A DNA stretch of 64,000 nucleotides from Phoronis australis (taxonomy: Eukaryota > Animalia > Phoronida). This document shows positions 1-64,000 of this stretch, piece by piece. The notes below the pieces were generated by a model. It saw only the letters and a program-made list of their open reading frames with translations, was not told the origin of the DNA and searched no databases. The stretch spans positions 99,815-163,814 of the forward strand of contig NMRA01000745.1 in assembly GCA_002633005.1 (NCBI GenBank), given 5' to 3'. Numbering within the stretch: position 1 is the stretch's first letter; every line of letters starts with the position of its first letter. Both the position numbers and the translations under genes were made by a program.

Positions 1-226
1 CTAATTTCAATTTCACGTGGCAGAGGTTGAGCTGTACACATGTGGGTAGTTGTTTACATTTATCGTAAACTATTTTGCCCGGGGTACGCCGCGAGCTAAG
101 TTGCAGAGTAAAACAAGAGGACGATTGCGAATACTGTAATTTATTAGGACGTAAAAAGGTAAAACTAACTAATACAGTCCTGCGCTTTCGTGGGCCTTTC
201 GACATAGAACGAGACTAACTGGAATT

Positions 227-1052
227 TTGATTTCAATTTCACGTGGCCGAGGTTGAGCTGTGCACATGTGGGCAGTTGTTTACATTCCCTTGTTCCGCTG
301 TTGTTTTCTTGCTTTAAAAAACAAAGTCACATTGAACTCTTTGGAAGGAACTGTTATTTCATTGTATTTATTTTTCTGTCGCTATTGTCGCGTACGTCTT
401 GGCTAATTAGAAACGCACACAAAACTAATTACATCAATACGACCTCTCAAACTTCGAACTAAAATAAATAAGATTACCCTGGACATTTTCACTGTAATTG
501 CTTAACGAAAATTGGGCAAGGGCTTGCCTCTGTCAGTTGTCTAGCTTGAATGGCAGCTGGCCGGCACAAAGGATGGCGTTACACAATGCCCAACGCTCCC
601 TAACATTCACCACTCCGACCCTACTCCGTTACGCTACANGTTGATTTCAATTTCACGTGGCCGAGGTTGAGCTGTGCACATGTGGGTAGTTGTTTACATT
701 CCCTTGTTCCGCTGTTGTTTTCTTGCTTTACAAAACAAAGTCACATTGAACTCTTTGGAAGGAACTGTTATTTCATTGTATTTATTTTTCTGTCGCTATT
801 GTCGCGTACGTCTTGGCTAATTAGAAACGCACACAAAACTAATTACATCAATACGACCTCTCAAACTTCGAACTAAAATAAATAAGATTACCCTGGACAT
901 TTTCACTGTAATTGCTTAACGAAAATTGGGCAAGGGCTTGCCTCTGTCAGTTGTCTAGCTTGAATGGCAGCTGGCCGGCACAAAGGATGGCGTTACACAA
1001 TGCCCAACGCTCCCTAACATTCACCACTCCGACCCTACTCCGTTACGCTACA
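227..1052. repeat. 412-bp direct duplication (227-638 / 641-1052) around a single N at 639; probable assembly overlap
   Basis: The copies differ at only 2 bases that I could find and abut an N. A third partial copy of the first ~55 bp lies at 5-60. Confidence 0.85.
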
Positions 1053-1942
1053 TGTATGCCAACTTGACTGCGCTAGCTACGCCAACGCTGCTGTCGCTCT
1101 CCATTTCCTCCCAACTAAATAGTCCTCGAGGTACGCTGCTACTTAAGATATATCTTGTCTTTCTTGTCTCGTTTTTGTCACCTGGACGATACTGTGTGTC
1201 AGTGGCGACGATGTGAGTGAATACCTACACATATTGTCGCTCCCAAAATGAGTTAAAGTGGTTCTTGGTTCTTAGGTGGGATGACTCAATTGGAGGTCCA
1301 ATGAATTATAAGAGAGTCAAGAACGTGAGCAGGTAGAACTTAGGAAAGATTTGGTATTTTTTATAATACCTTCGCCACATGCCAGGATTGTTATTTTTCA
1401 TTTTATTTTAATTTGATTTTCCAAAGAGAAACATTGGAAATATGACAAGAAACATGTTTCACTCCCTTCAATGCCAATAGCCTTCAACTAGACCTCTTGG
1501 ACGACAATACATGTTTGTATCGTGTGCGTTAATGTGTGCCGTGAGCGCATAAAAAGCACACATATTGGTTCCTTTTTTCTTTCTTCTCTACCCCCTGTTT
1601 CTTTCTTTTTTCTTCTTCTTTCCTTTTCTTTCGTTTTTCTTGTTTCTCTCTTTTGTCGCTCCTGATAGGATCCTTCATCACAATAATTCTCTGTTACTTA
1701 CTTTTGATTTGATTCCATGTTGAAGACCGCTGGGTAACGTCAACACATTTATAATCCCGACCACTATCAGCAAATACTTAGAGCCAATTCGTCGTCCTCC
1801 GAGTCAGCTTCTAATCGTCTCAGATGTATAGTACAAGGTATGACACTCGTCACGACTAGGAATTCCACGGGTGTCACTTCAGCCGTCCCTATCAAACACA
1901 TAAAAATGCGTTAACTTAAAAAAATGCGAAAGACAGGGATCT

Positions 1943-2353
1943 AACAAATCAAGAGCAATTGTTCTTTCTTCTGATAACATTTACGGTGTCCTGCTCCAGC
2001 GAGTTCGCTACAAACTCGCGGTCAAGGTACAAAAATCTTCCCAAAAAGCCGCTGGGTACTGTCAAGGTCTCAAACGGAAATTACCGATTTGTCACGGAAA
2101 GTCACAGCATCAACAAAGATACTATAAAATCTTTGACATCAATAACTCCACACTTATTCGTAACCTTCCGTGATAAACTGGCATTTGCCGTCCATCCGTA
2201 AATCACCGGATAATTTCGTACTGGCACATTGACAGTACGTTGCGGCCTTTGGGGAAGAATTTTGTGCTTTGACCGAGAATTTGATGCGAATTCGCTGGAG
2301 CAGGACATTGTAAATGCTATCAGAAGAAGGAACAATTGCTTATGGTTTGCTGA
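1943..2353. mobile_element. Foldback/MITE-like element with ~155-bp imperfect inverted arms and ~100-bp spacer
   Basis: 1943-2098 (agcaattgttctttcttctgataacatttac..ctgctccagcgagttcgc..) is the reverse complement of 2195-2353 (..gcgaattcgctggagcaggac..cagaagaaggaacaattgct). Confidence 0.7.
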
Positions 2354-3266
2354 AACCCTGTTTCGTGAGAATTTATTGAGTTCTGTGTTTGATATAGACG
2401 ACTGAAGGGAAGCACCCGTGGAATTCCTAGTCCCAAATGTGTACTGGGGACGATCAAAAGCTGAAGACGCATGCACTGGTGGTAAATGTTCACCAGTGAT
2501 GCGGCAGCGCTCCAACGCTATACTCCTAACAACTACTTGTTGCAAAATTTGGACGAGTTCATTTCCTGAACTGGCAGGGCTGGATTTTTTACGGCAGGCG
2601 TGCGTTCATTTGTGCTGGAACCTACGCTAGGACCTAGATAAAATCTTGCCGAAATCACGTGTTCTCATTTAAAATACACGACAATCTCTCACCTACTGCC
2701 GCGAAATCTAGCATTACTGGACAGGAGGGGGGTCTTTCTTTGGCAGAAACTGCTGTCACGCAGTCACTTAGTGGTTTTTCATGTCCTGTCGACGGCCGGG
2801 ATACCTGGGATTGAGCACAAAATAAGTTTTTACTACACATTTTTCCAAATTTACCTTTCCAGCAACATCACCTTCCTAGGGCACACGATCCTCGCATAGA
2901 TGTCGGTAGATAGGCGTATCTATTTTTCACTTTGTTTTTCTTTCTAATAACAATTACATAATGGTGAGCATTTATTGGCAACCGGCTGATGACCGCCTAA
3001 GGTACGATATCCGTGCAACGTGTATTGTTATATCCAACAAATACGCAACAAAGGAAAACAATGGTAGCGTCCCATAGGCGATAACCATGCGACGTGTATT
3101 ACTCCCGTCGCATGGATCTTGCAAGTTAAGCAATAGCTTGCAAAGTCCATACGACATAATTTTGCATTGGTCATAGCAACAGTCATGAAACTAAGTTTCA
3201 GAAAGTTGGAGGAAACTGATATTAGAAAATGTAATAATGTGGTCTTAAGTATGTTTCGTTTTGTAG

Positions 3267-3481
3267 CCGTAATCTAACGAATTTCGACTTTGAAAAGTTA
3301 ACTTTCAAAGTCTATCGTAATGGTGCAGTACAGAACCACGTACCGACAGTGCGTGGGCCCCTTGCCCCGAGATCACAGAACTCTTGGTGTGTTAACCAAT
3401 GGAGACTAGCGCAATCGATGAGCGATCGACCAGTAAAGTTCACCATCCCCGGCCCAATGACGATTGCAAACACTACTGCAG
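3267..3481 (+). CDS. Cobalamin-independent methionine synthase-like gene, first exon visible in window (internal, phase-2 start)
   Basis: ttgtag| acceptor, |gtatatg donor. Translates RNLTNFDFEKLTFKVYRNGAVQNHVPTVRGPLAPRSQNSWCVNQWRLAQSMSDRPVKFTIPGPMTIANTTA; the KxTxPGPxT motif is typical of the MetE C-terminal barrel. Confidence 0.85.
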
Positions 3482-4846
3482 GTATATGAGTTAGTTTCTT
3501 CATAACCCATATTTAGCAGAAACTCGATGCTTCCAAAATTTAATGTACATGTATTCTCAAAGCTAAGCCAATTCACGGGATACTGTATCCTTGATGCGGC
3601 ATATTCAGATTTTTCTAAGTAGGTTGGTAATATATCTCAACCGTGGTTACTAAAGTTGCATTTAAAGAGGTTTTGTGGATGAGCGCGTTTAGTTTGGTGG
3701 TCTGGTAGGAAAGTGGCGTTTACCTGTTGAAGCGGCGTGGTGGTGAAACAAGTTTATCATGATTTTTCTACACACGTGAGATGATACATGACCGTAGTCT
3801 TAGTCGCAATCAGATCCGGTTAAAGTAGTACATTCGGTTCCTGTCGGCTCCCCGACTCATTTCCAAACCAACACCATACTGCTTTAAAAGAAAACGCGCC
3901 CGTCAATCTCATTTTAGCACAATTCTGGGTTATCAAAAAAGTAACTTCTAAAACACCCTACTAGTAGGTAGCTTTTTACCTTTATCACAACTAGCCTCTC
4001 CGGGTACTTAAAGGGATGCTGAACCCTTTGTTTATGTGTAAGCATCGACCTCGTACTAAAATTATTGAAACTAGGCACTACTCAGTAGATCTTGAAGATT
4101 TTATTCAAATCCTTACAAAATCGATATTGGCTAAATCGGCACAAGAGACTAACGCTTTTGGGCGACTTAAGGTTACTGGACGACTGTAGGGAAATTCTGC
4201 TTCGTCTCAATCACCTGATTTTTTGTTGTTTAGAATCAAACAGTTAAAATACATCAGTGTGTCAACCAACCTTGTTTTTGGATGTTATGTTTACCAACTC
4301 TATTGCTGTGTCGGTCACCAGTCGATGGAATTTCGCTATCAGCAATGTGTGTAGCTTAGGTTTGTTTACTGACATCAATAAATGAACACCAGTGGCCTAT
4401 GTCACACTCAAAGGTGTGACACTTTTCAATACCATTACTGTCATCAGCCTCATATAACGTGAACAAATCGATAATCTAATTTATTAGTTTAATAACCTTT
4501 TTGATTCCCACTAGTGACACAATGGAATGCTTCATCGAGTTATCGTGTTTTTAGTTCCCCAAAATACCTCTAAGTATGCTATGTGTGTGCAGATTTACTT
4601 TCCCAAATTGTCCACAGCATGGCGCTGCATTAATATTTCATGATGGTAATGGAATGTTGTCAAGCAAATTGTTATCAGTGTTGAATGTTTCTCCAAGGGG
4701 TACTTGGGTTTCACATGATGTCTTTGTTTCACTATTTATTTTCAAGTTCATGATTATCTACGTTGGCCGAAGGGAATTGTAAAATTTTGCCAATGGGCCC
4801 TGATGATCAAACTCAAAAAGAAACATTCTATAGCCCTGACATTTAC

Positions 4847-5294
4847 TGGGGTTTGTTTTATGAAGAGTCACGTTAAGTCACAATTTTGGTCTTACGCTCC
4901 ACGTATCTATTCCTGAAATATATTTCGTCCTCACTTGAGCAAAAGTGCAAGCTCTCTGGGAGTATACACAAAAAATTCATTTCTTGGTTACTGTGATAAT
5001 TTATATAAAGTAAATTATTTCTTGACAGTGATGCACTCATAATTACTTGAGTAAAGACCTGTCGCAAGCTCCGCCCCCTAACGAAATGTCGGCACAGGAG
5101 CAATAAGTTTCACCCGGCAACGTTTTTGTCGGGTAAAATGGCGGCTTGGAAACGAAGGTGTGTCGAGAATGCAGCGTTCTGATTGGTCAATTAAGCTGTC
5201 ACTCAAAATCCTGGCGATAGGTCAAATGAAGTAGATGCGTAAGACCAAATTCCCGTCTTTTAAGTCTTAAACCACTTTCATGAAACAGGACCAG
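4847..5294. mobile_element. MITE in intron (Harbinger-like termini)
   Basis: Left gggtttgttttatgaag..ttaag..ttggtcttacgc is mirrored by right gcgtaagaccaaa..cttaa..ttcatgaaacaggacc. Confidence 0.55.
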
Positions 5295-5444
5295 CCTCTA
5301 AACTAAATCACTAATTTGGTTTTCGTTGTTCCAAAATAGGGTATCCACACTACTGTTGATCAATTTGTGTGCATTTTATTACTCGTAACTGGAACAATGC
5401 TGCTGTATAAGTAAATGAGAAGTTATGTTTTATATTTTTTTTAG

Positions 5445-5683
5445 ACGACTTTCATAACAACCCAAAAGAACTGAGTGAATCTTTGATAAAGTGCATCAAT
5501 CGCGAGGTTCGTGCTCTATCAGATGCTGGATGCAAACACATTCAAGTCGACGAGCCTTTGCTGGTGCGTATTCCGGAAGTGGCAATGGATTATGGTATCG
5601 ACCATCCTAGGAGGTGCTTTTAAGGAGTGGACAGCGATGTGACGAAGACAATCCATTTATGTTGCGGTTATCCTACACATCTG
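5445..5683 (+). pseudogene. MetE-like exon carrying the HxC zinc ligands and an in-frame stop
   Basis: tttag| and |gtaact splice sites, in phase with neighbouring exons. DFHNNPKELSESLIKCINREVRALSDAGCKHIQVDEPLL..DHPRRCF*GVDSDVTKTIHLCCGYPTHL. IQxDEP and HxC motifs present; TAA at 5621-5623. Confidence 0.85.
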
Positions 5684-6458
5684 GTAACTGTTTTGTTAAT
5701 ACATTGTACTTTCATGTAAGCAATAAAGGTGCTTGTGTGGGTCGAATGGAATGCTTTTAACAGAAGATCAAGCAGATTACAAGAGTAAGCTTACTTAGTG
5801 ATCCAGACAGGCTCGGCTATGTTATGTGCTTGAGGAACCTGGCTGCCGTGTTCCTCTGGGTTAAATCACCTGCGGAAGCTAACAGATTAGAAACTCGGCC
5901 TGTTTCACTGCACCTTTCTCTTTTTGACAAATGTATAGACGAACCGCTGAAGTCAGGAAGTCTTGTTTGTCCGGAACCACGATGGTATACCGAGGACAAT
6001 AACTGGCGAGTTTTCGAACCGATTACAATTATTTCCTCGTAAAAAAATTATCAGGATTACTTTGGCCCGAAACTAATGCGATAAAAATAGGTCAAAACAA
6101 ATGCGTTAAGGTTCGATTTTCTGATACACCGGTTAACTCATTTGGTTTTAGAGCTGTAAAATCTCACTGTTTCTAGAAATATACTTGATTTCAATCCCTT
6201 AACGTATTAAATCTGGTGTCGCATATTTCTTTTCTCACGTTAGTGATCTGTGAGTTTAGAAAGAACTGGTACTTTGCTATTGCTTGAAGTCAGATTCCAT
6301 AAGTTAGCTTGGCCAGGGAGATGTACATGTACATGTACTTGGCTAGCATTGCTTCAAGCCATAACGAACTATCAGTTCTACTGTAGTGCAAGGACTCGAG
6401 TAAGAAAGCTGTTGACAACGTTTCATAACACATTTCTATTTTTGCATGTGCAACGTAG

Positions 6459-6540
6459 GATGCTGAGAACTATCTCAAGGCAGAGCAAAAGGTGTATTTT
6501 GACCTGGCAGAAAAGCTTGACAACGCTGGTTTCGACGAAA
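6459..6540 (+). CDS. MetE-like penultimate exon
   Basis: cgtag| and |gtatgt; DAENYLKAEQKVYFDLAEKLDNAGFDE; phases fit both neighbours. Confidence 0.8.
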
Positions 6541-6703
6541 GTATGTGATATTTAATTATTGTCTATTCACATTACGAACAACAATAGCTTGGTTTGTAAC
6601 TCACACATATCTGCTTCAAACCTGACATTCAACAATAAACTTTACGAATTAGAAGCCTTTTATTTTGTTTTATTTTGTTTAACTTAAAATGATATTCTTT
6701 CAG

Positions 6704-6966
6704 TTTCCATCGAAGATGCTTGGCGATACAACGACCTCTCATTACTCGACAAGTTCAAGAAATCTACCATTGTTTTCGGGGTTCTTTGCATCGCGAGAAG
6801 TCAAGTGGAAACCGTCGACGAAATTGAGAAAAGAATCAAAGACGCTCTTAGTCATATTACCAGAGAAAGGCTCGTGATAGCACCCGACTGCGGCTTGGGG
6901 TTTCTTCCTAAAGACATCCTTCTCAGTAAACTGAAAAACATGGTGGAGGCGGCTACGAAATGTTGA
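6704..6966 (+). CDS. MetE-like terminal exon
   Basis: tttcag| acceptor. ISIEDAWRYNDLSLLDKFKKSTIVFGVLCIARSQVETVDEIEKRIKDALSHITRERLVIAPDCGLGFLPKDILLSKLKNMVEAATKC*. Contains the Glu ligand (SIE), the PDCG Cys ligand and the KLxxMV C-terminus. Confidence 0.9.
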
Positions 6967-7009
6967 ACACGCGTTATTCTCGAGGAAATAAATATGGTCA
7001 GTCTCCATA

Positions 7010-7987
7010 GGATACATGTAGCTCTAAAAACCCTTCGCCCCCCTCGACCCACAACCCAAAAAGCCCTCGACCCAGTCAATGCAAGCTCGACTGGATCTGA
7101 ATATAGAACCAGCGCTGACTTGCAGGACCAGGGAGTTGGGCCGTGATCTCGGCTGGGTTTTTCCTGTTTTTTTGAAATTCAGGAAGTCTATATTCGGCAA
7201 GTTTGAAAGCCAAAAACAGAAACAAACAACGCGACCAAATCAAATGAAAGACCCGCTACCAACGTTACAAATGTTGTTCTCGGCAGAGCGTAATCGTCTC
7301 GTCTGATCTTGAGTGAATAGCAGATTCAATTTGGTTGTGGAGAGAGCGAGGAACCTACAGAACTGTAATTTCATCAATAAATGCAGTTTGATGAAACAAA
7401 CTCTTGACTAAACGTATATTCTAAACGAGTATACAACAGAAAGCAAATAATTAAAATGTAAAATTATGTACATTCGCGTTACCGTACTCTTTACCTAAGT
7501 GTAGTAGAACTGGACCATGGGTAGCCGCTGGTGTAACTATTTCCGTAACAACAATACCGCGCTCTCAGTGCCTTATTTCAGATCACGTTCTCACGCCACT
7601 TAAATCACCAGACTAGAGCAAGAGCAGACTCGCGTGTAGGCTTGTACGTCCTACGGGATAGTCACTCAGCGGCATACATGTGTTGTGAAGCGTGACTTCC
7701 GGTTGTGATGACTGGTACACTCAGATAAAGCCTCTCTAAGCCGCTGGCCAAGCAGCAATTTCCTCTTTATCGCATGGTTTAGACGCTTGGTCGTCGCACG
7801 TGCAACCTGGGTTAAAGTCCCACCGGAGACACCGAAATTGTCTACACATGTAGTTCGATGCAATATGTAGGAATTGCAAAAACACACCTGTTGCCTCGAG
7901 TCGAGGGGCTGTGCGTCGAGGGGGTCGTTGGTCGAGAAGTGTGAGCAGTCAATGAGTTTGTGGATCGAAGGGTTTTTGGAACTATCC
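7010..7987. mobile_element. ~1-kb MITE just downstream of the MetE-like stop
   Basis: Left ggata(catgta)gctctaaaaacccttcg vs right reverse complement ggatagttccaaaaacccttcg; subterminal ccctcgac / gtcgaggg repeats in opposite orientation. Confidence 0.65.
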
Positions 7988-8927
7988 GTTTCCAAGTGAT
8001 TAAGAACTGCTCCTAAGCACTGTATCACTGGCAATTTCCCCAGCTCGTTGCATTTATATTACCCATGTGCAGTATGCGGCAAACCACGTGACTTTTGGTC
8101 AGCTGATGATATTACACGCCGCACATCTAGTGAACGTCTTGCTTTGGATACAATGACTGGTCTCGAGAAAAGTGCAATATTTTGCACGTGTGAAGCACTT
8201 GTACTGTACGCGGCTTGATTTTAGATAAGATTTTAAATTACAAAGACGGATATAGGGGCTCATCCCCACTTCAACCCCTCACAGACAGAGAGGGGCAAGA
8301 AAAAACTCGATCGTTTTCCTTCGAAAAATATGATATGTTTGTATGCCCTCTCCCTTACGACATCCTACATGTAGAACCGTCAGCACATTATTAACTGAAC
8401 CAGAGCTGAATTTTGAATAATTTTAGAAGAAATTTAAGGAATTTTTGATTGATTTAAACCATTCGATTAACACACCCAATAAAAGTACGAACAGCATGCA
8501 AGTGAATAACCAACTAATTTATTTCGAGTTTTTAGAAAGGTAATTGCGAATTAAATACAGTTACATCTAGTAGCGTTTAATTAGAGCCCCAATTATATTC
8601 TCATGTTTTTTACTACATTCAACACGGAGTCAAGTAACAGAGCACATTTTTCGCATTTTCTCAATTCAAGTGAGCTGAGCCTAAATGTTGACCATTGCGT
8701 CCAAGTAGGGGGTGCACTTTAATCGTTCCCGTACAGGCGCATGCTCCTTATTTCAAATAGGGCTGTCCCAGATTTTCACAGCGACACTCGAATCTCACCG
8801 CATTACCAGTAATACCGTGAATATTTGCTGCCTCGTTTTCTTGCCGCTGGGGTTTCAAATGTTATTTATTGCTTTCTGATTCTTGAAAAGATTTTTTCTC
8901 GGTTGCATTACTCAATTTGCCCTACCA

Positions 8928-9070
8928 ATGACAACGAAGTATTTCTGCTGTACTGTGGACAGCAACTCCGACGTGGGGAAGTTTGATAAACTGAAAAAAT
9001 ACCCAGAGATGGCGTGATCTGAATTTCTTCTCCTTTCCGACATCAATGAGAGACAAAAAATGCGAGTGAC
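8928..9070 (+). pseudogene. Possible decayed THAP-domain N-terminus (transposon-derived)
   Basis: MTTKYFCCTVDSNSD..KKYPEM, then after a frameshift DLNFFSFPTSMRDKK; resembles THAP CxxC..F.FP. Confidence 0.3.
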
Positions 9071-10629
9071 GTCCAAAACAAGGTCACGAATTTTCTTAAC
9101 TCCGGGACAAGGGAGAGTTCTATCGCCGTGTAATCCGGGACTGTCCTATTAGGTAGATTAAACAAACCAATTCACGTCCGTGTCCCATGTAAGAGGACAG
9201 GAGAGTTGTACATGTACGTGTATAAACCAACATTTTTCGAAATGCAGAAGGGCCCAAATGAGTATCTGCATTTCATATGGTAATACCTGCGTTTTTATTG
9301 ACTTATATACGATGTTAATGAATTTAAGTTCATAAAATGTGGTCTAAAATAAACTAGGCCTTCTAAAGTGGACACGTCAGAGCAAAGCGATCAAAATATC
9401 ACAAGAAGTAAACAGACGGGAGTCGGAATTCGGTCCAACAAAAACAGGCAGGGCCAATTCGTGTAGCATGCACAGACGGCATGTGGCGTGTTCTGATGCT
9501 GTGGCAGATTTAGGGGGGACACAAGAGCCATGCCCCCCGCCCCCCTTAAACTTCTTCCAGATTCATTTTGGCAATTCGGGGGTGGGGATTTCTGGGGGCA
9601 AAATCCGGGCCAATACTCTGTCCTAAACCCTCTAATCCAAAATCTTGGATTCGCTCCTGTAATGATATTTCTTTGCATTAGGTACACACCGAGTTTGAGC
9701 GGGACCTTAAACCAGGTGCTGAAATTTGCTGTTACTGAGCAAATGATATACCGTCGAAAAAGGCGCATGGGCGTTTTCGGATAATCCTGCAGACATTTGT
9801 TTGTTCTGGTTTGTTATTGTGTATATATCGTGTGACGTACCAGCGTCGATATGACACAGGCACATAGGCGGATTTAGGGGGACAGGGGGCTGCGGAAAAA
9901 AGGAAACAGTAAGAGCGTGAGGAAATACTGATTTTATCAACTAACTCCCGGTAAGAAAAATGGAAGATTCAACAATGTGGGGGGTAGGGCTCAGAGCCGA
10001 TTGGAGACAGTCGGCGCAATCAGTTCCTCCATTGTTTTTAGTCGCCCCACATCTCCAGAAACTCGACTTCACCCTACATTTTAGGCTCGGCCTGCACACG
10101 CAATCGTGCTTTGCGTGATTCACCGAGACAAAATGTCGGATCTCCCCTTATGATATCCTACATCCACCACTGGGACTAATGTCGGTATTTTTGTTTGGAG
10201 TCAACTTTCAGCATAGTAAACGGTTGGCAGTTGTGGTTGAGGATTAAAATAAAACCGTTTCATGGTCGAAAACTATGCATAGATAATGGCGTTTAGGCCG
10301 TATCTTTGTGTTGGGTATGGAGTTTTTTATAGGTCTAAGCCTTTGTGCATGTGCATTTGTTGGTCGCACTTTATGTCGTTTGTGGAATCTCCAGGCATAA
10401 TTATACATGTATGTCGTCTATCGGATTTTAACCGGCGGACCTAGTCCACTTTTTTGTTTTATTCAAAAATATCTTACGTGTATTAAATTTGAAATGAATC
10501 ACTAGAAATTGTTATACGTGAATCTTGAATTTTCCCAGTGCTAAATTATTCATGCACAGAACATTGGATAATTGGATTGACCTAATAAGACACGAAAGGC
10601 TCATGTAACTAACAATCCGTTTGGGAGTT

Positions 10630-10691
10630 TCACGTATGCTTAGTCTTGACAAAGATAGCCATTGCATCCGCTGTGCCCAGCTCAGGTCCGT
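10630..10691 (-). CDS. Secreted PAN-like + unknown-domain gene A, exon 5 (terminal)
   Basis: ttttgtag| then (D)GPELGTADAMAIFVKTKHT*; paralogous to 33813-33874. Confidence 0.8.
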
Positions 10692-10839
10692 CTACAAAAC
10701 ATAAAGGGATATCCATTATGCAGAACATTGGAAAGGAATTGATTATAATTTGCATTCTGTGCGAACTCGTTAGTGATATACAGCTATTCCCTAATAATCA
10801 AACACGTACATTCATCACTAGACTAATGGGAAAATGCCA

Positions 10840-11900
10840 TAATCTAGAAACGCTCTACAAGAGTGAGAATCCTCTTGTCGAAACGAAAATGGCTATTAGG
10901 CATGTTTTAGAGGTCAAATTCACTTGAAAAAGGGCGTCGACGGATTGATCTCTCACATCACTGGGTCATGACACATTAAATCCGTCCTTCAGTTACGCAG
11001 ATATCTTCCGAAAACACTCTTCTCCACAGAAGAAGTGAACGCATCCCTTGTCGAGATTGAAGTGGCCATAGTGTTGCATCTATGAAATCTGCTCGAAAAT
11101 CAACTAGTACTGGCGTATTGTTGTCAAATACCGTGTGTAAAGTACTGTATGTGCTTTAGCTGTACACAAATCAACCAGAAAATCTTCTGCAAAAATGCCG
11201 AAACACTAAAGCCCTCCCCCTTGCCCCTTAGCGATGCCCTACGTCCTTGTGCCAAATTTCATCAAAATACAAATAGATTTCGTGGTAGCGAGGAGACGGC
11301 AACTGGACAAACGGCCAATTGGCCATGGAGGGGTGCTGTATTAGCCAATCAAGTGATGCCAGCACACATCTGTTACATTCCTCTGTCCCAGGTGTTGGAT
11401 TGGAATCTGTACAAAGTTTTTCACATATCCACAATCGCTCATCCTCTCAGCAAGGAAAACCCTTGTCGAGACCAAAATGGTCTCCAAGAGGTGCTGCAGT
11501 GGTCTTATCTGCCAATATAAACGATTGTTGCCGAAGCATTGTTGTCACATACATTAGTGTAGAGATTTAGGTAAATCTATCAATTTCTTCTCTAGATATT
11601 ACCCGGAAACGCTAGTCTTCCCTAAACTACAGCTGAAAAAACCTTGTCGGGACCGCAACGGTGTGGCTGTATTTGTCGAATACGCCAGAAAACCGATTTG
11701 GGCCAGCGCGTTCTCGTCACATACCTCTGTGTCAAGTTTTTTTGGCGTCCATCGATTCTATCAGAGATGTGTTACTCAGAGAGTAATACATTTCTAGTTC
11801 TAGTGATGACATTCGGATTCGCTATTCCTCCAAAAAATACTGAAAAGACCCACTTACCTGCCCATGAGGTCGAGACAGATTGAAAAGTTTGATGGCGCGA
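10840..11900. repeat. Degenerate tandem array, ~170-240-bp period, in gene A intron 4 (satellite/HINE-like core)
   Basis: Recurrent gatat..ggaaacgct..ccttgtcgagaccaaaatgg..ttgtcacat; cttgtcg anchors near 10874, 11047, 11462, 11643; includes tgtgccaaatttcatcaaaat. Confidence 0.55.
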
Positions 11901-12355
11901 AAACGTACAATTCCTCGGAAGAAACCATGTTTCCTTATTTACATGTCTGGTTTCATTTAACTTGTTTTCGTTTTATTTTACTAACATAATTAGGAAACGG
12001 CGATAGCTGTTTAAGGGTATACATGTACTGTCACTCTTGTAGGCCAATCTCGCACCCTGCCTAAAATAGAGGGGCTCGAATTTCTCGGTATAGGTGTATG
12101 TGGTCTTTTCGCTGTAAAATGAACACGAGGACTATAAAAACGCGGTACTGGGTCCAGACCAATGGATCATGCAATCGCGCCGAATTCTTGTGGACTTTGT
12201 CTCGTTTTTTTCGGACTTTTTCGTTCTCTGGGGCGGACCTTTTTCCCCACTTCGTCGAATGGGGGACTCGTTCGAGCTCCTTTAGTCTCCTCTGGGTGCG
12301 CGCATGTAGGTAGAATTATTTTGGTTCATGTATGTTATATCAGTGTGAATTTTAC

Positions 12356-12537
12356 CTATTGCAGAGCTCCACTTCATCTTGGTCGGAGTCTTACTGTACC
12401 AAAACTGTGGGTAGTTGGAAACTCCGTTCTCCCAATCACAAACACCTTCACCGTCTATTACAGCGACCCATCCTGTGTCTTTGTCACAGCTCTCGTACGC
12501 GGTACTGATGAAAAATCGGCGGTGGGTAGTATATTCC
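12356..12537 (-). CDS. Gene A exon 4, copy 2
   Basis: gattag| and |gtaaaa; EYTTHRRFFISTAYESCDKDTGWVAVIDGEGVCDWENGVSNYPQFWYSKTPTKMKWSSAI. Confidence 0.75.
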
Positions 12538-13841
12538 CTAATCACATCAAAACACATAATTATTTATTTATTATTTATTTATTTATTTATTTATTATGAT
12601 ATTTAAAATGAGGGTGTTCTCTTCATTAATAGCACTGCTTTCCAAGAGGGCCCTCAACAACAAATAGCAGTATAATAATACAATGAAGTAATAAAACAAC
12701 GATTTAACATACGTACATGTAACAAAGGTACAATTAAAACAGGTTGAGAATTAGGACAATAACTAAATGACAAAGATTGGCGAAAATTTAACTATGAGAG
12801 ATCAAATTAAAAAAAAGAGATGACTCTTAACAGTGAGACTATTTACGACCACGAAAAAATGACATGATTAAGATAAGTAGGGTATAAAAGATTAGGTAAA
12901 TTACAGCCACAGTGTGCTCTTTAAAATTAATATCCTCACTCAGTAGGTAGTGTAAAGGTCAGCTTATTTGTATAGATAAAGATTTTCAGCGTAAACCTGG
13001 TCTCTTGGCGAACTGGTCTTGTCTATCTTTTCACAGCGTACAGCATGTTTTGGTTCTGTGGAATTGTGATTTGTTTAGGGATGCATTTGACATTTTTCGA
13101 GTATTGCGACACANAACCTTGTCGGGACCGCAACGGTGTGGCTGTACTTATCGAATACGTCAGGAAACCGATTGGTGCCAGCGCGTTCTCGTCACATACC
13201 TCTGTGTCAATTTTTTTTTTTTGGCGTCCATCGATTCTATCAGAGATGTGTTACTCAGAGAGTAATACATTTCTAGCTCTAACGATGACATTCGGAAACG
13301 CTATTCCTCAAAAAAATACTGAAAAGCCCCACTTACATGTACCTGCCCATGAGGTCGAGACAGATTGAAAAGTTTGATGGCGCGAAAACGTACAATTCCT
13401 CGGAAGACAATCATGTTTCCTTATTTACATGTCTGGTTTCATTTAACTTGTTTTCGTTTTATTTTACTAACATAATTAGGAAACGGCGATAGCTGTTTAA
13501 AGATATACTGTCACTCTTGTAGGCTATTCGCGCACCCTGCCTAAAATAGAGGGGGCTCGAATTTATCGGTACAGGTGTATGTGGTCTTTTCACTGTAAAA
13601 GGAACACGAGGACTATAAAAACCCGGTACTGGGTCCAGACCAATGGATCATGCAATCGCGCCGAATTCCTGTGGACTTTGTCTCGTTTTTTTCGGACTTT
13701 TTCGTTCTCTGGGGCGGACCTTTTTCCCCACTTCATCGAATGGGGGACTCGTTCGAGCCCCTCTAGTCTCCTCTGGGTGCGCGCATGTAGGCATAATTAC
13801 ATGTACTTGGTTCATGTATGCTATATCAGTGTGAATTTTAC

Positions 13842-14023
13842 CTAATGCAGAGCTCCACTTCATCTTGGTCGGAGTCTTACTGTACCAAAACTGTGGGTAG
13901 TTGGAAACTCTGTTCTCCCAGTCACAAACACCTTCACCATCTATTACTGCGACCCATCCTGTGTCTGTGTCACAGCTCTCGTACGCGGTACTGATGAAAA
14001 ATCGGCGGTGGGTAGTATGTCCC
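13842..14023 (-). CDS. Gene A exon 4, copy 1
   Basis: gattag| and |gtaaaa; GHTTHRRFFISTAYESCDTDTGWVAVIDGEGVCDWENRVSNYPQFWYSKTPTKMKWSSAL; phase 2 to 1 fits exons 3 and 5. Confidence 0.8.
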
Positions 14024-15624
14024 CTAATCATATCAAAACACATAATTGTTTATTTATTATTTATTTATTTATTTATTTATTATGATATTTAAAATGAGGA
14101 TGTTCTCTTCATTAATAGCACTGCTTTCCAAGAGGGCCCTCAACAACAAATAGCAGTATAATAATACAATGAAGTAATAAAACAACGATTTAACATACGT
14201 ACATGTAACAAAGGTACAATTAAAACAGGTTGAGAATTAGGACAATAACTAAATGACAAAGATTGGCGAAAATTTAACTATGAGAGATCAAATTAAAAAA
14301 AAGAGATGACTCTTAACAGTGAGACTATTTACGACCACGAAAAAATGACATGATTAAGATAAGTAGGGTATAAAAGATTAGGTAAATTACAGCCACAGTG
14401 TGCTCTTTAAAATTAATATCCTCACTCAGTAGGTAGTGTAAAGGTCAGCTTATTTGTATAGATAAAGATTTTCAGCGTAAACCTGGTCTCTTGGCGAACT
14501 GGTCTTGTCTATCTTTTCACAGCGTACAGCATGTTTTGGTTCTGTGGAATTGTGATTTGTTTAGGGATGCATTTGACATTTTTCGAGTATTGCGACACAC
14601 GGTAGCCCAACAGCCAAAGTGATTCAACTTAATAAAGACAATTAGTGATATTAATGCGTTTATTGTCACTTTTAACAACAGATTATGAGCTAATATCACC
14701 GCTGCTTGTTGCCGGTGTTTCTCGAAACAAGACAGGACAACAACTTGAGGCTGCTGTCACACGATCATCTGATATTCAAATGTGGCTCTTGAACATTTGG
14801 TACATGTACACTGTAGTTGTCTAAACCAATGTATACACACTGCATCTTTTCGTATACGAATTCTCTTATGCTAAAATTGATGTATGTAGACAAATGTTCC
14901 ACATAGAATTTTGCTGGTGGTGTGATTCATACCCAGGTGTGCGCAAATATTAGTACTCAACTTATGAGCCGAGTTCACGAGGTGAAATTGAGAAGTTTCA
15001 AATCATTTTAAAACAAACTCCAGAGACAGGTTAACTGCCGCAAAGTAGCCAGAATGCATGGAAATTGTACTATTTGGCTACAAAAACAAAAAATTCTCTT
15101 ACAGAGATTTTCCCCGCCCAGGTTGACGCTACAAGGTTCGGATTCGTCCGAATCCAGACACCCCTTCCCCGAAAACTTAGATCCGCCACTGAATACACCT
15201 GTAGTGTGCGTGCTGTGATACGCCGTAATATATAATAAGTTTGTAAAATGTGCTATTGTTACATTTTACGAAACCTACGTCATATTGCAAGGAAATTAAC
15301 CGAAATCACGAACAAGTGGTATCTGACACGACCAGGGACTACTGGAGTATTTTTGTGCGAGCGGTGATGCCCGAAAAATTTGAATACGTACCTGTGGGCT
15401 CGGACAAAAAAGTGAACCCTTTGGGGACAAATTTGTGTAGAAAATCAGTTTCGCACAGTTTAGTTCCAGGAATTCAGGAACGTCACCTTTTAGATATAAT
15501 TTTTTAGAAAATCGCACCATTTTGGAGAGTGTTTTTTCTATGAAAAAACACCCTTTTGGGCTGAACTTTTCGTATACATCTTGTATGGAAAGCCTTCCTG
15601 GCTAACACGACATGAAATTGGATT

Positions 15625-15730
15625 ATCATTTTTATTAGTATTACATTACTAGTACTACTGCTATTATTATTACTTCTATCACTATTGTTACTCGTCATCG
15701 TTTTCGTTATCCTTATTATTATCATCAATA
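15625..15730. repeat. Degenerate trinucleotide (ATT/ACT/ATC)n microsatellite
   Basis: attattagtattacattactagtactactgctattattattact... Confidence 0.7.
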
Positions 15731-17667
15731 TTTTTAAATTGATTTAACGAGGACACAATACATAATTAGCAAACTGCTAATACATCATGGTCCTCAAAGA
15801 TTTTAAAACCGTCTCATTTATGGTTTAATGTTTTCATCGGGCTTTCCATAGTGGACAGCGAGTGCTGTTCCAAAGGATTTTAAAGGGGTTCCCATGTTCA
15901 ACCTCAACGATATTGTGAGGAACGTCTTGACAACTGTGGATGCAAAGTACGCCTACTTCTTGGAAACGAGGAGGATGAGATTTAAAATCTTGTTTAGACG
16001 TGCACCAACTTCAAAAATTGATTATTTCTGGCCTATCGGCAAGCCCTGTATTGTGTGTAAATATAACAGTACTATATACATGTACATCTGTAGTTTGCCA
16101 AGAACTTAATTCAGACTATTTTACTCGTGACTTTCATCTAAACGTGAGGATACCCACCGTGTAACCATTTTATCTCGTGTTGGAAACATTCCGTGTTAAA
16201 GATCTGGGGATTGTTACACGATTATGTTTAAGTTGGACTCTGGATGCAGACATTTTTCGAGAACTGACGATTCGTCGGCTGCGGTCCCTGGGACATCAAA
16301 ATTGCTGGTAATGGACATACAAAACGCGCAATAATTTTCTGTGGAACGGGGCCCAATACTCTTAGAAAAACACAGTGATGTAACAGAGTGATTTGAACTA
16401 GGTTTCGTTGAAAGTGGATTCTATGGAACAAAAACCGCCAACTTCAAAGTCAATGATGTTTAACATGAACATTTTATACAATGTATAAAAGCGTAAATAT
16501 ACCAGAATCGTTTATGTGCGAGCTGCAACACAAAAATGGCGCATCATGAGACACGTGACTTCACGACCATTAGTAATACAATGTCAAACCTTGTCATTAT
16601 TTATAAGTATTTCGAACTAACGAACACTGACCAAATACTAATTTCATTTCATATTTTATTTTAAAAGATAATTGAAAGAGAAAGTGCAGGTTTTTATATT
16701 CCGAAAGGTCGACAGTCAGCTTTTTGGACTATTGCCCCTTGCAAAATATCCATGTCCTTTCAGAGCGCAAAATATGTTCTATTTCCCCCAGCTAGACATC
16801 TCATTTTTACATGTACAGGTCACGGTTTGACCTGTTGTTACCACCACTATTTCAGACATGTTTGACGTCATAGGGACAATGATATTTCTTTCAGCTTTTA
16901 AGCTGAATAAAATACGTTACTATGCCGCCACTTTTTTAAACTATTGGCTTGCCCTTCTCAAAGGCGAAATTTTGCTGTTGTTTTGGGAAAATCTCTCAAC
17001 CAGCCGGCAAACAAATGCGTGATTCTACTTCCGTTCACCACAATGTCTCTACGAAATTGTCATTCGTAACTAAGGTGGTAGACAGAACCTGTCTGCATCA
17101 GAAACATTGGTTTTGCTCCTTTAGTGTGGAGCAGGTCAATTATAAGGCAATAAAACACTGGTCGAAATAAACCAAACTATCGTTTTTTCAATGAAATTGG
17201 CTTCCAAAATTTAATTCTCCATGAAAAAATTTGTTACTGTCGTTCGTTTCCAAAGAAATACGAAACTGCACGGTGTGCATTTCTGACTATATCATGAAAC
17301 TACTCATGTTAAAAAACATGTAAAGCACATAGAGATACTTCTAAAAGTTCGACCTGGCACATTTGGTAACATTTCATTCACACAATCCGAGAAGGAAGGC
17401 GTCAAGTGTGTGAACGGTTTTCTAACGTGTGACAAATATCATACAAACACATGCAATATGACGTTGCTTTCGTAAAATGTAATAATGGTACATTTCTCAC
17501 ATGTGCATTCGACGTAAATTGTAACAATTACATACTGTAACAACTTGTTTTATTTTAGGAGAGGCCTTGCAACATAAAATGTAACAATTTCGTGAAATGT
17601 AACAGTTGTTACATTTTACGAAATTGTTACATTTCGTATTGTGACAATTTTCATCAATAATACTTAC

Positions 17668-17822
17668 AATTCTAAAATTTTGAAGTTGCTGACGTCGATC
17701 AAGTCAATAAAAGAAGAGTTGATAAGTCTACCTTGGCTGAACCAGTCTAGTTTGGTAGAAGATTTTCCTTCGAATTCCATAGTGAAAACTTCGCGCCCTT
17801 CTTTGAAGAAGGCGAATTTTAC
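17668..17822 (-). CDS. Gene A exon 3
   Basis: ttgcag| and |gtaagt; VKFAFFKEGREVFTMEFEGKSSTKLDWFSQGRLINSSFIDLIDVSNFKILE; paralogous to 40611-40762. Confidence 0.85.
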
Positions 17823-18104
17823 CTGCAATAGTAGGATTTATCATCACCGCATTGTATGGGTCATTATCTATTCTTACCAGCAAAATCAAAAGCGCACAAA
17901 TCGTACATGTAACTTTGTTGACTAGCTTCCTCAAAATAAATTAAACAAATAACGATTCTTATATGTATCACCGTGGAAATAATTCCGAAAGTTGTGTTAA
18001 CCGGCTGTCATTCACCATAGCTCTCGGTCTATTGTCGCCGTAATCACGAGCGAAAAACAATACCGTGGCTAACGTTAAAGTGACTAACATCACCAATAAG
18101 ATAA

Positions 18105-19320
18105 ATATCCGGTGTCTCAAAAACTGAGCCACTATTTGACAAGGAATTTCTCAGCAATTGACTTGATTCTACAGTTGGTTTACAAGATACAGCTATGGGC
18201 ACAAAACCAAACTAAACTGCCGCAAGGAGGCGTTAAAGTAGATGATGTCGTCATCGGCAATTGTCTTCATCACACTGAGAACACAGTGGTCAAAGTAGTC
18301 AAAGTCGTTGAAAAATCATCGTCAACCGTTCTCTTTAGCGAAAAACATACATGCAAATTTTTACAATCATCCTTAGAGCGGTTTGGTTGGTAGAGGGTCG
18401 GACATCACAAAACAGACTCGAAAACAGTAAAAATAGCCTCTAGGTCGCGCGAAATACCTCGAATCCATTCGAAAACGGGTGAATAGCGTCATCTCACCAA
18501 TGGATGCGTCTATGCAAATTTTACGAAAATTTGTTAAAAACCTTGAAAAATACAGAGCTAAGGGTAAATTATTGCCACTGGGGTGCACACCGGTAGAGGG
18601 ATCATTCCGAATGTTCGCCTATGATGTCCCATCCATGAAAGGAACACGTGCAAAATTCCTTGGGCATATGTCATAGGGTTTTGGAGCAGCGGACGCCGGA
18701 CAGACGCCGGACGGACGCCTGACAAACGTGGATGACGGCATAATGCAACCACATATCATTATGTGTGCGCACAAAATCACCGAAATGATCGTGTTTATGG
18801 GAAACAAAAACAGATTTTTCCAAAAGCAATGATTTCCGCTAGAGTATCCAGTGAAGGAAAAACAAATATTCATTTTATTGACACCGATGGAGCCAAAGTT
18901 AACAGTGAGTCAACGATACATGCAATGATTCAATGAAAACCTTCTACCGGATACCATGTGACTTTATTCAGGAAACGATTACGTGTTTCCGTAAGATGGG
19001 GCTCCTTCACACCAGAGCAAGATAACCAAGGCTGATCTGGTGGAGGCCACACCAAAACTCATGAAAAAAATTGTGGCCTCCGCTCAATTCTGATTGCAAT
19101 CCAATGGACTATGCCATATGGGACTCACCGAGGAGAAAGTTTACCGGGTAGTGAGAGACAACTTGATTTAGCAGGAGATAAAAGACACAGTAAATTAGTC
19201 ATGAGAGGAAATCTTGATGGCAGCATTTCTGATTTGGTAGTAGAAGAAAATGGAGGCCACATTGAGAGTAGGCTGAAATCAACAAGCTTCTGTTCGATAT
19301 TTTAACTTTTACCTGATGCA
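18105..19320 (+). mobile_element. Decayed Tc1/mariner-superfamily transposon (ends approximate)
   Basis: Frameshifted transposase C-terminus at ~18860-19270: YVF..DGAPSH, WPP..D.NPMDYAIW, VVEENGGHIE. Left end tatccggtgtctcaaaaa resembles a Tc1-type TIR. Confidence 0.7.
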
Positions 19321-20401
19321 TATGACAGTGCTCAGACAATTTCAAGCAGATCTCTGTCATATTTTGCACATTCGTAGATGATATTCGAAGTTTTTTTAGG
19401 TATTAAACTTAAACATAATTCAATATATCCGTTACGATGCGATTTGCTTTTATTTAGTTGTCATAGTAGTCAACCATCAAGTTGGATATCAGCCTGGTTT
19501 GAATTGCTCGTGCATACGATTTTATGGTATTCCTGATTGCATGTGTGAACATTTTTGAGAACGACGCGAGAAACGAAATGTGTCCGTGAGAACTGAATGC
19601 TTTGTCAATGAAAACTCCTTTAGGAAGGAGGAATTTATCTTGTCTTCACAGTTCTGTTTTCGTATGGCGATAATTCAGTCCAAAAACTGACATTGATGGA
19701 TGTTGGCACCCCGTTCATGTACTTCGCCTCGATGCATAATTTTGCTTATACTCATAATTTTGCTTATACGCATAAATTTGCTTATTCGAACGTCATGTCC
19801 TCCAAGCCCACCATTTTACTCCATCACATCTTAAAAACTAACGTCATCCGACTTTGCAAGCCCTATTTGTTAATCATAGAACAGTTGCACCTGGTCCATC
19901 TCAAAAGGAACATGATGCTTGTATACAATAGAAAGGCCCGAAAATCGTGTCATTACGTAAAAAAGCTGTTGTTAGTCAAAAGGTTCCGAACAGTTTGACC
20001 ATGACAGGGCTAGCCAAAAGAGCAACGAGTGTTGTAAGTGGTCCCTGCCACACATTTATGAACTCGATAACAAAAGTCGATCACGTGCTAGCACATCAAT
20101 TTAAACTACTCTTCATCAACGTCGTATATTAAATGGACTTGACAGAGTATTTCAAGGATCTACGAGTTGGAAGGAGTTATGACGATCATATTGTTCAGTG
20201 TCAAGCGCAACATTTGTTTTATGTGTAGCAAGCAGCAAACATGGTTGTGTGTCAAATGTGTGATTACTTTGTTGCGAATGGAAGGTTGAAGAAATATTTG
20301 GCGAACGGAGGAAATGGTGTCACCAGACAGTGTAAAGGCTTAGAAGACGCTAAGTTTTGTGCACGTGCTTTTTTCCCGTCCACTATACATGTAAGACGTA
20401 C

Positions 20402-20577
20402 CTGATACACGCCAAACTTGTCCCAGTTCTCCACAAGATGGCTCTTGTAATGTTCTACTGACGGCACCATTTTGAATACTTCCGCCCCAGGCTGAGCTGT
20501 GAATGTTGACCCCGCCCAGAGGTTATACACACTTTTGTTGTTTGCGCTGCTTACTTTAAATGCAAGTTTCCAGGTGT
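20402..20577 (-). CDS. Gene A exon 2
   Basis: ttttatag| and |gtacgt; (D)TWKLAFKVSSANNKSVYNLWAGSTFTAQPGAEVFKMVPSVEHYKSHLVENWDKFGVYQ. Confidence 0.85.
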
Positions 20578-21307
20578 CTATAAAAGAACATACTCACAAA
20601 CATTCGGAATTCAAAAAAATCAAATTTTCTACAGATTTTCCGTAATTTGAAACTATGAATTTTAAAAATACCACGTCGTCGTCAAAATTTTCTTTAAACT
20701 AATTTGTACAGAAATTAAAATTTTTCGAATTACAGCTGCTTATTAGGTTTGTCTTTGTCTTTGAACGACACCCCGCTAATATTTCTAAATTTAAGAGTAC
20801 GTAGGGGTCTACTAGAAAAGTTTTAATTCTGACCAATTTCGAAGCAGTGGCTGGTTTGACTTGAATGTAATGAACACACTCGGCCGCACTCCAAAACTCT
20901 GTTTTGAATTGTTTCTAAAACGTTTCTTTTCACGAGGGGCTATGAAATATTGGTCTTAAATGACTCAAATGTTGCATTAAAAAAACCGAATATTTTCAAA
21001 ATGTGTATCAACATTTCTGAGATTTCATCTGAACGTTTAATATGTGAAAGACAAGTGTTACTGATATCGTTGTTTTGCTCTGCATTTACATTTTTATTTG
21101 GCTAACTTTTACTAAAATCTCACAATAAAATGGATGAAGTCAAATTTCAAATTGTATTGGTTTGCTCATTTTAGATGATACGTTTACCGAGTTCAATTTA
21201 AACGTTTTGTGAATATTTCTTTAACAAACTTAACGATAAGGTTTCACAAAGTCATAACAATGGGTTACGTAGGGTGCTCATTTTTACTTTCGGAAAAAAC
21301 TAATTAC

Positions 21308-21623
21308 CTGTGCGGGCGAATATGCGCCAACTGGTGTCTACCGTCTGGTACGTCGCTAACCACTTGTAACTACTTATTTCACAAGCTTGGTTCTTTCCAC
21401 TGTAACCCAAGAAGGAGCAACGCCGTAACAAGCATAGAGACGCACACCACATCTGGGAAGGAATGCAGCTGTATGCACCATCCAGGAAACTCGGGAGGAT
21501 TCTGTGACCAATGTAGGATAATTCCTGGGACAGTAGCACATCACGTTTCTGTTGTTTGGACACTGCTATGACACAGGACAGGCATAATGCGACGACAAGA
21601 GAGTGCCTTCTGTAACCTGGCAT
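21308..21623 (-). CDS. Gene A exon 1: signal peptide + PAN/Apple-like Cys module (alternative ATGs at 21629, 21665)
   Basis: MPGYRRHSLVVALCLSCVIAVS..ELSYIGHRILPSFLD..SQMWCASLCLLRRCSFLGYSGKNQACEISS..; |gtaatt donor. Five exons sum to 891 nt (296 aa + stop), no internal stops. Confidence 0.85.
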
Positions 21624-23374
21624 ATTCATTACTGCGGCAACTTTACCAAACACAGCTAAATGCATTGTGCGATGAACACGTATCCGGCACTGTCAGTTAT
21701 ACTGAAGAAATCAATGCATGAATATCTGTGATCGCCTGGCAAATACTTTGCATAGCGTTGGTGCACGTCATCGTGCATTCTCCAAATGGGACACCATGGA
21801 ACTTTCATGAAAACTGTTTACAGAAATTGTGCGTTACTTCGTTGGGAGTAAAAAGAGCAAAGTGAACCACTTCCACGGACCCCACCAAAGCGAAGTGAAA
21901 ACTGCAAAGTTCGACAGGAAACTGCTGACAAAAAGAAGTGTAACAAGTTGGTGTGTTTGTTAGGGTTGTAATGTGGAAATCTTGAGCACATGTCCTCAGA
22001 ATTCCTAAGTACAGTTATGACCGAATATAGTTAACGTTAGGGGTTTCTAAGGAGGACCTACTGCAGGGTAACTAGGTTATGCTGCACAATAGTTTGATCA
22101 AACTATTCCAGTAAGCGAAAGTCTTGTAAGTTAGACGAGGTTTACAGTACGTCGTCCTGTTGTTTTGATGTCTATTGCTCTAAACTCAATGAAAGAGCAC
22201 TGCTGATAACAATGTTAAGTCGATTTAAAACGGTTGTTGTTTTCTAATATTTTTGGCATGAAATCAATAAATTGACAATGGAGTTATGAAGAAATGATGA
22301 GTGAAAATATAACGCAGCGCTTGCTTTTGTAGTTTTGTCAGGATCTCTGATTTTTCGACGCTTTTCTGTTGAAAGATGCTATCGAGAACGCAACGATAAG
22401 CGACCGGAAACGCAAATTTGTGTTTGTTTTTGCGACCGTGAACGCATCGTGGTGTGTCGAACAGTAATGAACTTTTAAACGTGAAAAAGGTTACACAATA
22501 AGTGTGGTGCAATGAATTAATTTGCACTCTATCTACATCATGCATAACTTTAGTTTCACACACGGTTTTATTTTCATTTCAAGAAACTAGTTTACTGTTA
22601 GTGTGATGCGAGCTTCAACGAACATGTTACCCACGACGTGAAGGTACACCCTACCAAGGTTTTAAAATACAGAGATCTACTTTTAGACGAAACCACTGAA
22701 AACAAGAGGTTCTAAACTGAAGAGTCACCCAGGACGTATTCCATGTGGCGTGTCAGGCACGGGTAAACAAATTGTTGCAGCAGACAAAGCGAGTGTAGAA
22801 TCTTCTTGTAAAATTGTGACAGCAAAAGGAAGAAAAATAGCCAATGAAGTCAAATGATGATGTTGAGCTTGCCCGTGGTAAGATAGAGGAGTGCGGCAAC
22901 ACTAAAAATTGGGAAGAAGTTGTGTAAACTGGTGTGCTGATAAAATCGGTGGGATTTTCCTTATGATGTTTTACTGATAACATCGATACAGGGATGAACA
23001 GATTGAATTGTGGCACCCGTATGGCTTGAATGTACAGTGTGTTTGACTCTTCTGTTTTGTAGTCTGGGTCCTAACTTCACTTGCATCACCAGTTTATGAT
23101 CTCCAGTTTATTGTGACAGTGAAAAAGGTCAAGACATGTATAATACACGTACTAAATTGTGATTTTCTCAAAATGTAGCCAACATGTTGTTACTAACGTC
23201 ACTTCAACTACACACTGTAGTGATTTTCACAGGAAATCAACAACAATGTTATAGCACTTCTATTATAATATTAATCTTTTATCAAACAAATCTCAAAATT
23301 AGACATACAAAAACAATATTGCTTCAGGGAAATCAACAATACAATTCCATTGAACATTTCCCACGAATTAATTA

Positions 23375-25385
23375 AACTAAATCTCCAGTCGCGGAAAGAC
23401 TTTAACCGTGAGCTAAAAAATAACGTGCACGTAATTATTTATTTGAATTAGCCACGAAACTGAAAATCTACTTACATGTATTTGACGGGGACTGCGAAGT
23501 CGGGTTCCCCTTCTACAGACAGTCAGGGAAAAGCTTGTACAGTAACAATGCTTTGAATAATGCATTTGTATTTCTAAATAAATATTCCCCTAAAATGTAA
23601 CCATAGCGTATAAAATCGAGTAATTGTTTCACAACTGCTTTCTGTCAGCAAACACTGACTTAGCATGCGCTCACACGGCCTCGATGCCCGGTCAGTTACC
23701 TTGTTGCCGGCATCTAAAGCCGGTAACGCAGTGGTTTATTCATTGCTGGCTTCTCAACACTTTCACTTAGGAATACTGCAAAGACATTGCAGATTGTATC
23801 TAATAAGACAAACTTTGTTTCAGTTTCATATAAGCATTGGCTAGCATGAGAATAATTCATTTTGAAACAGAACGCAGAATAATAAACGTCTACATGGCAA
23901 CTCGCCCGGTGCCAGTCCCGACGTAGTCAAGAGCTAATCCGACGAAGACTTTACGGTTAGGATCTTTAGGTTCCACAGGCTATCAGTTCTAACCGGAATA
24001 CACTGATCAGTAAATCATCGAGAGGCGCCGTGAACATGCAGAGGAAACAGAACGAGTGGATAATTCTTTGGTAAGTTGGAATTCGTCAAAGAAATCACTG
24101 TCAACGCAATTTCGGCCACAGACACGGAGATGTTTCACGGCCTCATACATGTACTTGCTCTTAACAGCGTATTTTTCATTCTTCATACCACGAGCAACTT
24201 CCTCTCGAGGAAGTCGAAAAACGATATACCCGTTTTTTTCGCAGCTTCATATATGTATTTCGGACAAACGGGAACGATGCACCGCAATATAGCGGTTTGA
24301 TAAAATTGCTGTACCAACTGTGTGCTACGGCGAGGAAATCTGGGGACTCAAAGAATACGAATGGCTTGAAAATGTTTATGTTAAATTCTGTAAAATTGCT
24401 CTTGGAGTTGGAAACTCTTGCTCAAACGCAGCTGTATTGGATGAATGTGGAATTTATGCAAAGTATTATGTCACGTGTGTAAAATATTGGCTAAAGTTAT
24501 TGAAAATGCCACCTACTAGATACGCTAAAGCGGCTTATGACATGTTAGTTGATTTAGATAGGCATGGAAGAAATAGTTGGGTATCTTCTGTTAGACAATT
24601 GCTATCAAAATACGGTTTTTATGAAATTTGGTTGAATCAAGGTGTCTCGTGACAAGTCTCGTTTTTAAGTTTCTTCGCGCAAAGAGTTAATGACTGTTAT
24701 GAACAAGGTTGGCGATCAGAAATTGAGCTCAATGCAAAACTTAAATTCTACTGTAACTTTAAGACTCTGTACTGTTTTGAACCATATCTTAAGTTACCGC
24801 TACACAATAGCCTTATTCCAGCGTTTACTCGTTTACTTTGCTCCAACCACAGACTACAAGGGGAAGTGGGTAGACACGAGACAGTGGATTATTACAATAG
24901 ATTATGTATGGCTTGCAATGATGGTCTTGTAGAGGATGAGTACCATTTCGTGTTGGTTTGCAAGGGATATTGTGAACTTAGGTCACGTTTTATGAAGGAA
25001 GTTCAATGGAGGCATCCAACTCAAGAATCCTGTATACTCCTGCTCGCTAATCCAGATATATCTGATATTAAATATGTGTATTTTTCCCTTAAAAGACGAG
25101 AACAACTCTTAAATGGGTTGACTGCTTGTGCAAATGTGCCTGTTTAATTGTTTTGTTTATTGTACTTTGGTCCAGAGGCCTTCAATACAAATAAACGTAT
25201 TATTATGATATAGCGGCATTCACTCTGCAGACGAACCACTGACGTCGCTGCGTCGTTTCTCACCTTCCTCACATGTTATCACCACACCTCTCGGCAAAGT
25301 GAGGTCGATTGTATTAGAGGCGATGTGGATATAGACCGATTAAGACGGTAAATATATTAATTAAATCGGGTGGCATTCTCCTTCA
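23375..25385. mobile_element. Partial copy of the TTAA-flanked non-autonomous element family (see 41276-47855), opposite orientation, interrupted by a LINE fragment
   Basis: Collinear reverse-complement homology with 41274-42298 and 47860-48570; ends in gggtggcattctcctt. Confidence 0.75.
24296..25207 (+). mobile_element. 5'-truncated LINE fragment (RTE-X-like ORF2 C-terminus) with 9-bp TSD
   Basis: YGEEIWG..KFCK..LGV..KYWLKL..RLCMACN..EDEYHFVLVC; aataaa plus (tat)n tail; TSD atatagcgg at 24287-24295 and 25208-25216; uninterrupted host site visible at ~41445-41455. Confidence 0.9.
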
Positions 25386-25803
25386 AAAACATTTAAGCTA
25401 ACCAATTCATTTAACTGTTGTAATATACCACGGCATTTAAAGCATAGAAACGGCGCACAACTGGTGACTGATTCAACACGAGAAAGACACACATGTGCGG
25501 TCTGAAAATAGTGAAATTCAGATACCTATTACCAAGCCTGCCTGAAGGGCTGACAATTTTTCTTGTACTAATTTCAAGGGTATGGAGCAGGCCCGTAGCC
25601 AGCATTGCGTGGGGGGTGGTTCAAATTCAAGAACGGTGGACCTTTGATATTTTCCAAACGTCGACACTAGAGTTTTTTAAAGGCAATGGGCGCAGCTTAA
25701 TTAAGGGGAAGGGAAATCGGTATACACCAAAATGACTCTCAGATCTATGTTCCGGAGATGAGACGGAATTCGTAATACCAGAAATGCGGGTGTCGTGACG
25801 GTT

Positions 25804-26029
25804 GCATGCGCTCACCCAGCCTGAATAATGGGGAGCTTGAATTTTTGAGAGCTATGATGACTTGTGCATTCACCGAATTTTAGCAGTTCCTGCCTTTTTA
25901 GCAGACCTTTGTCTCGCTTTCAACTACTTTTCGGAGTTTTTGTTTCTCCGAGGCGGACTATCTTGCTAACTTCTCCAAAAAGGAGCGGGGCTTGTTCGAA
26001 GCCGCCGAGCTCACCTGGGTGCTCGCATG
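25804..26029. mobile_element. ~230-bp MITE; relatives at ~12050-12305, ~13530-13790, ~27380-27635
   Basis: TIR catgcgctcaccca / tgggtgctcgcatg; shared internal ccgaattt..ggaccttt..ctcgttcgagcc across copies. Confidence 0.65.
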
Positions 26030-26254
26030 CAGTTGCTCCCAAGAAGAACGGGACTCAAATCCGAGACAATGTTGTTTTTGCGTTGCTTCCTGCAAAACTT
26101 TCAAATCAGGTGTAGTTGAATGAGATGTTACACCTCATTACATACTCGGAAGGAAACATAAAATCACAGAATGATTTGAAATTTTTTATCTAGTTATGGT
26201 TTTGCGTGTTGCTTAAGTTGCCAACATCGCTGGAATTGGGTACAACCCACTGAA

Positions 26255-27312
26255 ACGGAGGTTCACGGCTCCTAAGGCTCACTACTAGTCCAAAGGTTCA
26301 CTACTTTGAAGGTTCGCTACTCCAAAGGTTACCCACTATAAAAATCTATAAAGTTTCGTACTTAGTAACGGACTTAGGGGTGAGGGGCAAAAAGATCATG
26401 CCCCCCCTAAAATTCTTCCACATTCCATTTCGCAGTTCGAGGGTGCGAATATCTGACGGGCAAAATCCTGACTAATACTCTTCCCTGACACCCCTAACTT
26501 AAAATCCTGGATCTTCTCATGGCTTAGGTGTATGTTTTTTCTTTTAAATGCAAAAATAAATGACGCATCTGTTAATAGAAGCACTGAGTGATGTACCGAA
26601 AACAACGCCCTGGTACTAAAACACTTTGTTTGGATTTCATACTAATGCGAATGTCTTACGAGTACGGAAATGAGTACATACTTGCATTTTAAAAGATTAT
26701 GAAGTAGGAATACTGATGAATTTTCAAGCACGATACATTCATCAAATTCATGTCAAGATCGTATCATTTCACGAGCGCGGCTGACTGAAAAGTTTTGGGT
26801 TGCTGCGCCTCAACCTTACCCACTAGAACCACGCACATGCACAGCTGGGCCGAAAGCATATAGTACTTAGGAGGCTACCGGATTCCCTGCCGGTGTTCAC
26901 GAAGTCAGAGAGTTTCCATTAATAATTCTTACATTTAAATCCGCCGTGGGTCGACCAGATGCTGTCCCTGCTTGAGGATGAGTCGCTAGTTAGATTCAAG
27001 TTTGGCAGTGATTGGAACAGGGGTCATTTGCAAACAATGTAATCAACGTTTTTAGAATTATTCAGTTCTTCCACACCCTTTAAATGGTTGCTTAATGGAC
27101 ACAAATACAATACTTTATTCAAGTCAGTTCCGACTCCTTAGCAGACAATCAGAGTAATGAACTTCGGAGCGCTGGTGTCAGAATATGTGGACATTCGAAG
27201 TATTGAACTTTCGAAAGTTGCAAATCTTCGGACTCGGAGTATATAGTGAATCTGCGGACCGGGAGTAGTGGACCTTAATTGTAGTAAACCCTCGGAATAG
27301 TGACACGTAACC
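26255..27312. mobile_element. MITE with inverted arrays of ~15-bp subterminal repeats
   Basis: aaggttcactactcc-type units at 26260-26330; reverse-complement ggagtagtggacctt / cggaatagtgac units at 27160-27310. Confidence 0.5.
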
Positions 27313-30300
27313 TTCGAAACCTTCTCCATCAAGTTTGTTACATCCGTTAAGTGTCTGTAACACTGCTTGTGATAGAAGTATGGGTGCACCAAGCCTAAAA
27401 ATGGGGGGCTCGAGTTTTTAAGAATGTGGACATTTATTAAGATTCACGGGGTACGTCAGAGCTACGAATTGTGTATTCGCCGAATTTTGGTAGTTCCTGC
27501 CTTTTTAGTGATTGTTTGTCTGGTTTTCTACTTCTTCGGAGTTTTTGTTTCTCTGAAGCGGACCTTTTCCTCCACTTCCCAAATGGGGGAGGCTCGTTCA
27601 AGCCCCCAAGCTCCCCACCCTTGGATGCGCGCCTGACATGAGCTCTGTTTTTTCACAAAAACTTAAACACTTATCAGCAACGATACTGCTCTTGAACTCC
27701 ATGTTGTTTGCAGTAGCCTTAGACCAGCTACTATTTGAAAATTCCAGCTCAGAAATTTGAAAAGCTGACACATGGTTGCAACAAGGGGCAGACACCTTGC
27801 TAGTCTATTTTGAAGTCGCACACTCGTTCAACAATTCATGGTTTCAGCAGAGTCCTAGCTGTCCCAAAGCTGTTCTTTGCGAAACACAAAGTGATTCAGG
27901 AATGTGCCAAGAATTGATTCAGTACAATGACACTCGTGGCCATTTGATTTGGCTTTCGTCAATTCCTAACTGCTGGCTGTGGGTTTTTGAGCCTTGCGTG
28001 GCCCTTGGTAATTGCCTATTACTTGCACACCCATCCAAGAATTAATGCTATCTAATGTAGTCAGTAGCAGTATACAAGTTAGCTAAGCCAGTAGGATAAA
28101 ATCAGCTGACTGTCCTCTGGTGAATGTTATTTATGCCATAGATACGAATTTTGAAGGGGAAAAGTATAGACACAATATTTTCCTGGCAATTGATTAGCTG
28201 TTTATATCATTTTGCATTGACACCTGGTGGCTAACATATTAGTTGGGGTTATTTTTTTCCACCTTTTATATTAAAATTTCTATTAAACGTGCAAGTGTAT
28301 TCTTGGGAACTTTTTTGAAATTGACTTTCGAACATCTGTAGATGGGTTTAATGCAAAGTTCCTGTTTCCCCCAGAAAGTGGCCACGCAGGTGAAAGATAG
28401 CAGAAATGTGAGTATGGCCTAATACAGCGATAGAGCGTGAGGCGTGAGGAAAAACACGTTGCCGTTTTTTCTTTTGTTGTTTTTTAGTCTATTCCACTAA
28501 TAGATCATCCGAACAGAAGGTTTACAGCCCTCGGCCCCTGCACGTTTGAGGCCGCCTGTGTGCAAATGCAATCACGCTTTGCCCAATTCCCCGTGGATGT
28601 TGGGCCCCCCCTCATGGTATCTTAGATCCGCCACTGATGACATACAATTGATGCAAAATGATGGCTGTCATTTGCTTTCAACCCCTGTCGCCTGCTGTCT
28701 GAGAAACCGGGTGCGATTTCAGGTGCCTGTCAAACAAATCAAAATTGCAGAAAAAGTAGTTGGCAAGGGGCACCCTATGACCACATTTTTAAAATCCAGA
28801 GAGTACGAGCACTTTGAATCTGTAGTCAGATTTTTTTCTAGCGCTTAAAGAGAAGTGGTAATTTTGGGGAGAAAACAGTCAAATTTGTTGTTTTGGTAAT
28901 ATTTTTTGTGTGGCGGGATTTTTTTCAAATGTGAATTAACTGATCAAAAGTCTGTAGCGTAATTAACTTTCAGTTAGATCATGAGTAGTGCGTGTGAGTT
29001 GGGAATGCTACAAAAGCCTTTGTTTTTTGTTTTTTTGTTTTTTCGATTAGGACACGAGTAAGGAACTCATCTCTACTTCGGTGTCCGTCTGCAGCCAAAA
29101 TCCTATAATAACTGTAATGCGCCCCCAATGAGCTATATACCGTTGGAGGTCCGAAAGTCGTGAGTCCCCTGAAGTCGTGAACGATCCTATTTCCTTTTCT
29201 GCGCTGTCCCGCGACATCTAGCGTGGAAATTTCTAGCGTTCGTCTGCATACAGACGTCAAACGAATACCCGGACGTGTTGATAATCACAATATCATAATT
29301 AACAGTGAGTGGGTGGCTTCTTTTTTCAAATGTTTCTTAAAAACAGCATATTTCACTAATCCAATTTTTAAGCATTTTCAGAATATATTTTTGAAACTAT
29401 GCATCGTTTTAGATTTGCTCAAACACACGTTCCAGGGGCAGCTTGAACAATGTATCAAAATGTCCCAAAGTCAATCAAGTTTTGTGAAACCAAAGCAATA
29501 AAATACAGAGAAATAACTGATGCTGGGTTCTTAGAGTTTTACGTAAACACCCTCATTGAAAACATCTGTGCCCATTGGAAGTTGGCGCAAAACACATAAC
29601 ATTTTTTCAATTGAAACTTAATTAATAAACAATGCAATACGTTTTTATGTCTTTTAGAGTAATTGTAAGCACTGCAGTTGATTTGTGTAGACTTACTTCG
29701 TGCATTTCCGTCTAAACGAAACGGTCACGACTTTAGGGTCTCATTCAAAATGGCCAGCGATATGAGCGACCATTTCAAAACTGCTTACGAAGACAAAAAG
29801 GATTAAGACCGGAAAAAACACGTATATTTGTGAAGGCCATGACATCACATGAGCAGTTGTTAACGGACATTGCTTTTTTGGCTTATATTCACTACATAAG
29901 GTCACCGGCGTCTACACAGAGACGACAAGACTATACTCGCAAGGCAGAGAGCGCGTGACACGCGGTCCGCCATATTGATGGTTAACGTTATAAATCAAAA
30001 GCACGGTGGCTTTGTGGAAGCCGGGGAATAAATTTTGATATTTTAAATATTAACCAGGTTTTAAAATATTGGTTACATAAAGCAGTGTAAGCATAGAACC
30101 CACGCATTGCTTAAACGGTCAAAAGGTATTGCAAAGACCAAATTCGTAATGCTTTGGCTGCAATTCTCAGGGAGTGCTGCTAGGGCCTGGGACTGAGGTT
30201 TTGTCGGCTCAGTTGAAAAGACAATCACTGAAATGTATAAAGTTTAGAATATGGAATTATAAAGCAACGTGATTAATTTTATTTGTCTTTACTATTGTAT

Positions 30301-30609
30301 AGTACCTATTTTTCAGTTGTTTATAAACGGACAAGACGATTAGCTGTCAAGGGGCCGCTCCACCGGCGCGCCATTACATCACTGCATTCTCAAAGTTTTT
30401 AGTATGGTTCTAAGAATTCCTTAACCCGACGCCACTTGATTTATTCTAACACAAAGATTTGAGGCGTGCGTTCGTGTAAAACACTTAAACACTAAGTAGG
30501 AAAAAAATAATAGAAACCCATGGAAATCTATGAGCATACAAACAGCAGTATTCGTGCATGTAAAGTCGTATCATTGTACTTAGCAGTTGACCAATGGAAC
30601 TGTACATGT

Positions 30610-30830
30610 TTGTGTACGTGTGCATATTCGCTGCTCTGTAATCGTCCCTTGTAAAGTGGTCTTAACACACAACATCATGCGGTCGCAATTCCCAAAGTCG
30701 ACGGTAGTTGCTCGAATCCAATGGCTTGACGGCGATGATCCACTTTTTCCGAAGTTCTTTGTCTTTCGGAAACTCATGTCCTCCTATCTCATTGTCGTAT
30801 ACCAGCACACGACAACGTCCTGGCGTACTC
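30610..30830 (-). pseudogene. Decayed THAP zinc-finger domain (DNA-transposon derived)
   Basis: PGRCRV..DNEIGGHEFPKDKELRKKWIIAVK..LW..HDVVC*DHFTRDDY: THAP FP, W and CxxHF motifs, with a stop and lost Cys residues. Confidence 0.7.
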
Positions 30831-30984
30831 GGTTGCACTGATTTATAACAAAATTTGACTCTGATTTCTCGATTCCCTCCGACTTCTTTTAATGCAATAT
30901 GATGCTCTCGCAAAATCTCGAACCAACTCCACCAATATTGCCGCGAGAGCTACTCAAACGCCCCAATTGAGAGCACAGGCCAGT

Positions 30985-31710
30985 TTGAATAAAAGTTGGG
31001 AGTAAAGTTTTGCAAAAACCAAAATTTGAGTCAAAATGGGAGATGGTGTTAAATTTGCAATTATCTGATGAATGGTGGAAAAAAACCTACTGTTGCTCTG
31101 TAGACTTCACATTTGATATGAAATTAAAATGGTTTCAAATTAGATTGACCCATAGAATTTTAAGTACAAACACTTTTCTCCATAAAATTGGAGTTACTAA
31201 CTCGCAATTGTGCACCTTTTGTAAAAAGGAACCAGAGAACTTAATTCAGCTCTACTGATCATGTCATGTTGTGTGTTCCTTTTGGTCGGCATTATTTCGA
31301 TGGATCAACCAAAAAGTAAATATAACCTTAAATCCTGCCATCATCGATATTCTTTTTGGTAAGCATTCTGAATCAAAAGTAATAAATCTAGTATTGATAT
31401 TGGGTAAATATCATATATATCGTCTTAGGTTAGAAAAACGCTTGCCCTGTATTGAACATCTCAAGGCAGAGATATATGAATACTTCAAAATTGAAAAATA
31501 CATTTTTGCCAAAAATTGTGAACTTTTGGAGTTTCATAAGAGATGGTCTCCTATGGTTCTTTTGTTTCGTTGACTGGGGTTACAACTAAGATTTAGCCCC
31601 CCGGAGTTAATGAGGGTATGAGTGTGTATATTCCCTTTAAATTTACTATATGTCTCACGCTACTTATGGATGAATAAATGTTCAGTGGCAAAAAAAAAAC
31701 AAAAAAAAAA
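30985..31710 (+). mobile_element. 5'-truncated L1/Tx1-clade LINE (zf-RVT C-terminus, 3' UTR, poly-A)
   Basis: KLKWFQIRLTHRILSTNTFLHKIG..CTFCKKEPE..*SC..FW..GKYHIY..FHKRW; aataaa at ~31672 and A-tail at 31690-31710. Confidence 0.85.
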
Positions 31711-32127
31711 CGATAGAGTTATAGAAACTGATATGTTAACATTAAGTAAATTAACGAAAGAATAAGAATTCGCCAATGAAACCAAAAAACACCCTGTACC
31801 GGTTGGCAAGATTCGCACATACACATCGGTTAACCGCGTGTGCCTGTGAACACCACTGCTTGGGCGGCCGAAGCCTGAGGTCGAAGTATGCATTTGCACA
31901 GACCCAATTTCCCGAAAGGTGATTGGAATTGTCTACTTCAGGTTATACCAGGGAATAATGATTACATCAATATCCAGATGTTTTTTCAAAAAAATAAAAC
32001 TCATGTAAGGGGTGCTGAGGTATCTCCAGGAAAAATTCTGTGATACACTACTTGTATTTAACTAACTAGTATTACTTGTCCTATTACCTAATTCATCTAA
32101 GGGTCGTGAAATGGTTTGAAACGACAT

Positions 32128-32529
32128 GGGCCCAGTCTCCAATCTTTTTACTCGACATGGAACTCGAAACTAGGTTTGGCATTTTCTACTCTACTTTTGG
32201 GCGAACTCAAGATAAGTGTTTATTATTCAATGCTCGAGTACACAATAACTTACGTAGATAATTTATTGCCCTTAGTTCACAGTTTGTAAAACCAATATTA
32301 AAGCAATAAGATCGAGTTTGAACTCGAAATTTCGAGTTTTTACTCGAGTTTGTAGCACGAATATAAGGGTCTTCAAGGGCAAACTTGAATTAGAAACCCC
32401 TATGCATAAACTATAATGTATTCGAGCACAGTCTGATAACCAATTATCTTAACTTTGCACAAAAGGAGCAGAGAAATTGCCAAAAATAGTTTCGAGTTCA
32501 TTTCGAGTACAAAGAATCGAGACCGGGCC
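32128..32529. mobile_element. 400-bp MITE with ~45-bp TIRs (Harbinger-like GGCCC ends)
   Basis: ggcccagtctccaatctttttactcgacatggaactcgaaacta vs reverse complement ggcccggtctcgattctttgtactcgaaatgaactcgaaacta. Confidence 0.75.
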
Positions 32530-33812
32530 ATGGTCTCGGTTAAAACAGTTGTCTCATAGACTCTGTTGTAAAGTAACACGCCTCGGAACTAGATTTTTAA
32601 AAAAGCGTTCGCATTATTAAGTTTTACCAATATTAATTTTTACACCAATCAACGTATCCCTTTCATCAGACCATGATGTGCGGAATCGGAGATTTTTTCT
32701 GTCATTTACAAGCACACTTCCATCTGGCCAGCAGAACGAGGACAACAAAAATGTTCACATATAAACAACATATTGACATACTGTAACCATTTCAAACAAT
32801 AAAGTTTTGATTTATTTCAAAACATTTTTTTCAAAGTATCACCATCACGCAGTAAAATCACACCGTAAAGTAAAAGAGAAATGTTTAGCTGGTACAATGT
32901 TACTGTACCATACTGGTATGTGCACTCCATTTCAGCAAATGTCAGATTTCATTCAACTCTGATTTAATCCCTCAATTTAATTAGATTCGACATTTACTGG
33001 CACAACTCTGTTACTACTACGATTTCATTGACACCACCCCGCCATAAAATAACTATGACAAAACCCAATGGTATTAAACTCCAGCTTCCCTGTCCTACAC
33101 ATGCGCGCACCCAGGGGGGGCCCGAAGTAGTCCCTCACCCCCCATTTGGCGAAGTGGCCAAAATGGTCCTCCTCATAGAGACCAAAGGTCCGAGAAAACG
33201 AGACAAAACTCCACTGAAAGGACAATCCACAGCTCTGAACTTGGTACCCCGATTTTAGTCCTGCCGTTTTTGTTAGTAAAAGGTCCACATCGCCAGATAT
33301 TAGAGCTCCCCCCAAATTAAACGCTGAGTGCGCGCATGCTACATACCCAGGCATTAATACACTGTAAGTATCAGAAGACCGTGAACAGGACAGACCATAA
33401 ATATGATGGTTTTCCTCAAGTAAAGCACTTACAGATTTTAATAAATTGCCATAATACATACAAGTTGGCCCATCTCTTGAAAGAGAAAACCCATCTACCG
33501 TCCCAACATAACATTGTGGGGTGTAGCATTCTTGGGATATCCCTTCCTTCGATCCTGTCGTAGTCCTCATAACCTGGCTCAATAAATCTTCGAATTGGTG
33601 TCCACACTGCAAAAATCTACAACTATTAATTTTGTAGTCACTTTTTGTGTTTCTTCGCAGTGGTCTGTATTAGAATTTGATCTGAACAACTCAACATTAG
33701 GGTTCATGTGTCTTGAATTTTCTCTTCCAAAGCGTGTTTTCATTCAAAAAAAAATTTGTATTAAAGTTGACTTTTTAAGTTACCACAGTTAACGATGCCA
33801 TATTTGGGCGTT

Positions 33813-33874
33813 TCAAATAGACCTAGTTTTGATGAATATGGCCATCACATCCGCAGTGCCCAGCTCTGGTCCAT
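33813..33874 (-). CDS. Gene B exon 5 (terminal)
   Basis: ttttgtag| then (D)GPELGTADVMAIFIKTRSI*. Confidence 0.8.
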
Positions 33875-34458
33875 CTACAAAATATAAAGGGCCATCCATA
33901 ATTCAGGGCATTGGAACCCAATCTGCATTCTCTACTAAATAATGGGAATTGTTATTGAGTTTTAATTACAATGGCTGGTCAACTCATATTTGCGTTCATT
34001 GCTATTATTTACGGAATATAACATAATCTGCAAGCGCTAAACAAGAGTGAGCAGCCCCTTGCCTTGACCAAAATGGTCACTACGGGGCTCTGCGTTGGTC
34101 AGAGGATATCGGCGCGTCATTGTCACACGTCTCGGCCCGTTTTCAAGATATCACCAGGAAACGCTCTTTCTCAATGAAAATGAAAAGATGTAGAACTGCG
34201 TCTACGCGCGTCTACATGTACAGTACGCCCCCCATACGCCACTGTTGGCTTATAGTTGGTCGTACCATATACACGTATCCTTAATATCACAAAATTGCAC
34301 ATCAGAATACAATAATGCAATGCTATTTTTTCAAATGACGAGATGCCTCATGTTTATGGTTTCAGTAACTCCCAAAGGTTCACACGTCCTGATAAAACGG
34401 AAACTATCACAATTCAGATATATTTGGTTCATATTTGCTACGACAGTTTGAATTTTAC

Positions 34459-34643
34459 CTAAATCCGAGGCCCATTTCACCTTTGTCTGAGCCTTACTGT
34501 ACAGAAACTGTGGATATCTGGGATCCCTGTTTTCCCAATCGCATGCACCTGCACTGTCAATCACTACGACCCATCCTTCGTCTGTGAGACAGCCGTTGTA
34601 AAGGGCAGTGACAAGAAATCGACGGTTGGTGGGACGCGAGCCA
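34459..34643 (-). CDS. Gene B exon 4
   Basis: tttaag| and |gtaaaa; GSRPTNRRFLVTALYNGCLTDEGWVVVIDSAGACDWENRDPRYPQFLYSKAQTKVKWASDL. Confidence 0.85.
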
Positions 34644-34806
34644 CTTAAACAGAAAATGTAGCATTACTCATATTACTTCGTAACAACATTAAATCAAATG
34701 CACTACAAATATTTAATATGATTTTTTTGATTTTCTAAGAACGGAACGCAGACGCCAGAATGCATGGGAACAAACTTCTGAATAGACGTGTCCATCAATT
34801 ATAACA

Positions 34807-37800
34807 TAGTCCATTATTTGAAATGCACGTGACCCGTGGGTTCACGGCCACGCAAGAGTAGTAACACAATGCACAACACACAGGAAGAGCCGCGCGATGA
34901 CAGCGCAAAATGTGATGGAAATCAAGGGATTAGACGCCGGATTCAGGTACGAAAAGTGGAGTCATTCTTAAGATTAATCATGATTTAAAGCTAATTTAGA
35001 AAAACAAGCAAAGGCGATTACGTGTTTCCTTTGTCTACTGCTGATTTTATTATCTGGGTCCATGACAAATAGGAGCTGGCATCAGGTGGTCTAAAGGGTA
35101 CTCGAAAATGGCAAAAGTTTTACTCTTTTGTAAGTTAGACAATTGAAAATATCTGGACCTTACAATTGGTCACTGGTTTGCGAGAAAAAATCAAGATGGC
35201 TGACAAAATGGCCGTCAAAATGGCTGCCAATTCACAAACCCAAATTTACCGCATTTACGTTCTGCAAACTTTGTTTGTAACCTGATACGCATTTAAACAA
35301 AAACATTTTACAATCTACAGTCAGGGTTAATGAGTTGAGTGTTTCTATAATTTGCTTTTAAGATTTAGATACTAAATGTAAATTTTAATCACATTTTAGA
35401 TTATATAACATAAAAGTTGGTGTGTTTTTCAGAAAAGGCTTTAGTTAAATTTTCATAATAAATTTCACAAACTCAATTATTTTTCTGTAAAATATATTCA
35501 TTTGAGGTATCAAAATTAATATTTGTTAGAAAAATATGTTATTCTGGTGGAGTTATTGGCTTATTCATTACATAAACCCTTAATAAAATTGGGCGGGAAG
35601 TGGCTTTTTTCCCTGTTACTTTTATTATTAGTTGTTTCCAAGCATCAATTTCGTCTGCTGCTGGCATGTATTGAGAATTTGGCTGCTGATTTCACCTGAA
35701 TTTGATGAAAAGGAAATAGGATTGTGTAACAAAAAGTTATTAATAAATTTATTAATTAAATTTTAATAGTTAGGACTCACAATTTATTTCATATGCATGG
35801 TTTTTATGAACATAGGTAACTGATTTTAGAGGATATTTAGTGCCAGCAAATAAAACAACAGTGATCTGCAGTCAATTGTTCTTATCCAGGCTTGGAAGAT
35901 TTCATACTGAGATGAGCTTTCTGGTATGTGTTGGATAAGTAATGTCAGGCACAGGGCTTCAAGAAGTTCTTGAGACGGTGCATGCATCAAACAGTGTGAT
36001 CCTTATGTTAAATGGAAAAAGTGTGGATAAAGCAGTGAGGGGGCATATGTTGGTAGACTCAGCACTGAATGTTATCATAAAAGCCAGAACATTCAACATC
36101 CCACTTCCAAATATTGACAGATCAAGTAACGCCAAACCAAAACCTATGAAAAAAGAAATTCAGGTTCTTCAGAAATTCCGGAATGTCACCAACACAGAAC
36201 ACACACATTCCATGCCAAGAGGTGGAGCAGTTCAATGCTTGTACACAAATTTTGGCTCGTCAGATTATAGAGACAGATTCTTCAGACATCCCAGACATCC
36301 CAACTGATCACATAACTAGATGTACATGTATACTCTGGGGCATGCCATGTCCAGCCAGTGTCTTCCGATTCTGAACCTTGGATTACAGTGGAATGCCCTC
36401 AAGAGAGTTCACTTCTGGCTTCCGACCTACTGCAATTGGTATATTCAAACACGACTGAATCAGAGTATACATGTAGGTCTTCAGAATTCGCAGTGACAGA
36501 GAATAGTTCGTCAGAAGAATCAATGGCCAATGATATTCTTCATGATGATTTGAGAGCTGGTCTGAAGCGGTATGATGATCTTATTGCTGGCATGACGTCT
36601 GTGTGCGACGATGTATGGTCGTCGGAGTGTCTTGTGGGTATCAATGATAAAAAATCGAAGCACATAAATCAGACTTGTCCCGGCAAAGTCGAATCATTAG
36701 TCTTTGGCTACAGTATATGAAGATGATTGACATCCTTAGACTTTTAAAAACCAGAAGTAACGTCAGATTGGGAGCTTCACTTAAAAGCAGTTTCTGAAAT
36801 GCTGTCTTATTTTGCAGCTGCTGGTCACAACTCTTATGCAAAATGATCATACATATACTTCCAGTAGACGTAGCAACTCAAAGACACCTGTCAAGACGTC
36901 TACGGCCAACACACCATAAGACAAAGTGGCAGATTCTGGGCAGGCTTGTTATAATGAGATATGATTTTGTAATTGAACAAACACTCATAAAAAGTATTAA
37001 AACAACAGGAGGATTAACTAGAGGTTGCAAAAAGGGAGATACACAGAGTGCACTGTGGCTGCTTTCCTTGCCGGCATGCTCAAGTATAAATGGCACCATG
37101 TAGACTGTGACAAACTTGAGTTGTGAAACAAGTCAGCAGCATAAAGAATGTACCCAGGCAAGACAGTCGCGTAACGAAAAAGACATCCACAGCCTTGTTG
37201 AATTCCTCCACAACAGTAACCCATTTTAAAGAAAAAAATTACAGAACATCGCCACTGGTGTGACTGCAGGCATATGCGTCAGTACCGAAAATTCCAGAGA
37301 AGTGGAGAAGGCGGTTCACTTGTCTATGGAGGGGTCAAATATGATAGACTTCACATTCAGAAAGAAAGACAAGGTTGTGGCAATGACAATTCAATCAATT
37401 CATGCTGCTAATAGTAATTTTTATACAAGTGGAGTCACCACTGCTATTTCAACGAATCCTGACACCTGCAAAAGACAACAATAAAAGTTCATCAAGCCTT
37501 TTGAAGTTTGAGCTGTGTGTTGGTTCCTCTACTCTTTTTTGATACATCTGGTCTTCCAAGAGTCGCTAAAAAATCAACATGATCTGATGCACTCTGGTCC
37601 AGTGGGGGACTACCTGAGGATTTCAATTTCCAGAAAACACGGTGATGCATGTAATCGACGATAGTTCTCTCCTTCACCGTATTCCATGGCCTAGAGTTGC
37701 AACGTTTCAGTTATTTGGTAGAGCTTATGTGGGTTACATCAGCAAGTGCACCCAGCCTGCTGTTGTTTTTGATGGTTACTGAGATGGACTATCATCTAAA

Positions 37801-39873
37801 GATGTCTCTCATGCTCCAAGACTGGGTGGGGTGGTTGGAACTGAAATTCACTTCAATGGTGACATGGTGATCTAAGTAAGAAAGGAACATTTTTGGCAAA
37901 GAGCAAAAACAAACAACGATTCATTCACTTCTTGTCAAGTTTGCTAGGAAATGCTGGTTGCACAGTGGTAAAAGCTGAAGGTGACGCAGACGTTTTAATT
38001 GTAGAAACAGCAATATAGAGAACGCAGCACAAGGTCCAACTACCCTTATTGCAGACGATACATATTTGTTGGTTCTTTTGCGTTACCATGCTACTTCACA
38101 ACAAATTCCAATGTTCATGAAATTTGACAAGAGGCACCAAAGCAAGAGGAGAGTCTCTTGGTACCGAAACTTGCGCAGTTTTGCCATTTGCGCATGCAAT
38201 AGGTCGTTGCAACACAACATTACAGCTGTTCGGTATTAGCAAAGGCTCTCCCATTCAAGAAACTGCGTGATCGAGAATTCTACAAAAACTCTAGTGAGAG
38301 TATTCACTAAACACATGCAGCTGAAGCAAGACATATTTGAAGCTGGTAAGAGTTGTATCTGTGCTTCATGGCGGTACTGGCTCGGGAAATTTGGATGACT
38401 TGCGATACAAGCGATTTGTGGGTGAGGTGTCAGACTAGCTACAGTCCAAATGTAGTCATTATCACCAACTTTCTTCAGTAGCTAAATTCCATGCTGCCGG
38501 GACATATTATCAAAAGCAAGAGCAGTCAAGTTTCCGTGGCAGTGGCCTAGACTCGCTGTGTTGGGGATGGATGCTGGAAGGTGGAAAATTCATTCCCACG
38601 ATGAAGGACCAGTCCGTAGCACCAGAGAACCTGCTGAAAGTTGTGAGATGCTCGTGTAAGACCAACTGCAGTTCCAAGAGATGTACTTGCAAGAAGTTAA
38701 GATTGCCGTACTGGGTTGCATGTGGAGAATGTCGTGGTTTTAGCTGCAGAAATTCATTCTCAGTTGACAGAGATTAGTTGAGTAAATACTGGTTGATTGT
38801 GTATAGATTCACTAGCATTTACAACTAACTGGAAGTGACACAGACAGTGTGGATAGTAGATCACTGAATTAATTGCAGAGAGTTATTTTCAATACAGCCC
38901 ATTTTTTCAGGAGGAGAATGATCCTTCAGTCCAGGCAAAAATGATGCTTTTGACCCAAAAAAGTTATTCGTTAAACCATCTTGAAAATGGTAGACGTAAT
39001 CATCAAGACCCAGACAAAAATTATTGTAATGGACATGCTGACCTAAAAAACTCAGGATAAGGCGTGTCTCTGGAATCTGAAGTTCGTACACGAAGCAAGG
39101 ATGTGGTGGCCATCTTAGAAAATGTGGAAATAATCATTAGAGCCAAACGCAATGAGTCTAAATGGATTAGTCGACCAAGAAAACCTATGATACATGTACA
39201 ATGTTTGAAACAGGACGCTCTTCTGTTTGTGCAAAGTTGTGCGCCTGATTCGAAGTAGTTTTGGAGGCCATCTTGGAGAATGGCTGATGATGTCACCACA
39301 GCCATGTAAAACTTTTCCAATGGATTTGTTGACCCACAAAAGATAGGTAAACCTTTTTGAATTTTCACTCTATCACTTTCCACTCTCAAGTTATAATGAT
39401 CATCTGCTAATCTGGCGGCCATTTTATCCGCCAGCTTGGAAATGGTGGAAGTAATCAAATGCAAAAACTCTCAATGGATTAGGCGACCCAAAAAACCTAT
39501 AATGCGACGTTTGAAGCAAGAAGACACACTAATCTGTTCGTCCGAAGTAGTGCGACTCAAGTAGATTTGGCGGCCATCTTGGAAAATGGCGGACGGTGTC
39601 ACCACAGCCATGCAAAACCATTTCCAATGGATTTGTTGACCCACAAAACATAGCTAAACCTTTTTGAATTTTTACTCTATCACATTCCACTCTTGAGTTA
39701 TAGTGAGCATCAGAAAATCTGGCGGCCATTTTGTCCGCCATCTTGAAAAACCAACTTCCGCCACTCCGATTCCGGTAGACTTTTTTCCCACTAAGGGGTG
39801 AGAAAGGATACGATTTATGCAATAAAACCTTCTGTTGCAATTTTTCCGGGTTATCCGTAGAATGACTGGACTA
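34807..39873 (+). mobile_element. Decayed Academ(X)-like DNA transposon in gene B intron 3
   Basis: tagtcca..tggacta termini. Broken ORF ~35885-38777: RLG.FHTEMSFL..MSGTGLQEVLETV..AVRGH, D.VIEQTL.KSIKTTGGLTRG, XPG/PIN-like VVFDGY..DAD.LIV..DT.LLVLL, and C-terminal CSCKTNCSSKRCTC..ACGECRG..CRN. Subterminal gccatttt/gccatcttg repeats. No clear TSD. Confidence 0.7.
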
Positions 39874-40610
39874 TATCCAAATTCATGTCGTGTCAGCCCG
39901 TGTCGTTCCTTTAGAGGATGCATACCAAAAGTACAGCCCAAAAGAGTGTTTTTTCACAGAAAAAAATACTCTCCAAAATGGTGCCATTTTCGACAGAACT
40001 ATATCTAAAGTGTCTTTCCTGAATTTCTGGAACACAACTGTGTGAAAATGTGAATTTTTACACAAATTAATCTCTAAATGTGTCACTGTTTTGTTCGAGC
40101 CTACTCTCTAAACAGGTAGGTATTCAAAATTTTCGGGCGGCACTCCTCGTCTAAAAATACTCCAGTACCCCCGGCGCGTTAGATACCACTTGCTCGTGAT
40201 CTTGGTCATTTTCTTCGCAATATGACGTGGGTTTCGTAAAATGTAACAATGGTACATTTCTCGCATGTGCGTTCGACGTAAAATGTAACAACTACGTAAA
40301 ATGGAGAGGCTTAGGAACGTAAAATGTAACAATGACGTAAAATGTAATGAAATTGTTACATTTTACGGCGTATCACCGCACATCTTTTTCGGTGAGGAAT
40401 CTAGTTTTGGAACCTTGTCAGTCTAAGTGAAAGGTCTCTTGATTTCCGCCTAGCTTGTAATATCTTTGCATCTCCCGGGAATATAAGACTAAACCAACGC
40501 TTTTTCTGTTCTTCTGTGCAGCGAGAGCTCAAAAGATATCAAAGACCTCGAAAGAAATGTCAATCCCAACTAAACCTCGCTCAGTGGAAAATTTCATCAA
40601 TATTACTCAC

Positions 40611-40762
40611 GGTCCCAGATCGAATATGTAGACATCACTCAAGTCAGTAAAGGGATTGTTGGTGAGTTTAAATGTGCTGAACCAGTCCATTTTGTTAGAA
40701 TGTTCGCCCTGGAATTCCATAGTAAAAACTTCTTTCCCTTCGTTGAAAAAAGAAAATTTAAC
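40611..40762 (-). CDS. Gene B exon 3
   Basis: tttcag| and |gtgagt; VKFSFFNEGKEVFTMEFQGEHSNKMDWFSTFKLTNNPFTDLSDVYIFDLG. Confidence 0.85.
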
Positions 40763-41275
40763 CTGAAATGGAAAGATTACTCACCAATTTTACGTAAAAG
40801 CACCAACATATTGTAAGGCTATTTCACTGTTATCTGCAACATTAAGAGCGTAACATTTTTGTGGGCCTGCTTCGTAGAAGGTAATTAAAAAGTAACGATT
40901 CGCGAATATATCCTCACGGATATGATTTGGAAAATTCTAAATATTTACCCGGTTAAAACCCATCCTCACTCAACCATTTTAAAAGTCAAAAATGTATGAT
41001 AACTGAGCACAAACTTAAAGCAGCATTTCGTTATCTTTAGATGGCTAAAAACAAAAGTCTATTATCCCTTTTACTCTCAGGGGATCGGACTCATAGTATC
41101 CCTACCCGTGACAGGAATCTATTTTCTGTTACCAATCAGCACATCCAAAGCATCGATCAGCGACTCCAAATTCCCATTACAGATTATTGAGGTTAAACAT
41201 TCCAATTCACAAATGGCAGCAGTTCGAGATCTTATAAGCTTGAGAGTATTTTTAAACCCAAAACGCTCTGATTAA

Positions 41276-44200
41276 AGGAGAATGCCACCTGATTTTAATA
41301 GTCTTTTTTACCTTCCTAATCGGTCTATATCCACATCGCCTCTTATACACTCGACCTTACCTTGCCGAGAGGTGTCGCGTTAACCTGTGAGGAAGGTGAG
41401 AAACGACGCAGCGACGTCAGTGGTCCGTCGGCAGAGTGAATGCCGCCATATTGCGGTGCATCGTTCCCGCTTGTCTGAACTACAAAGCTGCGACGAAAGC
41501 GGGTATATCGTTTTTTGACTTGCTCGTGAACCCGAAATGCTTAGGAAGTGAGTCGCGGTAGTGAAGATTGAAAGGTACGCTGTTGATAGCAAGTATGAGG
41601 CCCTGAAACATCCCCTTGTCTGGGGCCGGCATTTGGTCGACAGTGGTTTCCCTGACGAATTCCGGCTTACTAAAGAATTATCCATACGTTCCGTTGCCTG
41701 TGCTTGTTCACGGCGCCTCTCTAGTATTTCTTGATCAGTTCCGGTTCGAACTTATATCCTATGAAACCTAACTATCCGATCCGGCCGTGAAATCTTCGTC
41801 GGATGAGCTCTTGACTAACTCGGGATTGGCGCCGGGCGAGTTGTCATGTAGACCAATGCTTATAAAAAACTGAAACAATGTATGCCTCCTTAGATACAAG
41901 CTGTAATGCCTTTGCAGTATTCGCGAGTGCAAATGGTGAGAAGCCAGCAATGAGTAAGCCACTGCGTTACTGGCTTTTGATGTCGGCAATAAAGATAATT
42001 GACCGGGCACCGAGGTCGTGAGAGCGCATGCTTGCTGACAGAAAGCTGTTGTGAAACTATTATTCGATTTTATACGCTATGGTCACAAGTTAGAGGAATC
42101 TTTATTGAGAAATACAAATACAATATTCAAATCGTTGTTACAGTACAACCTTGGCCCTGACGGTCTGTGGAATGGGAGCCCGACTTCGCGGCCCCCGAAG
42201 TAGATTTTCAGTTTCGTGGCTAACTCACATAAATAATTACGTGAACATTATTTTTTGGCTCACTATTATAGTCTTTTCGTTACTGCAGGTTTAGTTTCTG
42301 TTGCATCGTTAGTTAGTCTAATAAAACAAGTATTAAATCATGAACTAACGTATATTGTGTATGTCAGACGATCGACGTACCGGAAGTGACTCCTTACATT
42401 TATACTACTCGAATGTAACAACAGTACAGTTTCCAACTCAAGCTGGTTTATGTTCGTGCCAGTCCCGGCGGCTGCGACGAACCTGATCGGGTTCCGAGCG
42501 ATGGGCCTGATCGGGTTCCCAGCCACTGGCCTGGATAACAAGCGTTTTGTGTGGTTAGAAGTAGAAAAATCACAAGTCTAAGCAACACAGATCTAGGTTC
42601 TCCTGTCCGTATTTCACTGAAGAGTACTTAAAATTTATCTCCGAACAGACCCCAAACTCCTGCTACAGACCTTGGTTGGCCTGCCGAACTTTATAGGCTA
42701 CAGGGGTGTGTCCGAATACCAATAAATCTGTAACAGCGAAATAAAACAGCACGTTTTTATAAGAACTCGGTGTATTTTTAAGGGTTTTCCATCGACGTTT
42801 GATGATTTATTGGTGTTAAGTATCAGTCCACGAATCCATCGACCACAGTACAGCCAACAAGCGGCTAGGTGGGGGGTCAGCCAATCAGATCCATGTTTAG
42901 TCTGATAAATCACATTAGAGATGAGAGAAATTGGGTGAAGTATGACACCACAAAGTTTGGTGGTTTAGGAGATACAAGGGAAGTGTTCTGGGGGGCAAAA
43001 TGAGGCAAGTTCTTGGTGTGGAATGAGTCATTTTTGACCAAATTTTCTACTCCAGTTTCTGCTTCTAACAGAATCGTTTCTGAACAATTTTGATATCACA
43101 TGATTGTTTCATGACCAATGTAAGTAAAAACGGCACCGACACTGCAATATCGGTTACCATGGTAACACTGGAACTGTTTCCGTGGAGGTACGTTTCCGTC
43201 TTGTGAAAAACCAGCAGTAAGCTGTACCCTTATAGCGAAGCTGCCCCCGCTAAAAATAATAACATGGACTTGTAGAAGACTCCATTTCCTAGAAATTAAT
43301 ACAATAAAAACTTTGTCAGCCCTTCAGGCAGGCTTGGTAATAGGTGTCTGAATTTCACTATTTTCAGACTGCGTATGTGTATTTGTCATGTTAAACCAGT
43401 CACTAGTTGTGCGCCGTTTCTACGCATTAATATGCCGTGGTATAATAGAAGAATTAAAACAATTCGTTTGCTTAAATGTTTTTAATTAATTTTAAAGACA
43501 CTAGCATTTCCCAATAAAATATGAAATTGTACTAAATTTGTTCATCCAATTCGTCTGAATACCAAACTAAAGCTTACAATGCGTTAGTTGAATGATAGCT
43601 GACCTACAGTGCGGGTTTGCGAATTTATCTATTTATCTGGCACTGCCAGTCGCATCAAATGTGGTATTTCTACAAATTGCGGAGAGAAACAACTTTGGAA
43701 ACTCTAGGGAAATGCAGAAAGTATAGAGCGAGACATTTGAGCACCTTATAAGAGTACGTGGAGCTGATGTGGAGATGGAACGTGTCCTCCTGAGTACTCT
43801 GTCTCAGTGTCTGCCTCGGAAGCACTGTGTGCAGCAGGAGCTACATAATCTACCGTATTAGGTTCACTTGCCTGAATCATCGTACAACAATCGAGATATA
43901 TTGGCGCTTAGAACATCCACTGCACACTTGAGGAGAAATCTGATAGAGGTCTGAAAAATAACCAAAGACGTTAAGTCAAGGTTCAACGTCCTGCTCCATG
44001 TGAGCTCAGGTAGGAATCACTAAACTCCAGGGTCTGACCCTGAGGAATAATTTTAGAAGCACGTCATTCATGCAAAAATGCTTTTATTGACACACTGTGA
44101 TTGCTTATAACTTGGGCCTTGTTGCTTAATCAAATCTTTTTCAAGTGTGTTCTTGATGTTTATGCAACTACATGTATACATTGGCATAGAAAATAGGTAG

Positions 44201-47200
44201 TCATCATAACTTTTCATAAAAATCCACCAATGTGTAACATGACTTCTGCCCATGAACTACTTTTAGAGACTAGGGAGTATGTTTTGTCTACCAATGATTT
44301 TCTGCGATTATGAAGTTTATTAATTAAACATGCTAAAGCCGTCAAAAATATTGGTGCCTTCACTTTAGCTGGATATTCATATTTTGTGAGCCGAAATGGC
44401 CACATTAAATTTAATATGTTTAATTTTTCATTAATACAATTTTAAGAATCAGGAAAGGCTTATGCTGAAGAAGTGGCTTCTGCTGAAGTTGGAGACTTGC
44501 CGATTATTAGTAAAGTTTGGGTATGGAAAAGTTCACAACCAGCAAGAAGGTACCCTTCTGGACAACTAAGTGAGGGGGCTAGAGAGAGGCCGAAAACTCT
44601 ACTCCCAGAAGATATGTCAAAGAGAATTTGTAGCTTGAGGAACGAGTTGGGGAAAAAGTATTTGCCAAAGATTACTGGCTTATACCACAGCAGGTCCAAA
44701 GTAATTTGTTCAGATAGGCCACTTTCAGCAAATGTGGGAAACTGGGACAGAGGAAGTGGAGTATGCATAGAAAGAGGCAATCTGCGATTGTAAAGGATGT
44801 AGCATTGTAAAAATTCAAAGGGAGGAAACAGTACAGTGGCTGGACCTGTAAATACTCTGGCTGATCTGCTAAATCCATTGGGGGCATTGTTGTATCAGCA
44901 CAGCTGTGTAGGGAAGTAGGCTTGTGTGTTGTTGCAAGCTTTGCTTGCACCAGAGCTGCTTGTGTGAACAGCACAAATCTAAAATTTACCTAGTTTAGGA
45001 CTGAATTTTTGTCCAGGCACGGATTATGGTCCTGGGCCACATGGTAATGGTACATTGTTCATTTGTTTAGCCACTGGATTTTTTGGTCTGACAGGATTTC
45101 TCAGTGTTGCCATCACTTTTAGATGATTTCTGACCACTGTACTATTCCTTTTCCTTGAAGATGAATAATTGATCTGAATTTATGTTTCCGCATTTTAGTT
45201 ACCGTTATAGATTTTTGTTTGTAAATGGGTATATATTACTGAAATTTGAGACCCTGTTGCAGTTAGGCTGGTTTTGTTAACTTATCTTTCTGCCTGGGTT
45301 GTAAACCCATATTCTGTCCAGGAGGTGATAAGTTTTGATTTAGACCATTTACCTCTATAAACTTTTGCTCAGTTTGTTCCTTATCCAGATGGGAAGTGAT
45401 TTCTGGAATTGTAGCGAATTGACAGTTTGCTATTCCTTGAGACCATGCTGTGTGTATAAAATCGCACACTATTAGTCTGGTCTCTAGCAATTTCATTTTG
45501 CCAGATCTTTCAAAGTTCTGAAATTGCTCAAAAATTACCTGGAAGTAATACCTATTTCGTGATGGTAAAATAACTAAAACAAAAGTTGTTTTATGTGATT
45601 TTAGGGGAGTTTATGTCCACTTCAAATGATTTTTGTTGCAGTACTGAAAAGTATTGGCACATTAGCTCTGGTGGCTCCTTGTTTTTTTTTTTGGCGAATT
45701 GACCATTTTATGGTTCCCATGGGTAATTTTGTTACTGGTCTAGTATGTATGTACAAGTGTAATCGTAGAGCAATTGTAATGCAAATCATGTTGCAAAAGT
45801 ATTTTTATGACCATTTCATTGTAAAATGCTGCCTAATTGGAAGCGACAAGCCAATTTTTCATTTTGTGGTGGTTAGTTTTGATAAGAACATTGAGGTGGT
45901 AAATACAGCTACCTCGAGTTTGCGAAGATGAGATTTCCAGTGTTGTCAGCGATATTGCGAAATCACTTTTTCGCAGTGAGACTACATCACCTTAAATGCA
46001 ATTCCCTGGCTTTATGAGCTTTGTGTGTTTGACTCTGTCCTGTAGCAATTAGAGTGTTGAAAAGATCTAGAAGGCAATTTTTTATTAGAGTCATAACATT
46101 TTCACTTTTGACTGTACAGTTATCTTTGCATTGTATTACAAAAACATATTTTGTAGTACACAAGTCTCTGGTTGGTATTTTATATTTTTTTCACAAGGAA
46201 TATTTTCAACTTAGATGAGTTGTCTGTGAGGTAGACAATTTTCAAATAAGACAATGAATGAAATTGTCAAACATTGTTTTATTTTTTAGATGTGTGATCT
46301 TTTAATAAGTGATTACTTTTAAAAAACCTGTGCAGAATTTGATTTTTACTCTTCATTTGAAGGAGAATAAATCCATAAACCTGCATTGTCTAGAAATTTT
46401 ACTCAAACTACATATTACAGGGTTGGGGATTGGAATCTTAATACAACAGAGTCTGAACCCGTGCCATGAGCAATACAACACAATACACGGATATAAAAAT
46501 TTGGTGTTTAGGTTCCACGGAAAGGATTCGTGTGCGCAGCAATAGTTACTAAGGTGCGTGGTCATTGTTTGTGGATACTTTGGGATTCCTCTTCTGTGGT
46601 CATCCACGGGAAACCTGGTCGCATAGAGAACAATAGATTAGCATCTTTATTGTTTCCGTTATTAAAATAAAGATATAATGACGAGCACTTATCGGCAACG
46701 GTCTGATGTACGCAAGGTTCTATATCCATGCGACCTGTGTTGTTACATCCAACAATGACACAACAAAGGAAAACAATGATAGGACCGATGGGCGAAAAAC
46801 ATGCGACGAGTTGCCATGGACAGTGGTGGAGTTTGTCTTGTCATTCGAATGTTTTTACAGAACTGCAAACCCGGTATTTCGTCAGGAAAATTTCTGCGGT
46901 CTTTTGTTTTAAGTCGTGGGAAAAATTGCGGTCATGCAACCAAACTTATCCTTCATTTGATATTACAATGCATTGCATGAACATTTGATCAACAGAAAAT
47001 CTGACTTGAATATGTGTGAAGAAATACCCATGAGGAAATTGCAAAGTAAAACAACTGTAAATCAAAATAACCTACATTTGTCGAGTTCATGTCTAACCCT
47101 GTTCACTGTGGAGGACATAATCGGCTTTTTACAAAATGGAGCCATGTATGGTATTTAGGGGTACTATAGCCCTAAGTGATCAGTAGTAAAACGTTCAAAA

Positions 47201-47855
47201 CATTCAGGAGGAACTAACTTGTTGCAAAATATCGAAAAACATGAAGGACAATCGGATTTTACGGTGCTCACGCATCGATCTCAGATATATGAAAATTTCT
47301 CATTTTAGTACATTTGAGGTGCCAAAATATATAACTAATAAACTGGCTGACAAAGTTTTTATTTTATGAAATGAAAGTGACATGTTTTGTCAACATTTTG
47401 GCTAAGTTTCATTCTCATAACAGTGGGGGCAGATTTGGTACAGCAGTGTACTGAACACAACCTCAAAATGGCATAACGGGGGGCAGTGTAGTAAAACTAC
47501 TAAATGAGGGTGGTAAATCGGAATCGTGTTTCAAGACATCTGTGTAACAATCTACAGGCACCACTAAACAATGACAAGTGAATAATAAATCAATAGCTTT
47601 CATTCAAGGAAAAATATGAACAGTTAAAACTGGACTAGTACTTAAACGATGAATTCAAGCGACAAGCTTACACCAGTAGCCAGTGTTGCGAACTGCTGAA
47701 CAGACTGCGCGTGAAACCAATGACGTCATTGGATAATTCCAACACCTCCGTCTGCCGTAAGGTGTCAGGTAACGCAACCGAACGTGCCGTTATTGAGTAG
47801 AGCTACTAAACCTAAATTGATACAAAATAGGTTGTTTTTTGGGTGGCATTCTCCT
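41276..47855. mobile_element. TTAA-flanked non-autonomous DNA transposon (Kolobok-like AGG..CCT ends), ~1.75 kb plus a nested insert
   Basis: ttaa|aggagaatgccacc .. ggtggcattctcct|ttaa: 14-bp perfect TIR with TTAA on both sides. Confidence 0.75.
42820..47641. mobile_element. 4.8-kb nested insertion with TTAA TSD
   Basis: ttaa|gtatcagtcca .. tggactagtac|ttaa; removing it restores ttggtgttaaacgatgaattc as seen in the sister copy at ~55339-55360. Confidence 0.75.
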
Positions 47856-49531
47856 TTAATAGCTAGTATGAGGTCGTGAAACATCTCCGTGTCTGTGGCC
47901 GGCATTGCGTCGACAGTGATTTCTCTGGGGAATACCGGCTTACCAAAAAACTATTTATACGTTCCGTTGCCTGTGCATGTTCACGGTGCCTCTCTAGTAT
48001 TTCTTGATCAGTGTATTCAGGTTCGAACTGATGTCCTGGAAAATCTAGCGATCCGACCCGTGAAGTCTTTGTCGAATGAGCTCTTGACTAAGAGGGGATT
48101 GGCGCCGGGCGAGCTGCCATGTAGACGTTTATTATTCTGCGTTCTGTTTGAAAATGAATTATTGTCATCCTAACCAATGCTTATATGAAACTGAAATAAA
48201 GTCGGTCTAATGCTTTGGAGTGTTCGCGAGTGCAAATGTTTTGAGAAGCCAGCAATGAATAACCCACTGCGTTACCGGCTTTTGATGCCGGCAACAAAGG
48301 TAGTTGACCGGGCACCGAGGCCGTGTGAGCGCATGCTAATTCAGTGTTGGCTGACAGAAAGCTGTTGTGAAACAATTACTCGATTTTATATGCTGTGGTC
48401 ACATGCTAGGGTAATCTATATCTAGAAATACAAATACATTATTCAAATCACTGTACAACTTTTGCCCTGACGGTCTGTTGAAGGGGAACCCGACTTCGCA
48501 GCCCCTTACAAGTAAGTAGATTTACAGTTTCGTGGCTAACTCACATAAATAATTGCGTGCACATTATTTCTTTTTAAGTTCGTGCCGGTCCCCGCCGGCG
48601 ACCGCGACGGGCCTGATCGGGTTCCGAGAATGTGGCCGGGATAACGAGTCAGGGCCTAGTGATCGGTTTCCAAGCCATTGGCTGGGATAACAAGCGTTTT
48701 GTGCGTTTACCTGGAAGGCCCCACGTTGTAATGGTGCAACACCATTTTTGACAATCTATAATTAACCCTCAAATCATTTTCCACTCCTGTTATTGATTGT
48801 GCAACTTCCAAGGCCCATTGTTGCAGTAATGCTACAGTTTGATGGACCTCTCTTGAGAAATGAGCAAACTATTAGAATTAGAAATTCAAGATGTCTGCCG
48901 CCATGTTGTAAGCTGTCCTGTGAGCAAAAGGCAAAGACATGCTCTACACAGTCCAGGTAAATTTATTACTGCAACATAATGGATTCAAACCATTAAATGT
49001 CACATTATTTACTGGTGTAAACCTTAGTTTGGATAATATTCTGTTATCTAAGTGTGCTTGTCCTGAAAAGCCATGTTGCATAATTTCAACACGGGGCTCT
49101 GTCATCAGCATGCCAACACGTGTGCTTAGTCTTCTGTCTGACCCTAGGTAGGGTTAATGCCCAGTCAATGCTATTTTTTTAGCAAAAGCGCAGTAGTTTG
49201 TTTTTTTCTTCTGCGCTGTTTATCTATTCCTCTAAACAATATTTAATTTTGATTCGTTTCAGTAGATTGCATTTTTGTGTGGTGTGACGTCAGGTGGCGG
49301 GAATGGAGGTACTGAAGTGAAGGGCTGTCCGGCAATTTTGTCTATTTTCTGCTTATTCAGTGAACTTTGTGATGCAGAAGTTGAACGAGAACTGTCTCGG
49401 CCCACCAAGACCTGAATGGTGTCCGATTGTCTTATTTCTGTGAGTTTTTCGTGACTGTTTTGTAGTATATCTGATCTGTCCGTAGCGTCCTAAAATTGAC
49501 ATTGAATTCTACGTGTTACGTAATATCAATC

Positions 49532-50246
49532 ATGCCAGATGACACACCTAGTGCCAGGCCGGTTACACGAGGAATAAGCTCATATATGTCGAGGTCGAGT
49601 CCTAAACAAAACGCAGGGGCTTCGAAGGATGTAAGCAACAGAGAGATTTTAGACTTGGTTAATGAAAAGTTTGAGAAGGTTATTCTGAAACTGAATCCCT
49701 ACGGCAATCTCTAGAAACCGCCCGCGAAGAGAACGCGCTGTTACATGATCTAGTGATAAAGCTTGAATCGAAAGTTGAAGACCTAGAGAACCGGTCACGC
49801 CGTGACAACGTTGTGTTCCTTGGATTTGAAGAGAAAAATGCAGATTCGAACGAGCGTAAATCGTGTAAAGAGTCTGAAGAGATTACCGTGCAATTCCTGA
49901 AGAACGATCTTCATTTAGAGGGCCTCTGTATTGAGCGCGCTCATAGGATTGGTCGTCGAAAGCGTGGTAAAAAAAGACCAATAATTGCCAAGTTTTCGTC
50001 AAAGGACAAACGCAAAGTGATGAGCAAAAAAAGAAAATAACCAATGAATCAATTCACATCTCTGAAGACTTCTCGATGAAAGTAAGAAAAGCCCGAAAGG
50101 AGCTGTACACGTTTTCAAACGAAAACAATATGGAGAATGCAACTATACAATTCAACAAGCTCTATTGGCGTGGAAAACAGTTTATTTACGATGATGCAGA
50201 GAAAATGGTTAAAGAAATCAAGCATGATATCTACAGAAATGCCTAG
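49532..50246 (+). pseudogene. LINE ORF1 (L1/Transposase_22-type RRM), frameshifted
   Basis: LESKVEDLENRSRRDNVVFLG..IERAHRIG..RPIIAKF..ISEDFS. Confidence 0.8.
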
Positions 50247-50269
50247 CAGTTTGGCCATGGCCCAGAGCC

Positions 50270-53200
50270 TTCAAGGACAAACGAAATACGTACAACAGTC
50301 TGGAATGTACACGGATTAGGTAGCAAAACAGAGAAAAAAAGTATCGTTGATTATTTATGTTCTTTTGATTTAGTTGGTGTTGCGGAAACTTGGGCAACGA
50401 ACGAAAATCAGTTTGATAACATTTTGCCTGGGTACAAATGTTTCAGTAAAGTTAATTCAAAGAAAAATAGGTTTGGTAGAAACTCCGGTGGAGTATGTGT
50501 GTTTGTAAAAAAATGTTTAGCTCGGCATGTAACTCGAGTGAAATGTGATTTCGATTTTGGTGTTTTTCTATTAATTGATAAGAGTCTATTGTGTACTGAA
50601 AATGATGTATTATTCTGTTGTGTTTATTTGCCACCTGAGGGTGTGACAGTGTATGAAAATCAAATTGAAAAGAATGGTGTAGAAATTTTGAGATGTGGTA
50701 TTGTAGATGCCCTTTTGAATGCCCATGATGATTTATCTCTTTTGGTTGCTGGCGATCTTAATGCTAGAATTGGCAAACTCTCCGATTATATTCAAGACAA
50801 CTCAGCAGAATTTTTGCCTTCAGGTGAATGGTACGCCTCAGATGCCTTTAATTTTCCAAGGATTAGTAAAGATCATGTTATTAATTCATTTGGAAAATCA
50901 CTTGTGAGAATGTGTTGCGAGTTAAATGTCCATGCATGTAACGGTAGATCTTCAGGTGATGAGGGAGGAGAGTTTACGTGTTTATCTATTGAAGGGTGTA
51001 GTGTAGTTGATTATGTGCTATTGTCCACTGAATTGTTTGATTTTGTATCAGATTTTAAAGTTGATTTATTGGATGTATCTGATCATCTTCCTCTTGTTTG
51101 TGTTTTTCACGGCTTCACTCAGTCACAGGATAACACTGTTCATAGCACAAATTATGTCGTCCGTGAATATGACAGAGTTAGATGGAAGGCTGAAAGATGT
51201 AGTCAGTTCATGTACAAGTTCGTCAGTGGGTTCCAAGTGTTCTCTAGTGATAAAGCGAATCTTATTGAGAGCTGTCGGGTTGAAGACGCTGTTCAGTTTT
51301 TAAATGAAATGTGTAAATCAGCTGCCTGCGACATGATTGTACACTCCAATGCTGCGGTTAAATTTGTGAAAATCCAACCATCATGGTGGGATGAGGAGTT
51401 AGAGGTGCTGAAAAGAGAGAGAAATTGTGCTTTGTCTGGTTTCCGACACTATAGTAATCAGGTTAATTTTAATAAGTACAAAGAACTGCAACAAAAATTC
51501 AAAGTGACTTTTAAGTCAAATGGAAAGTTATTTAAAGATGGACTGAGGAAAAACTTAATTGAAAATGTTAACAATCCCAGAGCGTTTTGGCAGCTAGTAA
51601 AATCATGCGATAGGAAAATGACGTCAGATACTTCTATTTCTGCTGATGAATGGTTTTGCCACTTTCACTCACTCTTAAACCAAGAAAATCCTGATAATGG
51701 ACGTATGATTGGACAAATAGAAAGAAACTTGGCAAGTCATGATGTGTATTGTAATGACTGTATGGTAGATGACCCAAATCAATTGAATCATGATTTTAGC
51801 GAAAGTGAGATTTTTGTCGTTCTTCGAGACCTACAGAACGGTAAGACTTCCGGTGTTGACGGACTAGTTTATGAACTTTTTAAGTCCACCAAAGATTATA
51901 TAACACCTGTTTTGACATACACGTTTAATAGTGCTCTAGGATCAGGGGAATTTCCTCAGTCCTGGTGTGACGCTATAATATGCATAAGCAAGGGGACGTC
52001 AATGACGTAAATAAGTATCGGGGTATTTCCCTTCTGCGTTCTCGGAAAAAATTTTACGAAACTCATAAACGCTCGTCTAACAAGTTGGGCCAACGATAAT
52101 GACTTATCTAACGAAGCTCAGGCTGGTTTTAGAAAGGGGTATAGTACAATAGACCAATTTTTTACCTTACAAGGAATTGTTCATAAGTACTTGAGTAAGC
52201 GCAGGGGCAGATTTTATGCTATATACGTGGATTTTTCTCGGGCCATTGACAGCATTTCACATAATTTTTTTGTGGAATAGGCTTCAAAAATAGGAATACA
52301 TGGTAGTGTTTTAAAATTGATGAAAAGTATGTATTCAAAGCTAAGAGCGTGTGTAAGAACTGAGCGTGGGTTAGCTGACTTTTTCAGTAATAATATTGGT
52401 ACTCGCCCAGGGTGTATGCTTAGCCTTTTTTTATTTAGTATGTATTTGAACGAGTTTGTTGATTACTTAAGAGAATCTTTAAATAGCGGAATTTACGTAA
52501 ATGAGAATGTTCCTCAAATTTGTATAATGCTATACGCTGATGATATGGTTGGTGGTGCAGAGACAGCATTTAAACTACAGCAACAAATTAACGCTCTGCA
52601 TGAATACTGTCAGGATTGGGGTATGAAAGTCAACCTTACGAAAACAAAAATAATGGTATTTAGAAAGGGCGGACCATTCAGAAAATACGAAAAATGGCAT
52701 TTTGGAAATGACAAAATTGATGTCGTCTCATCATATAAGTACCTGGGTATTTGCCTTACTCCTAAGTTAGTCTGGACGCAAGCTACGGAAACTTTGTCTC
52801 ACCAGGCACAGAAAGCAATTTTTTCAATTAAACGTTTTCAGTCAAAATGTGGACGACTTTCACCGAAAATTGCACTCAAGATTTTTGATAAAATGTTATA
52901 CCCAATCATTAGCTATGGAAGTGAGATTTGGGGATTTAAAGAATACTCTAGTATCGAGCGCGTCCAATTGAAATTCTGTAAGCAACTGCTGGGTGTTGGA
53001 AGTAACTGTCCAAATCATGCTGTCGAAGGTATCCAATTTATGTAAAGCTGTTTGTTAAACTGATCAAGTATTGGTTTAAATTGTTAAAAATGCCAGCACA
53101 TCGAAACCCAAAATCTGTCTCTGATAAGCTTGTCACATTGGATAAGGCTGGTAGGAAAAATTGGGCTTCATCTGTTAGGAATTTGCTGCAAAGGTATGGT

Positions 53201-53725
53201 TTTGGTTTGGTATGGTACAATCAGGGAGTTGGCTGCGAAGCATCGTTTCTTGTCATTTTTGAGCAGCGAATGAAATATTGTTTTTTAACAAGACTGGAGC
53301 TTTGCTGTGGAGAATAGCTCAAACCTTAATACATATTTCTCATTTAAAATTGATTTTGAAATGGAATCCTATCTGTTGCGTGATATTCCATATATCTTTT
53401 TACCAGCTATGGCTAAATTAATGTACGTTGCTCCAAACACAACTTGATGATAGAGAAAGATTGACATACTCTCGTGGACCAAAAATACCGTGTGTGTTGT
53501 TTCTGTGTGTCCCTAATTGAAGATGAATATCATTTTATATCTGTTTGTAAAATGTAATGCTCTCTGAGAACTGCATTTATACCTGAGTGGTGCTGGCGTG
53601 AACCAAATAAACATAAATATGTAAAACTTATGAAAATGTCGGATCCCATTGCTCAGATTAATCTAATGATATTTGTATTTCACGCCACTGCTCTCAGGGA
53701 AAAGCTGCTCAGCGTTATTCTGTAA
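50270..53725 (+). pseudogene. LINE ORF2 endonuclease-reverse transcriptase, several frameshifts and stops
   Basis: AETW, SGGV, GDLNARIG, SVVDY, SDHLP (APE); YRGISLL, QAGFRKG, PGCMLS, LYADD, YKYLG (RT); EDEYHF..C. Confidence 0.9.
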
Positions 53726-56462
53726 ATTTTATGTAACATGTGGGCCAAGGCCTTAAATGTTGAAATACATGAATTTGAATTTGAATTTTGAATTTTTGGG
53801 TATATCGTCTGTTGTCTCTATGGCACCATATTCAACATCATGATTGCATAGAATCTCAACCATGATATAACTTATGTTATTGTTTCTTACTCGCTATTTG
53901 TCAAGATTTTACTTTGTAACACACTATGTACAGTGTAGGCCTAAATTGAATGAGTTAATCGATTTACTGATTGATTTTTAGAGTCAAAACGACAAGGAAA
54001 ACCTTCAATTTGGGTGATGTGTCACACATTTTTTTGGAGATGAGCGTGACTTGGTGGCGATCATGAAAGCTGTGACAGTGACGATGAACCAATACTAGTA
54101 TACGAGCCAATCGTATCCATGGGTACAGTCTCAAAAAATAAGGAAGATGTTCATTTGAAGAAAAAGTCAAGATCGACAAAAACATTTGCACTGGGCGCTG
54201 GTATGGTAAATGGTATAATATAGGAAAAGCGCTCTAAGACCCACGTCTAAATTCCAAGGCCATTTCGTGTGAAGCTAGTGCAATAAGTTTATGGGTGGTG
54301 TCGACCTGTTGGATGCTCTGTCAGCAAAGTACAACTACGACATCACACTCGGAAGGTGGTATCTGTACCTTTTTTGATACATTATAACTTTGCTGTGGTC
54401 AATCTTTGGTTTATGTACCAAAAATGTGCTCTTCAAAGCCCGAAGGTGAGCTCGCGAAGCTGAGAATTTTCCAGGCCCATATCACTGTGCAAAACTCCCA
54501 AGCGAGGCTGTTCATCGTTGGATGAGGTTAAGTCGCCAAAACATGCACCAGCAATGATGACAAAAAACAGTTGTTCCGCGTGACGTTAGCTACAATGGTG
54601 TGGGTTGTTGACCCATAAAAAATGATAAAAGGGATCATTGCAAGTACCGTGTTGACGGTATACCGGAAGTGTGTGAGAAAAAAAATTCATTTCACAAAAA
54701 ATTGTTTCTGTCTGTGTTACATTTAGTTTTTACAACTAAATTGTATGGTGTTCAGATGCAACAGTGAGAATCAGTGACTGTTGTTTTTATTACAGGAATT
54801 GTATGCGAATTACTAGTTGGAAAAGTTTTTGCTGATAATTAGAGTAATTGTTGTATCAAAAGTGTTTCATTTCATGTTATTTTGTAGTGATTTTCATTAA
54901 CAAATATCTTGATAAATATTGGACATTTGCTACTGTCAGCTCCCACTGTTGCAAAATTGCAACATTGTACAAAACGAGGTCATTGAGTGCAATTTTTCTT
55001 TTAATGTTTTTTCATCATCTAGTGACCTAACTTCAAGTGTTTTTGAGCTCAAACAATTTTTAAGTACATTTTTGAACATCTGGGCCTTCTGGGGAAAATC
55101 ACAAGTATAAATAACACAGATATAGGTTCTACTCTCTGTAGTCACGGAAGAATACTTCGAATTTATCTCCGATCAGACCCCAAACTCCTGCTACGACCTT
55201 GGTAAATTGGCCTTCCGAACTTTGTAGACTACGGTGTGTCCAAATACCAGTAAATCCGTAACAGCGAAATAAAACAACACGTTTCTATAAGAAGTCGCTG
55301 TATTTTTAAGGGTTTTACATCGGAGTTTTATTGTTTATTGGTGTTAAACGATGAATTCAATAGATGAGCTGACACCACTAACCCGTGTTGTGAACTTCTG
55401 AAAAGACCGCGTGTGAAACCAATTACGTCATTGGATAATTTCAACACCTCCGTCTGCCGTCATGTGTCAGGTAACGCAACCGAACGTGCCGTTATCGGGG
55501 AGTACTACTCGGTCTAAATTGATAAAAAATAGGTTGTTTTTGTGTGACATTCTCCTTTAAGAATTCAGCATTAACAGCTGAACACCGGTGAAATGCCACT
55601 TCAAAATATACTTGGCTGTTTTGCGCAGAGATTCAACGGCATTACTGTAAAAAAAACGCGCATTTTCATTCAGAACGTCCTTTCCTTGTTAACATCATCG
55701 TATTTTGCCAAGTATATTTTTCTTGTTATCTAAAATCCATTTCTTACAATTTCAGTCCCATTCTCATGTACCGCTTTTCGATTCTCACGCCCAGTTTTCT
55801 TTTTTCACGAGCAGCTATAATTTCAGGTTGGCTTACTCCATGTTTAGAGGTTATTTTATTAGTGAAACTTGGTAATTTTAAGAACGAAGGCAGACGGAGA
55901 GCCACGAGTAGAGTTGTCAACTTCACGCAAAGGCGTGAAGAAGCGAGAAGGGTTGAATTAACTCATCCCACTTGAAGCGGACGGCTCAGCTCGTTGCTCT
56001 CTGTCTGCAGTGACTCTAATTGCAAAAGTGAAATGAGTCCTCCCCAACTTTAAAATTAGAAGTACATTTTCCGAGTAAGCTCTTGCGACTAGTAAGTAAT
56101 ATTTGAGAGTGGTGTGTGCTCTTTATCGTATCAAAGAACGGGCGTTTCAAATGCACGTGAGAATAATGTAGATGAGGTACGTGAGAAAGGAACTGATTTA
56201 TTCACAGCTAAATGTCTTTTTCGGGCGAAAATACGCTGTTAATGAAAAAGACCGTGGCATAAATGTTTTCCGCAGAGCCAGGGGAAAACTTGCTTGGGTA
56301 TGTGGCAGAAAGCAAACATGACAGGATATAAAATTCGTGTCCACTGACGAGCTAAATGGTGGTTGTGGAAAGTGTCTGCGACTTGGGGACGTGGTGTGGC
56401 CATACAGCTTTGACTACGTTAGACACGAACGAGACCGGAATTTTATGTTGGTCGCACTGTAC

Positions 56463-56638
56463 CTCATACACGCCAAGGTTGTCCCAGTTCTCTACAAGAT
56501 GATTTTTATAGTGTTCCGCTGACGGCGCCATTTCGTATACTTCCGCCCCAGGCTGAGCTGTGAATGATGACCCCGCCCAGAGATCATACACACTTCTCTT
56601 GTTCGCGCTGCTTCCTTTGAATACAAGTTCCCAGGCCT
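56463..56638 (-). CDS. Gene B exon 2
   Basis: cttgtag| and |gtacag; (E)AWELVFKGSSANKRSVYDLWAGSSFTAQPGAEVYEMAPSAEHYKNHLVENWDNLGVYE; 176 nt, same length as in gene A. Confidence 0.85.
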
Positions 56639-56953
56639 CTACAAGATAATATATACACAAATATTCGGAATGTTTGATAAATTTCGTTGAGATTTTGTAC
56701 AGGATTTTGTTAAACAATTGCAGCTATGTCTTATATGAATATCATTTTCACTGTGGAAGCGCCATTAAAATTGCCTTGCCAGTAATGTACACATTTTTAA
56801 AAAACTAGAACAATTTGGAATGTTCAACTGCAGTACCCTGCTATGTAATTACTGAGCAGGGTTCTCGGCCTGTTCAGACACTACGTTTCTTGGAAGTTAA
56901 TCACTGGATACCTGAACTGCGATCAAAGTTTAACTTTGAAGAAGACCAATTAC

Positions 56954-57266
56954 CTGTGGACGTGAATATGACCCAGCAGGTTTCCGCTGTCTTATACGTC
57001 GATAGCCACTTATTCCTACTTATTTCACAAATCTGGTGCTGACTGCTGAAACTCACGAATGAGCATTGCTTTGATAAGCACAGGCAAAGACATCTCGTCA
57101 GTAAAGAACTATTGTATACTACGTCCACGAAACTCGGCAGGATTCTGTGACCAATGTAGGACCTTGCCTGAGAAAATAGTCCCTGAATGCTTTCCTGAGT
57201 GGACAAGGCTACGATACTGTACATGCATAATACGACTACGAGCGGGTGACTTTTGCAAGATGACAT
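56954..57266 (-). CDS. Gene B exon 1: signal peptide + PAN/Apple-like module
   Basis: MSSCKSHPLVVVLCMYSIVALS..ARSYIGHRILPSFVD..LTRCLCLCLSKQCSFVSFSSQHQICEISR..; five exons sum to 888 nt (295 aa + stop), open frame. Confidence 0.85.
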
Positions 57267-57341
57267 GTTCGTTACTGCGACAACCTCAACCAAGCACACT
57301 TACTGTGCGACCAATACGTGCTATCTGCGAAACCAGTTGCA

Positions 57342-57347
57342 TTTATA
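57342..57347 (-). promoter_or_regulatory. Candidate TATA box of gene B
   Basis: TATAAA ~75 bp upstream of the ATG. Gene A has TATAA at the equivalent place (21697-21701), and the flanking ~100 bp align between paralogs. Confidence 0.35.
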
Positions 57348-58787
57348 AGTGTTCGCGCCAGAAAGAAAACAATACATAAATAATTGGGATCACGTGATAT
57401 GTTCCGTGCCTAGCGTTTGTGCAGATGAGGAAAAGTAAACACTGTACAAGACACCATTGGCCGGTTGGATGAAACTCTGATTCTTGACTTTTGCACCATA
57501 TGTTTGGACTTGTGCCTAGATGTATACTGGATATCCTGTCTCATGCTTTTTTAGCTTTGATACGCACACAAAGAATATTCTACGTTGAAATTGCAAAATT
57601 ATTGAAAGATTTGAGGACTTTTCGTGCAACGTTCCCAATTCAAGCACCATGACCCTATTGTATTAAAAATAAGCGCTCATTTTTCAGATTTATTATGGAA
57701 TGGTTTAGAGCACGAACGTAATGGCCACAATGTCTTTGTGAGTAAGCGTTTGATGTTAGACTGAGTAAGTGGTCCCCACCGAGACCGCGCTACTGACTTC
57801 GGCTACGCTAGGCAATCGAGGCACAGCGACTTGTAGGATATTACATCCATGTCGAAGTGACGAGGTACGTGTCGTAATATTTTAACTTCGTAATCTCTAA
57901 CAGATGTAATTTTGAAATTCTGTGATCTGAAATATGTTTACTTCACCGTAAGGTAAGTTTCATGTGGCAACGGGCTGTACATAAGCGTCTCAGGTCAAAC
58001 CGATGATGTCATTTCCGTCGTTTACTACGAGCGCCACCAAAAGTTTTTTCGGTGCTAAATGAAGTTCGTGGTGGATCATACGATAGTAATTGGCGTAATT
58101 AATGTCAGGGATAAACGAAAAGATGATATGTTTATGTTGATGAATGATACCTTACATATAATGATATATTTAACATGTTCAAAAGTCATTTGGCCGTTAC
58201 ATAGCGTCTTTAAGACGAGTTGAACACACTGCTGCGCAGAAGTCCTCTGTTTTCGCTTGCTTCACATTTTTTCAACCTTATTTAAATTGGAGTCTGAAAT
58301 ACCAATCCATTCTAGACATGTCCTTACTGATATGAGAACTGGAGTCCCAGTGAAAGGATTGCTTATAAATTATGTTTCCGTCGCTATTACAAATGAGCGG
58401 AACCGCGCCCTGATATCAACTCAAAGTAAAAGATAGTTCTAGTATTATTGGACATTGAACATCTGACAGGCAGTGATCGAAGTAGTCAGGTTCAATATTA
58501 ATAATACTGTAATAAATAACGTCGATGTATCAAAATAGTGTGCATGTACAAGTATATTACTTCAGTTATCTCTGTTATTACGACAAGCAATGGCAAATGG
58601 ACCTTTTTAACCACCAAATCTGTCCTTGTTAAATTGTATGTAAGTTCTTCAGCAAAATTAAATGAGAATTCTGTAAGTTTTGTGTACACAAGTTATAGAT
58701 TTCTTCTAAAAGAGGAGATTATTTTTTCGTCTTATTTTTGCAGTTAGAACTCATGTTGACTTATTGGATAGGTCTGCACTTCATCAG

Positions 58788-59175
58788 CAGCGTTGGAATT
58801 ACAAGCTGACCCGGTGGCTCGGGGCCAGCTCATTTGCGGCCAGGCCCTAACTTTTAAAAGTCACCGGCCGAACCCACTGTACGTGGGTTCGGTATCAAAT
58901 TCAATGAATTCAAAAACATGTATTTGACTAATTTTGTTTGCATTTTGAACGACAAGTTTTCTTTTGAGTCTTGTGGGCAATAATCCCTCACCTAGAGTGA
59001 ATGAAACTGAAAACAAAGAGCAGGGTTCTCAAGTACGTTTACATTTCGTGTAAATGGAAAAGATTGAGAAAATGTAATTAGGATGTTTAAAGTAGAGCCA
59101 GCAACTTGGCCAGTAACTTTTCTGACCAACTGTCAGGGTGAGCCAGCACATTTGTTTGTTGAAGTTCGAACACTG
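58788..59175. mobile_element. ~390-bp MITE (CAG..CTG ends, hAT-like)
   Basis: cagcgttggaatt vs reverse complement cagtgttcgaactt. Confidence 0.45.
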
Positions 59176-60899
59176 TGCCTCAGCCATCCACTCTCTGGTC
59201 AGTCTCATTTCATAACTTAACTCTGATGATCTGTTTCTTAACAGTTGTGTAGCAAAATTGTGCTATAAAATCTCAAGAGTTGTGCCAATGGTTTCACAAT
59301 TTACATTGTAAACACTCTGTATGTTAACCATGGTATTTACTTTACTTCTTTCGGTGTCTCGGTACTACATTTACGTTTCTACTAATATCTTCTATCGATT
59401 ATTTGACAATGGTCTCCTCGGTGATGATATAAACATTGGTCAACGACCGCGGTGCCTAAATGTTCTTTGAAGGGATTATGGAAATAAAACATTACAATCT
59501 TAGCACATTAGTAAATTTTACTGTTTAAAAGTGCATTGAATTCACAGAACCTTTCTCACAAACCTATAGGCCTATTTTTGACTGACGAGTGAGTAATTAA
59601 TTCGAGTCTTCAGTGGAAAATCTTGCATGTCGCAGAAAGTCCCCAACCACAAATATAAGGAGGCAAAGGTCTGCGTCCATTGCACGCGGTCTCTGAAAGA
59701 GGGAGACAAACGCAATTTTAATGGAAAATAGGCTCGTAATACCAAAAACGATAAGCTGGCGGCGTTTTTGGCCGCCCATGGGGTATGTTCCTAAGCCCTT
59801 AGGTGCCATTTTGTGCCTATGGTATGACACCATAAGTGTTAGTTTACGTTCAAATATTAACCTAAAATGTCATTACTCGGCGAGCAGATAATAGTCCGCT
59901 TGGGAGACTAAGTACACAAACACGATGTTACACAAGCACCGATGTTTCAATAAGATTCAAGCACTGCATTTTTTTGTGCATTAGCAGTCGCCAGAACCAG
60001 GATTGGTTGAAACGAGGATTGGTTCCTAGGTTGAAATTATCTAAACAGGGCTCTGTACCCTTTTAACAAACCGAGGGAACATCACCTTAGCAACCGTAAC
60101 TTATTCACTTCTGTTATTGAAATTCATGATACTTGAAATTTAAGCACTTCTCACTTGCTTTAGTAACTCTTTAAAGCTTGTTGTTATGCCAGACAAAAGA
60201 CTTCACGCAGTAGGCCTAGTCAACAAAAGGAGCCGGATGTTATCACTAATGTCAGATCCGGTTTCTCGGATAAAACGGATCAGGAGAAGGCTGTAATGAT
60301 CTGGTGTTGTGAAGAGTGACCCATTTTCGTGAACCTCGCTGCATTTGTTAGTCGAGAGTCAGTATCTTAATATGCCGCTGTGGGGATAATTGAATAAAAT
60401 ACAATAACGTTGACACAATTTTGTTTTTATTACAATGCAATCATTGGTTATGCTGAGTGTCAGTTAAGCTCTCTGCTAGTGGCTGTGTGGAACAGATGAA
60501 AGTTTTGAAAGTGCCCGCGCCAATGTGTTATTTAGCAATCAAATTGTGCAGTACACATGTATAATATAGTTAGTTGTTTAGGCGCCCCGATTGAGAGGCT
60601 CCTCGGTCAAAGGTCAAAAATCCGAAAGGAAGCGTCAACGGTCACGTGCGATGGATGCAACCATAAGTGACGTCATCCCCCAACAGGAAGGAAGTAACAA
60701 TGACGTCACACTTCATTTCGTTATAGGTTTAATTAGACCCGTTAATGAGGATCCTCAATCCAAGGTCAAGGTCATGCGTGTAACCGGAAGTGGTTGGTAA
60801 ACCCGAAGATCGAATCGGAAATCACCACATATGTCATTACGAAAATTAGGGCGTTGCACCGTCCACCACCCGGATGTTCATTGCGTTTGTTCAACTGAT

Positions 60900-63260
60900 C
60901 GAGAGCGAAGTGGCCATAATGTTACAGTGATCAAGTCTTCTCGAAAATCCCTGAACTAGTGCCGGCGTTTTGCTGTCACATAGCCGTGTGTTAAGTTTGT
61001 GCTTCAACTGTTCACGCATCATCTGGAAAATCTTCCACAAAAATACTGAAGTCCCACCCCGGGCCCCGGTGACGGAGAGACTTCAAGTGACAAGCACCGC
61101 TCTAGTGATGTCCTACGCTTTTATACTAAATTTCATCAAAATACAATTAGTTTTTTGTGGTAGCGAGCAGACGGCAACTCAGTGTTCAAAGGGGCAAACT
61201 GGACATCAAGGGTGTTGTTATAGTCAACGAACTGGTCCCAAAGCACTGCTGTCACATTTCTCTGAGCCAGGTTCCGGCTTGGAATATGTAAGTTCGATGT
61301 TCACATATTCGAAATCGCTCTTTTCTCTCAAGACAACAGATAAAGTCCATATCGAGACCAAAATGATCTCTAAGGGGTGTTGCAACAGTCTAATCTGCCA
61401 ATAAAAAAGATTGCTGCCAAAGAAATGTCGTCACATATCTCAGTGTACAGTTTCATTGAAATCTATACGTCGATAGATATTACCCGGAAACCCTGTTCCT
61501 CAATAAAATAGAGCCCTTTTCGAGACCGCAACGGCCATTAGGCGTGTGTGGTTGTCGAATCTGTCCGAAAACCGATTGATACCACCGCATCCTCTTCACA
61601 TTACCTCTTTGACCGTCTTCCTACCGGCAACGAGCATCACTGACATGAATTTCCGCATAAAGGCCCATAAACGCCCATGATCATGGGCGTTTATTTGGTG
61701 TTCAATCTTCGGGTTTCAAGTTTTCAAACAATGGGACGTTTATTCGGAAAGTTTTATCTTAAAACTCCATTCAGTGTCAATTTGTAATCGCAAATTCAGT
61801 TTTATGGAGTATACAAGCATGTCATTTGTGAAAAGAGAATACAGTCTTGGCGAACTTGATATTTATAGCTTGAAAATAAACACACGGTTTTTTGAAAAAA
61901 ACAAACGTTGGCATTTTCATAGCAGTTTTCCGTTTACACCCCCATCCCCTTTAGGAAAAACCGCCCGTGTGTTTATTTGCTAAACTGCTTGAAAATATAA
62001 TTTTCCGAATAATTGTACACGCCCATCATGAGCTCTTCTGCGGAAATTCCCGGTAGCCTGTATGTGCGCCAAGCTTTGTCTATGAATAACGGGGCAAGAT
62101 GCATAAAATACATGTATGAACAACCACTAGGGATCAAAAAATGTCAATGGAACAGTTTTCAATCTAGTGGTCGTTTGATTTTGTTGTCATTGTAGTGTTT
62201 ATAGGAACAGCTCATTATCATAGCTATTTCCTAAGTGTTAAGCGTGGTCACTGGATCGAATCATACGGACTAATTCGGTGTTTTTTTAAGAGTTCTCCCG
62301 GTCTACTTTTGTATTTTGGCCTCCCGACAGATTTGCTACTTTAAAGAGTTATTTAATACATATTACAGATCTGTTTAGCACAGTGTGCTTTGTAAAATTA
62401 TTTAGCGCACTCAGTTCGTTTGGTCCCGCGACAATTAGACTATTTTTATCAAGATATTTAACACAGTGTAATTTTGGCCTCACGACGGACAGGGCCCGCT
62501 TATTTGTTTGAATATTGACTTTCAGCGTACATCTCGTCCCTCGGCGAACTGGTCTTGTATATCTTTTCACCCCAGTGCATAGTATCTTTTGTTTTGGTTC
62601 CCTGAAAATGTGATTTGTTTCCGGATATAATTGACAGGGTAGCCAAACAGCCAACGTGATTCAAATTAATAAAGACAAATAGTGATATTTACATGTAAGT
62701 GTTTGTTGACGCTTTAAGTTTCCGGATACAATTGACATTTTTCAATTGTTGCGACATACGGTGGACAAAAGCCAACGTGATTCAACTTAATAAAGACAAT
62801 TGATGATATTTAAGGGTTTATTGTCGATATTAATAATAGATTATGCGCTGATATCACCACTGTTTGTTATGGTTATTTCCAGGGCAGTTCTACGTTCTTA
62901 AACAACTGGAGGCTGCTCTCACGCGATCATCTGATATTCATATGTTGGTTTGTACGTGGCTTTTGAAAATTTGGTAGTTGTCTAAACCCCTGTATACACA
63001 GTACACATTCTCGAATACGACTTTTCTTATGCTATGAATCAGTCTATGTAGACAGATGTTCCACCTAACGTTTTGCTGGTGGTGTGACTCATACCCAGGT
63101 GCGCACAAATATTAGTACGGATCTTATTAGACAAGTTCATGAGATGGAATCGAAAATGGTTTTAAATCATTTTGAGAAAAACTCCATGTCACAAATTCTC
63201 CAGGATGCATGGAAACAGCACTATTTGGCTACCAAAACAAAACATCCTCTTACATGGGAG
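60900..63260 (-). pseudogene. Probable relic of a third paralog: homologous to gene A introns 4 and 3, exons 4-5 not found
   Basis: 60900-61610 aligns by eye to 11055-11730; 62520-63255 aligns to 14470-15105. Confidence 0.55.
61646..62050. mobile_element. ~400-bp MITE
   Basis: gaatttccgca..catgggcgt vs acgcccat..tgcggaaattc. Confidence 0.55.
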
Positions 63261-63975
63261 GGTACCGATTCCCCTCCCCCCCACCTGCCTGGCCTGCTCG
63301 ACGTACGAGCCTGGGATTCGCGCGAATCCAGAACCCACGCTAACTTAAAACGTAAATCTGACACTTAGTATAGTGTGTTTGCCTCAGGAAAATTAGAATA
63401 CTCACGCTTTCAGAGAGTCTTTGAGATCAAAGCAAATCTCTTTTTTAAATGAGCACGATTAAAAGGGACCATCGACCGAGAGCTTCTACTAAGAAGTCAC
63501 GTTTTTGTAGAATATTTCCGTATCATCATTTAAGGCTAACACGTTCGAATATACATTTACATGTACATAAAACATTTGCATATCAAATCCACTTGCAAAT
63601 AAGACATGGTCCAACTTGCACAGTTACGTTACAAAACAGATAACTGTTTCGATCCTATAAGGACTTCCGCGATCATCTCATTTCTAAGGGCATCCTAACT
63701 ATTCCGGTATTTAAGGATATTTCCAACCTTATTCACAAAAATTGGCCATTTTTACAAAATTTCACTTGTGTCTAGCAAAATACCTTATATTCATTCTCAG
63801 GGAACTTCAAATACGAAATATATACTGCGCAGCGAGAAAAAAAAAAGATTTAGCAGAACCACCTTGGAACCGCACAACCGCGTGGATATTTGTTTAGCAC
63901 TTATCCAAGGTCAAAGGTTAAAGGGCTTTCAAGTAAATCGAGTCTCCCGCCAGGTACAGAACAGCTTCGGTATAC

Positions 63976-64000
63976 CAGTGGCGGATCTACGGGGGGGGGT
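63976..64000 (+). mobile_element. Start of a CAGTGGCGGATCT-type MITE; related ends near 9500-9660, 9865, 15178-15191, 28621-28635
   Basis: cagtggcggatcta followed by a G-run; reverse-complement tagatccgccactg elsewhere in the window. Confidence 0.55.

Follow-up and report, generated by a model that had tools for sequence, protein, structure and literature searches.

The four exons found in a 64,000-nucleotide stretch of Phoronis australis DNA, hereafter the window, correspond to part of a member of an unnamed protein family, perhaps the fifth, in the core methionine-synthase fold. By the usual view, animals obtain methionine through the B12-dependent MetH and the BHMT family. The MetE-fold family described here is widespread in invertebrates and follows the animal tree. 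The intact product of about 350 residues may be a zinc homocysteine S-methyltransferase that takes a methyl group straight from a small methylated osmolyte and not from folate, a reading given a probability of slightly under one half (about 0.47). What the window itself contains is probably a dead allele or duplicate of an expressed, spliced animal gene, represented by its last four exons.

Gene structure and state of the window copy

Four phase-compatible exons with GT-AG introns lie on the forward strand of the window and comprise 265 codons up to the TGA (Table 1), bearing out the coordinates, phases and codon number of the initial annotation. The four exons are real, RNA joints confirm two of the three introns, and the third is predicted. 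The spliced product aligns almost without gaps to proteins of about 350 aa at 57–61% identity, exon A corresponding to about residues 85–155 of the Owenia orthologue. A family profile run against six frames of the whole window picks up nothing beyond the four exons (E from 3e-41 to 5e-6), the next best match having an E of 7.8. The last exon alone matches PF01717 with 53.3 bits against a cut-off of 21 (E 3.4e-14), in agreement with the assignment made at the outset. The 5' exon or exons, for about the first 84 residues, were absent from positions 1–3266 and from the rest of the window in tblastn searches with seven full-length relatives, and the family profile at maximum sensitivity over the window also found none. 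The reading frame terminates at the end of the barrel, with no oxidoreductase domain after it. A complete zinc and homocysteine ligand set had been claimed; all four zinc ligands (His/Cys/Glu/Cys) are present in the frame, but two of the three homocysteine-binding residues, the equivalents of Ser433 and Glu484, fall within the missing 5' part. A high-copy transcribed repeat lies at about 5040–5269, inside intron A/B, and an AATAAA starts 21 nt past the TGA.

Table 1. Features of the gene copy in the window
Feature	Position	Strand	Remarks
Exon A	3267..3481	+	internal exon; a codon is split by its acceptor AG (3265-3266, phase 2); RNA depth in X5 and X6
Intron A/B	3482..5444	+	1963 nt, GT-AG, phase 1; RNA joint reads: 7 (X5), 6 (X6)
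Exon B	5445..5683	+	Asp599 equivalent in DEP at 5549; zinc ligands His (5654, in the HLC motif) and Cys (5660); in-frame stop; joined to exon A by RNA
Pro codon 126	5606..5608	+	in a predicted helix; RNA reads give Leu, 11/11 (X5) and 6/6 (X6)
In-frame TAA	5621..5623	+	codon 131, exon B; upstream of all four zinc ligands
Intron B/C	5684..6458	+	775 nt, GT-AG, phase 0; RNA joint reads: 10 (X5), 4 (X6)
Exon C	6459..6540	+	from splice phasing, alignment of relatives and RNA reads
Intron C/last exon	6541..6703	+	163 nt, GT-AG, phase 1; predicted (RNA read test spanned 3200-6620)
Last coding exon	6704..6966	+	zinc ligands Glu (ISIED; ISIE spans the junction 6540/6704) and Cys (PDCG at 6883); ends in TGA (6964-6966)

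The initial annotation took the exons to encode about 265 aa without mentioning the in-frame TAA. Since this stop lies upstream of the zinc ligands, the window copy cannot encode that protein. Two RNA samples labelled as the same species, X5 and X6, provided reads that were mapped to positions 3200–6620 of the window. Spliced transcripts, which the initial annotation had proposed to look for, are present in both, but at position 5621 the reads have a Glu codon in 16/16 cases (9/9 in X5 and 7/7 in X6) and not the TAA of the window. The single X1 DNA contig over this position likewise reads Glu. The position of Pro codon 126 is L, A, V or I in 47/47 family members. Because the spliced RNA carries an intact codon at 5621, the window copy is read as a likely dead allele or duplicate and, being broken and partial, is the least useful member of the family. 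In X7 RNA, the 19% of the run that was scanned contained zero exon reads, which has no bearing on expression elsewhere.

The stop codon could instead be an assembly error in an intact locus, and the TAA is indeed absent from every read and contig covering 5621. However, five sites in an 85-nt span of exon B, of which two are damaging, set the window apart from every covering read, and its sequence departs from the X1 contig at 16 of 701 positions. Such clustered mismatches make a distinct haplotype or a duplicate look likelier than one bad base. The family is moreover often tandem-duplicated, with several copies apparently per contig in Lingula, Saccoglossus, Glandiceps and Lineus, so that an assembly error is an improbable explanation. 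Contamination is ruled out by the spliced, stranded RNA joints and the flanking animal repeats, and the gene is a genuine animal gene as originally stated.

Distribution and ancestry of the family

Family members of about 350 aa occur in at least seven invertebrate phyla, among cnidarians (including corals), spiralians, echinoderms (sea stars), hemichordates and amphioxus, and also in dinoflagellates, Ancoracysta, one diplonemid and marine bacteria. The expectation that similar genes are already annotated in other invertebrates is met by automatic annotations. Among the best 120 matches of each of three listings, vertebrates, arthropods, nematodes, molluscs and sponges are not named, which does not imply absence, and none of 39 viral pattern matches was confirmed as a family member. 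The best matches of the window protein are animal proteins (Lingula, 61% identity); marine bacterial proteins reach up to 54%, and identity to the one two-barrel MetE compared is 27%. The window protein is thus nearer to marine bacterial single-barrel proteins than to two-barrel MetE, as first proposed.

A tree calculated after removal of the long row P0314 joins the window protein with Lingula and Owenia (100/96) within an animal clade (93/95), which divides into Cnidaria (99/94) and Bilateria (93/98). This places the window protein among the animal members of the single-barrel family. The dinoflagellate members adjoin the animal clade and are about 50% identical to its members. Rhopilema falls outside the animal clade in a FastTree of 209 rows and with the cnidarians in two later trees. 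Intron positions are common to the window gene, cnidarians and amphioxus; that of intron B/C is implied by breakpoints in gene models of Nematostella, coral and amphioxus (P0318, P0242, P0122 and P0059), and that of intron C/last exon is read through in protein P0001.

The common ancestor of Cnidaria and Bilateria probably already carried the gene. The tree and the common introns agree with the earlier suggestion of a patchily retained ancient gene and do not support the other suggestion, an intronised horizontal acquisition, in the form of a recent lineage-specific transfer. A transfer from a marine bacterium into the own lineage of P. australis, with introns gained there, is largely refuted and extremely improbable: the identity of up to 54% to bacterial proteins and an AU test that does not reject placement next to the bacterial clade as a whole (p-AU 0.119) are outweighed by the closer animal matches, by an animal clade that mirrors the animal tree, by the same intron positions in cnidarians and amphioxus, and by rejection of nesting with four alphaproteobacterial rows (p-AU 0.013, the group having been chosen post hoc from the tree). 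The gene could still have been acquired by transfer before cnidarians and bilaterians separated. No literature on this family in animals was found in a search that included bdelloid work and covered subscription journals poorly; published coral salinity work discusses BHMT only.

Active site and relation to known methionine synthases

Among 47 aligned family members, the zinc-binding His and Glu and the second of the two Cys ligands are invariant, and the first Cys is present in 46. The equivalents of Glu484 and Asp599 are each found in 47/47, and that of Ser433 is S in 32, A in 13 and C in 2. The roles of these zinc and homocysteine residues are those assigned in core methionine synthases (PMC7857596). 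The residues W22, F23, Y79, R198, Y241, K243 and D268 (Owenia numbering) are near-invariant, family-specific and different in MesD, and PDWF, RENY, HxCCGYP and EDAH are motifs of the family. The location of the conserved aromatic residues after barrel strands suggests that they may line a pocket. A predicted model of the Lingula orthologue (pLDDT 86.5) best matches the MesD structure 3RPD (Z 42.1, rmsd 2.0 over 330 residues), which contains selenomethionine.

The family scores under every curated MetE-type cut-off tested. Five members reach 98–123 bits with the canonical MetE model TIGR01371, about one eighth of its cut-off of 930. Scores are 164–192 bits against 392 for NF006589, presumably the MesD model, 183–204 against 406 for NF003317, which is taken to be the split MetE catalytic subunit model, and 104–117 against 258 for NF002119, assumed to be the MesA model. 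Canonical MetE shares the catalytic barrel and zinc site with the family but has an N-terminal folate barrel and at least 676 aa, whereas 24 named animal orthologues have 343–409 aa. The domains listed for orthologues are PF01717 and weak PF08267/PF01208 only. Protein length therefore rules out the database label of folate-dependent MetE. The choice between single and double barrel is in this way settled for the orthologues as single-barrel; the upstream exons of the window gene, whose 5' end is unseen, were not found in the window. MesD of Shewanella (3RPD; PMC7857596) resembles the family in its single PF01717 barrel of about 340 aa, its His/Cys/Glu/Cys zinc site and its homocysteine residues. 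However, the window protein is 25–28% identical to six proteins adjoining MesX, where about 55% or more would mark MesD, and the family has its own motifs and animal and protist members. The MesD partner MesX (PF08908) was found in 0/48 carrier genomes, many of them incomplete, and in 10/151 other genomes that served as a positive control. MesA is confined to methanogens, whereas the present family is carried by animals, protists and marine bacteria. Among the 48 carrier genomes, the MetE folate barrel (PF08267) exceeds its cut-off in one, there within a full MetE, and MetH/BHMT-type domains occur in 46.

The spider mite is reported to have acquired a true MetE by transfer, called the first in any animal (PMC4856440); that is one recent transfer, whereas the present family is ancient in animals. 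The dinoflagellate "B12-independent methionine synthase 2" of Karenia, Karlodinium and Scrippsiella belongs to the same single-barrel family and likely corresponds to the genes described by Lin et al. 2022 as dysfunctional truncated MetE (PMC11197592). Dinoflagellates with single-barrel metE are still B12 auxotrophs and mostly show no induction under low B12 (PMC11197592). The invariant catalytic residues and the bacterial gene context suggest that these proteins may be a working enzyme with a different donor. The Phaeocystis MetE-fusion (Rao et al. 2024, PMC10861871) is likewise a eukaryotic core-type barrel with an unknown donor, but there the barrel is flanked by a carrier domain on its N-terminal side and an oxidoreductase domain on its C-terminal side, and the protein responds to B12, whereas the animal proteins stand alone. 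Deletion of a Phaeobacter gene termed "Mes-like", which may or may not belong to the family, left the shortening of the DMSP lag unaffected.

Bacterial gene neighbourhoods and the proposed function

A marker gene lies near the family gene in 14 of 35 dereplicated bacterial loci of at least 8 kb (11 without self-hits) and in none of 60 control windows spaced evenly through 12 carrier genomes (Fisher p 5e-6; this and the following p-values are optimistic because the markers were picked after the neighbourhoods were known). Loci of distant relatives have markers in 0/18 cases. Catabolism of beta-alanine, taurine or aminoethylphosphonate is represented at 8/35 loci (5 without self-hits; p 0.006), a polyamine-type ABC importer binding protein at 6/35 (p 0.002), and markers that point to methyl groups (dimethylglycine-dehydrogenase-like, choline, carnitine and DMSP-lyase families) at 4/35 (2 without self-hits; p 0.13, which on their own is not significant), while 21/35 are without any marker. 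AptA, malonate/methylmalonate-semialdehyde dehydrogenase, Xsc, PhnW, PhnA, PhnY and the choline and carnitine dehydrogenases exceed curated cut-offs. The closest solved relatives of the importer are putrescine/spermidine binders, at low scores. Since the neighbours imply several backbones, no single donor is singled out, in keeping with the initial annotation, which named none.

In the proposed mechanism, zinc would turn homocysteine into a thiolate, as in MetE, and the family-specific aromatic and basic residues would stand in for the folate barrel and hold the donor zwitterion. The donor would be of the type (CH3)3N+ or (CH3)2S+ -CH2CH2-acid; candidates are beta-alanine betaine, DMSP, trimethyl-taurine and trimethyl-aminoethylphosphonate, glycine betaine also being possible. 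Methionine and the demethylated donor would be formed, and in bacteria the latter would go on to amine dehydrogenases, omega-aminotransferases and aldehyde dehydrogenases. In this way the enzyme would have a role like that of BHMT, but with a MetE fold. BHMT/Bmt (PF02574) is a separate protein family, and a common function, direct methyl transfer from an onium osmolyte to zinc-activated homocysteine, is a hypothesis; Bmt methylates homocysteine from DMSP and betaine (PMC12366255). All functional clues are bacterial and may not apply in animals.

More tentatively, the whole family could be a folate- and B12-independent demethylase of C2/C3 marine osmolytes, providing an extra methionine route from corals to amphioxus. 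Animal sulfur and methyl metabolism would then be tied to the cycling of betaine, DMSP and phosphonate in the sea, the "dysfunctional" dinoflagellate metE genes would be explained, and the first step in the bacterial breakdown of these osmolytes would be supplied.

Epoxyalkane:coenzyme M transferase, which has the same fold, applies zinc-thiolate chemistry to another thiol and alkyl group. A comparable reaction without homocysteine methylation, with a larger alkyl group or another thiol, for example in C2/C3 amino acid or polyamine breakdown, would fit the strongest neighbours, which are the polyamine-type importer and omega-amine catabolism and not methyl-group genes, as well as the Ala at the Ser433 equivalent in 13/47 members and an Atlas look-alike cluster (rank 22) auto-named 2-hydroxypropyl-CoM lyase. 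The invariance of both acidic residues that bind the homocysteine amino group and the selenomethionine in the nearest solved structure make it somewhat unlikely.

A core methionine synthase like MesA-D that depends on an additional methyl carrier, be it a corrinoid protein, methylcobalamin or a MesX-like partner, is rather unlikely. The four described core families use such a carrier or are predicted to (PMC7857596), MesD is the nearest structure, and one family member, P0229, carries a fused SAM-dependent methyltransferase domain. Against this stand the MesX result, the presence of MetH/BHMT-type enzymes in nearly all carriers, and the annotated neighbours, a subset of the total, which include no corrinoid-binding protein or single constant partner. 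A folate-using, B12-independent methionine synthase that spares marine invertebrates B12 for methionine is very unlikely despite the MetE names in databases, the spider-mite precedent and the unseen 5' end, since the animal orthologues are too short for a folate barrel, TIGR01371 scores are low and dinoflagellate carriers remain B12 auxotrophs.

Structure and state of the gene in the window

The four-exon gene proposed in the initial annotation is real: its exons (table) have GT-AG borders and compatible phases and join into 265 codons up to TGA, the last exon exceeds the PF01717 cut-off by itself, and the annotated motifs are found at their positions. A profile built from 43 relatives recovers the same four exons from the six frames of the whole window and detects no further family-like segments there. 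The window contains a damaged and incomplete copy. The annotated product of about 265 residues is correct in codon number, but codon 131 of the joined frame, which the annotation left unstated, is TAA and lies 5' of all four zinc ligands. The product begins at about residue 85 of the relatives' numbering, and the 5' exon(s) expected to distinguish a single from a double barrel are absent from the window when the relatives' sequences and the family profile are used as queries. Codon 185, in the last exon and outside the read-covered stretch, encodes Trp in the window, compared with His in 46 of 47 relatives (EDAH motif).

Coordinates of features in the window
Feature	Position	Strand	Remarks
Exon A	3267-3481	+	AG/GT-bounded, compatible phase
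Exon B	5445-5683	+	AG/GT-bounded, compatible phase; carries TAA 5621-5623
Exon C	6459-6540	+	AG/GT-bounded, compatible phase
Last exon	6704-6966	+	AG/GT-bounded, compatible phase; ends in TGA
LINE-type element	50247-53045	+	Endonuclease ORF (PF03372, E 2e-10) and reverse transcriptase ORF (PF00078, E 4e-14) in two frames
Single-N gap	639		Flanking duplication 227-641 / 641-1055, 99%
Single-N gap	13114		Flanking duplication 11640-13113 / 13115-14599, 95%
Imperfect palindromic elements	1854-2432 and 32129-32529		About 69% self-complementary
Weak PAN-domain match	56904-57299	-	E 0.004, under cut-off

The reads mapped onto 3200-6620 came from three RNA runs and a single DNA run, four of the eight listed with the same species label; 18-19% of each RNA run was used. 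In the RNA runs X5 and X6, exons A-C are covered on a single strand, and spliced joints confirm removal of the first intron in 7 and 6 reads, respectively, and of the second in 10 and 4; exon reads are absent from the same portion of X7. The codon at position 5621 encodes Glu in every one of the 16 RNA reads and in the one contig of the DNA run X1. At 5607, the reads and the X1 contig encode Leu, the window encodes Pro, and all 47 relatives have L, A, V or I. Within exon B, five sites separate the window from the reads that cover it, and comparison with the X1 contig gives differences at 16 of 701 positions. Therefore, Phoronis australis expresses a gene version intact at codon 131, and the window copy is likely to be a null allele or a decayed duplicate. 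An assembly error is a less likely explanation, though TAA is present in no read.

Distribution and origin of the family

Among the matches listed (best 120 rows each of 443, 3934 and 3168), orthologues occur in cnidarians (Nematostella, four coral genera and Rhopilema), on the spiralian side (Lingula, Owenia and two nemerteans) and in deuterostomes (nine echinoderm genera, three hemichordates and Branchiostoma); protist members come from dinoflagellates, Ancoracysta and the diplonemid Flectonema. The 24 named animal proteins are 343-409 aa long, and one coral gene model of 542 aa looks like two fused tandem copies. Rare proteins join the barrel to a SAM-dependent methyltransferase (P0229), a TenA domain (P0303) or a weak glycosyltransferase-2 domain (P0283). 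In sequence identity, the window protein reaches 61% with Lingula, 57% with Owenia, up to 54% with marine bacterial proteins and 25-28% with MesD. The best structural match of the predicted Lingula model is MesD (3RPD; Z 42.1, rmsd 2.0, 330 residues). Five members were tested, and none attains the threshold of any NCBIfam MetE-type model that it matches; database entries carry the folate-dependent MetE name. The animal enzymes form a real, ancient and mislabelled family. Literature searches listed nothing on it in animals; a transferred MetE with introns has been described in the spider mite (PMC4856440) and a multi-domain core-type fusion in Phaeocystis (PMC10861871), a paper whose main text lacks the words "metazoa" and "invertebrate" and whose tree figure or supplements may hold animal rows.

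An 84-row tree (LG+G4, rooted on MesD) groups the window protein with Lingula and Owenia (100/96), inside Bilateria (93/98), which is sister to Cnidaria (99/94). The animal clade contains 22 rows (93/95), four of them without species assignment. Animals, dinoflagellates, Ancoracysta and unassigned rows cluster (84/94) separately from the main marine bacterial clade (100/97), and a Pelagibacteraceae pair, flagged by a composition warning, is nearer the eukaryotes (97/89). The AU test rejects a topology that nests the window protein among four alphaproteobacteria (p-AU 0.013) and does not reject one that sets it next to the entire bacterial clade (p-AU 0.119). Intron positions, deduced indirectly from protein breakpoints, appear to be shared: the second coincides with a breakpoint in alternative models of Nematostella-like P0318, coral-like P0242, Pocillopora P0122 and amphioxus P0059, and the P0001 model translates through an intron at the third. 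These observations suggest that the gene was likely already present in the cnidarian-bilaterian ancestor, and the horizontal acquisition suggested initially as one of two origins has lost most of its appeal. The deeper source may be early eukaryotes or an early transfer.

Bacterial neighbours and a candidate methyl donor

Among 80 genome and 32 metagenome loci, 111 passed the identity filter and formed 47 clusters, 35 of them with a representative of at least 8 kb. The family gene is often the last in an operon of a polyamine-type ABC importer. Recurrent neighbours include the omega-aminotransferase AptA, malonate/methylmalonate-semialdehyde dehydrogenase and alanine dehydrogenase, sulfoacetaldehyde acetyltransferase and PhnW/PhnA/PhnY, and, on the methyl side, dimethylglycine-dehydrogenase-like flavoproteins and choline and carnitine dehydrogenases. 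The common theme is breakdown of H2N-CH2CH2-acid compounds, namely beta-alanine, taurine and aminoethylphosphonate. Of the 35 representatives, 14 contain marker genes, which were chosen post hoc after inspection of the neighbourhoods (11 when self-hits are discounted); no marker is present in 60 control windows drawn from 12 carrier genomes or in the 18 long loci that belong to distant relatives. The other 21 representatives have none, and the methyl-specific subset on its own is not significant (p 0.13). Single loci place a family member beside a DMSP-lyase-family gene (SAR116, L079:5986-7684; the sole such case), beside carnitine dehydrogenase and butyrobetaine/TmpA-like dioxygenase genes (L059:5881-11324), and near choline dehydrogenase and an HD-domain oxygenase (Pelagibacteraceae, L069:6001-12987). 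At 21 of 111 loci, spread over 9 of the 47 clusters, the gene has in its vicinity an uncharacterised binding protein that bears a Tat signal (L030:1366-2541 and relatives); the ligand of this protein would hint at the enzyme's substrate.

Trimethylated forms of these three compounds and the sulfonium analogue DMSP would require initial demethylation or cleavage. The enzyme may methylate homocysteine directly from a methylated osmolyte of the betaine or DMSP type, a testable donor hypothesis to which we assign slightly less than even odds (about 0.47). Family-specific aromatic and basic residues would fit a putative zwitterion pocket. Beta-alanine betaine and DMSP have been measured in marine communities (PMC9321204), direct methyl transfer from DMSP or betaine to homocysteine has been shown in another fold (PMC12366255), an oxidative route is known for trimethyl-aminoethylphosphonate (PMC10574752), and cobalamin-dependent betaine demethylation is treated in PMC12478193. 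The zinc and homocysteine residues listed by Price et al. (PMC7857596) are conserved in the alignment of relatives. Other zinc-thiol chemistry, itself unlikely, is the next candidate. Dependence on a methyl carrier is known or predicted for the four core families (PMC7857596). A partner-dependent synthase is still more doubtful, and folate use is very improbable. The known carriers are missing: MesX, the MesD partner, is absent from all 48 carrier genomes in a search that found it in 10 of 151 others. A folate barrel occurs in 1 of 48 carrier genomes, and MetH/BHMT-type domains in 46 of the 48. The enzyme looks accessory rather than housekeeping. In agreement with this, Lin et al. (PMC11197592) report that dinoflagellates with single-barrel metE stay B12 auxotrophs and that these genes, two exceptions aside, are not raised under low B12; judging from names, they are presumably the nr entries of this family.

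Other features of the window

The near-identical duplications flanking both N gaps are likely to be assembly overlaps of two haplotypes. The 22 other long frames have no Pfam matches. The palindromic elements are possibly miniature inverted-repeat transposons. A short repeat in the first intron (5040-5269) reaches a DNA depth of about 18,000, compared with 12, and attracts RNA reads from both strands in X5, X6 and X7.
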